A DNA stretch of 64,000 nucleotides, from positions 160,001-224,000 of the forward strand of contig NZ_JAQNDL010000001.1 in the NCBI RefSeq assembly GCF_028368995.1. Reading direction: 5' to 3'. The translations under genes and the position numbers were made by a program. Shown one piece after another: positions 1 to 64,000 of this stretch (position 1 is the first letter of the stretch; every line of letters starts with the position of its first letter). The stretch comes from Nannocystis bainbridge (GTDB taxonomy: Bacteria; Myxococcota_A; Polyangia; Nannocystales; Nannocystaceae). The notes under the pieces were generated by a model. It did not search any database, had not been told where the DNA came from, and worked only from the letters and a program-made list of their open reading frames with translations.

Positions 1-632
1 GGCTCGCTGCGGACCGGCTCCGGCTCGCTCGGCGGCGTGACCGGGCGCGGCGGGGCCGGCGGCTCCGCCTGGACCTGCGCCTGCTCGGGTGCGCTCGGGC
101 GCGGGGTCGGCTCGCGGACCTCGATCGGCTCCGCGACGGCCCGCACCTCGCGCTGCGGTTCGCGCGGCTGCGATTGGACCGGGGTCGACCACGGCGTCTC
201 GGGCGGGCGCGAGGGCTCGCTCGGACGGACCACGGGCGTGCTCGGGCGCACGGGCGGTTGACCGCTGACCGGCGGCGGCACCGGCCGCCGGACTACCGGC
301 GGCTGCTGCTGCTGCTGGACGGGCGCAGGACGGACCACCGGCGGCGGCGTGGGACGGGGCGCTGCGGCCTCCTCCTCGCCTTCGTCGGCAGGACGCGGGC
401 CGCGACCGGCACGACGGATGACCGGCGCCGGAGCACCGGCGCGCGGGTCGTTGCGCTCGGGTTCGCGGCGTTCGCCGCCTTGAATGTGGCGACGGACGAG
501 CTCGGCCTGGTCGTCATCGAGCGTGCTCATCACGCCCTTGATCTCGACCCCGAGGCCGCGAATCACGTTCTCCATCACCTTGTTGTCCTTGCTCAGCTCT
601 TTAGCGAGCTCGTAGACGCGAATCTTGGCCAT
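1..632 (-). CDS. infB: Translation initiation factor IF-2, N-terminal part (runs off window)
   Basis: ATG at 632 reads MAKIRVYELAKELSKDNK..., the typical IF2_N start, then a Pro/Ala/Arg-rich linker; canonical position after nusA-ylxR. Confidence 0.92.
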   Translation of the reverse strand, partial: MAKIRVYELAKELSKDNKVMENVIRGLGVEIKGVMSTLDDDQAELVRRHIQGGERREPERNDPRAGAPAPVIRRAGRGPRPADEGEEEAAAPRPTPPPVVRPAPVQQQQQPPVVRRPVPPPVSGQPPVRPSTPVVRPSEPSRPPETPWSTPVQSQPREPQREVRAVAEPIEVREPTPRPSAPEQAQVQAEPPAPPRPVTPPSEPEPVRSE

Positions 633-635
633 AAC

Positions 636-1046
636 TCAGCAAACCCTCCCCACCGCGGCGCGCATGGCGGTCGCCAGGGCAGCGAGACGTTGGACGCGCG
701 GCGCAGCGGCGCTGCCGCTGCGGTTCAGGAGATCGATCATGCCCGCGAGCGCATCTCCGTGCGCGCTCCACAAAGCGGTGGGGTTCACCGCCGGCATCTT
801 GCGGGCGAAGCCGCGGGCGAAGCCGCCGCGGCGGGCGGCGCGCTCGAGACAAGAGCGCGCCGGACACACGTAAGCCGAGCGCCCCCTGGCCGAAAGGCCA
901 TGGCGCTTCGCACATGTCCGGATGTACTCGTCCGGAACGACCTGCACCTGCTCACCACCATCGGCGAGCAGGATCCTCGTCCGCAGGAGTTCAGCCTGCG
1001 GACGGATGGCGCGGCAGCCCACGCAAGTGCGCATCGGCGCATGCAT
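636..1046 (-). CDS. ylxR: YlxR/DUF448 family RNA-binding protein
   Basis: PMRTCVGCR...ELLR...GRSAYVC...CLERA motifs; lies between nusA and infB; start taken at MHAPMRTC just after the nusA stop. Confidence 0.85.
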   Translation of the reverse strand: MHAPMRTCVGCRAIRPQAELLRTRILLADGGEQVQVVPDEYIRTCAKRHGLSARGRSAYVCPARSCLERAARRGGFARGFARKMPAVNPTALWSAHGDALAGMIDLLNRSGSAAAPRVQRLAALATAMRAAVGRVC

Positions 1047-1047
1047 G

Positions 1048-2463
<1,416 letters not shown>

Positions 2464-2484
2464 AACCGGATGACCTCTGCTGTC

Positions 2485-3156
2485 CTAGCCGTGCCCCCCC
2501 GTACTCGGGGGGGAGTACACGAGGTTGGCCCGCCGGATGTCGGCGAGCGAGATCTTGTAGATGGTATCACTGTCGAGCGATCGCAAGAGCACCGTGCCGC
2601 GGCGATCGTCGTCAGGAGCGGCGGGGTCGACCTCGGTGCCGACGATCCGCCCGTGAAAGGTCCGCTGGTCGGCGCTGCCCTGGCCCGCGAGCGGGTGGAA
2701 CGTGCGGACCACCGCCCGCCCGCCGACGTGGCGGGCGAAGTGGCTGAGGCGTGCCAGCGGCCGGTCGACGCCGGGCGAGCTGACCTCGAGCGTGTACGGC
2801 AGCGACAGCAGGGCCGTCAGCTCCGGGGTCTCCGGGTCGGCCTCGGCGGCGTCGAGCGCGTTGCTCAGGACCCCGGCCATGCGCGAGCAGTCGTCCAGGG
2901 TCACGCCGTTGGGGTGGTCGAGGTACACGCGGGCGATGCGACCGCCGCGACCGCCGGCCCACTCGGTGAGCACGATCTCGAAGCCCATCGCCCGCGCCAC
3001 CGGCTCGATCGCCGCCTCGAGCAGCCGCACCGCGCCCTCGTGGACCTCATGCCCCGCGGCGTCGTGCTCGGACTCGGTGCCGGCAACGTCGTCGACCACC
3101 GCGGGCTGCGGCGGGACTTTCGAGCGGGAGTTGTGTGTCGGGCGCCTTGTGGCCAT
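2485..3156 (-). CDS. rimP: Ribosome maturation factor RimP
   Basis: RVYLDHPNGVTLDDC, YTLEVSSPGVDRPL, DIRRANLV; first gene of the nusA operon; start approximate. Confidence 0.92.
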   Translation of the reverse strand: MATRRPTHNSRSKVPPQPAVVDDVAGTESEHDAAGHEVHEGAVRLLEAAIEPVARAMGFEIVLTEWAGGRGGRIARVYLDHPNGVTLDDCSRMAGVLSNALDAAEADPETPELTALLSLPYTLEVSSPGVDRPLARLSHFARHVGGRAVVRTFHPLAGQGSADQRTFHGRIVGTEVDPAAPDDDRRGTVLLRSLDSDTIYKISLADIRRANLVYSPPSTGGHG

Positions 3157-3173
3157 GCGCGTGGAGTCGAGAC

Positions 3174-3211
3174 AAACAAAAAAGCGAGCTGGGCCAGTTG
3201 CCTGCTCGCTT
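3174..3211 (-). terminator. Intrinsic terminator/attenuator in the rimP leader
   Basis: Minus strand AAGCGAGC-(14 nt)-GCTCGCTT followed by TTTTGTTT, ending ~17 nt before the rimP start. Confidence 0.65.
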
Positions 3212-3369
3212 GCGAAAGGCAATTTGCTGGCCGGGCCTGTAGCACGGCGCTTGAAGGCGAGCAACCCCCTTGCCGGGGCGTGAGGACCTGGACCCCCCGG
3301 AGGGGCCCGCCCTGGAGTCAGGGGCCCCGGGAGGCTTGGCGGCGGGCGTTTTCTCGCTACCATCGCCCG

Positions 3370-4275
3370 GTGCGAGACCTTTGCGCCGCCCTGATCCAGC
3401 TCGGCAGCGGGGCCGATCCGGTCCCCAGCCTGGCCCGCGCCGCCGAACTCACGCGCGAAGCGCTGGCGCACGGCGCCGAGCTCGTCGTGTTGCCGGAAAA
3501 TTTCTGGGCCGTCGCCCCGCCCGGCCTCGATCGCCGGCCCTGGGCGGTCGACCTGAGCGCCCTCGGCCCGGGCGGCGATCTCCGCGGTGACCCGCCGCCG
3601 GTGCTGCGGCCGTTCCTGTCGCTCTCTCACGAGTACCCCGCCGCGGTGATCATCCTCGGCGGCCTGCCCGAGCTGCCGCCCACGGGCGGCGACGGCAAGT
3701 TCTACAACACTCTGGTCGCCGTGTTCGCCGGCCGCGTGGTCGCGGTCTACCGCAAGATCCACCGCTTCGACGCCACCTTGCCGGACGGTTCGCGCGCCTC
3801 CGAGTCCGACATCATCCTCGCGGGCGAGACTCCGCACGTGCTCGCGGCGCCGTTCGGCAAGATCGGCCTCAGCATCTGCTACGACCTCCGCTTCCCCGAG
3901 CTCTACCGCGCGCTCTCCGCGGCGGGCGCCGAGATCCTCGTCGTCCCCTCCGCCTTCACCCTCCTCACCGGCATCGACCACTGGGAGCCGCTCCTGCGCG
4001 CGCGCGCCATCGAGAACCAGGCCTACGTGCTCGCCCCGGCCCAGTACGGGCCCCACGGCCACGGCCGCCACAGCTTCGGCCACAGCCTCGCCGTCGATCC
4101 CTGGGGCGCCGTGATCGCCCAGGTCTCGCGCGGCGAGGGCCTGGCCCTCACCTGGCTGCGCGCCGACCTGCTCCAGCGCGTCCGCAGCGACCTGCCCGCG
4201 CTGACGCACCGCCGCCTCCACGGCGTAACTCCGGCCGAGGTCGTCACGTTGTCGGCCGACGAGACCCTGGCGTGA
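3370..4275 (+). CDS. Carbon-nitrogen hydrolase (Nit1/deaminated glutathione amidase-like)
   Basis: LVVLPEN, YRKIH, GLSICYDLRFPE, HWEPLLRARAIENQ (Glu-Lys-Cys triad); GTG start at 3370. Confidence 0.9.
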   Translation: MRDLCAALIQLGSGADPVPSLARAAELTREALAHGAELVVLPENFWAVAPPGLDRRPWAVDLSALGPGGDLRGDPPPVLRPFLSLSHEYPAAVIILGGLPELPPTGGDGKFYNTLVAVFAGRVVAVYRKIHRFDATLPDGSRASESDIILAGETPHVLAAPFGKIGLSICYDLRFPELYRALSAAGAEILVVPSAFTLLTGIDHWEPLLRARAIENQAYVLAPAQYGPHGHGRHSFGHSLAVDPWGAVIAQVSRGEGLALTWLRADLLQRVRSDLPALTHRRLHGVTPAEVVTLSADETLA

Positions 4276-4955
4276 CCGGCCCCGCCGGCGCCCCAGGTCG
4301 CGGCCCGAGCCCGGGCCGCAGCGCCCCGCCGGGCCTCCACCTCCTCATGGAGGGCTACCTCGACGGCGACGCGCGGGCCTTCGCCGCGCTGCATGCCGCC
4401 CTCCTCCCCCGCCTCACCGCCTTCCTCGTGCACCTCGTCCGCGACAGCGCCGCCGCCGATGACCTGGTCCAGGCGACCTGGCTCAAGGCCCACCTCGCCC
4501 GGTCCCGCTTCCAGGTCCAGGGCGCCAGCCCCGACGGCGCCGTGCAGGCCTGGTACTTCACGATCGCGCGCAACCTCGCGGTCGACCACCTGCGTGCCCA
4601 GGTCCGCGAGCGCCGCCGCCGCGACCCCGGCGAGCCCGACGGCGGCGAGCGCGACCGCCTGGCCGAGATCCCCTCCGACCTGCCGACCGCCGAGGAGCTG
4701 GAGATCGGCGAGGCCGAGGCGCAGGAGATCGCCTCGCGGGTGCGCGACGCGCTCGCCCAGTTGCCCGCCGGTCAACGCGAGATCGTCGAGCTCCACAAGT
4801 TCCAGGGCCTGAGCATGGCGGAGATCGCCGCTCGCCTGCGGATCCGCGAGGGCGCCGTGCGCGTCCGGGCCCATCGCGCTTACAAGGCCCTCGCGCGCTG
4901 GCTGACCCCGTCGCTGCGCGCCCTGCTGCTCCTGCTCGCGCGAGGTGGTGCTTGA
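4272..4955 (+). CDS. ECF sigma-70 factor
   Basis: Region 2 (ADDLVQATWLK, WYFTIARNLAVDHLR) and region 4 (LPAGQREIVEL...GLSMAEIA...GAVRVRAHRA). Confidence 0.92.
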   Translation: MTGPAGAPGRGPSPGRSAPPGLHLLMEGYLDGDARAFAALHAALLPRLTAFLVHLVRDSAAADDLVQATWLKAHLARSRFQVQGASPDGAVQAWYFTIARNLAVDHLRAQVRERRRRDPGEPDGGERDRLAEIPSDLPTAEELEIGEAEAQEIASRVRDALAQLPAGQREIVELHKFQGLSMAEIAARLRIREGAVRVRAHRAYKALARWLTPSLRALLLLLARGGA

Positions 4956-4986
4956 CCGCTCCTCGCACCGCTTCCGGAGGTCGCGC

Positions 4987-5622
4987 GTGACCGCGGTCGA
5001 CGCCAAGAGCCTGATCGCCGGCGACCTCGCCGAGCGCCGGCGCGAGCGCCTGCAGCACTTCCGTCCGGCCTGGCTGCTCGCTGCCGCGATCCCGCTCGTC
5101 GGCCTCCTCGCCACCGGCGCGCGCGACGACCTGTGGGCCCAGCCGGCCTGGATCCTCGCGCTGCAAGCCTTCGTCTGGGGCCTCGCGCTGTTCGCCTTGC
5201 CCGCCCTCGGCCTCGGCTTGTGGTTCCCGGGGCGCGCCGCCCGGATCGCTCTCGGCCTCGTCGCCGCCGTCGTCGCCGTCCTCGTCGCCGCCGGACCTGC
5301 CCTCTTCGACATGTCCTATCCAACAGGAATGGAAGACCACCCGATCTACCAGATCGGCTGCGCCTCCCTCACGCTCGCGGCCGGCGCCCTGGTGCTGGCC
5401 ATCTGCGCCGTCAGCGGGGCCTTCGTCCAGCGGCGGCGCAGCGCTGGCGCGCTGTGGCTGGCCGCTGCGATCGCCCTCGTCGGGATCGTCACCACCACCT
5501 GGCACTGCGTCATCACCGGCCTCGATCACACGCTGCCCTCGCACCTCGGGGCCGGCGTCCTCATGCTCTTGCTCGCCGGCCTCGTCGGCGCCGCTTTGCA
5601 CCGGCGTCAGCGCGGCCCCTGA
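4987..5622 (+). CDS. Multi-TM putative anti-sigma factor (NrsF/DUF1109-like)
   Basis: About 6 hydrophobic helices, Cys in IGCAS and WHC, directly after the ECF gene; start may be 4945. Confidence 0.6.
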   Translation: MTAVDAKSLIAGDLAERRRERLQHFRPAWLLAAAIPLVGLLATGARDDLWAQPAWILALQAFVWGLALFALPALGLGLWFPGRAARIALGLVAAVVAVLVAAGPALFDMSYPTGMEDHPIYQIGCASLTLAAGALVLAICAVSGAFVQRRRSAGALWLAAAIALVGIVTTTWHCVITGLDHTLPSHLGAGVLMLLLAGLVGAALHRRQRGP

Positions 5623-5713
5623 AGCGGCCGTCGTGCCCCGGCGCCGATCTCGGCGCGACGATCGCTGAAGCATTCGCCGCACCGGCCCGCGATCTGCGAT
5701 AGGCTGCGCGCGC

Positions 5714-6769
5714 GTGGCCACCGAGCACCTCCTCACCCGTGGGTATGACACCATCCGCATCGTCCACGACGGTTGCGACCTCGTCACCGGCGAGGGCGAG
5801 GACAGCGTCGTCCAGTCCTTCGACGACGACCTCGAGGCGCGCTCGCACCTCGACTACGTCCTGAAGCGCATGCGTCGCGAGGGCTACGCGGTCAACAGCA
5901 AGCACGTCGTCCTCGACCAAGGCCAGCGCGACGCCGGCGAGGGGCTGTTCGAGTGGGACGCCGAGCATCACCGGCTCCGCTGCGTGTTCACCGACGACCA
6001 CGGCGTGCGCGTCCGTTGCAAGGTCCTGGCCCAGGCCGTCGACGCGCGCAGCGCCGTCAGCCTCCACGTCGTGTGCGACCCGGCCAACCCCGGCGACGAG
6101 CTGACCGACGCGCTGAGCGAGCAGCCGCTCCCGCGGGTGCGCAGCTTCATCTTCGACGCCCCCTTCCAGACGATCACGCGCCAGCGCGACAACAGCCCCG
6201 GGCGGCTCGACCACATCCTGCGCTCCTTGCCCGCGCTCGAGTCGGCCTACGTCGCCGGCGCGCCGGAGCTCGAGTCCTGTCATCACGCCCGCCTCAAGCA
6301 CCTGCATCTGCTCGGCGACCCGCTGCCGGCCGAGGTCCTCGACGGGCTTGCGGGCTGCGAATTCCCGGCCCTCGAGCGGCTCGTGCTGTGCCTCAGCCGC
6401 GACGACGAGCCCGCGCCGGTCGAAGACATCGTGCTCGCCCTGCGCGCCCTGCGAGCCCCCGCGCTTCAGCACGTTTATCTCTCCGGCTCCGACGATCTGG
6501 TGGCGCTGCTCGACGCCCTGGGCGCCGCGCCGCTGCCCCCCTCGTGGACCATCCTCTCGGTCGAGGGCGTCCTGCGCGACGAGGACGACCTGATCGAGGT
6601 CCTGCGCGCCCGCGCCGACGTGTTCGGCCGCCTCGGCCGCCTCGCCCTCCCGCTCGTCGACGACCTCTCCGACGAGGCCGCCACCCGCGCCGCCGAGCTC
6701 GTGCCGCGCGTCCTCGACTGCGACGAGCTGCCCGACCAGGTGCTGCCCAGCGTCTACGAGGAGTGGTGA
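5714..6769 (+). CDS. Hypothetical protein with leucine-rich-repeat-like C-terminus
   Basis: Repeated LxxLxL motifs (LPALESAY, LKHLHL, LERLVL, LQHVYL); GC3-rich codons. Confidence 0.6.
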   Translation: MATEHLLTRGYDTIRIVHDGCDLVTGEGEDSVVQSFDDDLEARSHLDYVLKRMRREGYAVNSKHVVLDQGQRDAGEGLFEWDAEHHRLRCVFTDDHGVRVRCKVLAQAVDARSAVSLHVVCDPANPGDELTDALSEQPLPRVRSFIFDAPFQTITRQRDNSPGRLDHILRSLPALESAYVAGAPELESCHHARLKHLHLLGDPLPAEVLDGLAGCEFPALERLVLCLSRDDEPAPVEDIVLALRALRAPALQHVYLSGSDDLVALLDALGAAPLPPSWTILSVEGVLRDEDDLIEVLRARADVFGRLGRLALPLVDDLSDEAATRAAELVPRVLDCDELPDQVLPSVYEEW

Positions 6770-6771
6770 GC

Positions 6772-6890
6772 TGTCCGCTCGGGCATGTTCAAAAAGACAT
6801 GTCCTGAGCGCCATCTGCGAGCGAGCGGCCGCTCGGACCGCACGCTGTCATCACGCATGTCCTATCGGACATGCCTTGAAGAGCATGTCC
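6772..6890. repeat. Tandem array of the 14-bp palindrome TGYYC-N4-GRRCA (3+2 units)
   Basis: tgtcc-gctc-gggca|tgttc-aaaa-agaca|tgtcc-tgag-cgcca ... tgtcc-tatc-ggaca|tgcct-tgaa-gagca|tgtcc; between convergent genes. Confidence 0.85.
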
Positions 6891-6924
6891 TCCGCGCCAG
6901 CTTGTTGAGTCGCCCCCGCGGGCC

Positions 6925-7920
6925 TCACCCCTGCGTCGCCAGCCAGGCCGCGGTGCGCCGCAGCCCCTCGTCGAGCTCGACCTCCGCGCGGAACCCCAGC
7001 GACGCAGCGGCAGCCTGCGTCAGCGCGGCCGAGCGCGCGATCTCCCCCGCCCGCGCCGGCGCGAACCTGACGCCCGCGCCTTCCGCCCCGCAGGCGCGCT
7101 GCGCCGCTGCTGCCAGGTCGACGATCGCCAGCTCGCGCCCGGTGCCGATGTTGAGCCCCGCCGGCTCGGGCGGCCCGCCGGACATGTCCCCCGGGACATC
7201 TCCCGTCCTGGAGACGAGATCGGTCTCGACCGCCAGGTGGATCGCCCGGGCCACGTCGCCCACGTAGATCAGGTCGCGCGTCTGACTGCCGTCGCCGAAG
7301 ATCGTCAGCGGCTCGCCGCGGCGGGCCCGGGCCAGGAACGTCGCCACCACCCCCGAGTACGGGCTCGCCGGATCTTGTCGCGGCCCGTACACGTTGAACA
7401 GGCGCAGGCACACCGTCTGCACCCCGTGCAGCGGCCCCAGGCAGCCGAGGTACAGCTCGGCCGCGCGCTTGGCCGCCCCGTACGGCGACAGCGGCGCCGT
7501 CGGCTCGCTCTCCGCCACCGGCACCCGGCGCGGCTCGCCGTAGACCGCCGCCGACGACGCGAACACGAACCGGCGCGCCCCCGCGGCGGCCGCCCACAGC
7601 AGCAGCCGCGTCGTCGCGCGCAGATTGACGTCGAGGTCGTCGATCGGCGCCGCGAGCGAGCGCACCACCGAAGTCTGGGCTGCCAGGTGGACCACCGCCG
7701 CGAACGGCCCGAGCCCGGCCAGCGCGGGCTCCACCGCGCCGCGCACGTCGCCCTCGACCACCGCGACCTGCGGATCGCCTGCCCATTCGGACAGGTTCTC
7801 GCGCCGCCCGGTGCTGAAGTCGTCCAGCACCACCACTCGCCGGCCGGCCGCTCGCAGCGCCGCGACCGTGTGCGAGCCGATGAACCCGGCCCCGCCGGTC
7901 ACGAGCACCGCGTCGTTCAC
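6925..7920 (-). CDS. NAD-dependent epimerase/dehydratase (UDP-glucose 4-epimerase-like SDR)
   Basis: VTGGAGFIGSH, ASSAAVYG, SPYGAAK, RLFNVYGPRQD, GDGSQTRD. Confidence 0.93.
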   Translation of the reverse strand: MNDAVLVTGGAGFIGSHTVAALRAAGRRVVVLDDFSTGRRENLSEWAGDPQVAVVEGDVRGAVEPALAGLGPFAAVVHLAAQTSVVRSLAAPIDDLDVNLRATTRLLLWAAAAGARRFVFASSAAVYGEPRRVPVAESEPTAPLSPYGAAKRAAELYLGCLGPLHGVQTVCLRLFNVYGPRQDPASPYSGVVATFLARARRGEPLTIFGDGSQTRDLIYVGDVARAIHLAVETDLVSRTGDVPGDMSGGPPEPAGLNIGTGRELAIVDLAAAAQRACGAEGAGVRFAPARAGEIARSAALTQAAAASLGFRAEVELDEGLRRTAAWLATQG

Positions 7921-7929
7921 CGGTCCAGC

Positions 7930-8409
7930 CTAGCAGCGCCGCGACGCCAGCGCGAACGGGTTCTCCGGCCACAGCGACGGCTCGCCCTGCACGATCTCGA
8001 GCTGCTGCTCCGCCAGCGGCAGCGCCATTTGGCGGTACAGCGGCGCCGTCGTGAACCCGTACGGCTCGCCGTCCCCGTTGCTGTACGCGAACATCACCCG
8101 GCGCACGCTCGCCAGGTGCAGCGCCGCCAGGCACATCGGGCACGGCTGCCCGCTCGCGTACACCGTGCAGTCGTCGAGCTTCGCGCGCCCGAGCGCCGCG
8201 CCGGCCGAGCGCAGCGCCAGCATCTCCGCGTGGGCCGAGGGGTCGGGTCGCAGGTGCAGCTCGTTCACCCCCTCGGCCACGATCTGCCCCGCGCGCACCA
8301 CCACCGCCCCGTACGGCCGCCCGCCGGCGCACACGTTGGTGCAGGCGAGCTCGAGCGCGCGCGCGAGGAACCGGTCGTCGTCGGTCACCACCTCAGCATG
8401 CACGCACAT
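7930..8409 (-). CDS. Nucleoside/guanine deaminase (cytidine deaminase fold)
   Basis: AHAE and PCPMC zinc motifs; start uncertain. Confidence 0.88.
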   Translation of the reverse strand: MCVHAEVVTDDDRFLARALELACTNVCAGGRPYGAVVVRAGQIVAEGVNELHLRPDPSAHAEMLALRSAGAALGRAKLDDCTVYASGQPCPMCLAALHLASVRRVMFAYSNGDGEPYGFTTAPLYRQMALPLAEQQLEIVQGEPSLWPENPFALASRRC

Positions 8410-8460
8410 CGCCCGTCGGCCACTCGCGCCGGCCTCCGCGCGGCGCCTCGCCGCCGCGGC

Positions 8461-9315
8461 TCACACCGCCAGTTGCACGCGGTGCACCGCCACCTCTTCG
8501 CGCCCGTGGGGCAGCTCGAGCCCCTCGCCGGAGAAGCGGGCGATCGCCACCGTCACGTTGTCGGGGCCGCCCGCCGCGCAGGCCGCCTCGGTCAGCGCCC
8601 GGCAGCAGCGCAGCGGGTCTTCGTAGCGGAGCATCAGCCCCAGGATCTGCTCGTCGGTGACGGGCCCGGTCAGGCCGTCGCTGCACAGCAGCAGCACGTC
8701 GCCGGCGCGCAGTTGGACCACGTCGAACTCGGGGCCCACGCGCGGCTGGACCCCGAGCGCTTGCAGCAGCACGTTGCGGTGCTCGTAGTCGCGGGCCTGG
8801 TCGGGGCGCAGGCGGCCGGCCGCGATCAGCTGACCGACAACGCTGTGATCGGTCGTGAGCTGCGTCAGCGCCCGGCCGCGGCGGATGTACGCCCGCGAGT
8901 CACCGACGTGGCCGATCAGCAATTCTGGCCCGAAGGCCAGGGCCGCGGTCAGCGTCGTGCCCATCCCGTGACGCGCCGGATCCTCGACCGCTGCGGCGCG
9001 GATCTTGTCGTTCACCGCCGTGATCGCCTCGTGCATCACGTCCTGCGCTGCGGCCGTGCTGGCGAACGGCGCCCTCGCCTGGACCACCGCCGCCAGCACG
9101 TCGACCGCGATCGCCGACGCCACGTCGCCGGCCGCCGCCCCGCCCATCCCGTCGCACACCGAGATCAGCGTCCCGTGCGACGTCAGCGGTTGCACGCGCT
9201 GGTGCGGCAGCAGCCCGCGCTCCGCGGTCTTGAGGTTCTGGACCACGAAGTGGTCCTCGTTGCGCTTGCGGACGCAACCCACCTCGGTCCTTGCGAACAC
9301 CTCGAGCTGCGCCAC
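8461..9315 (-). CDS. PP2C-type Ser/Thr phosphatase (Stp1/PrpC-like)
   Basis: RKRNED, CDGMGG, MGTT, HVGDSRAY, CSDGL, GGPDNVT. Confidence 0.95.
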   Translation of the reverse strand: MAQLEVFARTEVGCVRKRNEDHFVVQNLKTAERGLLPHQRVQPLTSHGTLISVCDGMGGAAAGDVASAIAVDVLAAVVQARAPFASTAAAQDVMHEAITAVNDKIRAAAVEDPARHGMGTTLTAALAFGPELLIGHVGDSRAYIRRGRALTQLTTDHSVVGQLIAAGRLRPDQARDYEHRNVLLQALGVQPRVGPEFDVVQLRAGDVLLLCSDGLTGPVTDEQILGLMLRYEDPLRCCRALTEAACAAGGPDNVTVAIARFSGEGLELPHGREEVAVHRVQLAV

Positions 9316-9316
9316 C

Positions 9317-10645
9317 TCAGTGCATCCTCACCCGGAAGATCTGGTCCCCGACCCGGAACATATCGCCAGGTTGAAGGATGACATCCCCGCGGATCCGGAG
9401 ATAGGTCCCGTTGGCCGAGCGGAGGTCGGTCAGCAGCACCGTCATCGCGTCTCCGCGCAGCTCCATCGCCAGCTGCGCGTGTTGCCAGCTGACGAAGGGG
9501 TCGGTGGGGAAGATGATGTCGCCGAGCTCGCGTCCGAACACGATCTGCGGCGCGCGCAGGCAGTGGACCTCGGCTTCGGCCCCGCCGACCCCGATCAGCG
9601 TCAGCCGGCCCCACGCCGGCTGCATCGGCGTGCCGAACAGGCGCGTCGACGCGTCGTCGAGCTCTTGCTCGCGGGCGCCCGGGGGCAGGTTCTCGAGCCG
9701 CAGTAAATGATGACCGACCAGGAAGAGATCGCCCGGAAACACCGGTTCCGGCCGCGAGATCCGGACATAGACCCCGTTGCGCGATCCCAGATCGCCCAGG
9801 CGCACGCCCCCGCCGGCCGCCGGCTCGAGGCGGGCGTGGGCCGGGCTCAGGAACTCGTCGCTCGGGAACATCAGGTCGCCCTGCTTGCGGCCGATCGTCA
9901 GCGCCCCGCGCAGCGCCACCGACTCGCCCTCCGAGCCGTCGCGCTTCACCAGCACGATCCGCAGCGGCGCCGCCCCCGACGAGCGGCGCGAAGACTCGAC
10001 CGCCAGCCTCGCCATCGGCGCCGACCACGACGGCCCGTCTGGCGAGCCGCTCACCGCCACCGACGCCTGCTCGGCCGCCGGCGTCGCCTGACCCATGCGC
10101 GCCGTGTCGCCCGGGCCTGGGGTGTCGCGGGGCACCGGCGCCCCGTCCTCGCTGCTCCCCCGCGGGATCACGCGGGCCTGGCCCCACGAGCCGCCGTCAG
10201 CCGCCTCGACGCGGCCGGCCGGCGTGCTGCTCTCGGCCGCGACCTCGGCCGGGCTGGCGTTCGGGACAGGTGCGTCCGGTTGCGGCGCCGGGCTCGCCGG
10301 GACGATCCCTGCCTCCGCCTCCGCGGCCGGTTCGACCGCGGAAGAACGCGGCCCCGGATCGGGTATCGCAGGTCGTGCCGGCTCCACCTCGCCCGTCCCG
10401 TCGAGCAAGCGCCGCGGGATCAGCTTCATGCTCTGGGTGGTGGGACGCGGCCGGCGAGAGTGCACGCGGAGGCCGCAGATCTGGCAGAACTCGAAGCCAG
10501 CGCCGAGCGGCTGCCCGCAGCGCGCGCACTTCGGGAGTGCGCTCACTGGCGCCGGCGGCGTCAGGCGATAACCGCAGATCTCGCACGCGACGGCCTCTGG
10601 GGCGTGTTCGGTGCCACAGGCGGGACAGGGGATCCACTCCGTCAT
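9317..10645 (-). CDS. Double zinc-ribbon plus tandem FHA domain protein
   Basis: Four CxxC pairs at the N-terminus; two FHA cores (IGR...SPAHA...DLGSRNG; FGR...SWQHA...DLRSANGT). Confidence 0.88.
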   Translation of the reverse strand: MTEWIPCPACGTEHAPEAVACEICGYRLTPPAPVSALPKCARCGQPLGAGFEFCQICGLRVHSRRPRPTTQSMKLIPRRLLDGTGEVEPARPAIPDPGPRSSAVEPAAEAEAGIVPASPAPQPDAPVPNASPAEVAAESSTPAGRVEAADGGSWGQARVIPRGSSEDGAPVPRDTPGPGDTARMGQATPAAEQASVAVSGSPDGPSWSAPMARLAVESSRRSSGAAPLRIVLVKRDGSEGESVALRGALTIGRKQGDLMFPSDEFLSPAHARLEPAAGGGVRLGDLGSRNGVYVRISRPEPVFPGDLFLVGHHLLRLENLPPGAREQELDDASTRLFGTPMQPAWGRLTLIGVGGAEAEVHCLRAPQIVFGRELGDIIFPTDPFVSWQHAQLAMELRGDAMTVLLTDLRSANGTYLRIRGDVILQPGDMFRVGDQIFRVRMH

Positions 10646-10893
10646 CGGCGTCGTGCCTGGAGAAGGCTTGCCAGGGTCGCTCGCGTGGGATAGACCCGCG
10701 CTCGCCCGCTATTCGCCCCGCCAGGGTACCCGTCCGGCTCGGACCGCGTCAATTGAGCGTCGCCATTGCACAGTCAGGCTCGTCGCCGTCGCCCGCCGGG
10801 CCCGAGCAGTCGTCAACGCCCGCAGGTCGGCCCCTGCAGCCCTCGCCGCGCGCCTCGTGCTCGCGAGTCGGCCGCGGCCGGGACCCCGGACCC

Positions 10894-12285
10894 GTGGTTT
10901 CACGGCCTCGCGGCCCCGGATCGCCTCCCGCCCGCGGATCACGCCTCGCGCGTGCCGTCCTGGCCGTCGCCCTCGCGCTGACCGCCCCGCTGCTGGCGGC
11001 CTGCGCCCCGATCGTGCGCCCGGCCAACTTCGCCGGCGCGCGCGACGTCGTCACCGACGCCTCGCTGCTCGGCCCGTTCGACGGCCAGGTCGTCGACGCC
11101 GCCACCAGCGAGCCGATCGCCGAGGCCACCGTGGTCGCCGTGTGGGCCTACGACCGCGGCGACGGCTTCATCGGCCCGTGGGGCTCGGAAACGACCAGCG
11201 TCACCACCGACGCCGCGGGCCGCTACCGGATCCCGCCGGCCAAGCTGACGGTGCGGGCCTCGACCGCGCGGCTCGTCGACGCCTACCTCATCGTCTACAA
11301 GCGGGGCTACGCCGGCTACCGCTCCGACACCGTGGCGATCGGCGGCCCGCGCTCCGACTTCACCGTGCGTCACAACCGGGTCGAGCTGCGCAAGTGGCAG
11401 AACAGCGACTCGCACGCCGAGCACCTGCTGTTCCTCGCCCCGCCGCGGCCGCTGCACAAGGCCGTGCGCTGGGAGGCCGAGATCGCCAACCTCGACCTGT
11501 TCCGCGCCCTCGGCGGCGCCGGGGGACCGGCCGTCGTGATCGAGGAGGACGAGCCGGGCCAGGCGACCGCGCCGGTGGTCGCCGAGGTGCTCGACGCCAG
11601 CGGCCTGCTCACCCCCGACGAGGTCCGCCAGCGCACCGGCTACACCGAGGCCTTCGAGGTCAAGGACCTCGCCGATCTCAAGCGGACGGGCTTCTACCAC
11701 GGCGTCCACCTGCAGGCGACCGACAGCGACGAGCGCCACGACCTCGCGCTGCGGGTGTGGAGCGCCCCGCCCGGCGGCATGGATCCGGTCGCGGCGACCA
11801 TCCAGGAGACCTTCGGCAAGGTCAAGCCGGCCGGCGACATCACCCCGGAGACGTGGAGCACCACCGCCGACGGCGTGCACGCGATCGGCTTCGTCGACCG
11901 CCAGCAGAAGATCGGCGTGCTGCTGACCTGCGGCGACCAGCAGTGCCACGACCTCGACACCGCGCTGATCCTCGCCAAGCACGTCTACCGCAACCTCGAT
12001 CGCCTCAAGGCGGTCGCCGATCCCAACGCCGGCGCGGCACCGGCCGCTCCCGCCGCCCCGGACCAGCCCAGCGTCCCCAGCGGCGCCGTCCCCGGAAGGC
12101 CCGCCGCCCCGACCGGCGCTGGCGCCAGCAACCCCGCCGGCGTCGCCAGTCCCAAGGGACAGGGCAATTCGACCATGTCCCCCGAGTCAGGTCCCACCAC
12201 CGGCGGCACCGGCTCGAAGGGCCCGGGCGCCACGACCACCTCCCCCGCGCCAGGCCAGCCGGCCGGGAAGGGCAAGCGCCCATGA
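10894..12285 (+). CDS. Lipoprotein with carboxypeptidase-regulatory-like domain and Pro/Gly-rich tail
   Basis: Lipobox LLAAC; GQVVDAATSEPIAEATV...TTDAAGRY; start approximate. Confidence 0.65.
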   Translation: MVSRPRGPGSPPARGSRLARAVLAVALALTAPLLAACAPIVRPANFAGARDVVTDASLLGPFDGQVVDAATSEPIAEATVVAVWAYDRGDGFIGPWGSETTSVTTDAAGRYRIPPAKLTVRASTARLVDAYLIVYKRGYAGYRSDTVAIGGPRSDFTVRHNRVELRKWQNSDSHAEHLLFLAPPRPLHKAVRWEAEIANLDLFRALGGAGGPAVVIEEDEPGQATAPVVAEVLDASGLLTPDEVRQRTGYTEAFEVKDLADLKRTGFYHGVHLQATDSDERHDLALRVWSAPPGGMDPVAATIQETFGKVKPAGDITPETWSTTADGVHAIGFVDRQQKIGVLLTCGDQQCHDLDTALILAKHVYRNLDRLKAVADPNAGAAPAAPAAPDQPSVPSGAVPGRPAAPTGAGASNPAGVASPKGQGNSTMSPESGPTTGGTGSKGPGATTTSPAPGQPAGKGKRP

Positions 12286-14462
12286 CCGCCGAACGCTCCT
12301 CCTGGCTGCACCGCCTGTCCCTGAGGACAGGGCGCAAAGACCCTGGCCCCGAGGCCAGCCCGGTCGCCGCCGACCTGTCCCCCGGGACAGCCCGCTCCGG
12401 CCTGCGCGGCTGGCTGCGCCGCTCGACCCTCGCCGCCGCCCTCGCCGTCTTCGCCGTGCCCGCCCCCGCGGCCGCCTGGGACGCCCGCGCGACCCACCTC
12501 GGCATGGTCGACCGCGCGCTCGTCGAGAGCGCCCTGCACCTGCGATGGATGGCCGCCAGCGAGCTCCAGCGCGGCCTCTTCACTCCGCTGCGCGTCGACC
12601 CGCGGCGCCTCACGGCATCCGAGCGGCGCATGCTGACGGCGGCCCTGCAGCACGGCGGCCTCGAGGCGCTCGGCGGCCCGGGCGCCTGCCCCGGCCTCGG
12701 CGCCCCGATCGAGACCCAGCGCTACTGCGTCCAGGGCGACCTGTGGGAGCTGCCCGCGCTGCAGTGGTTGCAGGTCGGCGTGCTCGCCGAGCTCGTGCCC
12801 TCGGCCCGCGCCGTCCACCACTTCGTCGACCGCGACGACCCGCTGCGCCGCGACTTCAGCGACCCGCAGGCCCGGCCCGGCCTGCTGCGCCTGCGCCAGG
12901 TCCGGCACAACGGCGGCTCGACCGCGGCCCTGGCCACACAAACAGGTTTCTCGGGACAGGGCCCTTCGGTCATCTCGTTTTTGCGCGACGAGACCGACCC
13001 GCTGGCCCCGCCGCAGATGTGGCGCCACCTCGAGCTGTCCTCGACCCTGCCCGACGCGCAGGCGCGGGCCCACCACCTCGCGCTGGCGCTGGTCGGCCTC
13101 GGCGCCCTGCTCCACGTCGTCCAGGACCTCGCCGTGCCGGCCCACGCCCGCGGCGACGTCAGCGGCTTCTTCAGCCCGCTGTCGCCCAACCCCGGCGATC
13201 GCGGCCTGCCGTTCGCCGAGCTGGCCCGCCTCGCCTTCGGCCGCAGCGCCCTGCCCGGCCGCCCGACCGCCGACGCCGTCGCCCAGGCGCGCGGGATCCC
13301 GCTGGCCGCCTCGCTCGCCGAGCACCTGTTCGGCGGCGCCGCGGCGAGCAAGGAGCCTGGCGCATTGGTCATGCCCGAAGGGACAGGTTACGAGGGCCTG
13401 GCGACCTTCACCGCCCGCCGCTTCCTGTCCGAGGCCACCGTCCCGGCCGCGCGCTTCCTCGCCGACGACCTCACGCCCGAGGCCGCCGCCGCCGAGCTGC
13501 TGCAGGGCAGCCGCCTCGACCCCGCCGAGCTCGAGGGCGCCCGCCTGCACCCGTGGCCGGCGACGCGCGGCTACATCCAGAGCGGCACCGGCCGCCCGCT
13601 GGCCGCCTTCGACACCGACGACGACGGCCGCGTCCGCCCCTACGTCGACGAGGCCGTCTACCGCGAGCAGTTCGTCCACCTGGCCCCGCGCGCGATCGAG
13701 GTGACCCGCTCGCTGCTCGACTGGATCTGGCCGACCTGGCCCGAGCTCCGGTTCGATGCGACCGCCGGCAACCTCGACTTCGTGGTCCCGCCCGGCCTCG
13801 TCGACGCGGTGGTTCTGGTCCTCCGCCAGGACGCCGCCGGCGCGCGCACGATCGTCCGCAAGGTCGCGCTGCGGCCCGGCGAACGCAACCGCGTCACCGG
13901 CATCCCCACCGGCCTCGGCGAGGGCGAGCGCGCCGTCGTGGTCCTGCGCGCCCGCCGAACCGGCGGCGAGCCGCTCCTGCTCGAGCACGTGCTCGGCGGC
14001 GAGAGCAAGGTGTTCCCGGCCGTACCCGGACCCTACGTGCCGCCGCCGCCGGAAGAGGCCGCCCTGCCCGAAGAGTTCGAGGCCCCGCCCGAGCCGCCCG
14101 CAGCGCCCGAGCCGGAGCCCGAACCCGAGCCCGAGCTCGCGCCGCCGACAGGTCCCAAGGGACAGCCGGCCAAGGCGCCCGCCAAGACCAAGAATCAACC
14201 CGTGGAGCCGACCCCGAGCGGCGCGGGCCAGCCCTCCGGCAAGGCCACGAACCCGCCCGGAAAGCCGCAGGACCCGCCCGCCGCCAAAGGCACCACCAGT
14301 CCCAAGGGACAGCCCGCCGCCAAGACCGAGGCCACCAGTCCCCAGGGACAGCCCGCCGCCAAGCCCGAGGCTACCAGTCCCAAAGGACAGCCCGCTGCCA
14401 AGCCCCCCGCCGACGCCCAGCCGCCGGCAGGCGCTCCGCCGAGCGGCAAGTCCAAGGGCTGA
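12282..14462 (+). CDS. Secreted protein with Zn-dependent phospholipase C/P1-nuclease-like motifs and Pro-rich tail
   Basis: Signal peptide ending AAA, then W-D-A-R-A-T-H; HHF; LGALLHVVQDLAVPAH; ATGA overlap with the upstream gene. Confidence 0.6.
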   Translation: MTAERSSWLHRLSLRTGRKDPGPEASPVAADLSPGTARSGLRGWLRRSTLAAALAVFAVPAPAAAWDARATHLGMVDRALVESALHLRWMAASELQRGLFTPLRVDPRRLTASERRMLTAALQHGGLEALGGPGACPGLGAPIETQRYCVQGDLWELPALQWLQVGVLAELVPSARAVHHFVDRDDPLRRDFSDPQARPGLLRLRQVRHNGGSTAALATQTGFSGQGPSVISFLRDETDPLAPPQMWRHLELSSTLPDAQARAHHLALALVGLGALLHVVQDLAVPAHARGDVSGFFSPLSPNPGDRGLPFAELARLAFGRSALPGRPTADAVAQARGIPLAASLAEHLFGGAAASKEPGALVMPEGTGYEGLATFTARRFLSEATVPAARFLADDLTPEAAAAELLQGSRLDPAELEGARLHPWPATRGYIQSGTGRPLAAFDTDDDGRVRPYVDEAVYREQFVHLAPRAIEVTRSLLDWIWPTWPELRFDATAGNLDFVVPPGLVDAVVLVLRQDAAGARTIVRKVALRPGERNRVTGIPTGLGEGERAVVVLRARRTGGEPLLLEHVLGGESKVFPAVPGPYVPPPPEEAALPEEFEAPPEPPAAPEPEPEPEPELAPPTGPKGQPAKAPAKTKNQPVEPTPSGAGQPSGKATNPPGKPQDPPAAKGTTSPKGQPAAKTEATSPQGQPAAKPEATSPKGQPAAKPPADAQPPAGAPPSGKSKG
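14293..14405 (+). repeat. 39-bp coding tandem repeat x3 (TSP[KQ]GQPAAKxEA), each copy carrying one 14-bp element
   Basis: ccagtcc-caag/ccag/caaa-ggacagcccg recurs at 14296, 14335 and 14374. Confidence 0.75.
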
Positions 14463-14491
14463 GCGCCCGCTCGCCCGCGGGCCCGCGATCG

Positions 14492-14597
14492 CCTGTCCGC
14501 GAGGACAGCCCCGCCGCCGGGACGCGGGCCTGTCCGAAGAGACAGGCCCGCGTCCCGGCGCGGGAGGCATCGCATCAACCTGTCCCCGAGGACATCC
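14492..14597. repeat. Three single TGTCC-N4-RGACA elements after a stop codon
   Basis: tgtcc-gcga-ggaca, tgtcc-gaag-agaca, tgtcc-ccga-ggaca. Confidence 0.75.
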
Positions 14598-14890
14598 CCG
14601 TCCGTGCCGCCGCGGACTTGACCTCGCGCCCCCGAGCTCCCCGTCGACGCACCGTGCCGACACGCTCGCCATCCTGCCCTCGCTCCCGGCGACGCAGCCG
14701 AGCCCGCGACGCGACGTGACGCAGCGCCGCGCGACGACCTCGCCAGCGACGCCGCTCACTCCGGCGACGCGACGAGCGACGCCGACCACCCTTCTCAAAC
14801 GAAGAAACCATCCTGGAGTGGAGCGGTCGCCCGTCCGCCTCGGCTGCTCCTGCAGGCCGCGCGCCCCGCTCGTCAGGCGTACAGGCGCCT

Positions 14891-16201
14891 GTGCTACACC
14901 TCCACGCCGTGTCGACCGAGCGAGACGACGACGGCCTGATGTTGCCGCCCCTGGACGAGCGCCGCACGCTGCTCGACCAGCTGACCGCCCTCGTCAAGGC
15001 GCGCGGCCCGGCCCCGCTGCTCGTCGCGCCGCTCGTCGAGCCCAGCGCCCGCTTCTTCCCCGATCGCTGGCAGGCCGGTGAGGGCAGCCTGCGCCGGCTC
15101 GTGCGGCGGCTGCTCGGCTACGCCGGCCTCGGCCAGCTGCGGGTCGAGGTCGTCATCTACGACGCCGACCCCTCGCATCGCGGCGAGGTCCTCGGCAAGC
15201 CCAGCTCGCCGCGCGGCCACGACCTCGTCGTCTGGCTCGCCGCGCTCGAGCGCGACCTCGTCAAGGTCGGCGCCGAGAGCTCCGCCATGATCGACCCGCA
15301 CACCATCGTCGCCGCCGCCGCGCGCGTGGTCGCCCACGTCTATCGCCGCCACTTCGGCCTCCCCACCACCGACGCCTTCGACCCGCGCATCGACCTCACC
15401 GGCGTCTACCTCGGCTTCGGCGTGCTCACGGCCGACGCCGCCCTGCGCTACACCACCCGCACCGCCGCCGGACCGATGCAGACCCGGCGCACCCCCGCCC
15501 GGCTCGGCGTGCTCTCGCCGCAGTCGCTCTGCTTCCTCCTCGCCGCCCAGCTGCACGCGCGCGGCCTCCCGCGGGCCGAGCGGCAGCGGATCGGCAAGCT
15601 CTTGCAGGCCAACCAGGCCGCCTTTCTGCGCCACGCGTACGCCGCCCTCGACCGCGCCGAGCCGCCGGTCGCTGCGCAGCTCGGCCTGCCGGCGCCCGAG
15701 CAGTGGCCGCCCGCGCCCGACCTCGCCGCGCTCACCATCCCCTTCACCGACGATCCCGACGCCGCCCCCGAGGCCCGACGCGACGAGGAGATCGGCGTCG
15801 CCGGCGTCAACGCCGGCAAGCCCGTGTTCCGCGTCGAGCGCAGCATGGCCGCCCGGCTCGGCCGCACCCTCGGCATGGGCGCGCTCATGCTCGGCGGCGT
15901 CGTCGCCGGCATGAAGGGCGGCCTCCAGCTCAACGCCGGCACGATCCCCATGATCGCGCTCGGCCTCGGCGTCAGCGGCCTGATCCTCGGCCGCTTCCTC
16001 CGCGAGTCCCGCTGCTCCGAGCCGCGCTGCGGCGCATCGCTGGCCGCCGGCGACCAGGTCTGCCCGCGCTGCCGCGGCGACGTGGTCGGCGTCATCCACC
16101 ACCCGCGCGAGCGCCTGGCCGCCGAGGAGGCCTGGCGCCGCGCCCAGCCCGACGCCGGCGAGCCCGAGCCCGCCGAGTCCGCCGCACCGCCTGCCCCTTG
16201 A
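14891..16201 (+). CDS. Hypothetical membrane protein with C-terminal zinc ribbon
   Basis: IDLTGVYLGFGVL segment, two C-terminal TM helices, CSEPRC...CPRC; start may be 14910 or 14939. Confidence 0.65.
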   Translation: MLHLHAVSTERDDDGLMLPPLDERRTLLDQLTALVKARGPAPLLVAPLVEPSARFFPDRWQAGEGSLRRLVRRLLGYAGLGQLRVEVVIYDADPSHRGEVLGKPSSPRGHDLVVWLAALERDLVKVGAESSAMIDPHTIVAAAARVVAHVYRRHFGLPTTDAFDPRIDLTGVYLGFGVLTADAALRYTTRTAAGPMQTRRTPARLGVLSPQSLCFLLAAQLHARGLPRAERQRIGKLLQANQAAFLRHAYAALDRAEPPVAAQLGLPAPEQWPPAPDLAALTIPFTDDPDAAPEARRDEEIGVAGVNAGKPVFRVERSMAARLGRTLGMGALMLGGVVAGMKGGLQLNAGTIPMIALGLGVSGLILGRFLRESRCSEPRCGASLAAGDQVCPRCRGDVVGVIHHPRERLAAEEAWRRAQPDAGEPEPAESAAPPAP

Positions 16202-16275
16202 GGCATGCCCGAACGAGCATGTTCACCCGGACATGCTCGTTCGGACATGCTCCTTCGAGCATGCTCTCTCGTACA
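16192..16275. repeat. Tandem array of the 14-bp palindrome (6 units)
   Basis: tgccc-cttg-aggca|tgccc-gaac-gagca|tgttc-accc-ggaca|tgctc-gttc-ggaca|tgctc-cttc-gagca|tgctc-tctc-gtaca; overlaps a stop codon between convergent genes. Confidence 0.9.
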
Positions 16276-16367
16276 CATCCGGTGGCCGCCGCCCCTCGCG
16301 CCCACGTCGCTTCAGAGCCTCGCCGCGCGGACCGGCGCCCACGTGCTCGGCCACGCCGCGCCTGCGC

Positions 16368-17498
16368 TCACGCCCGCGCGAACCGCCGCAGCAGCCGCCG
16401 CACCTCGTCCGGGCGCAGGAACGCCAGGTAGCTGGCCAGCGTCAGCGGCGTGAACCACTCGACGTACATCATCAGCTGGATGCCGACGTGCATCGCCACG
16501 CCCCAGCCGAGGAACAGCCACCGCAGATCGGGCAGCCGGCGCCAGCGCTCGCGCAGCCAGTGCGTCAGCACGAACCCGGCGAACCCGACCTCCCACACCA
16601 GCACCAGCCACGTGATCGGCCGCAGCACGTACGGCTGCAGCAGCGCCAGCGTGCGCGACAGATCGAAGTGGCGGTTGTACGGGCTCACCAGCGAGAAGTA
16701 GATCGCCGTCCCGTCGGTCTTCCACGTCGCCCCGTGCTTCGCCAGCCCCGTGCACGTGTACATCACCGCCAGCTGCAGCTGCACGATCCGCCGGCACCAC
16801 ACCGGCACCGGCCCGCCCTTGCCGCGCCAGCGCGCGTCGAGGCTGAGCCCGCGGCCGCTCGGCATCAGCGCCAGCCACACGATCAGCGCCGAGTGCAGCT
16901 GATCCGGCATCGCGTAGAGCAGCGGGTTGCGGCCGATCATGCTGACCCACACCAGCGCGCTGAACAGCGCCGCTGCGCGCGTGAACAGCCCCACCAGCCA
17001 CAAGACGTGCGCCACCACCCCGACGGCGAAGATCGCCTGCACCGCCAGCGGATCGTCGATCGTGAAGAACAGCGACCAGCGGGTCGGGAACGCCTGGCGC
17101 GCGTACTGCCCGGCCAGCGGCGCCGCGCTCGAGAAGTACTCCGCCACCGCTCCGACGTGCGACAGCAGGCTGGCGAGGAACACCGCCACCAGCCCGATCC
17201 GCAGCAGCCCGAGCGCCGCCGGATCTTCCTGTCCCGTCAGCAGGCCGTCGCGCAGCCGGGCCAGCCGCCCGCGCCTGTCCTTCGAAACCTGTCCCTCTGG
17301 ACCTGTCCCATCGGCCACTCCGGACGGCCCGCGCTCCTCGGCCCCGCGCCCCGCGCCGCCGTCCGAAACGACCTGTCCCTCCGGACCTGTCCCTTCCGTC
17401 AGGCCATCCGCCCCGCCGGCCGCGCCCACGACCAGCGCCGCCGCCTGCGCCCGCCCGTCGGCCTCGCCCTGTCCCTCCGGACCTGCTCCTTCAGCCAT
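16368..17498 (-). CDS. HTTM domain membrane protein (SdpB/vitamin K-dependent carboxylase-like)
   Basis: LGLLRIG, GLFTR, LSLD, QLQLAVMY..GLAK...W..G.A, MHVGI motifs. Confidence 0.85.
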   Translation of the reverse strand: MAEGAGPEGQGEADGRAQAAALVVGAAGGADGLTEGTGPEGQVVSDGGAGRGAEERGPSGVADGTGPEGQVSKDRRGRLARLRDGLLTGQEDPAALGLLRIGLVAVFLASLLSHVGAVAEYFSSAAPLAGQYARQAFPTRWSLFFTIDDPLAVQAIFAVGVVAHVLWLVGLFTRAAALFSALVWVSMIGRNPLLYAMPDQLHSALIVWLALMPSGRGLSLDARWRGKGGPVPVWCRRIVQLQLAVMYTCTGLAKHGATWKTDGTAIYFSLVSPYNRHFDLSRTLALLQPYVLRPITWLVLVWEVGFAGFVLTHWLRERWRRLPDLRWLFLGWGVAMHVGIQLMMYVEWFTPLTLASYLAFLRPDEVRRLLRRFARA

Positions 17499-18078
17499 GT
17501 CGCGCCTGCGCGTCGGCCAGCATGTCGCGCACCGGCCAGCTCTTGCAGTCGATCGTCGCCAGCGGCTTGCGCTCGACCGGCCCCAGCCCCGGCTTGCCGG
17601 TCCGCACCCGGTCGGGCGGCGTGAAGCGGCGGCGCACCCGTTCGGCCACGATCCGGCGCGGTGGCTCGGCCCCGGCCAGCGCCTCGCGCACGCACAGCGA
17701 GCGCAGGTACCACGTGCGGTTGTTGTTGGGCTTGTCGGGGTTCAGGACCGCGTAGTAGCGCCAGATGTCGACCCGCGTCTTCTGCCACGCCCAGGTCGTG
17801 CCCCAGCCCGCGGACGCCTGCGCCGCCTCGGGCAGCGCCACGCGGCGGCCGTCCTCGAACTCGGCGTACACCGCGAGGTACGTGTGCGCCCGCGTCGGAT
17901 CGGGCGCGTACATGTTCCACGTCTGGACCACGCTGATCTTCTTCTGCCACTGCGCCAGCTTCGACGGCACCTCGCCGAGCGCCGCCTTCGGCAGCGACGG
18001 CCCGACGATCAGCACCACCAGCGCCAGCGGCAGCAGCGTGTTCCAGATCGTCGACAACCTGTCCCGCAGGCCAGGCAT
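17491..18078 (-). CDS. DUF5819/SdpA-like partner of the HTTM protein
   Basis: N-terminal TM helix then QTWNMYAPDP motif; overlaps the HTTM start. Confidence 0.6.
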   Translation of the reverse strand: MPGLRDRLSTIWNTLLPLALVVLIVGPSLPKAALGEVPSKLAQWQKKISVVQTWNMYAPDPTRAHTYLAVYAEFEDGRRVALPEAAQASAGWGTTWAWQKTRVDIWRYYAVLNPDKPNNNRTWYLRSLCVREALAGAEPPRRIVAERVRRRFTPPDRVRTGKPGLGPVERKPLATIDCKSWPVRDMLADAQARHG

Positions 18079-18081
18079 CCG

Positions 18082-20289
18082 CTAGCGCCGCCTCCGCCCG
18101 CGCCGCAGCGCGAGCAGGGCCAGCACCGCCAGCGGCGCCGGTGCGCCGTCGCTGCGGCAGGCGCAGCTGGCTGCGGGATCGGACGTGTGGACCTCCGACT
18201 CGTCCACCCCTTGCCCGTCGGTCACCACCTCCGGCGGCCCGATCTCGACCGTCACCGTGCCCTCGTCGAGGAACTCCGGCGGCACGCTGACGATCGAGGT
18301 CCCGCTGGCGACCTGCTCGCCGGTCGTCAGGTTGGCCAGCGCCACGTGGACCACCTCGCCGGGCCGGAACCCGCGCAGCACCAATTGATTGTCCGACTCG
18401 CCGAGGCGGCTCGCCACCAGCTGATGATCCCAGTCGCCCGACACCTGGATCACCTCGCGCACCGCCCCCTTGCTCGAGCCGTCGGGGTTCCTGTCGACCG
18501 CCGTCAGCGTGTACTTGAACTCGATCGGCTCGTCGGCCCGCTTGAGCAGCACCGCCACCCCGGTCGGGTTGCCCGGCGGCCCCGCGTCGCCGCCGAGGCG
18601 GAAGCGCACGATCACGTTGTCGCTGCCGGCCGGCACCTCGTGGCGCAGCTGCATCGGCCCCGGGAAGAACGGCGTGACCCCGGTCGTCTTGCCGCGCAGG
18701 TACAGCGACGCCCCGCCGGCCACCTTCGCCGGATCGACGTGGACGCGCGGGCAGTCGTACAGCCCGCGCGCATCGAAGCTGCGGACCAGCTGATCGATGT
18801 CGGCCTCTGTCCACTCGCCGCGCGCCAGCGCCTCCTCGGCGATGTCGAGCACCGTCAAGCTCGCCGTCTCGAGGTCCGCGTCGCTCGGCAAGCGCGGCAG
18901 CAGCTCGAACACCACCGGGTCCATCTTCTCGCGCCCGATCCGCTTGCGGGCCGCCCACATCGCGCCCATGAACGGCTCGCCGTCGTTGTGCACCTGGCCG
19001 ACGGTGTTGTCCGGGCAGCGCTTGGTGTTCTCGGCGTTGCGGATCGCGTTGCCGTAGCCCGGCCAGAAGCGGGCCACGTAGTCGCCGAGCAGCGGCTCGT
19101 TGGTGAGGATCACCGAGAAGTAGTCGGCGATCGCCTCGTTGATCCCGCCGGCGTCGTTGAGCACGCCGTCGCTGCGCAGCGTCCGGTCGCCGAGCCCGTT
19201 CGGCGTCAGCAGCGACACCATCCCGTGGCCGAGCTCGTGATAGACCACGTCGCCGTCGTAGCCGAAATCGACCGCCGCGCCCTGGCCGAAGATCATCGTC
19301 GGCCCCTTCTCCGGGTCGCACGTGTTGGTCCAGTAGGCATTGTTGAGCGGCGTGTAGTCGAGGTCCGGGTAGGCCGTCGAGAGCTCGGTCGTGCGGTAGT
19401 TGGCGAGCATCGTCGACAGCGCGCACTTGAACGCGTCGACCCCGAACCGCCGCATCTCGTCGATGAAGCGCTCCGCGTGGTAGTACATCGACAGCTCGGC
19501 GTAGAGGTCGTCGTCGTCCGCGTTGTCCTCGGGGAAGATGACGTCGGGCAGCGGCAGGAAGTAATCGCCGTTGTCGTCCGACACCGCGCGGTGGACCGCG
19601 TAGCACTTGCCCTCGGCCCACCACGGCTGGATCTCGTCCTCGGTCGGCGCCTCGAGCGTGCAGTTGAACGAGCGGATCCGGTCGCCCTCGAGCGGCTGTC
19701 CTGGCCCCGTCGCGTGGATCCCCGCCAGCTCGACCTCGACCGGCACCGGCGTCGACGCCGGATTGGTCTGGAACACCCGCGCCCGCGACGACCGCACGTG
19801 CTCCCACTCGTCGAGCACGATGCCCGAGCTGGCCGACACCCAGATCGTCTTCTTGCTCGGCTCCGGGTCCCACTGCAGCGGCAGGTCGACCTCGTAGGCC
19901 AGCACCGGCTCGCCGAGGATCAGCTTGTAGACCAGCTTGCCCGGCTCCTCGGGCCCCTCCGCGTGCGCGTGCGCGGCCGCCAGCTCCTCCGCCTCGCCGA
20001 CCTCGATCCGCGCCTCGTCCGGCCGCAGCTGCGGACCCGCGAGCGGCCGCGCCGACGCGACCTCGCGTTCACCTGTCTTGTCGGACAGCACCGTCGCGAA
20101 CGCCCCGCGCACCGGGATCCCGTGCAGCGTGTACGCCTTGTGCGCGACCGTGAGCGACCGATCGCGCAGCGCCATCGGCAACGTGCGGGCCTCTGCGGCC
20201 AGCTCTGGCGGCCCGGCGAAGGCGCGCGGCCACGCGACGCACAGCCCCAACCCGAACCCGATCCACCGCAAGCTCCGCGCGACCGTCAT
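18082..20289 (-). CDS. Secreted M4/M36 (thermolysin-like) metallopeptidase with MYXO-CTERM-type anchor
   Basis: PepSY-like propeptide, NNAYW, DVVYHELGH, GGINEAIADYF, VHNDG; ends SCACRSDG...LLALRRGRRRR. Confidence 0.85.
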   Translation of the reverse strand: MTVARSLRWIGFGLGLCVAWPRAFAGPPELAAEARTLPMALRDRSLTVAHKAYTLHGIPVRGAFATVLSDKTGEREVASARPLAGPQLRPDEARIEVGEAEELAAAHAHAEGPEEPGKLVYKLILGEPVLAYEVDLPLQWDPEPSKKTIWVSASSGIVLDEWEHVRSSRARVFQTNPASTPVPVEVELAGIHATGPGQPLEGDRIRSFNCTLEAPTEDEIQPWWAEGKCYAVHRAVSDDNGDYFLPLPDVIFPEDNADDDDLYAELSMYYHAERFIDEMRRFGVDAFKCALSTMLANYRTTELSTAYPDLDYTPLNNAYWTNTCDPEKGPTMIFGQGAAVDFGYDGDVVYHELGHGMVSLLTPNGLGDRTLRSDGVLNDAGGINEAIADYFSVILTNEPLLGDYVARFWPGYGNAIRNAENTKRCPDNTVGQVHNDGEPFMGAMWAARKRIGREKMDPVVFELLPRLPSDADLETASLTVLDIAEEALARGEWTEADIDQLVRSFDARGLYDCPRVHVDPAKVAGGASLYLRGKTTGVTPFFPGPMQLRHEVPAGSDNVIVRFRLGGDAGPPGNPTGVAVLLKRADEPIEFKYTLTAVDRNPDGSSKGAVREVIQVSGDWDHQLVASRLGESDNQLVLRGFRPGEVVHVALANLTTGEQVASGTSIVSVPPEFLDEGTVTVEIGPPEVVTDGQGVDESEVHTSDPAASCACRSDGAPAPLAVLALLALRRGRRRR

Positions 20290-20440
20290 GAACGCTCCTG
20301 CCGAGGTCATCAGCATACCGAAGATCCCCGGGCCGGCGGCGACGAAGACGGCCGCCCGCGCACCCCGAGCTGGAGCCGGCCTCGGCGCGCCGTGCGACGC
20401 AAATTGGACCTGCGCCCGGCAAATCACGTAGCCTGGCCCG

Positions 20441-21931
20441 GTGCGCCCCTCGTCCGGCCAGCGCCTCGCCCTCGCCCTCGCGCTCGGCGTGTGCTGCCTC
20501 GCTCCGCCCACGTCGGCCGCGGCCCCGGTCGCTGACTCCGCACCTGCCGCCGCCCCTGCCGACCTCGCGGCCCAGATCGACCTCCTGCTGCAGGCCAAAT
20601 TCCTGGCCCGCGCGCGCGTCAGCCTGCTCGTCGTCGACATGGCCACCGGCGCTCGCCTCTACGAGAAGAACCCCGACCTCGGCCTCAACCCCGCCAGCAA
20701 CATCAAGCTCGTCACCACCGCTGCCGCGCTGTCGCTGCTGGGTCCCGAGCACCGCTACGTCACCCGCGTCTACACCAAGAAGGGCGCGCTCAAGGGTCAC
20801 ACCGTCGACGGCGACCTCTACCTCAAGGGCGGCGGCGACCCCTCGCTCGTCACCGCCGACCTCTATCAATTGGCCAGCGACTTGCGCGCGCTCGGCATCA
20901 CCAAGGTCACCGGCGGCCTCGTGCTGGACAGCACCGCCTACGATCGCGACGAGCTGCCGCCGCTCTTCGATCAAAAGGACGAGCTGGCCTCCTTCCGCGC
21001 CCCCGGCGGCGCCACGGCCGTCAACTTCGGCACCTACGTGGTCCTCGCGCGCCCCGGCGCCGGCGAGGGCGACCCCGCGATCGTGGCCATCGATCCGCCG
21101 GTCCCCTCGCTCAAGCTCAAGGCCAACACCGCCACCACCGCCACCGGCGCGCGCAACCAGCTCAAGCTCGCCATCGGCACCACCGACGCCGGCGTGGTCG
21201 AGATCGCCGTCGACGGCACGATCGGCAAGGACGCCGCCCCCGCCGAGTACCGCTACCCGGTCGCGCGCCCGTCCGAGTACGCCGGCGAGGTGTTCCGCCT
21301 GGTCCTCAAGCAGCGCGGCGTCGGCCTCGGGCGCAGCGCGGTCAAGCTCGAAGCTGTCCCCGAGGACAGCGAGCGCCTGGCCCTCGTCCGCAGCGAGCCG
21401 CTCAGCGTGCTCGTCCGCAGCGTCAACAAGCTGTCCAACAACTACGTCGCCGAGCACATCCTCAAGAGCCTGGACGACCACAGCCCGGCCAGCTTCGCCG
21501 GCGGCCTCGCGCGCGTCCGCACCTGGCTCGCCGGCCTCGGCGTCGGCGTCGACGGCTTCGTCTACAACAACGGCTCCGGCCTCTACGACGCCAACCGGAT
21601 CAGCGCCGCCCAGCTCGTGCAGCTGCTCGTCGCCGTCCACCGCGACTTCCGCTACGGCGCCGACTTCCTCGCCTCGCTGCCGATCGCCGGCGTCGACGGC
21701 ACCCTGCGTTCGCGCATGCAGGAGGGCCGCGCCGCCCGGTTCGTGCGCGCCAAGACCGGCTCGCTCGACGGCGTCTCCACCCTCTCCGGCTACGCCGGCG
21801 CCGTCGGACGCCCGCCGCTCGCCTTCGCCATCCTCTTCAACGACCTCGACGTGTTCGCCGCCCCGCAGGCGCGCGATCTCCAGAACCAGATCGCCGAGCT
21901 GCTCGCCGGCGCCGTCGCGGCCCGGCCCTGA
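20441..21931 (+). CDS. dacB: D-Ala-D-Ala carboxypeptidase/endopeptidase PBP4 (S13)
   Basis: PASNIK (SxxK), SNN, GSGL, GVDGTL, KTG. Confidence 0.95.
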   Translation: MRPSSGQRLALALALGVCCLAPPTSAAAPVADSAPAAAPADLAAQIDLLLQAKFLARARVSLLVVDMATGARLYEKNPDLGLNPASNIKLVTTAAALSLLGPEHRYVTRVYTKKGALKGHTVDGDLYLKGGGDPSLVTADLYQLASDLRALGITKVTGGLVLDSTAYDRDELPPLFDQKDELASFRAPGGATAVNFGTYVVLARPGAGEGDPAIVAIDPPVPSLKLKANTATTATGARNQLKLAIGTTDAGVVEIAVDGTIGKDAAPAEYRYPVARPSEYAGEVFRLVLKQRGVGLGRSAVKLEAVPEDSERLALVRSEPLSVLVRSVNKLSNNYVAEHILKSLDDHSPASFAGGLARVRTWLAGLGVGVDGFVYNNGSGLYDANRISAAQLVQLLVAVHRDFRYGADFLASLPIAGVDGTLRSRMQEGRAARFVRAKTGSLDGVSTLSGYAGAVGRPPLAFAILFNDLDVFAAPQARDLQNQIAELLAGAVAARP

Positions 21932-21970
21932 CCTCTATCGGCCCGTTGAGCCCGGTGCTAGCCTGCGGCG

Positions 21971-23017
21971 ATGAAGCACGTCGCCCTCGTCCTCGGAGCG
22001 CTCCTGGCCGGCGCCCCGCTCACCGCCCGCGCCACCGTGTTCGAGGACGGGAACAGCGCCGCCGCGCCGCAGGGCGACGCGCCCCCGCCCGGCTGGGACG
22101 CGCTCAGCCCGGCCCAGCAGGACAAGCTGGCCCAGATCGACGAGGCCGGGATCCAGGCGCTCGCCGGCAAGATCGACCGCGGCGAGCCGCTGAGCGCCGA
22201 CGACCAGCTGGTCGCCGAGGCGCTGGCGATCCTCATGACCGCCGAGTTCGACGGCAAGCTGACCTATCAGACAGGTGACATCAAGGTCGGCGACGGCCTC
22301 GCCACCCTCCGCCTCGGCCAGGACTACCGCTTCCTCGGGCCCGCCGACGCCCGCCTCGTCATCGAGGAGGCCTGGCACAACCCGCCCGGCGAGCAGCCGC
22401 TCGGCATGATCGTGCCGGCCAAGCTGAGCCCGGCCGACCCGCGCGGCTGGGGCGTCGTCGTCTCCTACGTCGAGGAGGGCCACGTCGACGACGCCGACGC
22501 CGCCAGCATCGACTACGACGAGCTGCTGGCGCAGATGAAAGAAGCGACCGCCAAGGAGAACGAGTCGCGCAAGGCCATGGGCTTCCCCTCGATGCACCTG
22601 GTCGGCTGGGCCGAGCCGCCGCGCTACGACCAGGCCCGCCACAGCCTCTACTGGGCCAAGGAGCTCGGCGGCGACGAGGGCGGCGAGAACTCGCTCAACT
22701 ACGCCGTGCGCGTGCTCGGCCGCAAGGGCGTGCTCGAGCTCAACGCCGTGTCGGGCATGACCCAGCTGCCCGAGATCCGGCCCGAGATGGAGAAGATCTA
22801 CGGCCTGGTCGACTTCGACGACGGCAACCGCTACAGCGACTTCAACCCCGACATCGACACCGTCGCCGCCTACGGCATCGGCGGCCTCATCGCCGGCAAG
22901 CTGGCCGTCAAGGCCGGCCTGTTCGCCCTCCTCGCCAAGGGCGGCAAGTTCATCGTCCTGGCGATCGTCGGCCTGTTCGCCGGCGTGCGCGCCTGGTTCG
23001 CGCGCAAGAAGCAGTAG
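21971..23017 (+). CDS. DUF2167 family membrane-anchored protein
   Basis: GWAEPPRYD...LYWAKE, NYAVRVLGRKG, GNRYSDF...D.VAAYGIGGLIAG. Confidence 0.88.
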   Translation: MKHVALVLGALLAGAPLTARATVFEDGNSAAAPQGDAPPPGWDALSPAQQDKLAQIDEAGIQALAGKIDRGEPLSADDQLVAEALAILMTAEFDGKLTYQTGDIKVGDGLATLRLGQDYRFLGPADARLVIEEAWHNPPGEQPLGMIVPAKLSPADPRGWGVVVSYVEEGHVDDADAASIDYDELLAQMKEATAKENESRKAMGFPSMHLVGWAEPPRYDQARHSLYWAKELGGDEGGENSLNYAVRVLGRKGVLELNAVSGMTQLPEIRPEMEKIYGLVDFDDGNRYSDFNPDIDTVAAYGIGGLIAGKLAVKAGLFALLAKGGKFIVLAIVGLFAGVRAWFARKKQ

Positions 23018-23024
23018 CCCCGCG

Positions 23025-23085
23025 GGACAGGTCCTCCAGGGCATGCCCTCGGGGACATGCCCTCCGGACCAGGTCCTCCAGGACA
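23025..23085. repeat. Tandem array of the 14-bp palindrome (4 units)
   Basis: ggaca|ggtcc-tcca-gggca|tgccc-tcgg-ggaca|tgccc-tccg-gacca|ggtcc-tcca-ggaca. Confidence 0.88.
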
Positions 23086-23124
23086 GCCACCGCCGCGCTC
23101 GCATCCCTCCGCTCAAGGCGTGCC

Positions 23125-23694
23125 ATGCCCCGCATCGTCATCGAGGATCGCGTCACCCGCTGGAAGGTCTCCTGCTTCGCGGCGGACCACGGGCTCGTCT
23201 TCTACGACAAGGTCCCCGAGAGCGACGCCAACCCCGAGGAGGTCATCTGGGCCAGCCGCGACGGCGCCACCCGGCTGCACCGGCTCGAGGATCGCTTCGC
23301 CGGGCTCGCCTACCTCATCCTCGACGGCGAGGAGGAGGCGAGCCTGACCACCCGGGCGATCGACGAGCTCGACGGTCTCTCGCTCGCCACCTTGCTCATC
23401 GCGCTGGCCGCCGATCCGGACGCAGCGCGGGCCTTCCCGGTGATCGCCGCGCTCGGGGTGCTCGCCCCGCCGGCGTTCGAACCGCATGTGTTCGCCGTGT
23501 TCTCCCGCTTGCTGGCGGACGCCGATCCGTCGCTCCGCGGCAAGGCGCTCGCGGCCGCGGCCTACCCCGCCTGGCCGGAGTTCGTGCCGCTGATGACCGC
23601 GATGGCGAGCGACGACCCGGACCCCGACGTGCGCGAGCGGGCCGCCGTCGCGGTGGCCGCGTTTCGCCGCCACCTCGCGGGCGAAGAGTCCTGA
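23125..23694 (+). CDS. HEAT-repeat protein
   Basis: LLADADPSLRGKAL and ASDDPDPDVRERA repeats. Confidence 0.7.
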   Translation: MPRIVIEDRVTRWKVSCFAADHGLVFYDKVPESDANPEEVIWASRDGATRLHRLEDRFAGLAYLILDGEEEASLTTRAIDELDGLSLATLLIALAADPDAARAFPVIAALGVLAPPAFEPHVFAVFSRLLADADPSLRGKALAAAAYPAWPEFVPLMTAMASDDPDPDVRERAAVAVAAFRRHLAGEES

Positions 23695-23737
23695 CCCGGC
23701 GGGTCTCGCAGAGCCACACGCCCGCAGATCGGCGGGA

Positions 23738-23861
23738 GGTCCCAGGGGACATGTCCTCTCGGACATACTCTGCTCGGCCTGGATTACCTCGGAGAGCCTG
23801 ACTCTCGCGCCCCGGAGCTCGACTGTCAGGACATGCTCGCTCAGACATGTCCTCAAGGCCA
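23738..23861. repeat. Two short arrays of the 14-bp palindrome
   Basis: ggtcc-cagg-ggaca|tgtcc-tctc-ggaca ... ggaca|tgctc-gctc-agaca|tgtcc-tcaa-ggcca. Confidence 0.8.
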
Positions 23862-24264
23862 GCCTCGTCAGCCGGGCGGCGGGCGGCCCCCCCGCCGGCT
23901 TCGGCGCCTGACTCTGGGGACAGGATCCGCCGCTGCCCGCGGGCGCGCATCACTGCGCAGCTCGTCCGCCGCCGGGGGATCGGCCCGGGCCCGCGGGCTT
24001 GCGGGCGCCGCGGCGACGGACCTTCGCTCACGAGCGCCGTGATCGCCGTGCGCACCGTCCTGCGCAGCCAGGCGCGTCGCCGGCGGAGCACGCCGCGAGA
24101 TCGATGTTCCATCGCCGCTGCGCCGCGCGGCTCGAGTGACGCACTGCGCATTCGATTGCACACCGCCCGCGTCGCGCTGCACGGCGTGCTCGGCAGCGCT
24201 GCGTCAGAATTTGTCGCCCCCGATCGGGGCGCGTATCGTCATCCCTCGGCACTTCGAGGTCGCA

Positions 24265-25326
24265 ATGGACGTCGGCATCATCACCAACCCCAACTCGAAG
24301 AAGAACTATCGCCGGCCGCAGCGTCGGCGCGCCCTCGAGCAGGCCGTCGGACGCTACGGCGCGGTCGTCGAGACCCGCCGGCTCGACGAGCTGCCGAAGG
24401 CGATTCGTAACCTGCGTGAGGCCGGCTGCCGCTACTTCGTGTGCGACGGCGGCGACGGCACCCTCCACTGGGTCCTCAACACGCTGCACGCCGACGCCCG
24501 CCAACACGGCGCGGCCCGCCTCCCGATCGTCGTCCCGACCAACGGCGGCACCGTCGACTTCGTCGCCCGCAAGGCCGGCCTCAAGGGCGACGCCGACTCG
24601 ATCGTGCGCCGCCTCGTCGGCCGGCTCGAGCGCGGCGAGACGATCCCGACCGTCACCATCGACACCTGCAAGATCGTCGGCAGGCCGATCGGACAGGACC
24701 TTTCGGACAGCTCGTCCGCCCCCGCGTTCGAGCGCATCGGCCTGGCCGCGGCCCTCGGCGGCGTCGCCCAGGCGTTCTTCGACCGCTTCTACGCCCTGCC
24801 CAAGGAGCGCGGCGCGCTCGCCATCGCCGGGGTCATCGGCGCCGCCGCCGGCGGAGCCCTCGTCAGCGCCCTCGCCAGCAACCTGGCCCCGCCGCTGCAG
24901 CGCTTCATCCCCGACGAGATGCGCAGCAACGCCAGCGAGTTCTTCCGGCCCACGCGCGCCCGCGTCGAGGTCGACGGCCGCGAGCTCCCGTTCGCCAGCT
25001 TCGCCTCCATGCAGGTCGGCGCGATCGACATCAACCTGGCCGGCGTCGTCCGCTGCTTCCGCCACGCCCGCGAGGGCGGCGTGCTCCACTTCCAGGCCCT
25101 CGACACCACCCCGATCGGCGTCGTCGCCAACGTCCCCAACATCGTGCTCGGGACCCCGATCCTCGGCCGCAAGGTCTACGACGACCGGGCCCGCCGCGTG
25201 CGCATCACCGCCGAGGACGGCGAGGTCCTGAATCCCGTCATCGACGGCGAGCAGTTCCACGGCCTCGGCCACGTCGAGCTCACCCTCGGCCCCCGCGTCG
25301 AGCTGCCGACCTTCGCCTCCAACTGA
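24265..25326 (+). CDS. Diacylglycerol/lipid kinase family protein
   Basis: IITNPNS, DGGDGT, PTNGGTVD, IDGE motifs. Confidence 0.85.
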   Translation: MDVGIITNPNSKKNYRRPQRRRALEQAVGRYGAVVETRRLDELPKAIRNLREAGCRYFVCDGGDGTLHWVLNTLHADARQHGAARLPIVVPTNGGTVDFVARKAGLKGDADSIVRRLVGRLERGETIPTVTIDTCKIVGRPIGQDLSDSSSAPAFERIGLAAALGGVAQAFFDRFYALPKERGALAIAGVIGAAAGGALVSALASNLAPPLQRFIPDEMRSNASEFFRPTRARVEVDGRELPFASFASMQVGAIDINLAGVVRCFRHAREGGVLHFQALDTTPIGVVANVPNIVLGTPILGRKVYDDRARRVRITAEDGEVLNPVIDGEQFHGLGHVELTLGPRVELPTFASN

Positions 25327-25480
25327 TCGCGCGCCCCCGCGAAGCCCGGCCGCCTCCGCGCCGCCGGGCTTCGTCGCGACCGGACCGCGCCGGCCGACGC
25401 GAACAACCTGCCCCTCGGGACAGCCCTCGCGGGCGCGCGCTCAGCCGCCGCAGCCGCCATGCGCGCCCTCCCACGAGGTT

Positions 25481-25497
25481 TTACCGACCTCTTACCG
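25481..25497 (+). promoter_or_regulatory. Putative OmpR-type direct-repeat operator TTACCG-N5-TTACCG
   Basis: 11-bp-period direct repeat ~33 bp upstream of an OmpR-family regulator. Confidence 0.4.
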
Positions 25498-25529
25498 TCG
25501 CCGCCGCGATCTGTGCCACGATCGTCGGC

Positions 25530-26225
25530 GTGACCGAGCCTGCCCCGCGGATCTTGATCGTCGAGGACGAGCCGGCGATCCGTCACGGCCTGGTCGAGCT
25601 GTTCCGCTCGCAGGGCTACACCCTCGAGGTCGCCGAGGACGGCCACGCCGCGCTCGCGCGCCTCGCCTGCGCCGAGTTCGACCTCGTCCTCCTCGACATC
25701 ATGCTGCCCGGCGTCGACGGCCTCGGCGTGCTGCGGCAGACCCGGGCCCGCGGCGACCTCGTGCCCGTCCTCGTCCTCACCGCCCGCGGGTCCGAGGCCG
25801 ACATCGTCGCCGGGCTCGACGCCGGCGCCGACGACTACGTCACCAAGCCGTTCGGCATCCGCGAGCTGCTCGCGCGCGCCCGCGGCCTGCTCCGCCGCGC
25901 CCGCCCGGCCCCCGCCAGCAGCTCGTTCCGCGTCGGCGACGCCCTCGTCGACCTCGCCCGCCTCGCCATCACCTGGCCCGAAGGACAGCTCGAACTCACC
26001 GCCCGCGAGGGCCTGATCCTCGACTTCCTGCGCGCCCGACCCGGCGTCGGCGTCACCCGCGAAGAGCTGCTCACCCAGGTGTGGGGCTACCACGACGGCA
26101 CAGTGCGCACCCGCACCGTCGACGTCCACATCCTCCAGCTGCGCGGCAAGCTGCGCCAGATCGCCGGCGGCGACGACTGGATCGGCACCGTCCGCGGCCG
26201 CGGCTACCGCTGGGACGCGCGATGA
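25530..26225 (+). CDS. OmpR/PhoB-family response regulator
   Basis: IVEDE, LLDIMLPGVDG, LTAR, GADDYVTKPF, TRTVDVHI..LR.K, TVRGRGYR. Confidence 0.95.
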   Translation: MTEPAPRILIVEDEPAIRHGLVELFRSQGYTLEVAEDGHAALARLACAEFDLVLLDIMLPGVDGLGVLRQTRARGDLVPVLVLTARGSEADIVAGLDAGADDYVTKPFGIRELLARARGLLRRARPAPASSSFRVGDALVDLARLAITWPEGQLELTAREGLILDFLRARPGVGVTREELLTQVWGYHDGTVRTRTVDVHILQLRGKLRQIAGGDDWIGTVRGRGYRWDAR

Positions 26226-28123
26226 GCCCCGCCCGCCGCCGCATGCTCGCGCTCGGCCTCGGCGTCGCCGCGCCGACCCTCGCCCTCGCCCTCGGCTGGC
26301 TGTTCGCCGGCCTGCGCGAGCGGGCCATGCTCGCCGAGCAGCGCGCGGACGAGCTGGTCCAGGCCGCCGAGCTGTTGCGGGCCGCCGCGCGCGAGAGCCT
26401 CGAGGAGCTGCGCCGCCGCGAGGACGCGCGCCCGTTCGAGCACTACGGCCGGTTCTACCGCCCGCCCGAGGTGCTCGCGCTCGGCGAGGCCGTCGCCCTC
26501 TCGCCGCTCGCCGGCCAGCCCGACGACCCGCGGATCTCCGCCTACTTCCAGCTCGATCCCGACGGCCGCGTGCGCACCCCCTACGCGCTCGAGCCGGGCG
26601 GCTCGCCGCGCGCCGTCGAGGTCGAGGCGATCGTCGCCGCCGCCTCGTTCGCCCCTCTGCGCGCCCTCAGCTTCGGCAAGGCCGACGCCGGCGATCAGTC
26701 GCTCACCTACGCCCTCAACGACCTCGGCAACGCCGCCTACCGCGACCTCGCCGACGCCCGTCGCGGCGACGCTCTGGCCGCCGAGCGGGCCCAAAAGGTC
26801 CGCCTGCCGCAGACCAGCCGCAACCTCGTCACCTGGGACACCATCCAGAGCCAGCAGGCCGCCAACGCCTCGCCGCCGCAGCAGGCCAGCGCCGAGCCGG
26901 TGTTCGACGCGCTCCTGCAGCAGCGCGCGCCCAACAGCGACGGAAATATCCCTTCGGACAGGTCCTCGGGGACATTGCCCAAAAAACATGTCCAGGAGGA
27001 CATTCCCCAAGAGGCAGGTCCGAGCCTCGACTACTCGCCGATGGCCTGGCTGCGGCTCGGCGACAGCGTGGTCCTGCAGCGCGTCGTCAGCCACGCCGGC
27101 GCCGGCTCGGTCCAGGGCGCGGTGCTCGACCGCGAAGTCCTGGCCGGCCCCTGGCTCACCGCGCTGGTCGCCCGCCACGCCCTGCCCGAGGCCACTCCGA
27201 CCCTCGCCGCCACCTCCGCCACCGCCGCCTGCGCCCTCGCGCGGCCGGTCCACGACGAGGTCCTGCCCGACCTCTCCTTCTGCTTCCCCGCCCCCGCGCT
27301 CCCCCCCGGCGGCTCGCTCGCGCTGCAGCTCGGCGTCCTGCTCGGCCTCGGCAGCGTCGTCGCGGCGGCGATCGCCGCCATCGCCCGCGCCGCCCGGCGC
27401 TCGGACGAGCTGTCGGCGCAGAAGACCGCCTTCGTGTCGGCCGTCTCGCACGAGCTGCGGACCCCGCTGACCACCCTGCGCATGCACGCCGAGATGCTGC
27501 AGGAGGGCCTCGTCGCGCCCGAGCGGCTGCCCGTCTTCTACGACGACCTCGCCCACGAGAGCGTGCGACTGAGCCGCCTGGTCGAGAACGTGCTCGCCGT
27601 CGCCCAGCTCGAGGAGGGCCGGCGCGTCCTGCAGCTGCGGCCGGGCGATCTCGCCGCGCAGATCCGCGACATCGTCGACGACCAGGCGCGCCACGTCGAG
27701 CGGCGCGGCTTCCCCCCGGTCGAGCTCGCTCTCCCCGACGAGCCCGTGCCCGTGCAAAACGACCCGCAAGCCGTCGAGCAGATCCTCGTCAACCTCCTCG
27801 ACAACGCCCTCAAGTACGCCGCCGACGCGCGCGCGGCCGGCCTGCGCGTGGCCCTCGCGGTCGAGGGCGAAGCGGCCGTCCTGCGCGTCCAGGACCGCGG
27901 CCCCGGCATCCCCGAGGCCGACCGCGACCGCGTGTTCGACCGCTTCTTCCGCGTCGCCCGCGAGCGCGACGCCCACACCCCGGGCACCGGCCTCGGCCTC
28001 GCCCTCGTGCGCGAGCTGGCCCGTGGGCACGGCGGCGAGGCGGTGGCTCTTGCGCGCCCCGGCGGCGGCGCCGAGCTCCAGGTCCGCTTCCCGCTCGCCC
28101 CCGCCCCCGCCTCCGCGACCTGA
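26222..28123 (+). CDS. Membrane sensor histidine kinase
   Basis: Two TM helices; SHELRTPLT, NLLDNALKY, DRGPGI, FDRFFR, GTGLGL. Confidence 0.95.
   Translation: MSPARRRMLALGLGVAAPTLALALGWLFAGLRERAMLAEQRADELVQAAELLRAAARESLEELRRREDARPFEHYGRFYRPPEVLALGEAVALSPLAGQPDDPRISAYFQLDPDGRVRTPYALEPGGSPRAVEVEAIVAAASFAPLRALSFGKADAGDQSLTYALNDLGNAAYRDLADARRGDALAAERAQKVRLPQTSRNLVTWDTIQSQQAANASPPQQASAEPVFDALLQQRAPNSDGNIPSDRSSGTLPKKHVQEDIPQEAGPSLDYSPMAWLRLGDSVVLQRVVSHAGAGSVQGAVLDREVLAGPWLTALVARHALPEATPTLAATSATAACALARPVHDEVLPDLSFCFPAPALPPGGSLALQLGVLLGLGSVVAAAIAAIARAARRSDELSAQKTAFVSAVSHELRTPLTTLRMHAEMLQEGLVAPERLPVFYDDLAHESVRLSRLVENVLAVAQLEEGRRVLQLRPGDLAAQIRDIVDDQARHVERRGFPPVELALPDEPVPVQNDPQAVEQILVNLLDNALKYAADARAAGLRVALAVEGEAAVLRVQDRGPGIPEADRDRVFDRFFRVARERDAHTPGTGLGLALVRELARGHGGEAVALARPGGGAELQVRFPLAPAPASAT
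26947..27021. repeat. In-frame array of the 14-bp palindrome (5 units) inside the histidine kinase
   Basis: tatcc-cttc-ggaca|ggtcc-tcgg-ggaca|ttgcc-caaa-aaaca|tgtcc-agga-ggaca|ttccc-caag-aggca|ggtcc. Confidence 0.75.
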
Positions 28124-28322
28124 TCGACGCGTCGTGACCTGCAGCGGCAGCGCGGCATCTCGCCACACCGCGGCCGCCCGGCGCCCGCGCGCAGCCGGCC
28201 GGCCTCCAGCGATCTCGCGGACTTGCGCCCGCTCCCCCGGTCCCGGGCGGAAGTATGCGTCTTGCTGAGGCCAGGACCCGGGGGCAGACTAAAGCTCGCT
28301 CGCCCCCATTGAGGAGCTCAGC

Positions 28323-29039
28323 ATGATTCGCCGCGCCGCCCCGCTCGCCGCCGCCCTCGTCGTCACGCTCGCCTGTCCCGAGGTGTTCGCCAGTCCTTGG
28401 GGACATGTCCCTGCGAACCTGTCCCTTCGTTCCAGCGTCCAGCAGCCCACCGAGACGACCGTCGTCGTCGAGACCGGCCCTGCCCCCGCCGCTCCGGCGC
28501 CCGTCGCCGCGCCCCAGCCCTACGCCGACCCGTCGGCCGCCGCCCCGCCGGTCGCCGAGGGCCCGCAGCCCTACGCCGACCCCGGCAGCACGCCCACGAT
28601 GGGCTACGCCCCGCCGCCGCCGACGCCCCGCAAGCGCCGCAAGGGCCTGATGATCGGCGGCTGGGTCATGTTCGGCTCGTCGTACCTGGCGACCGCCTTC
28701 GTCGCCGCCATCGTCCACGACACCTGCAACCTGACCCGCAACCCCAACTGCAAGAACGCCGCGGCCTTCACCCTGATCCCCGCGATCGGCCCGTTCCTGG
28801 CCATCCCGTACATCGAGACCGACGCGATCACGCCCAAGGTCCTGATGGCCTTCCCGGCGCTGATCCAGATCGCCGGCCTCACCATGGGCATCATCGGCAC
28901 CGTGCAGTTCGTCCGCGACGGCCGCGAGCCGCGCTACGTCGGCGTCGACGGCCTCAAGCTCGGCAACAAGCTGCGCCTCGGCGTCGCCCCCACCCGCTTC
29001 CTCGACGGCGGCACCCTCACCCTCGGCGCCCGCTTCTGA
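28323..29039 (+). CDS. Hypothetical exported/membrane protein (Pro-rich linker plus 3 hydrophobic segments)
   Basis: Signal peptide; GLMIGGWVMFGSSYL; C-terminal GGTLTLGARF. Confidence 0.75.
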   Translation: MIRRAAPLAAALVVTLACPEVFASPWGHVPANLSLRSSVQQPTETTVVVETGPAPAAPAPVAAPQPYADPSAAAPPVAEGPQPYADPGSTPTMGYAPPPPTPRKRRKGLMIGGWVMFGSSYLATAFVAAIVHDTCNLTRNPNCKNAAAFTLIPAIGPFLAIPYIETDAITPKVLMAFPALIQIAGLTMGIIGTVQFVRDGREPRYVGVDGLKLGNKLRLGVAPTRFLDGGTLTLGARF

Positions 29040-29124
29040 TCGCCTCGCTCGCCTCGCGTCTCGACCACGCCTCGCGGCCCCACCCGTCACGCCTCCGGTC
29101 ACCTGAACTCAAGGACCTGTCCTC

Positions 29125-29874
29125 ATGTTCACGTCTCGTCTCGCCGCCCTCACCGCCGCCGTCAGCCTCGTCGGGATCCCGCTGGTCCCGAACACCGCCG
29201 TCGCCAGCCCTTACATCGTCCAGCTGCACGCCGACGGCGAAGTCCCGGCGGGTTACGCCCCCGCCGGCACGCACGAGGTGATCGTCGAGGCCGTCCCGGT
29301 GCCCGAGGCGCCGCCGGCCCCGCCCACCCCGGTGGTGGCCGAGGCGGTGATCGTCACCACCCCCGAGGTCCAGCCCTACGTCGATCCGACGCTGGTCGGC
29401 CCGACCACCACCACCGTGATCGTCGCTCCGCCGCCGGCCGCCCCGGTCGCGCCGCGCCGCCCGCCGCCGCCGCCCAAGCGCGGCCTCGGCCTGATGATCG
29501 CCGGCTTCTCGATGTTCGGCACCACCTACCTGCTCACCGCCTGGGCCGGCGCCATGAGCCACGACGGCCACGGCGGCTGCAACCGCACCAAGTACGAGTG
29601 CCGCGAGTCCGGCAAGGCGCTGATGGTCCCGTTCATCGGCCCGATGCTGGCCGCCCAGAACAGCGACAGCGCGCGCGAGACCTTCGGCCTGTTCCTCGTG
29701 TCCGGCATCCAGATCGCCACCTTCGCCATGGGCCTCGTCGGCGCCGTCCGCTACTCCCGCTTCAAGCGGTGGGAGCGCGGCCTCGCCGGCATCCCGCTCG
29801 GCAATTCGGGCCTCGCGGTCCAGCCGATGCCCCGCTTCGACGGCGGCGGCCTCGGCCTCAACTACCGCTTCTGA
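29125..29874 (+). CDS. Paralog of the preceding protein
   Basis: GLMIAGFSMFGTTYL, PFIGP, C-terminal DGGGLGLNYRF align with 28323..29039. Confidence 0.75.
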   Translation: MFTSRLAALTAAVSLVGIPLVPNTAVASPYIVQLHADGEVPAGYAPAGTHEVIVEAVPVPEAPPAPPTPVVAEAVIVTTPEVQPYVDPTLVGPTTTTVIVAPPPAAPVAPRRPPPPPKRGLGLMIAGFSMFGTTYLLTAWAGAMSHDGHGGCNRTKYECRESGKALMVPFIGPMLAAQNSDSARETFGLFLVSGIQIATFAMGLVGAVRYSRFKRWERGLAGIPLGNSGLAVQPMPRFDGGGLGLNYRF

Positions 29875-29894
29875 GCGCGGACCCCCGCGCCCTC

Positions 29895-31031
29895 TCACCG
29901 GCCCGCGGCGCCCTCGCCCCGCGGGCCGGCGCGCGTCAGGCCCCTGGCCGCGCCGATGCAGTGCTTCAGCGCCTCGCGCAGCGTGGCGAACACGTGGATC
30001 CCGCGCATGTCGACGCCGAGAGTGACGATCGTCTGGGCGATGTTCGGGTTGATGCCGGTGATGACGCCCTCGGCGCCGAGCAGGCGGATCGCGCGGATCA
30101 TCCCGATCAAGTGGTTCGCCGTCGACGTGTCGACCACCTCGATCCCCGTCATGTCGAGGATCGCGTGCCGCGCCCGCATGCGGGCCACGTGCTGCAGCAA
30201 GCTGTCCATGATCTCCGCCGTGCGCACGCTGTCGACCAGGCCGATGATCGGCAGCGCCAGCACGCCCTCCCACACCTCGATGATCGGCGTCGACAGCTCG
30301 TGGATCACCCGCTGTTGCCGCTCGATCAGCTCGAGCTTCTCGAGCAGCTCCCGCTCGCGCGCGCGCGTGGCCGTGACCTCGAGCGAGATCGTCACCAGAC
30401 CCGCGTCGCTGCCCGGCAGCACCGGGATGTGCCAGTTCTCCCAGATCTTTCCGAACTCCTCGAGCGCCGTCATCGGCATGATCTCGCCGGCCAGGCCGCG
30501 GCGGATGAACTCCGCGGAGGCCGCGTTGCCGTACAGCGCGAACGCGTTCTGACCGACGAATTGATTGGGCGCGATGCCGACCGACTCGAGCCCCTTGCCC
30601 TCGACCAGCAGGTACGTCCCCTCGCGGTCGAACACGCTGACCACCGTCGGCAAGTGACTGAGGAACGCCCGCAGCGCCGCCTGCTCGATCTGCACCCGCT
30701 TCTCGGCCGCCACCGCCGCCGTCACCTCGCGCCCGTAGCAGACCACCCCGACGCGCGTGCCCGCCTCGTCGTGCACCGGCGCCGGCGACCACTCGAACAC
30801 CCGCCCGTCCGTCAGCGTCGTCCGCAGCGGCCCCGCGTAGCTGTCCTCCAGGACAGCTCGCCAATCACCGCCGCGCGTCGGCGCCAGCTCGGCGACGACG
30901 CGTCCGACCGCCTCGTCGCGCGCCACGCCCAGCAGCTGCTCGGCGCTCTCGTTCCACTCGTCGATCCGCAGCTCCAGATCGAAGCCGACCACCACGAAGG
31001 GGACGCGATGCCTCCCTGCCCGTCTTTCCAT
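29895..31031 (-). CDS. PAS-PAS-STAS protein (RsbR-like)
   Basis: WNESAEQLLG PAS motif; ELSTPIIEVWEGVLALPIIGLVDS, ILDMTGI, RLLGAEGVITGI STAS. Confidence 0.9.
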   Translation of the reverse strand: MERRAGRHRVPFVVVGFDLELRIDEWNESAEQLLGVARDEAVGRVVAELAPTRGGDWRAVLEDSYAGPLRTTLTDGRVFEWSPAPVHDEAGTRVGVVCYGREVTAAVAAEKRVQIEQAALRAFLSHLPTVVSVFDREGTYLLVEGKGLESVGIAPNQFVGQNAFALYGNAASAEFIRRGLAGEIMPMTALEEFGKIWENWHIPVLPGSDAGLVTISLEVTATRARERELLEKLELIERQQRVIHELSTPIIEVWEGVLALPIIGLVDSVRTAEIMDSLLQHVARMRARHAILDMTGIEVVDTSTANHLIGMIRAIRLLGAEGVITGINPNIAQTIVTLGVDMRGIHVFATLREALKHCIGAARGLTRAGPRGEGAAGR

Positions 31032-31187
31032 CGCCGTATTGGAGCACACCGGCGGCGGCGCTCGCCGCGGAAACCGGGCCGCGCGTCCGCCCCGGCCTCA
31101 CGCGGGGCGGGCCGTCCGTGCTGCCGCGGAGCACCGCGCGCCAGCCCGCCGCACTTCGCCCGACACGCGCGCCTGGAACAGGTTGCA

Positions 31188-31240
31188 GAACATGTTCTGC
31201 ATAACATGTCCTGGAGGACATGTCATGCAGGACATGTCCT
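31188..31240. repeat. Tandem array of the 14-bp palindrome (3 units plus half-sites)
   Basis: gaaca|tgttc-tgca-taaca|tgtcc-tgga-ggaca|tgtca-tgca-ggaca|tgtcc; abuts the stop of the Omp85 gene. Confidence 0.88.
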
Positions 31241-32556
31241 CAGAACGCGTGCTCGCTCTGCAGGTACAGCGCTCCGCCTTCCTTGCCGAAGCCGCCCTCG
31301 ACGCGGAACACCACGAAGCGGTCCCAGATCAGCAGCAGGCCCGGCCCGCCGGACACGTACCAGTGCTTGAGCATGTCGGCCATCGTCTGGGACACCAGGC
31401 CGGCCTCGGCGAACAGCTCGAGCCCGAGCCCGAGCGTGTGGCGGCGGATCTTCAGCTCGACCGGCGCGAACCGCAGCTCGAACCCCGCCGTCGCCTTGTG
31501 CTTGCCGATGAAGCGGCGGCGGCCGAACCCGCGGCCGACGTACGCCCCGCCGTAGGCCTCCATCGGGAACAGCCCGCCGAACTCGCCGAGCGTCATCAGC
31601 GGCGGCTCGCCCCACAGCGTGTCGAACGTGAGCCGGTGGGCCAGCACGATCTTCGACTGCCCGAGCGTCCAGTAGTGGCGCATCGACCCGTGGAAGCGGC
31701 CCCAGTTCGACGACGACCCGGTCCACTTGCCCGACGCGTCGAACGTCACGTCGATGAGGCTGCCCTCGGTCGGGCTCCAGTCGTTGTCGCGGCTGTCCCA
31801 CGTCACCCCGAGGCGGACGTAGCCGCGGCGCCACGTGCCCTCCGCGCTCGGCAGCTCCTCCAACAGGCGGGAGTTCGGCGCCCCCTTGATCACGTCGACG
31901 TAATAGAAGATCCCCGAGTAGTGGCGCAGCGTCCCGGGCGCCCGCCCTGGCCGCTCGAGGGTGTAGAGCGGGTGCTCGAACGTGAACCACCCGCCCCAGT
32001 TGTCCATCCGGATCAGGTTGTAGGGCGCCGTCAGCTCGCCGGACGACAGCGTCTGGTTGTTGTTGATGCCGTAGAACGTGAAGACCGGGTCGAGCGAGGC
32101 GAAGAAGCCGAAGTTGAAGATCTCGCGGCGCCCCAGCATGTCGCGCATGCGGGCGCTGAGGATGTGGTCCTGGACCAGCTTGGTCGACACGCGCGACCAC
32201 GCCAGCCCGTACACCCGGTTGAAGTTGTCGTTGGGTAGGCGATACGCGTAGTTGAGCGAGCCGCCCAGCGTGAGCCCCGTCGCCGGCTGCGAGCTGAGGT
32301 GCGGCAGCGGCAGCAGGCGGTGCCGGGTGTCGCGTTGCCGGCGCGTACGCTTGCGGAACCGCGAGCGCGCCGGCGGCGTGACGGGCACCGTCGCCTCCGG
32401 CAGCTCCGGCTTCGGCGGACCGTTGTCGACGCTCACGGCCAGGGGCGAGCCGGGCGGCAGCTTCGGCCCTTCGGGAACGCCCGGAGGGTTCGCCACAGTC
32501 ACCCCGGGGACGGGCGACGGCGCGAGCGCGAGCGCGATGACGCAGGCTGCGAACAA
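31240..32556 (-). CDS. Omp85/BamA-TamA family outer-membrane beta-barrel without evident POTRA domains
   Basis: WDSRDNDWSPTEG, GRGFGRRRFIG, ELRF, terminal aromatic strand LYLQSEHAF; start uncertain. Confidence 0.8.
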   Translation of the reverse strand: MFAACVIALALAPSPVPGVTVANPPGVPEGPKLPPGSPLAVSVDNGPPKPELPEATVPVTPPARSRFRKRTRRQRDTRHRLLPLPHLSSQPATGLTLGGSLNYAYRLPNDNFNRVYGLAWSRVSTKLVQDHILSARMRDMLGRREIFNFGFFASLDPVFTFYGINNNQTLSSGELTAPYNLIRMDNWGGWFTFEHPLYTLERPGRAPGTLRHYSGIFYYVDVIKGAPNSRLLEELPSAEGTWRRGYVRLGVTWDSRDNDWSPTEGSLIDVTFDASGKWTGSSSNWGRFHGSMRHYWTLGQSKIVLAHRLTFDTLWGEPPLMTLGEFGGLFPMEAYGGAYVGRGFGRRRFIGKHKATAGFELRFAPVELKIRRHTLGLGLELFAEAGLVSQTMADMLKHWYVSGGPGLLLIWDRFVVFRVEGGFGKEGGALYLQSEHAF

Positions 32557-32656
32557 GGATTCGGAGTCCGCGGCAGTGTTGACCGCGCTCGCAGCCGATG
32601 CAAGGACTCGCTTGCTCGTCCCGCGCCGCGCGCGCTAACTTGCGCCTACAGCGAAG

Positions 32657-33616
32657 ATGCCCGCCCCGATCGCCATCTTCTACGAACACCCCGATTGGTT
32701 CCGCCCGCTGTTCGCCGAGCTCGAACGTCGGGGATTGCCCGTCGTCCGACTCGCCGCCGATCAGAGCCGCTTCGACCCGGCCGAGCGCGACCCGCCCTTC
32801 GGCCTCGTGTTCAACCGCGCAAGTCCCTCCGCCTATCTGCGCGGTCGCGGTCAGACCACGCATTACACCCTCGCAATTTTGCGGCACTGGGAGCGGCGCA
32901 AGATCCCCGTCGTCAACGGCAGCGCCGTCTACCGCTACGAGGTCTCCAAGGCCGACCAACTCGGCCTCCTCGACGACCTCGGCCTCGGCTACCCGCGGGC
33001 CCACGTCATCAACTACCCCGGCCAGGCCCTCGCCGCCGCCGCCGGTCTGCGCTGGCCGATCCTCGTCAAGGCCAACGTCGGCGGCAGCGGGGCTGGCATC
33101 CGCCGCTTCGACACCCCGGCCGAGCTGGCCGCCGCCGCCGATCGCGGCGAGCTCGACCTCGGCGTCGACCACACCGCGCTGGTGCAGGAGCTGTGTCCCT
33201 TGCGCGGCGGCAAGATCGTCCGGGTCGAGGTCGTCGGCCGCAAGTTCCTCTACGCCATCGAGGTGTTCCCCCCGCCCGCCTCGTTCAACCTGTGCCCGGC
33301 CGACGCCTGTCAGACCGCCGACGGCCGTGACCTCGAGCGCTCCGCCTGTGCCCTCGACGCCCCGAAGACCGGCATGCGCGTCCAGGGCTACAACCCCCCG
33401 CCCGAGGTCATCCGCGCCGTCGAGGCGATCGCCGAGGCCGCCGCGCTCGACGTCGGCGGCGTCGAGTACCTCGTCGACGACCGCGACGGCGAGATCTACT
33501 TCTACGACATCAACGCCCTCTCGAACTTCGTCGCCGACGCCCCGCGCGTCGTCGGCCTCGACGCCTTCGCCCGCTGCGTCGACTACCTGCAGGCCCGCTG
33601 GGAAGCCGGTATCTGA
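32657..33616 (+). CDS. ATP-grasp ligase (RimK/glutathione synthase-like)
   Basis: VKANVGGSGAGI, LVQE, DVGGVEY, YDINALSNF. Confidence 0.85.
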   Translation: MPAPIAIFYEHPDWFRPLFAELERRGLPVVRLAADQSRFDPAERDPPFGLVFNRASPSAYLRGRGQTTHYTLAILRHWERRKIPVVNGSAVYRYEVSKADQLGLLDDLGLGYPRAHVINYPGQALAAAAGLRWPILVKANVGGSGAGIRRFDTPAELAAAADRGELDLGVDHTALVQELCPLRGGKIVRVEVVGRKFLYAIEVFPPPASFNLCPADACQTADGRDLERSACALDAPKTGMRVQGYNPPPEVIRAVEAIAEAAALDVGGVEYLVDDRDGEIYFYDINALSNFVADAPRVVGLDAFARCVDYLQARWEAGI

Positions 33617-33622
33617 CCTTTC

Positions 33623-33682
33623 GACCATGTTCTCGGGGCCATGTCCTTCCATCCTGTCGAAACGACCATGTCCCGAGGGTCC
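33623..33682. repeat. Degenerate array of the 14-bp palindrome (4 units)
   Basis: gacca|tgttc-tcgg-ggcca|tgtcc...|tgtcg-aaac-gacca|tgtcc-cgag-ggtcc; one unit is 13 bp. Confidence 0.7.
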
Positions 33683-33762
33683 TGCGACCCTGCAGGAGCA
33701 GCCATGCCCCGCCCACTGCTCGCCGCTCCCGCGCCTGACCGCGCGACCGTATAGGACCCGCC

Positions 33763-34782
33763 ATGCGCTTCGGCTACTGGCTCCCCGTGTTCGGCGGCTG
33801 GCTACGCAACGTGCCCGACGAGGGCATGGCGGCCACCTGGGACTACGCGCGCAGGCTCGCGGTGCGCAGCGAGCAGCTCGGCTACGACCTCACCCTCGTC
33901 GCCGAGCTGTTCCTCAACGACATCAAGGGCCCGGCCGCGCCCGCGCTCGACGCCTGGACCACCGCCGCCGCCCTGGCCGCCGTCACCACCCGCCTGGAGC
34001 TCATGGTCGCGGTCCGGCCGACCTTCCACAGCCCGGCGATCTTCGCCAAGCAGGCCGCCAACCTCGATCAGATCAGCGGCGGCCGGCTCGCGCTCAACGT
34101 CGTCTCCTCGTGGTGGTCCGACGAGGCCCGCCGCTACGGCGTCCGCTTCGAGCGCCACGACGACCGCTACGCCCGCACCGACGAGTGGCTGCGGATCGTC
34201 ACCGGCGCCTGGAGCGAGCCCGAGTTCAGCTTCCGCGGCCAGTTCTACGAGGTCGAGGGCTGCGTGCTCGCGCCCAAGCCCGCGCGTCGCCCCGTCCTCT
34301 ACGCCGGCGGCGAGTCGGAGGCCGCCAAGACGCTGATCGCCCGCGCCTGCGACGCCTACGTCATGCACGGCGACCCGCCCGAGCGCGTCGCCCCCAAGGT
34401 CGCCGACATGCGCCGCCGCCGTGAAGCCCTCGGCTTGCCGCCGATGAGCTTCGGCATGGCCGCCTACGTGATCGTCCGCGCCAGCGAGGCCGAGGCCGAA
34501 AGCGAGCGCGCGCGCATCACCGACGTCTCCGAGGGCTCGCCCGGCTACGCCAACTACCGCGACTTCTTGCAGAACACCCAGCTCGATCAGCAGGTCAGCC
34601 GCGAGGACTACTCGGTCTCGAACCGGGGCCTGCGCGCCGGCCTCGTCGGCACCCCCGCGCAGGTCGCGGAGCAGATCCGCCGCTTCGAGGCCGCCGGCGT
34701 CGACCTGCTGCTGCTGCAGTGCAGCCCCCAGCTCGAGGAGATGGAGCGCTTCGCCGCCGAGGTGATGCCGCTGCTGCGCTGA
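33763..34782 (+). CDS. LLM-class flavin-dependent monooxygenase (SsuD/SfnG-like)
   Basis: LAAVTTRLELMVAVRP, LDQISGGRLALNVV, RYARTDEW, GLVGTPAQVA. Confidence 0.9.
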   Translation: MRFGYWLPVFGGWLRNVPDEGMAATWDYARRLAVRSEQLGYDLTLVAELFLNDIKGPAAPALDAWTTAAALAAVTTRLELMVAVRPTFHSPAIFAKQAANLDQISGGRLALNVVSSWWSDEARRYGVRFERHDDRYARTDEWLRIVTGAWSEPEFSFRGQFYEVEGCVLAPKPARRPVLYAGGESEAAKTLIARACDAYVMHGDPPERVAPKVADMRRRREALGLPPMSFGMAAYVIVRASEAEAESERARITDVSEGSPGYANYRDFLQNTQLDQQVSREDYSVSNRGLRAGLVGTPAQVAEQIRRFEAAGVDLLLLQCSPQLEEMERFAAEVMPLLR

Positions 34783-34850
34783 CATGGCCCAAGCGACATG
34801 TCCTGAGGGCAACCGCATGTCCTCAAGGACATGTTTTTAAAGACATGTCA
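34780..34850. repeat. Tandem array of the 14-bp palindrome (2+2 units)
   Basis: tgaca|tggcc-caag-cgaca|tgtcc-tgag-ggcaa..ccgca|tgtcc-tcaa-ggaca|tgttt-ttaa-agaca|tgtca; begins in the stop codon. Confidence 0.85.
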
Positions 34851-34959
34851 CTGCCCGTCTCACTCCCCGCCCACGGCAACTTCGACCCCAACGGTCGTTG
34901 GCGCCTCTCCTCACGTCGTCCGCTTGCAAAACGCAGGGCCCGCCGCGCGACCTCTCCTT

Positions 34960-36615
34960 GTGCGACTCCGGCTGCTCCTCCCCCTCGCCTTCGTCCCCTC
35001 CTGCATCGATTTTGTCCTCGACGCCGACCTCGACGGCCCGCGGATCGTCGCCACCGACCTCCCCGGTCCGCGCGCCCTCGAGGTCCCGGTCGCGGGCCCG
35101 TGGCAGCTCGAGTTCAGCGAGCCGCTCGACCCGCATCGGCTGCGGCTCGCCCTGCTCGCCTGGGAGACTGTCGGCGCCTGCGAGCTCACCCCCGAGTGCG
35201 ACGAGGGCAGTTGCGAGCGCGGCCGCTGCCAGACCGATCCCATCGCCACCGCCGACCTGCGCGCCGTGGAGCGCGGCGAGCCGCTCGACGACGCCATCCC
35301 GATCACCGTCGACCTCGAGGACCTGCCCTCCCGGCCAGGTACGACCCTGCGCATCACCCCGGACCGTCCGCTCGCGCCACACGCCCGCCACAGCCTCCTC
35401 GTGTTCGCCCGCGACCGCCGCGGCGCCCCCCTGGTCGACGACGACGGCGAGGCCGCGGTGTGGCGGCGCGACCTCGTCACGGCCGGTCCGGCCAGCTCGG
35501 GCCCGGCGCCGCGGCTGGTGTCGCCGCCGCCCGGGGCCGACCTCGTGCCCACCGATCTCGCCCGGGTCGACATCGCCTTCGCCCGCCCCGTCGACGCCCG
35601 CGCCAGCGATACCCTGGAGCTGCGCAGCCCCGACCCGCCCCGTGAGCTGCGCGATCCGGTCCCGTGCCCCGGCTGGGTGCCTGGCCTCTGCCTGTCCTTC
35701 AGGACATCCGAGCCGCTCGCCCCCGGCGTCGTCTACGAGCTCGGCGGCGGCAGCCTGCGCGACCGCGCCGGCCGTCTGTTGGTCCCGCCGCGCGAGTTCG
35801 CCGCCTTCCGCACCGGCCCTGGCCCCGACCTCAGCCCGCCCGATCTCGCGAGCCTCGCCTTCGTCCAGATCGGCCGCTGCCTGCACGCCCGCCTGCACGC
35901 CCGCGAGCCGCTGCGCCTGCGCCTGGTCGTCGGCCCCGAAGCGCGCGAGCTCGTCGCCCCGGCCGGCCCCGTCGACCTCGGCCTCCGCCTCGACGCCCCC
36001 GCCGGCGCCCGCGTCACCGCCACCTTGCAGGCCTGGGACCTCGCCGGTCGCACCGCCGAGCGCAGCGAAGAACATGTCCTCGGGGACAGCTTCGATCGCG
36101 GCGCCCCGCCGCTCGCGCTCGCCGAGGTGCTGGCCAACCCGCGCGGCCGCGAGCCCGCGCAGGAGTTCGTCGAGCTGGCCGATCTGCGCACCACCGGCGA
36201 TCCGCTGCTCGTCAGCGGCCTGCGCCTCGTCGACGGCCCCGCGGGCGCCGTCGAGCTGGATGGCGGCGATCCGCTGCCCCCGTTCACCAGCGCCCCCGGT
36301 CAGCGCCACCTGATCGTCCCGGCCGCTTACGATCCCGATCAGGGCGACGATCCGGGCCCGCCGCCGGGCACCTCGCTCCTGCGCGTCGACGCCTCTCTGG
36401 CCGCGGGTGGGCTCAAGAACAGCCCCGGCGAGGCGCTCCTCCTGGTCTTCGAGGCAGGTGCGAAAGGCCCTGTCGCATTGGACAGCTACGGCGGCTGGCA
36501 CGACCCGGGCGATCTCCCGGGGCGCTCGCTCGCCCGCGACCCCGGCGGCTGCGACACCCCCGCCGCCTGGGCGCCGCACCCGAGCGGGCGCGCGAACCCG
36601 GGCCTCGGCCCGTGA
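34960..36615 (+). CDS. Putative lipoprotein with Ig-like domains and a lamin-tail-like domain
   Basis: Signal peptide ending VPSC; FSEPLD and FARPVD Ig motifs; LAEVLANP...EFVEL, GLKNS.GE, NPG. Confidence 0.7.
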   Translation: MRLRLLLPLAFVPSCIDFVLDADLDGPRIVATDLPGPRALEVPVAGPWQLEFSEPLDPHRLRLALLAWETVGACELTPECDEGSCERGRCQTDPIATADLRAVERGEPLDDAIPITVDLEDLPSRPGTTLRITPDRPLAPHARHSLLVFARDRRGAPLVDDDGEAAVWRRDLVTAGPASSGPAPRLVSPPPGADLVPTDLARVDIAFARPVDARASDTLELRSPDPPRELRDPVPCPGWVPGLCLSFRTSEPLAPGVVYELGGGSLRDRAGRLLVPPREFAAFRTGPGPDLSPPDLASLAFVQIGRCLHARLHAREPLRLRLVVGPEARELVAPAGPVDLGLRLDAPAGARVTATLQAWDLAGRTAERSEEHVLGDSFDRGAPPLALAEVLANPRGREPAQEFVELADLRTTGDPLLVSGLRLVDGPAGAVELDGGDPLPPFTSAPGQRHLIVPAAYDPDQGDDPGPPPGTSLLRVDASLAAGGLKNSPGEALLLVFEAGAKGPVALDSYGGWHDPGDLPGRSLARDPGGCDTPAAWAPHPSGRANPGLGP

Positions 36616-36656
36616 GATTGCCGAAAGCCGCCCGATCGGCGATGCTCCGCCGCCGC

Positions 36657-38909
36657 ATGGCCGCCCCCGAGACCCCCGACAACGAGGCCGCTGGCGAGCG
36701 GATCGAGGGGGCCGTGCTCCGCGTCGTGCACCACAACCCGCAGACCCGCTACACGGTGCTGCGGGTCGTGCGGCCCGGCGAGGTCGCGCCGCAGACGTGG
36801 GTCGGCCGCTCGACCGGCATCGAGGAGGGCATGCAGGTCACCGCCGCCGGCGAGTGGACGCACCACCCGAGCTACGGCAAGCAATTCAACTTCGCCCGCA
36901 TCGCCGCCAAGGCCCCGACCACCCCGGCGGGCATCCAGCGCCGGCTCGAGCGCTACCCCGGCCTCGGCGCCGAGAAGGCCGAGCGGATCGTCCAGCGCTT
37001 CGGCCTCGACACCCTGTCGATCCTCGACAAGACGCCGCGCCGCCTGCTCGAGGTCGAGGGCATCGGCCCCAAGACGCTCGAGCGGATCGTCGCGCATCAC
37101 ACCGCGCGCGGCGGCCCGACGGCGGAGATCGAGAATCACCTGCTCGAGCTCGGCCTGCCGACCCACTTCGCCGACGCGATCAGCCAGCGGTTCGGGGAGA
37201 CCGCGCTGACCGTCCTGCGCCAGCACCCCTACCGCCTGGCCCGCGAGGTCCGCGGCATCGGCTTCATCACCGCCGACAAGATCGCCCGCGCGCTCGGCGT
37301 CGACCTCGAGAGCGACGAGCGCATCGAAGCCGGCCTGTTCCACACCCTCGAGCAGTCGGAGCAGAACGGCCACTGCGCCCTGCCCATGCCGATCCTCGTG
37401 CAGAACGCCGAGCGCCTGCTCGAGCTGCCGCCGGTCCGCATCGAGGCCGAGGCGATGAAGCTCGTCAACTCCGGCGCGCTCGTCCTCGACCGGCGCGAGG
37501 GTGACGACGGCGAGCCGATGCCGCCGCTGTGCTACCCGCCGCGCTTCTACGACGCCGAGCGCAACGTCGCCGAGATCCTCACCGACATCGCTCTCGGGGC
37601 CGGCAAGGGCCGCGGGCGCTGGACCGCCGTCGAGCCGCCCTCCGGCCTGTCCGCCGGCCAGCTCGCCGCGATCGAGGCCATCCGCGACGCCGGCCTCGTC
37701 ATCCTCACCGGCGGCCCCGGCACCGGCAAGAGCACCGTCACCCGCGCGATCATCGACACCGCGCTCGCCAACGAGTCGCCGGTGCTGCTGGCCGCGCCGA
37801 CCGGGCGCGCCGCCAAGCGCCTGGCCGAGGCCACCGGCCAGCGCGCCACCACCATCCATCGCCTGCTCGAGATCGAGGGCGGCACCGGCGAGTTCTTCCA
37901 CAACGCCCACAACCCGCTGCCCGAGGGTCTGGTCGTGATCGACGAGGCGTCGATGCTCGACCTCTCGCTGGCCGAGGCGCTGCTGCTCGCGCTCACGCCC
38001 CAGCACCGGCTGCTGCTCGTCGGCGACGCCGACCAGCTGCCCTCGGTCGGCCCCGGCAACGTCCTGCGCGACGTGCTCGCCGCCACCGACCGCGCCGACT
38101 CGCCGATCCCGGTGGTGCGGCTGACCCAGATCTTCCGCCAGGCCGAGGGCTCGTCGATCGTCACCTCGGCCCACGCGATCCTGCGCGGCAAGGTCCCCGA
38201 GTCCGACCGCAGCGACGGCGGCCAGTTCTACGTCGTCCAGGCCCGCGACAGCGAGCGCGCCCACGAGCTGGTGCTCAAGGCCATCACCGAGCGGATCCCC
38301 AAGGCTTACGGCCTCGACCCGCGCACCGAGGTCCAGGTGCTGTGCCCGATGCACAAGGGCAAGGCCGGCACCGAGGCCCTCAACGCCGCGCTGCAGGCCC
38401 ACCACACCGCCGGCGCGCCCGAGTTGGTCCTGCCCGGCCGTCCGCCGCGGGTCTTCCGCGTCGGCGACCGCGTGATGCAGACCAAAAACGACCACGAGCG
38501 CGGCGTCTTCAACGGCGACATCGGCCTCGTCACCGCCGTCGACCCCGACCGCCAGACCCTCACCGTCGAGGTCGACGGCGATCCTGTCCCTTACGACGCC
38601 AAGCAGCTCAACGCGCTGCAGCTCGCCTACGCCGTCTCGATCCACAAGAGCCAGGGCAGCGAGTTCCCGGCCGTGGTCGTGCCGCTGCTCAGCGAGCACC
38701 ACGTCATGCTGCGCCGAAACCTGCTCTACACCGCCGTCACCCGCGCCCGCCGGCTGTGCGTCCTCGTCGCCGACCCGCGCGCGCTGACCCAGGCCGTCCA
38801 CCGCAGCGACGCCGCCCGCCGGTTCACCGGCCTGCGCGAGCGCCTGCTCGCCGCCCTGCGCGAGCGCCTCGGCGAGCGCCGCACCGTCCGCCACATCGAC
38901 GGCGCATGA
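36657..38909 (+). CDS. recD2: ATP-dependent RecD-like helicase RecD2
   Basis: GIGFITADKIA, TGGPGTGKS, APTGRAAKR, IDEASM, VGDADQLPSVG, LAYAVSIHKSQGSEF, LYTAVTRA. Confidence 0.95.
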   Translation: MAAPETPDNEAAGERIEGAVLRVVHHNPQTRYTVLRVVRPGEVAPQTWVGRSTGIEEGMQVTAAGEWTHHPSYGKQFNFARIAAKAPTTPAGIQRRLERYPGLGAEKAERIVQRFGLDTLSILDKTPRRLLEVEGIGPKTLERIVAHHTARGGPTAEIENHLLELGLPTHFADAISQRFGETALTVLRQHPYRLAREVRGIGFITADKIARALGVDLESDERIEAGLFHTLEQSEQNGHCALPMPILVQNAERLLELPPVRIEAEAMKLVNSGALVLDRREGDDGEPMPPLCYPPRFYDAERNVAEILTDIALGAGKGRGRWTAVEPPSGLSAGQLAAIEAIRDAGLVILTGGPGTGKSTVTRAIIDTALANESPVLLAAPTGRAAKRLAEATGQRATTIHRLLEIEGGTGEFFHNAHNPLPEGLVVIDEASMLDLSLAEALLLALTPQHRLLLVGDADQLPSVGPGNVLRDVLAATDRADSPIPVVRLTQIFRQAEGSSIVTSAHAILRGKVPESDRSDGGQFYVVQARDSERAHELVLKAITERIPKAYGLDPRTEVQVLCPMHKGKAGTEALNAALQAHHTAGAPELVLPGRPPRVFRVGDRVMQTKNDHERGVFNGDIGLVTAVDPDRQTLTVEVDGDPVPYDAKQLNALQLAYAVSIHKSQGSEFPAVVVPLLSEHHVMLRRNLLYTAVTRARRLCVLVADPRALTQAVHRSDAARRFTGLRERLLAALRERLGERRTVRHIDGA

Positions 38910-38994
38910 CCTTCAGGACATGTCCTCGGTGACATGTCCGAGAGGCCTGGTCGACAGCGCTGCTGGCTCGCGACATGTTCTCTTGGACATGTCC
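38907..38994. repeat. Tandem array of the 14-bp palindrome (3+1 units)
   Basis: tgacc-ttca-ggaca|tgtcc-tcgg-tgaca|tgtcc-gaga-ggcct ... cgaca|tgttc-tctt-ggaca|tgtcc; starts on the recD2 TGA. Confidence 0.88.
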
Positions 38995-39446
38995 GGGCGG
39001 CCAGTCGCCCCCGCGCCCCATGCCGTCGCGCCCGGCTCGCCGAGGCGGCCCTCGTTGTGGGCGCAGCTCCACACGCATGCGCACGCGCCTCGCAGCCGAG
39101 AACGCCGGGAGCTCGCGCCAAACCAGCTGCGGCAGGCCGCGCCGGCGGTGTACCGGCCGTGAACGCCGTCAGCGCCGGGCATGACGGTGCCCGCCGCTGA
39201 CCACTGCCTGGGCCGCCTCGGCCCTCGCCCCGCCCGACCTTCACGGTGTTCGTCCCGGCCCGCCGCTGCTGCTCGCGCCGGCCTGGCCGGTGACTCGGTG
39301 GAAACCGCGAGAGCGACGAAACAGCGCCCACCGCCGCGATCACCGCCGGCCCACGAAGCGCGGAGCTCTCGGTCCGAACGTCTGTCCCGAGGTCACCACC
39401 GGCGCACCCCGACGGCCGCCGCGGACCCGCCCGAAAACCCACGCTC

Positions 39447-39471
39447 GCACCCGCTGCGAGGGTGCTTTTTT
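39447..39471 (+). terminator. Intrinsic terminator-like hairpin upstream of yebC
   Basis: GCACCC-gctgcga-GGGTGC-TTTTTT. Confidence 0.55.
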
Positions 39472-39505
39472 CCGCCAGGCGCGTGTGGTACTGACCTCGG
39501 TCAGG

Positions 39506-40252
39506 ATGTCCGGCCACAGCAAATGGTCCACGATTAAGCGCAAGAAGGGGGCGCTCGACGCCCAGCGCGGCAAGATCTTCACCAAGATCGCCCGCGAGAT
39601 CATGGTCGCCGCGAAGGACGGCGGCGGCGACCCGTCCGGCAACCCGCGCCTGCGCACCGCGCTGCTGGCCGCCCGGGCTGCCAACATGCCCAAGGAGAAT
39701 CAGGAGCGCGCGATCAAGAAGGGCACCGGCGAGCTCGCCGGCGTCACCTTCGAGAACGTGCTCTACGAGGGCCGCGGCCCCGGCGGCTCGTGCTTCATCG
39801 TCGAGGTGTTGACCGACAACAAGAACCGCACCGTCGCGGAGATCCGCACCGCCTTCGGCAAGTCCGGCGGCGAGATGGTGTCGAGCGGCGCGGTCTCGTG
39901 GATGTTCGATCACCGCGGCGTGCTCGAGGTCCCCAAGGTCAAGATCAGCGAAGAGGCGCTGATGGAGCGGGCGCTCGGCGCCGGCGGCGAGGACATCCAG
40001 GACTGGGGCGAGTCGTGGGCCATCATGTCGTCGCCGAGCGATCTGGCCGGGCTGCAGACCGAGCTCGCCGACCTCGAGCCGGCCGGCGGCGTGCAGTGGA
40101 TCGCCAAGCCCGAGAACGAGAAGGCGCTCGACGGCGACGTGGCGGTCTCGGTGGCGAAGTTGTGGGCCAAGCTCGACGAGCACGACGACGTGCAGAGCTG
40201 CTACACCAACGCCACCTTGCCCGACGAGGTCATGGAGGAGCACGGCCCGTAG
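39506..40252 (+). CDS. yebC: YebC/PmpR family protein
   Basis: MSGHSKWSTIKRKK, GNPRLR, ANMPK, YEGRGPGG, TDNKNRT, HDDVQ. Confidence 0.97.
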   Translation: MSGHSKWSTIKRKKGALDAQRGKIFTKIAREIMVAAKDGGGDPSGNPRLRTALLAARAANMPKENQERAIKKGTGELAGVTFENVLYEGRGPGGSCFIVEVLTDNKNRTVAEIRTAFGKSGGEMVSSGAVSWMFDHRGVLEVPKVKISEEALMERALGAGGEDIQDWGESWAIMSSPSDLAGLQTELADLEPAGGVQWIAKPENEKALDGDVAVSVAKLWAKLDEHDDVQSCYTNATLPDEVMEEHGP

Positions 40253-40265
40253 GCCGCGGACCCTG

Positions 40266-40769
40266 TTGACGGGCGCCACGCGGATCCTCGGCGTCGATCC
40301 CGGAACTCGGATCGTCGGCTACGGCCTCCTCGATCATCAGATCGGGGCGCGCCCCGTCTATATCGAGTGCGGCGTCATCCGCCTGCGCGCAGAAGATCCG
40401 ATGGCCGTTCGCCTGTCCGTCCTCGCCCGCACGATCGCCGAGCTCATCGTCGAGTTCGGCCCGCGCGTCCTCTCGCTCGAGGCCGCCTTCCACGGCGTCA
40501 ACGCCAGCTCCGCGCTCAAGCTCGGCCAGGCCCGCGGCGCCGTCATGGCCGTCGCCGCCGAGCGCGGCCTCGAGGTCGCCGAGTACCCGCCCGCCTACGT
40601 CAAGCGCGCCGTCGTCGGCCACGGCCGCGCCAGCAAGCAGGACGTCATGGCGCGCATGCAACTGCTCTTCAACCTGGCGCGCGCCCCCACGGCTGACGCC
40701 GCTGACGCCCTCGCCATCGCGCTGTGCCACGCGCACGCGCCCAAGCTGCCCCGGAGGACAGGTCCATGA
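40266..40769 (+). CDS. ruvC: Holliday junction resolvase RuvC
   Basis: ILGVDPG, KLGQARG, GHGRASK, DAADALAIA. Confidence 0.96.
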   Translation: MTGATRILGVDPGTRIVGYGLLDHQIGARPVYIECGVIRLRAEDPMAVRLSVLARTIAELIVEFGPRVLSLEAAFHGVNASSALKLGQARGAVMAVAAERGLEVAEYPPAYVKRAVVGHGRASKQDVMARMQLLFNLARAPTADAADALAIALCHAHAPKLPRRTGP

Positions 40770-41395
40770 TCGGCTGGTTGTCGGGCATCGTCGTCCATCG
40801 CGACCCCAGGCAGGGCGTCGTCGTCCTCAACGTCGGCGGCGTCGGCTACGAGCTGCGCGTCTCGCTGCAGACCCTCGCTGCCGTCGGCGACGCCGACGAG
40901 CACTGCGCCCTGTGGGTCCACACGCACGCCCGCGAGGACGCGCTGATGCTGTTCGGCTTCGCCACCCAGGCCGAGAAGCAGCTGTTCTTGCTGCTGACGG
41001 CCGTGCCCAAGGTCGGCCCCAAGCACGCCATGGCGGTCCTCGGCGGCTTCCCGCTGGCCGAGCTGGTCGACCACCTCACCCAGGGCCGCGAGATCATGCT
41101 GACGAAGATCCCCGGCATCGGCAAGAAGACCGCTGAGCAGATCCTGCTGTCGATCGCCGACAAGGTCGCCGCCTTCGCCGTCGAGCTCGAGGGCGGCCCG
41201 CGCAGCACGAGCCCCGCCAAGGCCGAGCCGGAGTCGCCCGCGATCGTCGAGGAGGCCAAGCAGGTGCTGGTCGACCTCGGCTGGCGCGTCAAGGAGGTCG
41301 AGCTGGCCCTGGCCAAGCTCACCGCCGGCGGCCCCGTCACCGCCTCGATCGACGACCTGGTCCGCCGCACCCTCGCCCAGCTGATGGAGCGCTGA
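40766..41395 (+). CDS. ruvA: Holliday junction branch migration protein RuvA
   Basis: MIGWLSG, VGGVGYE, REDALMLFGF, IPGIGKKTAE. Confidence 0.96.
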   Translation: MIGWLSGIVVHRDPRQGVVVLNVGGVGYELRVSLQTLAAVGDADEHCALWVHTHAREDALMLFGFATQAEKQLFLLLTAVPKVGPKHAMAVLGGFPLAELVDHLTQGREIMLTKIPGIGKKTAEQILLSIADKVAAFAVELEGGPRSTSPAKAEPESPAIVEEAKQVLVDLGWRVKEVELALAKLTAGGPVTASIDDLVRRTLAQLMER

Positions 41396-41401
41396 GCGGC
41401 C

Positions 41402-41485
41402 TGTCCGTGAGAGCATGCCCGTGAGGGCATGCTCTCAGGTACATGTCCGTACGGGCATGTCGTCTCGAACATGCCCTCTCGACCA
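41402..41485. repeat. Tandem array of the 14-bp palindrome (6 units)
   Basis: tgtcc-gtga-gagca|tgccc-gtga-gggca|tgctc-tcag-gtaca|tgtcc-gtac-gggca|tgtcg-tctc-gaaca|tgccc-tctc-gacca; between convergent genes. Confidence 0.92.
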
Positions 41486-41529
41486 GGCGCTCGCGTCGCC
41501 CCCGAATCTACCTGTCCTTCGGGCCAGCC

Positions 41530-42945
41530 CTACCCGCCGGCCGTCTGCAGCTCGGCGACGTACCAGTCGCCCCACTCGAGCCGCATCTGCATCACCAGCG
41601 TGGCCGGCTGCTTGCCGTCGGGGTCCTGGTTGCGCAGGGTGACGACCGCGTGCGGGGCGTAGGCCCCGGGCACGATCTCGAGCCGCTCGACCGCCAGGCG
41701 AGCGCCGCGCTTGAACCGCCCGGTGGCCTCGGCGAACGCGAAGGTGCGGGCGGCGTCGACCGTCTGCAGGCGCATCATCGCCGCGTTCATGGCCGTGTCG
41801 GCGTCGCTCTCGGCGAAGAAGCGGGCGCCGACGTAGGCCTGGGCGAACTCGAAGAAGAAGCTGATGACCTGGTCCTTGGACAGCGCGCCCTCGACCCCGA
41901 GCGCCTCCATGAAGCCGCGCGTGCCGGTGCGGAGGACGACGTCCTGGACCTTGGAGAACGGCAGCTCCTCGGCGCCCTCGGGCTCGGAGTCGACGATGTC
42001 CTCGAGCGCGGCCACGAACTGCTGGACCGCCGCCCGCCCGTCACCCGGCAGCTGCTCGGCGATGGTGGTCATGGTGCGCTGGCGGATCTTGCGGCTGTAG
42101 GTCGGCGACATCATGCGCCGCGCGACCTCGAGGTCGCCGCCGTCGAGCGCCTTGAGGAAGCCGCGGGCCCGCTCCGTCGCGCGCGCGCTCTGCTCGGCCG
42201 GCGTGTCCATGTCCGGCAGCTCGCTCAGCATCTGCGCCGCCTCGGAGATCGGGATCGCGTAGCCGCCGACGCGGTGCTTCCACGTCCAGCTGACCACCCC
42301 GACCACGCGGCCGAAGCGGTCGAGCACCGGCCCGCCGCTCTGCCCGCGACGCACCGCCTGCGACAGCCCGAAGAACGCCCCCGGCCCGACCGCAGGGTTG
42401 TAGACCGCGAGCTCGCGGACGTCGCCGGTGCGGGCCACGAACCCGGTCGTCGGCTTGCCGCCTGGACCTGTGGCCTCGTCCTCGCCCGGGCGCGCCAGCA
42501 GCAGCACGCGGTCCTTGGCCTGCAGGTAGTCCTCGATCGGCGCCGAGCCGACGGTCGCAAGCGGCAAGGACGGCAGCGGCGCGTCGACGTCGACCTTGAT
42601 CAGCGCGAGGTCGCGGCTCGGATCGATGTAGACGATGCGGACCGCGGCGAAGCTGCGCGGGGGCTTCAGCGCCGGGAACGTGATGTCCTCGATGTGATCG
42701 GCGTCCTCGATCACGTGGCGGTTGGTGATGAGATAGCCGTCGGGGTCGACCACGAACGCGAGGCCGCGGCCGACGTCGGTCGAGATCACCGCGACCGCCG
42801 CGGCCCCCTTCTGCGCCACCGCGATGTCCTGGAGGGCGCGCCCGGCCTTGCCGCGCTCCAAATTCACGTCGCCGATCGGGCGGCTGGCACAGCCCAGGGC
42901 GACGAGGGCGGCGCACAGCGACAGGATCCGGATCGCAGCAGGCAC
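41530..42945 (-). CDS. Trypsin-like (S1) serine protease lipoprotein with extra C-terminal domain
   Basis: Lipobox ALGC; ITNRHVI, RDLALIK, GQSGGPV triad. Confidence 0.85.
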   Translation of the reverse strand: MPAAIRILSLCAALVALGCASRPIGDVNLERGKAGRALQDIAVAQKGAAAVAVISTDVGRGLAFVVDPDGYLITNRHVIEDADHIEDITFPALKPPRSFAAVRIVYIDPSRDLALIKVDVDAPLPSLPLATVGSAPIEDYLQAKDRVLLLARPGEDEATGPGGKPTTGFVARTGDVRELAVYNPAVGPGAFFGLSQAVRRGQSGGPVLDRFGRVVGVVSWTWKHRVGGYAIPISEAAQMLSELPDMDTPAEQSARATERARGFLKALDGGDLEVARRMMSPTYSRKIRQRTMTTIAEQLPGDGRAAVQQFVAALEDIVDSEPEGAEELPFSKVQDVVLRTGTRGFMEALGVEGALSKDQVISFFFEFAQAYVGARFFAESDADTAMNAAMMRLQTVDAARTFAFAEATGRFKRGARLAVERLEIVPGAYAPHAVVTLRNQDPDGKQPATLVMQMRLEWGDWYVAELQTAGG

Positions 42946-43384
42946 AACCTCCAGGCTACGGCACGCCCGCGACGCGGGCCAGCCGGAAGCAAATTCCCGT
43001 GTGGGCGCGCCCACGGACGCGCTCGCGGCCCGGGCGCGCCGCCGCGCGAGCCCCTGCGTCTGCGCCGGACCACCGCGGCCGAGCCCGCACCCGCCGTCGT
43101 CGCGACCGACATGTCACCAGTCCCGAGAGACCTGGCCCAAGAGACAGCATGAATCATGCCCGCGGAGGGCGCGCGGCGAGGTGCGGACCCGCCGTCGCGT
43201 CCGCCGATCTAGCGACGCCCGCCGCGAGATCATGAGCCCGCGTTCACGCGGCCCGCAATCGCGGGAAAGCGCCCACGCCTGTCGCTCGTGGCCCACGCGG
43301 CGGCGCATGTCCTGCCACACGCGCGCCGCTGGCCGCCGTCGAGTTCGCCGCCGCACCGCTGTGTTAGCGTGCGGTCGGACCTCC

Positions 43385-44827
43385 ATGACTCGCCTCATCG
43401 CCTACATCTCGATCCCCTGCGCGCTCGCTCTCGCACCGCTCGCCGCGGCGGCCGATCCCGGTCAACAGACGCTGTTCGGCCAGCCGGTGCAGGCCGCGCC
43501 CGAGCTCACCGAGGAGGAGATCGCGGAGCGGCGGGCCGCCTTCGAGAAGTACCTCGACGACAACGACCTCATCCACGCCGGCGGGCTCGTGGTCCCGCGG
43601 TCGATGGCCGAGGACGATCTCCAGGCCGGCCCGCGGCCGACCTACGCCTGGGACACCCCGCCGAAGCGCCACACGGTGTTCCTCAACTTCTTCGGCGGCG
43701 AGATGACGGGCGGCACCAACTCGGCGTTGATGGAGTCGCCGTGCATTCAGGGCGGCAAGGTCCAGTACCCGCAGTTCCTGCGCTCGGAGCAGGAGGCGCT
43801 GGCGATCATCCAGGTGTTCCAGGACGCGATGACCCCGTTCGGCGTGCGCATCGCCTACGAGAAGGCGCCGCCGAAGCACCTGCCGTACAGCATGGTGATG
43901 ATGGGCGGCAAGCCGGGGGTGATCGGCCTGCCGAACGGCGTGCTCGGCGTCGCCTGCAACCTCGACTGCGGCGACACATGGTGGCGCGACACGACCTTCG
44001 CCTTCACCGAGGTCGCCGGCGACATCCAGGTGCTCGGCACCACCGCGCTGCAGGAGGCCGCGCACGCGTGGGGCCTCGACCACATCGACGGCGAGGACAA
44101 CATCATGTACCCGTACGCCACCTTCGGAAAGAAGGTGTGGGCCGACACCTGCACGCCGTACAACGCGGCTACGGGGCCGATCGGCTGCGAGTACGTGCAC
44201 GACGAGTTCTGCGGCGAGAACGGCGGGGCGCAGAACGACGTCGCCGAGCTGATGGCGTTCTTCGGCGCCAACTCGGTCGACGACGTGCCGCCGACGGTCA
44301 CGCTGCTGTCGCCCGCCGACGGCGCTGTGATCGAGCCCGGCACCGACGTCCTCGTCGAGGCCGAGATCAGCGACAACTTCGAGGGCTACGGCTGGCGCAT
44401 GATGATCCCCGAGGCCGACATCGAGGCGCCCGCCTACTCCGGCGAGAAGGAGTGGTCGATCAAGCCGCCGAAGGGCACCTACACGATCCGCGTCGAGGCG
44501 CTCGACCACGACGGCAACATCGGCTTCGCCGAGGCCGTGATCCACGTCGGCGTCGAGCCGGCCGACCCGACCACCGGCGAGCCGACCACCGGCGACACCT
44601 CCGACACCGGCGACACCACCGACGGCCCGTCGAGCGAGACCGACACCGAGGGCAACGTCTCGGGCGGCTCCAACGGCACCTCGGCCACCGCCACCGCCAC
44701 CTCGCCGCTCGATCCCGGCGGCGACGAGAGCGGCTGCAACTGCGTCACCGCGCCTGTCTCTCGCGACATGTCCGTTTGGATGTTCGCGCTCGCCGGCCTC
44801 GGCCTCGTTCGCCGGCGCCGCTCCTGA
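43385..44827 (+). CDS. Secreted metzincin-like protein with Ig-like domain and MYXO-CTERM-type anchor
   Basis: Signal peptide; QEAAHAWGLDH...IMYP; Ser/Thr linker; GCNC...LGLVRRRRS. Confidence 0.8.
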   Translation: MTRLIAYISIPCALALAPLAAAADPGQQTLFGQPVQAAPELTEEEIAERRAAFEKYLDDNDLIHAGGLVVPRSMAEDDLQAGPRPTYAWDTPPKRHTVFLNFFGGEMTGGTNSALMESPCIQGGKVQYPQFLRSEQEALAIIQVFQDAMTPFGVRIAYEKAPPKHLPYSMVMMGGKPGVIGLPNGVLGVACNLDCGDTWWRDTTFAFTEVAGDIQVLGTTALQEAAHAWGLDHIDGEDNIMYPYATFGKKVWADTCTPYNAATGPIGCEYVHDEFCGENGGAQNDVAELMAFFGANSVDDVPPTVTLLSPADGAVIEPGTDVLVEAEISDNFEGYGWRMMIPEADIEAPAYSGEKEWSIKPPKGTYTIRVEALDHDGNIGFAEAVIHVGVEPADPTTGEPTTGDTSDTGDTTDGPSSETDTEGNVSGGSNGTSATATATSPLDPGGDESGCNCVTAPVSRDMSVWMFALAGLGLVRRRRS

Positions 44828-44837
44828 CCCCGCGGCC

Positions 44838-45731
44838 ATGCCGCGTCGCCGACGTCCCGGCCGGACCGGAGCCCCGCCCCGGTCCGCGCCGCCGGAGCCG
44901 GAGGGCCGGCTGCGCGCCCCGCTGGCCGCGCTGTTCCCCGACGGCCTGCCCTCGCCCCCGCCGCCCCCGCCGCCTGCCCCGCCGCCCCCGCGGCTCGTCA
45001 GCGAGCGCGAGCTGATGGCGCGGGCGTTCGCGGCCCTGGCCACCGGCGACGCGCTCGACTTCGAGGCCATGCGCGTGGTCGCAAGCCTGGCCGCTGCGAC
45101 AGGTCCCAAACGACAGGTCCTTTCGACCAGCCCGTCCGTCGCCGCGAAGCCGACGAAGGCTGCGACGCGAGCCGGCAGCGCGCCGAGCCCCGGCGCCACC
45201 ACGCTCGCCGCGAACAGTGCCCCCGCGAGCGCCGGCGCCTCCCCTGCCACGACCTCGCCCCCCGCCACGAGCGCCCCCGCCTCGTCCACGGCGACGGACC
45301 CCGCCGCCCCTGCCCCACGCGACCCTCAACCGAGCCGGCCGGTGGCCGCGCTGCAGCAGCGCGCCTGGGCCGGCGCCGGCTGGCGCGACGAGCCGGGCCG
45401 CTCCCACGATCCCGCCCGCACGGCCGCCGAGTTGGTCGCCCGCGCCCGCCGCGGTCGTCTGCCGACCCTGCGCCTGCGCGGCCTGCGACGCGAGCCCGCC
45501 CTCGAGGCGCTGATCGCCTTTGTCACCCGCGAACGCGCCGCCCGCAGCCGCTACGTCCGGATCGTCACCGGCAAGGGCCTCGGCAGCCCCGGCGACCCCG
45601 TGCTCAAGGAGACGCTGGCCTTGTGGTGCGCCTCGTCGGCCGGCGAGGCCGACGTCGTCGCCTGGGCCCCCGAGGTCGACGTCCGCGGCGAGTACGGCTC
45701 GGTCATCCTCCAGCTGCGCCCGCTCACGTGA
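44838..45731 (+). CDS. Smr domain protein
   Basis: LRLRGL, RIVTGKGLGSPGDPVLK, GSVILQLR; low-complexity N-terminus. Confidence 0.8.
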   Translation: MPRRRRPGRTGAPPRSAPPEPEGRLRAPLAALFPDGLPSPPPPPPPAPPPPRLVSERELMARAFAALATGDALDFEAMRVVASLAAATGPKRQVLSTSPSVAAKPTKAATRAGSAPSPGATTLAANSAPASAGASPATTSPPATSAPASSTATDPAAPAPRDPQPSRPVAALQQRAWAGAGWRDEPGRSHDPARTAAELVARARRGRLPTLRLRGLRREPALEALIAFVTRERAARSRYVRIVTGKGLGSPGDPVLKETLALWCASSAGEADVVAWAPEVDVRGEYGSVILQLRPLT

Positions 45732-45770
45732 GCCCGCCTGCTCCGGTTCGGGCTCCCGCCACCGCTCCCA

Positions 45771-45860
45771 GGACATGCTCGATCGGCCATGACCTCGAGG
45801 ACATGCCACTCAAGACATGTTCCTTCGAACATGCCCTCGAGAGCATGTCCTCTACGAGCA
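45771..45860. repeat. Tandem array of the 14-bp palindrome (6 units)
   Basis: ggaca|tgctc-gatc-ggcca|tgacc-tcga-ggaca|tgcca-ctca-agaca|tgttc-cttc-gaaca|tgccc-tcga-gagca|tgtcc...; between convergent genes. Confidence 0.92.
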
Positions 45861-45867
45861 TGAAGGC

Positions 45868-47154
45868 TCAGTCGTCGTCGTCGGGCTCGTCGCTGCCGGT
45901 CGGCTCGATGCGGACGCGGATCACGTGGCGCGCGTCGGCCTCGAGCACGCCGAAGCGCAGGCCCTCCCACACGAACACCGAGCCGGCGATGGGGATCTGG
46001 CCGGCCAGGTAGGTCAGCAGGTCGCCGACGCTGATGACGCCTTCGAGGTCGGGCAGCTCGACGTGCATCCGCTCTTCGACCCGCGTCAGGCTCTCCTGCC
46101 CGTCGACGAGCGCCGCGCCGCTCACGTCCGGCACGGGGGTCAGCGGCGCCCGGTCGCTCTCGTCGAAGATCTGGCCGACGATCTGCTCGAGCACGTCCTC
46201 GAGGCTGACGATGCCGATCGCATCGCCCGCGTCGTCGACCACGATCGCCAGGTGAACCCGCTGCTCCTTGAACCGCTGCAGCAGGTCATGGAGCCGCATC
46301 GTCAGGCTGACGAACACCGGCTGCCGGATCACCCGGGACAGCCGCTCGTCGTCGGCCAGGTCGACCAGCTGCTTGATGTGCAGGATGCCCTTGATGTTGT
46401 TGAGCTGGCCCTCGTACACCGGCAGCCGGCTGTGTCCGGAGCGCAGCGCCACCTCGCGCACCTTCGCCACGGACCACGCCAGGTTGACCGCGGTGATCCG
46501 GGTGGCCGGGATCATGATGTCGCGGACGATCTTGGCCTCGAAGCGGACGATGCCGGCGAGCAGCATGGCCTGCCCCGGATCGATCGAGCCCTCGCGCTGG
46601 CCGACCTGGACGAGGTAGCCGATGTCGTCCGACGTGACCTTGTTGCTGCTCCCCGCGCCGGCCTTGCGCTCGAGTCGCTTGACGATCGCGCCGGTGATCG
46701 CGGTGAGCAGCCACAGCGCCGGCGCCATGAGCTTGCTGAGCCCGCGCAGCACCCACAGCGCCGGCAGGGCCAGCCGATCGCTGTAGATCCGGCCGATCGC
46801 CTTGGGGGTGATCTCGCCGAGGATCAGCAGCAACACGGTGGTCACGAACACCGCCCCGCCGACCGCCCAGCCGCCCCACGGCCCGCCCTCGAGGTGACGG
46901 ATCGCCAGCGCCGTCACGACCGCGCCCATCAGCGTGTTGGCGATGTTGTTGCCGACCAGGATGGTCGACAGCACCCGCACCGGCTCGCGCACCCAGAACG
47001 CCGCGACCCGGCCCTGCCGCCCCCCGTCCTCGACGAGGCGCTTGGCCTTGTGCACGTCGAGGCTGGTGATCGCGGTCTCCGAGCCGGAGAAGAACATGCT
47101 CGCGGCCAGGCACAGGACGACGATCAACAACCCCAGGACATCGGCATCGCTCAT
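45868..47154 (-). CDS. CNNM-CBS-CorC (HlyC/TlyC 'hemolysin') family protein
   Basis: FFSGSETA, ILVGNNIAN, GEITPK, HSRLPVY, HLAIVVDD, LEDVLEQIVG. Confidence 0.93.
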   Translation of the reverse strand: MSDADVLGLLIVVLCLAASMFFSGSETAITSLDVHKAKRLVEDGGRQGRVAAFWVREPVRVLSTILVGNNIANTLMGAVVTALAIRHLEGGPWGGWAVGGAVFVTTVLLLILGEITPKAIGRIYSDRLALPALWVLRGLSKLMAPALWLLTAITGAIVKRLERKAGAGSSNKVTSDDIGYLVQVGQREGSIDPGQAMLLAGIVRFEAKIVRDIMIPATRITAVNLAWSVAKVREVALRSGHSRLPVYEGQLNNIKGILHIKQLVDLADDERLSRVIRQPVFVSLTMRLHDLLQRFKEQRVHLAIVVDDAGDAIGIVSLEDVLEQIVGQIFDESDRAPLTPVPDVSGAALVDGQESLTRVEERMHVELPDLEGVISVGDLLTYLAGQIPIAGSVFVWEGLRFGVLEADARHVIRVRIEPTGSDEPDDDD

Positions 47155-47206
47155 CGGCGCGTCCCGCCGAATTTCTCACGAGTCGCGAGAGCCGCGCAAG
47201 CGGGCG

Positions 47207-48418
47207 TCAACGGAAGCACGTACCGGCCTCTTCCGCGAGGAAGCACGCCAGCGCCGCCGTCCGCCGGCGCAAGCTGTCGAGGCTGCACCACTCCTCGGTC
47301 TCGTGGAAATATTGCCCGTACGGCCCGAGGCCGTCGACGCACGGCACGCCGTCGGCCGCGAGCAGGTTGGCGTCGGATCCGCCGCCCTGCAGCGGGCACT
47401 CGCCGACTCGTAGGCCGCACGCCGCGGCGTAGGGCTCGTAGACCCCGCGCAGCCGCTGGCTCGCCGCTGTCGCCTCCATCGGCGGGCGCGTGATGCCGCC
47501 GGTGATCTCGACCACGACCCCGCGCAGCCGCTCGGGGACGTCCACCAACCCGGCGAACGGATCGCGCTGCAGCGCCTGCAGGAACCCCGCCACGCGCTCG
47601 GCGTCGGCCACGGTCTCGAAGCGCGCGTCGATCTGGCACTTGGCGCTCGCCGGCACCGTGTTCTTGGCCGTGCCGCCCTCGATGAGCCCGACGTTGAGGG
47701 TGACGCCGCGCGCGTAGTCGGTGAGCCGCTCGACGCGATCGACCAGCAGCGCGAGCGCGTGGATGGCGTTGACGCCCTTGTGATGGTTGTTGCCCGCGTG
47801 CGCCGCCTTGCCGCGGACCGTGATCGTGTAAAGCCCGCCGCCCTTGCGCCGGGTGACGATGGTGTCGCCCTCGCGACCCGACTCGAACACCAGCGCGCCC
47901 GTCAGCCGCGGCGCCAGCTCGCGGTACATCACCGCGCTGCTGGGCGAGCCGACCTCCTCGTCGCTGACGACGATGAAGCGCACCGGCACCCCGCGGCCCG
48001 GTGCGACCGTTCGCAGCGCCCGCAGGGCGAAGATCACCGAGGTCAGCCCCGACTTCATGTCGAGCACGCCCGGGCCGCGGGCGACGTCGCCGTCGCGGCG
48101 GAAGTTGAGGAACCCGAGCGAGCGCGGGAACACGGTGTCGATGTGCCCGACCAACGCCAGCGACGGGCCGTCGCCCACGCTCGGATCGGCGTAGATCCGG
48201 TGGTCGGCGAACCTGGCCGAAGGGTCCTGCACTTTGGTACAGGTGAGTCCGACGGCCGCGGCCGCCTCGTCGAGCGCCGCGGCCGCGATCTCGACATCGT
48301 CGCGGGCGTAGGTGTGGCTCGGGAGATCGACCAGGCGCTGCAGCAGCGGCACCTGGTCGGTCTCGAAGGCGGCGTCGACGGCAGCGCGCAGGCTGGCGCC
48401 GAGGAGTGGGTCGCGCAT
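47207..48418 (-). CDS. M20 metallo-hydrolase (carboxypeptidase G2/ArgE-like)
   Basis: GHIDTVFP, GPGVLDMKSG, SDEEVGS, FE, GGGSD, H near the C-terminus. Confidence 0.88.
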   Translation of the reverse strand: MRDPLLGASLRAAVDAAFETDQVPLLQRLVDLPSHTYARDDVEIAAAALDEAAAAVGLTCTKVQDPSARFADHRIYADPSVGDGPSLALVGHIDTVFPRSLGFLNFRRDGDVARGPGVLDMKSGLTSVIFALRALRTVAPGRGVPVRFIVVSDEEVGSPSSAVMYRELAPRLTGALVFESGREGDTIVTRRKGGGLYTITVRGKAAHAGNNHHKGVNAIHALALLVDRVERLTDYARGVTLNVGLIEGGTAKNTVPASAKCQIDARFETVADAERVAGFLQALQRDPFAGLVDVPERLRGVVVEITGGITRPPMEATAASQRLRGVYEPYAAACGLRVGECPLQGGGSDANLLAADGVPCVDGLGPYGQYFHETEEWCSLDSLRRRTAALACFLAEEAGTCFR

Positions 48419-48438
48419 GGCCCGCGAGTGTAGCAGCG

Positions 48439-49272
48439 TCACCCGACCAGCACGGTGCCGACGCTGCCCGGCGCGGCCGCCTCGGCCTGCAGCGCGCCCG
48501 CGTTGGCGCCGAGGATGTGCACTGCGCCGATCCCGAGGGCCAGGTTGGCCAGCGCCTCCTCGACCTTCGGGATCATGCCGCCGACGATCCCCTTCATCTC
48601 GATCGCGCCGCGGGCCTCGGCCGCGCTGAGGCGGGCGATCCGCGTGCTCGGGTCGTCCTTGTCGCGCAGCACCCCCGGCACGCCGGTCATGAGGAACAGG
48701 TGATCGACCTTCAGCGCGCCCGCGATCGCCGACGACACCGTGTCGGCGTTGATGTTGAAGACCGGGCAGGTGGAGCCCTCGGTGTCGAGCCCGACGCCGA
48801 GCGTGTTGATCACCGGCGTGTAACCGCCGGCCCACAGGTGCTCGATGAGCGCGGTGCGGATCTCGACGACGTCGCCGACCAGACCGAAGTCGACCAGCTC
48901 CTCGTCGCCGCCGCTGACGCGCGTGGGCGGACGTCGGCGCGCCGTCACCAGCCCCGCGCTCACGCCCGAGATCCCGAGCGCGCCGCCGAGCCCGGCCGCG
49001 AGCGCGGCCGCGACGACGTCGACCGAGAGCTCGCCGGCGAGCACGTACTTCATCACCTGCAGGGTCGCCGCGTCGGTGACCCGACGGCCGCCGACCTTGA
49101 CGGGCTGCAGCCCGAGCCGCTCCTGCAGCGCGTTGGCCTGCGGCCCGCCGCCGTGGCAGATGGCGAACTTCCAGCCGGCCGCGGTGAGCCGGGCGACGTC
49201 GCCGAGCACCGCCGCGAGGGCGGACGCGTCGGCGATGACTTCGCCGCCGAACTTGAGGACCGCCGTCGTCAT
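48439..49272 (-). CDS. argB: Acetylglutamate kinase
   Basis: LKFGG, HGGGPQ, GRRVTD, NINAD, GGMIPK. Confidence 0.95.
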   Translation of the reverse strand: MTTAVLKFGGEVIADASALAAVLGDVARLTAAGWKFAICHGGGPQANALQERLGLQPVKVGGRRVTDAATLQVMKYVLAGELSVDVVAAALAAGLGGALGISGVSAGLVTARRRPPTRVSGGDEELVDFGLVGDVVEIRTALIEHLWAGGYTPVINTLGVGLDTEGSTCPVFNINADTVSSAIAGALKVDHLFLMTGVPGVLRDKDDPSTRIARLSAAEARGAIEMKGIVGGMIPKVEEALANLALGIGAVHILGANAGALQAEAAAPGSVGTVLVG

Positions 49273-50333
49273 GGCCACAGCCCCGGGGCGTCGATGCCGG
49301 CCGTCTCCGCGAGCCCGAGCATCAGGTTCATCGACTGCACCGCCTGCCCTGCCCCGCCCTTGACGAGGTTGTCGAGCGCGGTGACCACCGCCAGCTGGCG
49401 CTGACCGGTCGCCGGATCGACCTGTCCCAAAGTCCAGGACAGGTCGACGTACATGCTGCCCTTGATCGCCACCACCTCGGCGCCGACCTTGCTGCCGAGC
49501 ACGCGCACGAACGGGGCATCGCGGTAGTACTCGCCGAACAGCGCCTTGACATCGAGGTCGCCCGGCACCGAGATGATGGTGGTCGCCAGGATCCCGCGCA
49601 CCAGCGGCGCCGAGACTGGCACGAATGCCAGCGAGAACGCCTCCCCGTGGCCGCCCGCCGCGTCGCGCAGGGCCTGCTCGATCTCCGGCGTGTGCTGGTG
49701 GTTCAACACCTTGTACGTCTTGAGGTTGCCGGCGCGCAGCGGGTGGTGCGTGCCGATCTGCGCGTAGGCCCCCGAGCCGGACGAGCCGGTCATCGCCACG
49801 GTGTGGATGGGTCCGCGCAGCAGCCCCGCGTGGGCCAGCGGCAGCAGACCGAGCGCGATCGCGGTGGCGAAGCAGCCCGGCGAGGCGACCCGACGGGCCT
49901 CGCGGATCGCCGCCTTGTGCAGCTCCGGCAGGCCGTAGGCCCACGTGCCGAGGTGCTCGGGGTGCGGGTGAACGTCGCCGTAGAAGGTCTTGTAGTCGTC
50001 CTTGTTGCGCAGGCGAAAGTCGCCCGACAGGTCGATCACCCGCGCCGGCACGTCGGCGAGCTCGCCGGCCATGGTCGCGCTGACCTTGTGCGGCAGCGCC
50101 AGGAACACCACATCGACATCGCGGGCGGCCTCGGCCGCGGGGATGTTCTCGAACACCAGGCCGGTCTTCGGCAGGTTGCGGTGCACCGCCTCGAGCGGCT
50201 CCCCGACCTGGTCGATGCTGGTCACCCGGACCAGGTCGACGCCGGGGTGCCAACGAAGTAACCGGATCAGCTCGGCGCCGCCGTAGCCAGTTCCGCCAAT
50301 AATCGTCACGCGTGGCCGCGAATTCGTGGACAT
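49269..50333 (-). CDS. argC: N-acetyl-gamma-glutamyl-phosphate reductase
   Basis: GGTGYGGAEL, FLALPH, IDLSGDFRL, YGLPEL, PGCFAT, DNLVKGGAGQAVQSMN. Confidence 0.97.
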   Translation of the reverse strand: MSTNSRPRVTIIGGTGYGGAELIRLLRWHPGVDLVRVTSIDQVGEPLEAVHRNLPKTGLVFENIPAAEAARDVDVVFLALPHKVSATMAGELADVPARVIDLSGDFRLRNKDDYKTFYGDVHPHPEHLGTWAYGLPELHKAAIREARRVASPGCFATAIALGLLPLAHAGLLRGPIHTVAMTGSSGSGAYAQIGTHHPLRAGNLKTYKVLNHQHTPEIEQALRDAAGGHGEAFSLAFVPVSAPLVRGILATTIISVPGDLDVKALFGEYYRDAPFVRVLGSKVGAEVVAIKGSMYVDLSWTLGQVDPATGQRQLAVVTALDNLVKGGAGQAVQSMNLMLGLAETAGIDAPGLWP

Positions 50334-50443
50334 GGGCTCTGTGCGGGACTTCCTAGCAGATGCCCGGGACCCGCGCGATGTCCGGCCTCGCCCGCGCACG
50401 ACATCGCTGTCATGGCCTGTCGCGGCGGCCGGCGGGCCAGGAC

Positions 50444-50496
50444 TGACAGCGGTGTCATACCGGCGCGGTGCGGGCCCGCTCATGACAACCTGTCAT
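50444..50496. promoter_or_regulatory. Two TGACA-N3/4-TGTCA dyads (putative upstream activator sites)
   Basis: TGACA-gcgg-TGTCA at 50444-50457 and ATGACA-acc-TGTCAT at 50482-50496, upstream of a sigma54-like box. Confidence 0.55.
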
Positions 50497-50521
50497 CAAT
50501 GATCTCGACGACTTGCCAACC

Positions 50522-50537
50522 TGGCTCGTGACCTGCA
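50522..50537 (+). promoter_or_regulatory. Putative sigma54 (-24/-12) promoter
   Basis: TGGCTCGTGACCTGCA: GG-N10-GC with exact spacing, close to TGGCAC-N5-TTGCW; predicted +1 near 50548. Confidence 0.6.
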
Positions 50538-50546
50538 CTCAGGGTC

Positions 50547-50802
50547 GGTGTCGCCGGAATGACGCCGTCGACCCTACTTACCTTAGCTCTTCTGCTTGGC
50601 CTTCTTTAGCTTCCTGCCTTACGTCGCTTATCGCTTGGCTTCGGCTTCTTCTGACTTGAACCTTCGCGCTCAACTTACCCGCTTCTCCTAACGTATCGAG
50701 TCGTTTGAGCTTGTCGCGCTTCGCTTGGTCGGTGCAGTAGCAACTTCTTAGATCTGGGGGGGGACCCGGGATGCTTTGGTCGGCATCTCGGGTTCTCGAT
50801 TT
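50547..50802 (+). ncRNA. Candidate ~250-nt ncRNA with ~22 CUU motifs between a 5' hairpin and a terminal hairpin
   Basis: 5' stem GGTGTCG/TGACGCC; 50581-50750 is ~52% GC by hand count, well below the surroundings, and pyrimidine-skewed; 3' stem ACCCGGGATGC/GCATCTCGGGT followed by TCTCGATTTT. Confidence 0.6.
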
Positions 50803-50860
50803 TAAGCCCCCGAACGCCAGGCTCGCGGACCTCAGCACCAGCCAGGCTCAGCCCCGCGGC

Positions 50861-51781
50861 TCAGTGCAGGTGGTCGTCGGGCTCGATCACGTGGTCGGCC
50901 AGCCGCTCGACCTGGTCGCGTCCGAGCAGCCCCTGCAGCGCCGATTCGAGCTCGGCGCGCCCGGGTTCACCTGTCCCGAGGGCCAGGTGTGAAGCCGCGA
51001 CCGCGAAATGCCCGCGCACCCCGCAGCGCTCGCCGAACGGCATCGCGTGGACCGCGGGCGCCCAGCCGTCGCGCGCCAGGCGCTCGTGGTCGGCCCGGAT
51101 CGGCCCGCCACACCGCGGACACACGAGCTCGCCCTGGGCCTCGCCGCGCCACAGTGTGATCAACGGATCGCGCCCGCCCGGCCGCGCGCCCGACCACCAG
51201 CGCGAGTCGAACGGCAGCACGCCCGCCAGCTCGCGCGGGAGCAGCCCCTCGGCCCGGAACCACGCGGCGCTGAGGTAGTACGCCGGGGCCTGCCGCTGCT
51301 CCTGCTCGCGGGCCTCGACGAACAGCGACGGCCGCTCGAAGTGCGGGTCGACCGACCACGAGGCCTCGAGCCGCTCGCGCATCGGCCCGCCCATGCGCGT
51401 GAAGCGATGACCGACGACCACGCGCGTGAGGCGGTCGGCGAACACCCACAGCACGTTGCTGAGCTTGTGCCAGGGGTCGATGTTGAGGTCGCAGACCTTG
51501 AGCTTGTCGCACGCGAGCCCCTCGCGCGCGCGCCAGACCGACACCAGCTTGAGCTCGATGCGGTCCTCCCAGTCGAGGTGATCGAGGCCGTCGTGCGGCT
51601 CGAGGCCGAAGTGCCACTGCAGCGCGCTGCCGAACCGCCCGCGTGAGCCGCGAGGCGCGACCAACTCGGCGGCTGGCCCCAAAGCCAGGCCGCGCGCGTG
51701 CTCGGCCAGCGCCTCGAGGTAGGCGCAGCGCAGCAGCGGCGCGTCGCGCCCGTGCGGCGGGTGGCGGAGCGGCAGCCGCAT
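50861..51781 (-). CDS. MutH/Sau3AI-like PD-(D/E)xK nuclease-fold protein with C-terminal Zn-ribbon
   Basis: RGRFGSALQWHFGL...LDWEDRIELKLV, HKLSNVLWV and AYYLS match MutH blocks (KGWxG..LG...D...ELK; HKLxxVLW; FYL); CPRC...H...C...H tail. Confidence 0.65.
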   Translation of the reverse strand: MRLPLRHPPHGRDAPLLRCAYLEALAEHARGLALGPAAELVAPRGSRGRFGSALQWHFGLEPHDGLDHLDWEDRIELKLVSVWRAREGLACDKLKVCDLNIDPWHKLSNVLWVFADRLTRVVVGHRFTRMGGPMRERLEASWSVDPHFERPSLFVEAREQEQRQAPAYYLSAAWFRAEGLLPRELAGVLPFDSRWWSGARPGGRDPLITLWRGEAQGELVCPRCGGPIRADHERLARDGWAPAVHAMPFGERCGVRGHFAVAASHLALGTGEPGRAELESALQGLLGRDQVERLADHVIEPDDHLH

Positions 51782-51794
51782 CGCCGGGACCGGA

Positions 51795-52016
51795 CTACTT
51801 CGCCTCGGGCGCGGGCGCGGGCGCGGGAGCGGCCTCGGGCGCGGGCGCAGGCGCGGCGTCAGCCGGCTTGACCTCGGGCTTCGCGTCGACCTTCTTGCCG
51901 TCGACGGTCTTCGCCTCGGACTTGGTGTCCTCTTCCTTCTTCTTGCCCGGCTGCTCGGCGCACGCGGCGGTAAAACCGAGACACAGGGCCAACAGGGTCC
52001 AGGTGAGACGCTTCAT
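51795..52016 (-). CDS. Small Lys/Pro/Ala-rich lipoprotein
   Basis: MKRLTWTLLALCLGFTAAC lipobox; disordered tail. Confidence 0.75.
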   Translation of the reverse strand: MKRLTWTLLALCLGFTAACAEQPGKKKEEDTKSEAKTVDGKKVDAKPEVKPADAAPAPAPEAAPAPAPAPEAK

Positions 52017-52025
52017 GCCGGCAAG

Positions 52026-52412
52026 CTAGCACTCCGCGTCACGCGGCGGAAGTACGCGCTGGATCGGCACCGGACGGCCGCGGTCGTCGACCTGCACGTA
52101 GACCAGCTCGGCGGTGGTGACCTCGACGCTGCGCCCGCCGATCGGCTCTTGCGCCTCGACCCGTACGCGGATGGTCAGCGAACTCGAGCCGACGTCGGTG
52201 ACCTCGGCGAACAGGCTGACGATGTCGCCGACGTGCACCGGCTCCTTGAACACGACCTCGCGGACCGCCACCGTAACGACCTTGCGCGCGCCGATGGCGT
52301 GGGCCGCGACCGCCCCGGCCTGGTCGAGCAAGCTGAGGATGTGACCGCCGAAGATCGTGCCGTGCGCGTTGGTGTCGCGCGGCATCATCATGACCCGAAT
52401 CGCGGGCTGCAT
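52026..52412 (-). CDS. Acyl-CoA thioesterase (hotdog fold, YciA-like)
   Basis: MPRDTNAHGTIFGG, VVTVAV...FKEPVHVGD, VGSSS, YVQVDDRGRP. Confidence 0.92.
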   Translation of the reverse strand: MQPAIRVMMMPRDTNAHGTIFGGHILSLLDQAGAVAAHAIGARKVVTVAVREVVFKEPVHVGDIVSLFAEVTDVGSSSLTIRVRVEAQEPIGGRSVEVTTAELVYVQVDDRGRPVPIQRVLPPRDAEC

Positions 52413-52444
52413 GAGGCGGACGATGCGCCAAACGGCGCCGATTG

Positions 52445-52912
52445 TCACGCGGACGGGCGCCCGACGGCGCGCTGGATGGCGGCGTGGATCGTGTCGGCGT
52501 CGGCGTAGTCGGGGCAGTAGCTGAGCGCTGGATCTCGCTCCGACAGCGCGCGGAAGCGCCGCTCCTCCGCGCCGAAGTCGTACGACAGGATCACCGGCCC
52601 GCGGAAGCCGGCGTCGCGCAGGGCCCGGAGCACGAACAGGCCCTGGTTGTCCTGCTGGAACGCGCGCGCGCGGGCGACGTCGCCGTTGAAGCGGGCCGTC
52701 AGCGCCACGAGGTCGCCGAGCAGCGCCTCGATCGGCGTGCGGTCGAAGCGCATGTCGAGGTACACGAGGTCCGGCTGCAACGACGCCAGCAGCGCGCACG
52801 CCTGCTCGCCGCTCTTGGCCTGCGTGTAGCGGATCCCCCGCGACACGAAGGTCGAGAGGTTGGTCAGATATTCGTCCCCGTCCTCGACGACGAGGACCTT
52901 GATCTCGCTCAT
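52445..52912 (-). CDS. Atypical single-domain response regulator
   Basis: VLVVEDG, PDLVYLD; long insertion before QGL; no evident conserved Lys. Confidence 0.75.
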   Translation of the reverse strand: MSEIKVLVVEDGDEYLTNLSTFVSRGIRYTQAKSGEQACALLASLQPDLVYLDMRFDRTPIEALLGDLVALTARFNGDVARARAFQQDNQGLFVLRALRDAGFRGPVILSYDFGAEERRFRALSERDPALSYCPDYADADTIHAAIQRAVGRPSA

Positions 52913-55908
52913 GGCCCCTCCTCCACGGTGAAGAACCGCAGCACGACGGCCTTCTGCCAGCCGCGCTCGGGTTCGACGGCGATCGAGCCGTCGTAGCGCG
53001 ACAGGAGGTCGGCGGTGATGCCCATGCCGCGCTCGACGTAGCGACCGCGGAGCATCTCGTTGCTGAGCTGCTCGGTCGAGCGATCCTTGATGCGGATCGC
53101 CAGCGTCGACAAACCAGTGATCTCGTCCATCTCGGTGACGAGGTCGATGCCGAGGGCGATCGGCTTCGGCCCGTACAGCACGCTCGACTGCAGCGAGTTG
53201 CGCAGCACGTTGGTGACGATGTCCTCGAGGTCGCTGTGGAACACGCGGATCTTGGCGCCCTCGCCGTCGATCTGCGGCTCGGCGATCTGGACCGTGGCGA
53301 ACTGCGGCTCGGCGACCACCTGGGCGAAGATCTCACGGATCGTGGCCGGATCGACGGCGACGATGCACAGCGAACGGATGACGCCCGACAGCTCCTCGAA
53401 CGCCTTGCGGCCGAGGACGTGGCCGCTGCGACCGAGCCGGCGCGCCCACTCCAGCTTGAGCGCGTGACGCTCGCGGCTCGGCGCCCGCTGCAGGCCCTCG
53501 AGCCCGCGCAGGTCCTCGAAGGCGGCGATCATGGCGCTGAAGATCGGGTCCTTGCGGTAGAGGTTGAGGTTGATGTTGTGGCTGCGGCCGACCTTCTGCA
53601 GCTCGTCGACGTAGCCGAGGAAGCGCCCATGGATCCCGCGCTCGCGCAGCGAGACGCGGCCCGGAACCGGGGTGGCCTCGTTGCGATCGCGCGGGGCGCC
53701 GAACAGGCGGGCGGCGACGACGGCGGTGCGCGCCTCGGCGTCGGGCTCGTCCATCTCGAGCGCGCGGCCGACGTCGGCCAGGAAGGAGGTGTTGTGCTTG
53801 AGGATCTCGTGGCGAATGAGGCTCAAGATCCGCGCGACCTCGGGGAAGCTCTTCGGCGCCCGCTCGAGCATCTGCGTCAGCGAGGCGCCGCGCAGCCGGC
53901 GATAGACCTGCCACGCCGGGATCGCCACCAGCAGCAGCGCGAGCGCCCCGGCGCCGAGGTAGATGCGCAGGAAGGTCGCGTCCATGCGATCGCGCAGGCG
54001 GTGCGCGGCGTCCCAGTGGAGGTTGTACTCGTCGGCCTCGCGCAAGAACTGGTCGAGCTGCTCCGAGGCCTCGATCAGGTGGTAGTCGTCCCACAGCCGC
54101 TTGGCCAGGCGAAAGCGGGCGGTGGCCGATCCGAGCTCGGCGGCGCGGCGCAGGTGCACGGTCGACTGCGCCGGCAGGTCGCCCTCGAGCAGGATGCCGA
54201 GCCGCTCGTGGACCTCCATCTGCTCCTCGGCGAGCGCGAGGCTCTGCTCCCAGAACTGACGCGCGTCGCCGGTGCGGCCCTGGGCGTACACGACCTTGGC
54301 GAGCTCGTTGTAGACGACCGGCTCGCTGCGAAACCGCTCGCGCGCGCGCTGCAGGATCTTCTCGGCCTGGTTGAGGTCGCCTTCTTCGGAGACGCGCAGG
54401 TAGGCCTCGTTGATCATGCGCTGCAGCGAGGGATCGAGCCGCTGCAAGTTGTCGGGCGGCTCGTTGAGGTAGAGCGGCTCTTCGGGGCTGACCTCCTGCG
54501 TGAGGTCCTTCAGCGCGCGCTCGGCCTGCGGACGATCGGGGTCGTCGTCGGGCGCGGTGCGGAGGAACCGCTCATAGTGCCGCCGCGCGGCCTCGCGGTT
54601 CTCGCGGGCGTTGAGCTCGCCGAGCAAGATGTGGAGGTGATGCAGGTCGGGCCGCAGCAGCAGCGCCTTCTCGAGGTGCTCGATGGCCCGCACGTCCTCG
54701 GCGCCGGCGAACTGCTTCTTGTAGACGAGGCCGAGAGCCATGTGCGCCTCGTAGTCGAAGCGATCCATGCGCACGGCGAGCTTGAGCTGATCGACGGCCT
54801 TGGGGATCCGGCCCTTGCGGGCGTAGATGACGCCGAGGGTGTAGTGCGCCTTGGGGTACCACGGCGAGTTCTCGATCGCGACCAGCAGGTCGCGCTCGGC
54901 GGCGTCGAGGTCGCCGCCGCGCATCGAGGTGAGCGCGCGCCGGTAGCTCTGCTCGGCGAACTCGCTCGGCCGCCCGCCCTGCTCCTTCTCGAGCTTGTTG
55001 AGCTCGACCTGCAGCCGCAGCTCGTCGACCTGCTCCTTGGCCCGCTTGGCCAGCGGAGTACCCGGGTAGGCGCCGCTGAGCTCCTCGTTGATGGCGATCG
55101 CGGCCTCGATGTCGTTCTGCTCGAGCAGCAGGTCGGCCTGCAACCGCAGGGCGTCGGCGCCCGGCTTGCGCCCGCCGGCGACGCACTCGCGGCGGTAGAG
55201 GTCGAGCTGCTTGAGCGCCGCCTCGCGCTGGCTGTCGCGCTCGCGGGTCGAGGCGGCCTTCTCGGCCTGGCGGTTGAGCAAGGCGGCGACGGTGAAGCGG
55301 ATCTCCGGCGGCCGACCCTCGGTGCGCGGGTCCTGCTCGGCGATCTCGAGCGCGAGGTTGAGGCGCTCGTCGTCGTAGCGCTCCTCGCAGCGGCCCATCC
55401 ACTCGACGAGGGTGCGCCGCTCGGCCAGCCACAAGCCGCGCGGGTCGTAGGTGCGCAGCAGCTTGAGGTCGTCGATCGCCCGCCGCGGGCAGGTGTTCTC
55501 GCGCGCGCGACGGGCCCGCAAGTAGGCCCGCCCGCGCAGCGCCCCGGGGTCGCCGGGCTGGAGCTTGAGCGCGTTGTTGTACTCGCGCAGGGCGTCGTCC
55601 GCCCGCCCCTCGCGCTCGAGCCGGGTGGCCCGGCTCATGCTGATGTCGAACTGCTCCATCCGCTGCTCGGGGGTCAGCCCGCCGGGCTCGTCGAAGCCGG
55701 CGCTGTCGTCCTCGGGTGGCAGCGGCAGCTCGGCCAGCGGGTCGTAGACCGGCTTGATGGTGCTCTCTTCGGCCTTGCCGGGCTTCTTGACGGCCTTGCT
55801 GGCGGTCGGGGCGGGCGCGGCCGCGGCGAGGCTCGGGCTGGCGATGAGGACATGTGCGAAGAGACATGCCCCAAGGAGCCTTGCCGATCGGACATGTCCC
55901 TTGCGCAT
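52909..55908 (-). CDS. TPR-repeat membrane protein with degenerate histidine-kinase module
   Basis: Signal peptide, many TPRs, one TM helix, LIRHEILKH, NVLRNSLQ, IKDRS, RGMG; start uncertain (ORF extends to 55974). Confidence 0.75.
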   Translation of the reverse strand: MRKGHVRSARLLGACLFAHVLIASPSLAAAAPAPTASKAVKKPGKAEESTIKPVYDPLAELPLPPEDDSAGFDEPGGLTPEQRMEQFDISMSRATRLEREGRADDALREYNNALKLQPGDPGALRGRAYLRARRARENTCPRRAIDDLKLLRTYDPRGLWLAERRTLVEWMGRCEERYDDERLNLALEIAEQDPRTEGRPPEIRFTVAALLNRQAEKAASTRERDSQREAALKQLDLYRRECVAGGRKPGADALRLQADLLLEQNDIEAAIAINEELSGAYPGTPLAKRAKEQVDELRLQVELNKLEKEQGGRPSEFAEQSYRRALTSMRGGDLDAAERDLLVAIENSPWYPKAHYTLGVIYARKGRIPKAVDQLKLAVRMDRFDYEAHMALGLVYKKQFAGAEDVRAIEHLEKALLLRPDLHHLHILLGELNARENREAARRHYERFLRTAPDDDPDRPQAERALKDLTQEVSPEEPLYLNEPPDNLQRLDPSLQRMINEAYLRVSEEGDLNQAEKILQRARERFRSEPVVYNELAKVVYAQGRTGDARQFWEQSLALAEEQMEVHERLGILLEGDLPAQSTVHLRRAAELGSATARFRLAKRLWDDYHLIEASEQLDQFLREADEYNLHWDAAHRLRDRMDATFLRIYLGAGALALLLVAIPAWQVYRRLRGASLTQMLERAPKSFPEVARILSLIRHEILKHNTSFLADVGRALEMDEPDAEARTAVVAARLFGAPRDRNEATPVPGRVSLRERGIHGRFLGYVDELQKVGRSHNINLNLYRKDPIFSAMIAAFEDLRGLEGLQRAPSRERHALKLEWARRLGRSGHVLGRKAFEELSGVIRSLCIVAVDPATIREIFAQVVAEPQFATVQIAEPQIDGEGAKIRVFHSDLEDIVTNVLRNSLQSSVLYGPKPIALGIDLVTEMDEITGLSTLAIRIKDRSTEQLSNEMLRGRYVERGMGITADLLSRYDGSIAVEPERGWQKAVVLRFFTVEEGP
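55848..55907. repeat. Array of the 14-bp palindrome (3-4 units) overlapping the signal-peptide coding region
   Basis: ggaca|tgtgc-gaag-agaca|tgccc-caag-gagcc|ttgcc-gatc-ggaca|tgtcc. Confidence 0.75.
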
Positions 55909-55990
55909 GGTCGCTGGCGCGCCCGGGTGACGGGGCCCGGTCAGGATAGCAGACGCGGGCGAGCAGCGACGCATGGTCGGCGGGCCCCCC

Positions 55991-57697
<1,707 letters not shown>

Positions 57698-57700
57698 GAA

Positions 57701-58123
57701 TCACCCGCGCTGGGATTGGAGCCGTCGATGCAGCTGCTGCAGCGCGCTGCGGATCGTCTGCTGAGCGGCGCGGACGTGCGGGCGCGCGGCGGCGATGGCG
57801 TCACGATCGCCGCGGGCGAGCGCAGGCCCGTGCGCGCGCAGGACCTCGACCGCGGCCTCGACCTCGAGCAGCTCGGGCGCGGGCAACGGGCGCGGCCAGG
57901 CAGCAGCGAAGCGCGACCACAGCTCCCACGCGGTCTCGACGGTGCCGTCGCCGCCGCTGCGGGTCCGCAGCAGGTCGCGTCGCAACGCCTCGATCAGCTC
58001 GTCGCGCAGCGGGCCGTGCCAGGCGTCGTCGCCGAGGTTGGCCGACATCCAGGCGACGTACTTGCCGAGGTCGTGCTTGAGCGCGGCGACCTGTTCGGGG
58101 AAGTCGGCGACCGCGAATGTCAT
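57701..58123 (-). CDS. Small helical protein with H-box-like motif
   Basis: VAALKHDLGKYVAW; all-helical pattern; 3 bp before the activator start. Confidence 0.65.
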   Translation of the reverse strand: MTFAVADFPEQVAALKHDLGKYVAWMSANLGDDAWHGPLRDELIEALRRDLLRTRSGGDGTVETAWELWSRFAAAWPRPLPAPELLEVEAAVEVLRAHGPALARGDRDAIAAARPHVRAAQQTIRSALQQLHRRLQSQRG

Positions 58124-58145
58124 GGCGTGCCAGCGCCCGCGGAGC

Positions 58146-58619
58146 TCAGGCCCCGGCCGGCTTGTGATAGCGGGTCGCGCGCGCGCGCCCCGTGCTGTCG
58201 ATCTTGCCCATCTTCTTCATCCACGCGAGGTAGCCGCGCAGCTCGGCGATGTCGCAGTCGATGCGCTTGGCGAGCTGGCCGATGGTGAGCGGCTCGTCCT
58301 CGATGGCGGTGAGGATCTGCTTGTAGACCTGGACCTCGCGCGCCTCGCCGGCGCCGTTGGCCGCGCCTTCGGCCTCGACGTTCGCCGCGCTCACTGCCGG
58401 CGCCGGGCGGGCGGCCCGCGCCGGGACCAGCGCCGCGAGGGCCTCGCGCAGCTCGCTGATGCTGAGCTGGCGGATCGAGGCGCCCGCCTCGCTGCTGAGC
58501 AGCTCGCTGAGCTTGGTGATGGCCGGCATCCGCGCCACCGTGTTGATCGCGGCCTTGCGGAGCAAGGTGGCCCGGTTCTGTCGGAGGGCAGATTCGAAGA
58601 GCTGGGCGATCTCTGTCAT
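58146..58619 (-). CDS. Putative winged-helix DNA-binding protein
   Basis: C-terminal EPLTIGQLAKRIDCDIAELRGYLAWMKKMGKIDSTGRARATRY. Confidence 0.7.
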   Translation of the reverse strand: MTEIAQLFESALRQNRATLLRKAAINTVARMPAITKLSELLSSEAGASIRQLSISELREALAALVPARAARPAPAVSAANVEAEGAANGAGEAREVQVYKQILTAIEDEPLTIGQLAKRIDCDIAELRGYLAWMKKMGKIDSTGRARATRYHKPAGA

Positions 58620-58737
58620 GGAAGTCCCACCACGAACGCCGCATGCAGCCTTGTGGGCACACACGTGTCGGGGGAGACGTAGCGGCAATCAGGCGCAAAA
58701 GCAAGGGGCCCGCGCACCCCCGCGCCCTCGCTGGCCT

Positions 58738-59466
58738 TCAGCCCTCACAGGTGAGGAACCCGAGATCCAGCAGATCCATCGAGCCGCAGGGAGCACAGCA
58801 CGCGTCGCATTGGCCGGTGCCGTCGAGGTTGAAGCCCCAGGTGACGTCACCGGACGCGCCGGCGAAGCAGATCCGTTCGTCCTTGAAGCATTGAATGGTC
58901 TGGTAGACGTCGATGCCGCGGCCGGCGGTGCGGAAGCTGGTGTCGACATCGGGCCAGGCCCAGTCGCGGTCCTGCGCGAACAGCTTCCACTCGATGTCGA
59001 GGCCGTCGTCGCAGTCGTCCGTCAGCAGCCACTCCTGGAAGATCGGCTGCGAGCAGACCGCGAGGGCCTCGTCGGCGCCGTTGGGGCAGTCGGGCGTCTT
59101 GTCGCACAGCCGATCGGTGGGCATGCAGCCGGCGTTCTCGCCGCAGACGTAGACGTGGTCGAGCTCGCAGTAACACTCGCCCTCGGAGCAGTAGGCGTTC
59201 TGCCCGCAGTCCTTGGCGCACTCCTTGTCGACGGCGGGCGTCGCGTCCTGACAGCCGGTGTACGGGTTGCCCTCGTAGCCCGGATCGCAGAAGCACTTGC
59301 CGTCGCCGCAGCTGGCATTGTTGCCGCAGGCGACCTCCTGGCAGGTCTTGTAGTCGTCAGGCTCGCCGTAGAGCACGCATCCGCCGGCGACGGCGGCGGC
59401 GAACAGCCCGGCGAACAAGGGGAGCGAACGGAGGGCGGTACGAAGGGTCGAGAGCGTGCGCTGCAT
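58738..59466 (-). CDS. Cys-rich lipoprotein with EGF-like and LDL-receptor-A-like motifs
   Basis: Lipobox AGGC; CFCDPGYEGNPYTGC; C..DRLCDKTPDCPNGADE. Confidence 0.8.
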   Translation of the reverse strand: MQRTLSTLRTALRSLPLFAGLFAAAVAGGCVLYGEPDDYKTCQEVACGNNASCGDGKCFCDPGYEGNPYTGCQDATPAVDKECAKDCGQNAYCSEGECYCELDHVYVCGENAGCMPTDRLCDKTPDCPNGADEALAVCSQPIFQEWLLTDDCDDGLDIEWKLFAQDRDWAWPDVDTSFRTAGRGIDVYQTIQCFKDERICFAGASGDVTWGFNLDGTGQCDACCAPCGSMDLLDLGFLTCEG

Positions 59467-59659
59467 GGCGAATCCCGAGGCGGCGCGACGGCGTGCGAGC
59501 GGCGCCCACCGCAAGGTTGCGCGAGCCGCCCGACCGACGCAATGGGGACCGCACGGAGGCGGGCTGCCGCGCCCCAAACCGGCGCGGACGGCGACGACCG
59601 GCCCGGGCGCGGCGGCCGGGGCTTGACGACCGCGCGCCTCCGAGGTCAGCCTCGCCGCC

Positions 59660-60994
59660 GTGGCGAGCCTCATCGACCGCGATCGCGCGCACGTCTGGCA
59701 CCCGGCGACGCACTTCGCCGACCTCGACCGCCTGCCGCCGATCGCCGTCGAGCGGGCCCGCGGGTGCTGGCTTTACGAGGCCGGCGGACGGGCGATCCTC
59801 GACGCGATCGCGTCGTGGTGGACGTGCGTGCACGGCCACGGCCACCCGGCGATCGTCGCCGCGGTCCGCGAGCAGGTCGAGCGCCTCGACCACGTGATGT
59901 TCGCCGGCTTCACCCACGAGCCCGCGGTCGCGCTCGCCGAGGCGCTGGTGGCCGCGGCGCCGCCCGGCTACGAGCGGGTGTTCTACGCCGACTGCGGCTC
60001 GGCCGCGATCGAGGTGGCGCTCAAGCTCAGCTTCCAGGCCCGCCAGCAGCGCGGCGAACCCGAGCGCCGCCGCTTCGCCACCCTGCGCAACGGCTACCAC
60101 GGCGAGACCCTCGGCGCGCTGGCCCTCTGCGGCGCCAGCGCTTATCGCGACACGTTCGCGCCGCTGCTGTTCTCGCCGCTCGAGCTGCCGGCCCCGAGCT
60201 TCGCCACGCACGAGCACGCCGACCTGGCGTCCGACCTCGGCCACGACGCGCCCGAGACGGCCGCCGCCGTGGCCGCGCTCGAGGAGCACGCGCACGAGCT
60301 GACGGCGGTGGTGATCGAGCCGCAGGTGCAGTGCGCGGGCCGGATGACGATGACCGGCGCGGGCTTCTACCGCGAGCTGACGCGCGCGGCCCAGCGCCTC
60401 GGGATCCACGTCATCGCCGACGAGATCGCGGTCGGCTTCGGCCGCACGGGTCACATGTTCGCAAGTACATGGTCGGAAGTTCAGCCGGACCTCCTGTGCC
60501 TCAGCAAGGGGCTGGCGGGCATCCTGCCGCTGGCGGCGGTGCTGATCCGCGGCGGCTTCGACGTCGACTTCCGCGGCGCGCCGACCCGCAGCTTCCTCCA
60601 CAGCCACACGTTCACGGCCAACCCGATCGCCTGCGCGGCCGCGATCGCGGGGCTCGAGCTGTTTCGCTCGACCGACCTGCTGGCGCGCCTGCCGGCCCGC
60701 GTCGAGGCGATGGCGGCGCGCCGCCGGGCGGTCGCGGCGGCCTGCCCGGCGGTGGTGGCCCATCGCCAGGCGGGCATGATCGCGGCGCTCGAGGTGGTGC
60801 CGGCGGCCGGCAGCCCGGCGGCGCGCGACGGCCGGATCGGGCTGCTGTTGCGCGAGGCCGCGCTGGCCCAGGGGGTGCTCCTGCGGCCGCTGCACGACAC
60901 GATCTACTGGTTCCCGCCGCTGGTGATCGACGACGACGAGCTCGACCGCCTGGCCGCGGCGACGATCGCGGCCATCCGCGCCGTGGTCGAGTGA
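59660..60994 (+). CDS. bioA: Adenosylmethionine-8-amino-7-oxononanoate transaminase
   Basis: HVWHP, DAIASWW...HGH, DHVMFAGFTHEP, EVALK, YHGET, IADEIAVGFGRTG, SKGL, HSHTFTANP. Confidence 0.92.
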   Translation: MASLIDRDRAHVWHPATHFADLDRLPPIAVERARGCWLYEAGGRAILDAIASWWTCVHGHGHPAIVAAVREQVERLDHVMFAGFTHEPAVALAEALVAAAPPGYERVFYADCGSAAIEVALKLSFQARQQRGEPERRRFATLRNGYHGETLGALALCGASAYRDTFAPLLFSPLELPAPSFATHEHADLASDLGHDAPETAAAVAALEEHAHELTAVVIEPQVQCAGRMTMTGAGFYRELTRAAQRLGIHVIADEIAVGFGRTGHMFASTWSEVQPDLLCLSKGLAGILPLAAVLIRGGFDVDFRGAPTRSFLHSHTFTANPIACAAAIAGLELFRSTDLLARLPARVEAMAARRRAVAAACPAVVAHRQAGMIAALEVVPAAGSPAARDGRIGLLLREAALAQGVLLRPLHDTIYWFPPLVIDDDELDRLAAATIAAIRAVVE

Positions 60995-61016
60995 CGCGGC
61001 GGCGCGGGTTGCGGGT

Positions 61017-62309
61017 ATGATCGCGGCGATGCGGGCTCGCGGACTCGTCGGCGCGGCGCTGCTCGTCGCGTGCAACCCGGTGACGCCGCCCGGGCTGGTG
61101 CTCGACGTCGGCCGCACGTGCGAGGACATCGCGCTCGTGGTCGCCGACCCCGACGTGCTGCCGGGCTGGCGGATCCACGCGGCCGCGATCGCGCGCAGCG
61201 GCGGGGCCGCGACCTGGCTGCTGGCCAGCGAGCACCCGGGCGAGCTGGAGCTGCGACGTGTCCCCGAGGACATCCCCGGCGTCGACCTGACGACCGTCGG
61301 CGCGGCGCACGAGTTCACGCTGGTGCGCGGGCCGAGCGAGGGCCAGATCTGGCTGACGCTCGACGGCGGCGACGGGGCCCAGCTGTGGCGCATCGACGAG
61401 GACGAAGCGGCGGTGTCGGTCGGCCCGCCGCTCGGCGACTTTCCCGGCGACGGGTCGACGGAGTGGTTCTACCGCCTGGTGTTCCTCGGCCAGAGCCCGC
61501 ACTTGCTGGCGCTGCCGCGGCAGACGAAGGCCGGCGAGGTGCCCTTGCACATCGCGGCGGTGACCCCGGCGCTGGCGCTCGGCGAGCGCTGGACGTCGTC
61601 GGCGACGGTGACCTGCCCGCCGCTCAGCGAGCTCAACTGCCCGTTGCTGTGGGAAGATCTGCGCGAGCTCGCGGTGCTCGACGTCGCCGAGCCGGGCAGC
61701 GTCGCCGGGGCCGCGCTGCTGATCTCGATCGCCTCGCTGCCCGACGTGGCGCCCGATCCCGAGAGCCCGCCGGCGATGCTGCAGACGCACATCATCAGCC
61801 TGACCTTGCAGCGCGATCCGGCCACCGAGCGACCGGTGGTGACGCGCCGCGATCACGTGGCCTGGTCGACCGACGGGCCGGTGCTGCCCTCCCCCGCGCA
61901 GATCGCCGCCGATCCGCTCGGGATCTACGTGCTCGCGGGGCTCGTCCCCGGGCCGGAGGGATCGAGCGCCGACGCGACGCCCGCGGACTACCTGTTCCGC
62001 GCCGACCTGCTCGGCCCGGACACGACCGACGAGGGCGGCGTGATCGCGCTGCTCAACAAGGATCTTCACTCGCACCTGCTGCAGCTCGGCAGCCGGGTCG
62101 CTCTCGGCCAGCTGCCGAAGCGGCACTGGTACGTCGCGCCGGTCGAGGGCGCGACCGTCGACGAGGACATCGTCGGCACGCTCGAGGTCGGCGAGCACTC
62201 GTCGCTCCTCCGCGCCGGACGCGGTCAGGTCGTCGTGGTCACCGAGTCGGCGCCGAGCCGTCGCGTCCAGATCGGCTGCGCCGACGATGCGCCGGCCGAG
62301 GACCGCTGA
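61017..62309 (+). CDS. Hypothetical lipoprotein
   Basis: Lipobox LLVAC; beta-rich pattern; GC3-rich codons. Confidence 0.65.
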   Translation: MIAAMRARGLVGAALLVACNPVTPPGLVLDVGRTCEDIALVVADPDVLPGWRIHAAAIARSGGAATWLLASEHPGELELRRVPEDIPGVDLTTVGAAHEFTLVRGPSEGQIWLTLDGGDGAQLWRIDEDEAAVSVGPPLGDFPGDGSTEWFYRLVFLGQSPHLLALPRQTKAGEVPLHIAAVTPALALGERWTSSATVTCPPLSELNCPLLWEDLRELAVLDVAEPGSVAGAALLISIASLPDVAPDPESPPAMLQTHIISLTLQRDPATERPVVTRRDHVAWSTDGPVLPSPAQIAADPLGIYVLAGLVPGPEGSSADATPADYLFRADLLGPDTTDEGGVIALLNKDLHSHLLQLGSRVALGQLPKRHWYVAPVEGATVDEDIVGTLEVGEHSSLLRAGRGQVVVVTESAPSRRVQIGCADDAPAEDR

Positions 62310-62319
62310 ACTGCCTCGA

Positions 62320-62389
62320 TGGTCTCGGAGACATGTCCTCTCGAACATGTCCTTCGCTCCAGGTCCCCGGGGACATGCCCCGAGGACCT
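62320..62389. repeat. Tandem array of the 14-bp palindrome (5 units)
   Basis: tggtc-tcgg-agaca|tgtcc-tctc-gaaca|tgtcc-ttcg-ctcca|ggtcc-ccgg-ggaca|tgccc-cgag-gacct; between convergent genes. Confidence 0.88.
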
Positions 62390-62404
62390 GCGCGGAGCGG
62401 CTGC

Positions 62405-63223
62405 CTACTTGCCGGCCTTGACGCGGGCGTCCGCGCCGTCGGGCTTGTAGAGGCTCTTGAGCGGGATCGCGGACGGGGTGCCGTCCTTGCCCTCGGCCCA
62501 CGAGAGGCCGACCACGATCGGGGCGGCGGTGTGGAACGAGCGCAGCTCGAGCTTGTACTCGCCGGCGTCGAGGCTGACGAGCTCGCAGACCTCGCCGGCC
62601 TCGGTCTTGACGCCGTCGTTGTCGACGATCAGCGTGTCCTCGATGTAGAGCTGGCTGCCGTCGTCGCTCGACGTGCACAGCTTGTACTCGGCGGCGTTGA
62701 CGACGTTGACCGTGCCGGTGAAGCGCAGCGCGACCGGGGCGGCGACGGTCTTCGGCAGGCCGGCGACGGGCGCGGCGGCCGAGGCGTCGAGGCCGTTGGC
62801 GATGAACAGCTTGGACGGCGAGAGACCGGCGAAGTCCGGCAGCTTCTCGGTGGTGGCCGGGATGGTGAAGGCCTCGCCGAGCAGGCCGTTGGGGCTGACG
62901 ACGCGGCCCGGCTTGGGCTTGGCCGGCGCGGGCGTCTCGGGCTCCTCGGCCTTGGGCGGCTTGCTCGCCGCGATGCGCTTGACGACCTTGGGACCGACGG
63001 AGGCGCCGCGCGTGGTGGTGGAGTCGCGGCCCTTGATGGCCGGCTCGCTGCCGTCACCGTCGGCCGGCGTGCTGCTGCCACCGTTGCCGCCGCTGGGCGT
63101 GCCGACGTCGTAGTCCACCTTGCCGGCGTCGGGAGAGTTCGATTGCGGCGCGTTCGCCGAAGAAGAGGCACAACCAGCGAGCAGCCCAAAACTCGCCACC
63201 AGGATCACGGACGTGCGAAGCAT
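62405..63223 (-). CDS. PA14-domain lipoprotein
   Basis: Lipobox LLAGC; RFTG, SDDGSQLYI..TLIVDNDG. Confidence 0.85.
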   Translation of the reverse strand: MLRTSVILVASFGLLAGCASSSANAPQSNSPDAGKVDYDVGTPSGGNGGSSTPADGDGSEPAIKGRDSTTTRGASVGPKVVKRIAASKPPKAEEPETPAPAKPKPGRVVSPNGLLGEAFTIPATTEKLPDFAGLSPSKLFIANGLDASAAAPVAGLPKTVAAPVALRFTGTVNVVNAAEYKLCTSSDDGSQLYIEDTLIVDNDGVKTEAGEVCELVSLDAGEYKLELRSFHTAAPIVVGLSWAEGKDGTPSAIPLKSLYKPDGADARVKAGK

Positions 63224-63523
63224 GAAAATCCTCTGGAGGTCAGAACGTGGCGCCTGTGACGACGCCTTCGGCGCAGGGATTCAGGCGGGTATGGGCCCGC
63301 GAGAACGGGGAGTCTGCGCGCCGGGAGTGTACGGCCCTGTATTGATTCGCGGTGGCGAAAACGTTCGGGGTCCGCGCGACCCCAGCGCCGCAGTGCGACC
63401 TGTGAGCCGCATCACTGCTCTCGTGCTCGGCCAGGAGCCCCGGGTCGAGTATCCACAGTCAGCCATGTCCAGGACGGAGGCAGCCGGGCGCGACCGCGCC
63501 GGACAACGCCGCGGAGGCGGCCG

Positions 63524-64000
63524 ATGACGCAATTCCTGGCGTTCATCCTCCTGATCGGCCCGCTGATCTTCGTGCATGAGCTCGGCCACCTGCTGGCCGC
63601 GAAGCTGGTCGACGTCAAGGTCGTGCGCTTCTCGCTCGGCTTCGGCCCGGCGCTGGTGCGAGTCCAGCTCGGCGAGACCGAGTATCGGATCGCTCCGATC
63701 CCGCTCGGCGGCTACGTGACGCTGCTCGGCCAGTCACCCGACGAACCACTGGCGCCGCACGAGGCCCACCGGGCGCTGCGCAACCGCCCGCTGTGGGCGC
63801 GTTACCTGGTCCTCGGCGCCGGGCCGCTGTTCAACCTGCTGCTGCCGCTGCTGCTCTACTTCACGTTCTACCTCGGGCACACGGTGATCCCGCCGCCGGT
63901 GATCGGCACCGTGCTCGACGACTCGGCCGCGGCCACCAGCGAGCTGCAGTCCGGCGATCGGATCGTCGCCATCGACGGCACCGACATCCGCTCGTGGGGC
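63524..64000 (+). CDS. rseP: RIP metalloprotease RseP, N-terminal part (runs off window)
   Basis: IFVHELGH, FSLGFGP, IPLGGYV, AGPLFN, start of a PDZ domain. Confidence 0.93.
   Translation, partial: MTQFLAFILLIGPLIFVHELGHLLAAKLVDVKVVRFSLGFGPALVRVQLGETEYRIAPIPLGGYVTLLGQSPDEPLAPHEAHRALRNRPLWARYLVLGAGPLFNLLLPLLLYFTFYLGHTVIPPPVIGTVLDDSAAATSELQSGDRIVAIDGTDIRSWG

What the first reader, a model, noticed from the sequence alone, without database searches (positions are those of the whole stretch)
50444..50802. Unannotated sigma54-type transcription unit: candidate CUU-repeat sponge RNA
Seen, in order on the + strand: two TGACA-N3/4-TGTCA dyads, a correctly spaced GG-N10-GC box, and a 7-bp hairpin at the predicted +1. 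Then ~175 nt of low-GC, pyrimidine-skewed sequence with 22 CTT triplets (many as GCTT) spread across reading frames, a G8 run, and an 11-bp hairpin with a T-rich tail. No long + strand gene follows. Known parallels: CrcZ (sigma54/CbrB-driven Hfq sponge), CsrB/RsmZ (repeated GGA) and myxobacterial Pxr (sigma54-linked sRNA). This sequence matches none of them as far as I can see. Inference: a new protein-titrating RNA, or a multi-seed RNA pairing with AAG-rich ribosome-binding regions.
Basis: partly seen in the sequence, partly recalled or inferred. Interest (0 to 1): 0.85.

Follow-up and report, generated by a model that had tools for sequence, protein, structure and literature searches.

The report
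Sigma-54-driven CUU-repeat small RNA
An undescribed small non-coding RNA gene with a sigma-54 promoter and many CUU / CUUGGCUU motifs is conserved across the myxobacterial family Nannocystaceae, and it probably soaks up a partner that has not been identified.

Summary
Window 50400-50803 (+) is a complete transcription unit. It has two activator-type sites, a GG-N10-GC box (50522-50537), a 5' hairpin and a 120-nt A-poor zone dense in CUU. Then come a conserved 3' domain (GGUCGGUGC), a G8 run and a covarying hairpin with a UUGGUC loop.

The same layout is single-copy in all 13 genera of the family that I inspected. Public record titles name this family Nannocystaceae. It was not found in 133 genomes of 29 other families of the class. 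The repeat zone cannot be aligned between genera and the RNA varies from 214 to 484 nt, yet the motif persists: CYUGGYYU occurs 90 times against 4.3 expected.

G.U pairs, one genome with the cassette inverted, and indels that break reading frames exclude a minus-strand argC leader and a coding region. Two soil metatranscriptomes each hold one near-identical contig inside the RNA. No Rfam family matches, and five literature searches found nothing.

Function is untested. My best guess is a decoy for an unknown RNA-binding factor (confidence 0.4). Hfq was not found, and the CsrA motif GGA is depleted. A family-specific response-regulator activator gene lies 4-6 kb away and is the candidate regulator.

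The parts
50400..50412 (+).
   Evidence: 35 of 35 aligned promoters have a site of this form 114-138 nt upstream of the GG. Coordinates.
50445..50457 (+).
   Evidence: 35 of 35 promoters have a site 71-94 nt upstream of the GG, always 43-45 nt from the distal site. The distance to the box falls into two classes about 11 nt apart.
50483..50495 (+). Third dyad TGACA-N3-TGTCA, conserved only in close relatives
   Evidence: Invariant in the six same-genus sequences. Not recognisable in the other genera.
50499..50519 (+). Conserved element directly upstream of the -24 box (family consensus ATTTCAAc...TTGcca)
   Evidence: Column consensus over 35 promoters. Its likeness to an IHF site is recalled, not tested.
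50522..50537 (+). Sigma-54-type -24/-12 box TGGCTCGTGACCTGCA (GG-N10-GC)
   Evidence: GG and GC sit at fixed spacing in 35 of 35 homologous loci while the spacer varies. rpoN is present. The boxes were located with a pattern, so it is their constant position relative to the independently conserved flanks that counts.
50548..50803 (+). Predicted RNA, about 256 nt (214-484 nt in 29 relatives)
   Evidence: The 5' end is inferred from the box and the 3' end from the hairpin and U run. RNA-library contigs cover 50576-50754 and 50605-50758.
50550..50572 (+). 5'-proximal hairpin
   Evidence: Present in the minimum-free-energy fold. By my reading, a hairpin starts within the first few nucleotides in most of the 35 homologues, with different sequences. 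It is not statistically distinct (mean z -0.68), and no consensus came from the alignment fold.
50575..50696 (+). Unstructured CUU / CUUGGCUU repeat zone
   Evidence: 17 CTT in 121 nt. Across 29 RNAs: CTT 532 against 356 expected, TGGCTT 83 against 6.4, CYUGGYYU 90 against 4.3. CUU nucleotides are predicted unpaired at 0.68 against 0.45 for the rest of the zone, in 29 of 29 RNAs. Length differences between congeners are 21, 13, 27, 13 and -5 nt.
50697..50755 (+). Conserved 3' domain, including GGUCGGUGC at 50727-50735
   Evidence: Nearly invariant in six congeners. GGUCGGUGC or a close variant (GGUUGGUGC in one genus) is recognisable in all genera inspected.
50756..50763 (+). G8 run; its last four G can pair with the four pyrimidines after the stem
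   Evidence: A run of 5-9 G in all 30 model hits. The four bases after the stem are pyrimidines in 30 of 30. The run is missing in four genera.
50764..50803 (+). Terminator-like hairpin (arms 50764-50774 and 50783-50793, loop UUUGGUCG 50775-50782) and U run 50800-50803
   Evidence: 97.2% of 252 cells are paired, against 33-48% when the partners are slid. 4 of 9 pairs show compensatory changes. There are 20 G.U cells against 1 A.C. The loop UGGUC is kept in every genus inspected. The strict terminator scan does not call it, because it has only 4 U.
49269..50333 (-). argC, the divergent neighbour (context, not part of the RNA)
   Evidence: Pfam semialdehyde dehydrogenase domains. Found next to the RNA in 26 of 30 loci: divergent upstream in 25, and downstream on the same strand in G018.
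50861..51781 (-). Convergent neighbour: a MutH-like nuclease-fold protein with a C-terminal Cys/His cluster (context)
   Evidence: AlphaFold2 pLDDT 90.8. MutH chain 2aor_B is the only PDB match at E<=0.001 (E 1.9e-5). Found in 13 of 13 family genomes and 0 of 107 others.
55991..57697 (-). Candidate cognate activator: a response-regulator enhancer-binding protein
   Evidence: Pfam Response_reg plus Sigma54_activat. The ortholog lies 4-6 kb from the RNA or its neighbour gene in 5 of 5 genomes checked. It was found in 13 of 13 family genomes and 0 of 107 others at E<=1e-120.

Best explanation
Window 50548-50803 (+) encodes a small non-coding RNA specific to the family Nannocystaceae.

How it is made. 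RNA polymerase carrying sigma-54 sits at the GG-N10-GC box. A response-regulator enhancer-binding protein bound to the two GACAT-N4-GTCAT sites, about 95-110 and 140-150 nt upstream of the start, opens the promoter. The best candidate is the family-specific activator encoded 5 kb away. A hairpin with a short U run ends the transcript.

How I think it works. The RNA displays 12-35 single-stranded CUU triplets, several of them as the 8-mer CUUGGCUU. It shows the related UGGUC again in the terminator loop and between the 3' hairpins. I propose that it binds many copies of an unidentified RNA-binding factor and so releases that factor's other targets when the activator is switched on. This is the logic of CsrB/RsmZ and CrcZ, with a different motif and a different protein.

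Shown: the conserved gene architecture, the strand, the non-coding nature, the motif enrichment, and presence in RNA libraries.

Inferred: sigma-54 and activator dependence, the exact ends, and the decoy mechanism.
For: Gene and promoter:
- The 3' module model finds one full-length copy in each of 38 of 73 family genomes.
- All 5 model-negative genomes examined have the same layout at the syntenic site, without the G run. Two further genomes that the models missed or only partly matched have it too.
- 51 of 59 species loci with enough sequence have a CTT-dense zone on the expected strand.
- GG and GC sit at fixed spacing, with two upstream sites 43-45 nt apart, in 35 of 35 genomes.
- rpoN is present, at least 30 activator genes exist, and a syntenic family-specific activator lies nearby.
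- In G050 the RNA stays within 4.3 kb of that activator although the MutH-like gene is on another contig.

Strand and non-coding nature:
- 20 G.U against 1 A.C among 252 stem cells, and pyrimidines after the stem in 30 of 30.
- The cassette is inverted relative to both neighbours in G018.
- The 86-codon minus-strand ORF shrinks to 49-67 codons in 5 congeners, and the indels are not multiples of three.

Expression:
- RNA runs X10 and X13, from two studies, each hold one contig. They lie at 50576-50754 (2 differences) and 50605-50758 (1 difference), inside the predicted RNA.

Decoy reading:
- The motif is enriched far beyond dinucleotide content. CTT has z=16, TGGCTT is 83 against 6.4, and CYUGGYYU is 90 against 4.3. 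CUUU is depleted at 66 against 143.
- Copy number and zone length vary while the motif is kept.
- CUU is predicted unpaired in 29 of 29 RNAs.
- The whole RNA is no more stable than shuffled versions (z +0.6).
- The related UGGUC word is shown in a conserved loop.
Against: - There are no strand-specific reads, mapped ends or genetic data. Contigs cannot show strand or level, and an RNA library can contain DNA.
- The strict terminator scan finds nothing here, because the tail has only 4 U.
- One TGGC-N8-TGCA match is not rare (6 in the window against 1.69 expected), so the promoter call rests on conservation. The boxes were located with a pattern.
- The 5' hairpin is not statistically supported.
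- No binding partner is identified. Hfq was not found, though the genome is only 90% complete. CsrA is present, but its GGA motif is depleted in the zone, 18 against 40.8.
- A repeated accessible motif fits multi-site base pairing equally well.
- 8 of 59 loci holding the neighbour gene lack an adjacent zone.
- Relatives are not independent, so counts across genomes overstate the support.
Confidence: 0.4

Rival explanations
1. Multi-seed base-pairing RNA. The many CUU / CUUGGC / GGCUUC words pair with AAG-, GCCAAG- and GAAGCC-rich stretches of mRNAs. In this genome those are mainly genes for Ala/Lys-rich repeat proteins. The RNA would repress or stabilise these mRNAs, or be titrated by them.
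For: The genome windows richest in the complementary 6-mers are all coding repeats of Ala/Lys/Pro/Glu-rich proteins. AAG is depleted inside the RNA, 11 against 24.2, which avoids self-pairing. The motifs are predicted single-stranded. Hfq-independent pairing RNAs are known (general knowledge).
Against: An antisense search of the whole genome gives only chance-level matches: best 16 nt at E 0.53, the rest at E 2-33. CTT spacing peaks at 5 nt, and multiples of 3 are not favoured, so it does not track codon repeats. The 8-mer CYUGGYYU is more specific than pairing with AAG would need. Anti-Shine-Dalgarno-like words are not enriched: CCTCC is 8 against 16.9.
Confidence: 0.2
2. An ordinary trans-acting small RNA whose working part is the invariant 3' domain (single-stranded GGUCGGUGC and the UUGGUCR loop). 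The CUU zone would be a flexible, structure-free spacer that sets stability, for instance as an entry region for RNase E or Rho, and not a binding platform.
For: The 3' domain is the only part alignable across genera, and it is nearly invariant within the genus. The zone varies about fourfold in length. It is C-rich and G-poor (C 0.33, G 0.20). That such composition favours Rho loading is recalled, not tested.
Against: Composition alone does not explain the 20-fold excess of a specific 8-mer, the depletion of CUUU, CUC and UCU, or the persistence of the motif in lineages where the zone cannot be aligned.
Confidence: 0.2
3. A cis-acting element, not a free RNA. Possibilities are a minus-strand AAG-rich leader of argC, a bidirectional terminator or antisense control of the converging MutH-like gene operon, or a shared control region for the arg operon.
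For: The two activator-type sites lie 67-125 nt upstream of the argC start, so they could also affect argC. The hairpin sits 58 nt beyond the stop of the converging gene. In G018 the unit sits 50 nt upstream of argC on the same strand.
Against: In G018 the CTT strand is the argC coding strand, so an AAG leader is not conserved. The unit keeps its promoter and upstream sites where argC is absent from the 1.5 kb upstream (G054, G055, G022). G.U pairs form only on the + strand. Promoter, body and hairpin move together as one cassette.
Confidence: 0.05
4. Not an RNA feature at all: a decayed Lys-rich coding remnant, a small protein gene, or an array of DNA sites for a DNA-binding protein.
For: Every other CTT/AAG-dense locus in this genome is a Lys-rich coding repeat or a simple repeat. 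An 86-codon minus-strand ORF overlaps the region.
Against: The ORF is not conserved, and the indels are not multiples of three. It has no Pfam match. All motifs point one way, between a conserved promoter and a covarying hairpin. Near-identical contigs occur in RNA libraries. A remnant would not be kept in 13 genera with the motif renewed.
Confidence: 0.03

Closest known systems
CrcZ / CrcY of Pseudomonas (sigma-54 and CbrB-driven RNAs that sequester Hfq/Crc); features recalled from general knowledge
   Same: A sigma-54 promoter with upstream activator sites for a response-regulator activator. A several-hundred-nucleotide RNA carrying many copies of a short single-stranded motif. No downstream gene.
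   Different: CrcZ motifs are A-rich. This zone is 12% A and its motif is CUU/CUUGGCUU. Hfq was not found in this genome. No Rfam match. The taxon is unrelated.
CsrB / RsmY / RsmZ family (GGA-repeat decoys of CsrA/RsmA); features recalled
   Same: Repeated short motifs in single strands and hairpin loops. Copy number varies between species. There is a terminator hairpin, and in both cases the motif is also shown in a conserved loop.
   Different: GGA is depleted here, 18 against 40.8 expected. The zone is largely unstructured and not a chain of hairpins. The promoter is sigma-54 type. No covariance-model match.
Pxr of Myxococcus (myxobacterial small RNA linked to sigma-54 and a neighbouring NtrC-like activator); restricted to Cystobacterineae according to passages of PMC8538405; the promoter details are recalled
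   Same: Myxobacterial. Non-coding. Sigma-54-type control with an activator gene nearby. Restricted to one lineage.
   Different: Pxr is a short RNA of three stem-loops (recalled). There is no sequence or model match. The lineage differs (Nannocystaceae). Pxr has no repeat zone.
GlmY of enterobacteria (sigma-54 and GlrR-dependent decoy RNA for RapZ); titles and abstracts seen in the listing (PMC3045617, PMC7073468)
   Same: A sigma-54-dependent small RNA that acts by titrating a protein and not by base pairing.
   Different: GlmY mimics one structured RNA (GlmZ) and carries no repeated short motif. No homology.

Membership tests
Sigma-54-dependent promoter | GG at -24 and GC at -12, separated by 10 nt | tested here: met
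   TGGCTCGTGACCTGCA at 50522-50537. GG and GC are kept at the same spacing in 35 of 35 homologous loci while the spacer varies. The boxes were located with a pattern.
Sigma-54-dependent promoter | rpoN and enhancer-binding proteins encoded in the genome | tested here: met
   One Sigma54_DBD match. 30 Sigma54_activat matches at E<=1e-20. The nearest lies in the window at 55991-57697.
Sigma-54-dependent promoter | Upstream activator sites roughly 80-150 nt from the start | tested here: met
   Exactly two GACAT-N4-GTCAT-like sites in 35 of 35 genomes, 71-94 and 114-138 nt upstream of the GG and 43-45 nt apart. Binding was not tested.
Sigma-54-dependent promoter | Transcription starts about 12 nt after the GC and depends on rpoN and an activator | not testable with these tools
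   Only contigs of RNA libraries were available, and they show neither ends nor strand.
CsrB/RsmY/RsmZ decoys | Many GGA (ANGGA) motifs | tested here: not met
   GGA occurs 18 times in 29 repeat zones against 40.8 +- 5.3 in dinucleotide-preserving shuffles.
CsrB/RsmY/RsmZ decoys | Match to the Rfam covariance models | tested here: not met
   No family reaches its gathering score in the window or in 7 divergent loci. The permissive search of 50250-50950 gives only chance-level hits at E>=1.5.
CrcZ/CrcY | A-rich Hfq/Crc binding motifs, and Hfq present | tested here: not met
   The zone is 12% A. There is no Hfq match in the six-frame search of the genome, which is 90% complete.
Pxr | Match to the Rfam model, and occurrence in Cystobacterineae | tested here: not met
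   No Rfam match. The host family is Nannocystaceae. Passages of PMC8538405 place Pxr in Cystobacterineae.
Intrinsic terminator | GC-rich stem directly followed by a U run | tested here: inconclusive
   The stem is supported by covariation (97.2% paired, 4 of 9 pairs compensatory). It can extend to 16 bp. The tail has only 4 U, and the strict scan reports 0 sites.
Type III toxin-antitoxin RNA (ToxI-like) | Tandem direct repeats of a long unit, upstream of a toxin gene on the same strand (recalled definition) | tested here: not met
   Tandem Repeats Finder reports no array in 50350-50900. The neighbouring nuclease-fold gene is convergent, not downstream on the same strand.
6S RNA | Match to RF00013 | tested here: not met
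   The genome's 6S match lies elsewhere, at G000:C3:1216457-1216640.

The most novel reading that the evidence does not exclude
The RNA is the titrating arm of a previously unknown global post-transcriptional system in an Hfq-less lineage. An unidentified RNA-binding protein recognises CUUGGCUU / UGGUC, a pyrimidine-flanked GG motif unlike any known bacterial decoy motif. The RNA sequesters this protein when a family-specific two-component sigma-54 activator fires. The partner could even be the co-inherited MutH-like nuclease-fold protein encoded tail-to-tail with the RNA, which would make this an RNA-controlled nuclease.
Probability: 0.3. Interest if true: 0.85.

Novelty: new variant of a known kind. 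Interest (0 to 1): 0.72.

Why it matters
Very few regulatory RNAs are known in myxobacteria. Passages of one review (PMC8538405) name Pxr and an RNA survey of Myxococcus, and my five literature searches listed none for Nannocystaceae.

This element is a clean, family-wide candidate that appears in RNA libraries. It has a defined promoter architecture, a candidate activator and a sharply defined repeat motif.

If it is a decoy, it points to an RNA-binding regulator with a new specificity, in bacteria where Hfq was not found and whose CsrA motif is avoided. It would then give a direct handle for finding that protein: pull-down with the RNA.

It also adds a fifth independent case of sigma-54 driving a small RNA, after CrcZ, GlmY, Qrr and Pxr (recalled). 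This strengthens the view that enhancer-dependent promoters are a preferred way to give regulatory RNAs a tight on/off switch.

Tried and rejected
Known RNA families. There is no match at gathering score in the window or in 7 divergent loci. The permissive search gave only chance hits. No tRNA or tmRNA lies in the window. 6S RNA is elsewhere.

5' hairpin. Single folds gave mean z -0.68, and 13 of 35 were below -1. I therefore claim the hairpin only descriptively.

Regulon search. GACA-N5-GTCA[T/C] occurs 226 times in the genome against about 76 expected. 32 occurrences are followed by a loose GG-N10-GC. The only other look-alike (C1:3841036) has its box overlapping a start codon, and I judged it chance.

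CsrA sponge. Rejected, because GGA is depleted.

Anti-Shine-Dalgarno mimic. Rejected: CCTCC 8 against 16.9, CTCC 49 against 65.1.

Cold-shock-protein type CUUU motif. The preference is recalled. CUUU is depleted, 66 against 143.

tRNA 3' end pairing. UGGUCGG is complementary to the last 7 nt of the genome's tRNA-Pro genes that encode CCA. This is short, would need the acceptor stem to open, and is not beyond chance, so I dropped it.

Antisense targets. Nothing exceeds chance.

Tandem repeats. None.

Redundant search. The order-level search returned the same 73 genomes as the family search and added nothing.

My early guess that the genome was a Sorangium was wrong. Record titles name Nannocystis.

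RNA runs.
- 16 runs of 9 studies were listed with small word shares of 0.04-0.09. I laid only 4, and the other 12 are no evidence.
- In X10 and X13 nothing else on the 1.6-kb stretch (argC, the neighbour gene, the promoter) is covered.
- Both contigs stop at 50754 and 50758, just at the G8 run, while X1 (probably DNA) and X7 run on. That is at most a weak hint of a 3' end or processing site there, and it may equally be an assembly break at the G run.
- X7 also covers argC and the neighbour gene from a related species, and it may contain DNA.

Neighbouring arg genes. argB as the neighbour in some genera looked like an independent link to arginine genes. But argB lies directly after argC in this genome, so those genera have simply lost argC from between.

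Supplementary files of papers were not opened.
Full report
WHAT IS THERE. The interval lies in the 527-nt gap between two minus-strand genes. One is argC at 49269-50333 (Pfam semialdehyde dehydrogenase domains). The other is a 306-codon gene at 50861-51781.
- dyads at 50444-50457 and 50483-50495;
- TGGC-N8-TGCA at 50522-50537;
- a small hairpin at 50550-50572;
- 22 CTT in 50575-50750, in phases 10/8/4;
- G8 at 50756-50763;
- an 11-bp hairpin at 50764-50793, followed by UCUC-GA-UUUU.

The genome is 71.5% GC and the zone is 51%. Windows of 175 nt hold 1.2-1.5 CTT on average, and this one holds 22. Among the 14 densest CTT/AAG loci of the 11-Mb genome, 12 are Lys-rich coding repeats with nearly all CTT in one phase (one is split 15/9) and one is an (ACTT)n array. 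This is the only one with CTT in all phases and with stop codons.

IT IS A CONSERVED GENE. The region is single-copy in its genome. Five congeners keep 81-86% identity over about 410 nt. The alignment shows a nearly invariant promoter part and 3' part flanking a variable middle.

I built a covariance model of the G run, the hairpin and the tail. It finds one full-length copy in 38 of 73 genomes of the family. A rebuilt model finds none in 133 genomes of 29 other families of the class.

The model-negative genera are not truly negative. All 5 genomes I inspected carry the same layout at the syntenic site, but without the G run. So do G023 and G050. In total I saw the element in 13 of the 17 genera sampled; the other four were not inspected.

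Record titles of a public scan name the family Nannocystaceae: Nannocystis, Enhygromyxa, Paraliomyxa and many metagenome bins. Of 59 species loci with at least 400 nt beyond the neighbour gene, 51 have a CTT-dense zone on the expected strand, most with a GG-N10-GC box just upstream. No Rfam family matches the window or 7 divergent loci. Five full-text searches listed nothing on such an RNA (listings only, plus passages of PMC8538405).

PROMOTER. In 35 genomes the box keeps GG and GC at the same spacing while the eight bases between change. I located the boxes with a pattern, so their mere presence is partly by selection. What carries weight is what surrounds them.
- A conserved element (ATTTCAAc...TTGcca) abuts the box.
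- Every one of the 35 has exactly two GACAT-N4-GTCAT-like sites, 71-94 and 114-138 nt upstream of the GG and always 43-45 nt apart.
- The distance from the proximal site to the box clusters at about 71 and about 82 nt, which is one helical turn apart.

This is the geometry expected for an enhancer-binding protein acting on sigma-54 (general knowledge). The genome has rpoN and at least 30 activator genes. The nearest, at window 55991-57697 on the minus strand, is a response-regulator type activator. Its ortholog (66-71% identity) lies 4-6 kb from the RNA or its neighbour gene in 5 of 5 genomes checked, covering four genera. At E<=1e-120 it is found in 13 of 13 family genomes and 0 of 107 genomes of other families. 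In G050 the RNA sits 4.3 kb from this activator although the MutH-like gene is on another contig.

A single TGGC-N8-TGCA match is not rare: 6 in the window against 1.69 expected. No sigma-70-like promoter is called on either strand of 50200-51000.

STRAND AND NON-CODING NATURE.
- The terminal stem pairs in 97.2% of 252 cells, against 33-48% when the partners are slid. 4 of 9 pairs change on both sides.
- It contains 20 G.U cells and 1 A.C cell. On the minus strand those 20 would be mismatches.
- The four bases after the stem are pyrimidines in 30 of 30, able to pair with the last G of the run. This extends the stem to 16 bp in the fold.
- In G018 the whole cassette is inverted relative to both flanking genes, so there the CTT strand is the argC coding strand.
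- Three genomes keep the unit with its upstream sites but have no argC within 1.5 kb upstream.
- The 86-codon minus-strand ORF has no Pfam match and falls to 49-67 open codons in five congeners. Zone lengths differ by 21, 13, 27, 13 and -5 nt.

EXPRESSION. Of four runs laid on 1.6 kb, two RNA runs from different studies each hold one contig. These lie at 50576-50754 (2 differences) and 50605-50758 (1 difference), inside the predicted RNA and across its species-specific zone. Contigs show neither strand, ends nor level, and RNA libraries can contain DNA. I therefore treat this as support for presence in RNA preparations, not as proof.

THE REPEAT. Predicted RNAs are 214-484 nt long in 29 genomes. 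The zone is A 0.12, C 0.33, G 0.20, U 0.35. The table compares observed counts in the 29 zones with dinucleotide-preserving shuffles.

| Word | Observed | Expected | z |
|---|---|---|---|
| CTT | 532 | 356 | 16 |
| TGGCTT | 83 | 6.4 | 28.4 |
| CYUGGYYU | 90 | 4.3 | 42.6 |
| CUUU | 66 | 143 | -9.5 |
| CUC | 146 | 239.8 | -9.8 |
| GGA | 18 | 40.8 | -4.3 |
| AAG | 11 | 24.2 | -3.3 |

With 14 representative genomes, CTT still gives z=9.3. Anchoring on UGG gives C 0.71, U 0.67, UGG, C 0.72, U 0.63, U 0.92, which reads as CUUGGCUU. CUU occurs 12-35 times per RNA, with a median of 22. CUU nucleotides are predicted unpaired at 0.68, against 0.45 for the rest of the zone and 0.34 for the 3' domain, in 29 of 29 RNAs. 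The whole RNA is no more stable than shuffled versions (z +0.6). The related word UGGUC is kept in the terminator loop in every genus inspected, and again in the single-stranded GGUCGGUGC between the 3' hairpins.

HOW IT PROBABLY WORKS. Many copies of a short accessible motif, varying in number and order between species, sit beside an invariant structured 3' end that shows the same word in a loop. The RNA is produced from a tightly switched promoter and has no downstream gene. This is the architecture of protein-titrating RNAs. I therefore favour a decoy for an unidentified RNA-binding factor (confidence 0.4).

The usual suspects do not fit. Hfq was not found in this 90% complete genome. CsrA is present but its GGA motif is avoided.

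Multi-site pairing with AAG/GCCAAG-rich mRNAs is the main rival (0.2). The most complementary places in the genome are Ala/Lys-rich coding repeats. However, no complementarity exceeds chance, and the spacing peaks at 5 nt and not at multiples of 3.

A third reading (0.2) places the function in the invariant 3' domain and treats the zone as a stability or loading region. It does not explain the 8-mer excess.

COMPARISON AND NOVELTY. The element works like CrcZ, CsrB/RsmZ or GlmY in outline, and it resembles Pxr in being a lineage-restricted myxobacterial RNA under sigma-54-type control. It fails the defining tests for membership of each of these families (motif, model match, partner, taxon). 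It is a new RNA family of a known general kind, with a new motif and most likely a new partner.

NEIGHBOURS. The converging 306-codon gene folds with high confidence (pLDDT 90.8). It has an extra C-terminal Cys/His cluster. It was found in 13 of 13 family genomes and 0 of 107 others. It lies next to the RNA in 28 of 30 loci, but not in G050. Whether it is functionally tied to the RNA is open.

Noticed in passing
window 50861-51781 (-): The converging neighbour is a MutH-fold protein (pLDDT 90.8; PDB 2aor_B at E 1.9e-5, the only match at E<=0.001). It has an invariant D...E.K motif and a C-terminal CxRC...C...H cluster, and no Pfam or NCBIfam match. It was found in 13 of 13 Nannocystaceae genomes and 0 of 107 genomes of other families of the class.
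   Followed up: partly
window 55991-57697 (-): A response-regulator enhancer-binding protein with GAYTGA in place of the usual GAFTGA loop (the usual form is recalled). It is family-specific at ortholog level and syntenic with the RNA. With the TPR gene (52909-55974), the thioesterase-domain gene (52026-53336) and the MutH-like gene it forms a same-strand run that may be one operon.
   Followed up: partly
window about 48439-49218 (-): An argB-like gene (KFGGE...HGGGPQ) starts right after argC. In the ORF list it is hidden inside a 604-codon open frame that overlaps argC in another frame. In several genera argB, not argC, is the RNA's divergent neighbour.
   Followed up: partly
L036 (G018), oriented as: The whole RNA cassette is inverted relative to both flanking genes, so its terminator lies about 50 nt upstream of argC on the same strand. 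A public-record locus (L128) shows AAG density in place of CTT density and may be the same case.
   Followed up: partly
G000:C2:2556665-2559233 (outside the window): ARAGORN lists about 23 tRNA genes packed into 2.6 kb, and a second array rich in tRNA-Leu at C2:2356727-2357509. The genome total is 102 predicted tRNAs, some probably spurious.
   Followed up: no
G000, 12 loci listed (for example C1:4369848, C3:1710964): Many genes encode long Ala/Lys-rich repeats (KKAAKK-type). They are the only other CTT/AAG-dense places in the genome, and the places most complementary to the RNA's repeat words.
   Followed up: partly
window 50727-50733 and 50777-50783: UGGUCGG, present in both conserved 3' motifs, is complementary to the last seven bases (CCGACCA) of the genome's tRNA-Pro genes that encode CCA. 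It is short and possibly chance.
   Followed up: partly
L062 (G023) and L047-L049 (G082, G086, G079): In some genera the zone is a regular array of near-identical units, such as CCUGACUUGGCUUC or YUUGGCUUC repeated about 10-15 times. In this genome the copies are dispersed and Tandem Repeats Finder sees no array.
   Followed up: partly
G000:C1:245586-246062 (outside the window): The single rpoN gene lies about 35 kb from the RNA gene.
   Followed up: no
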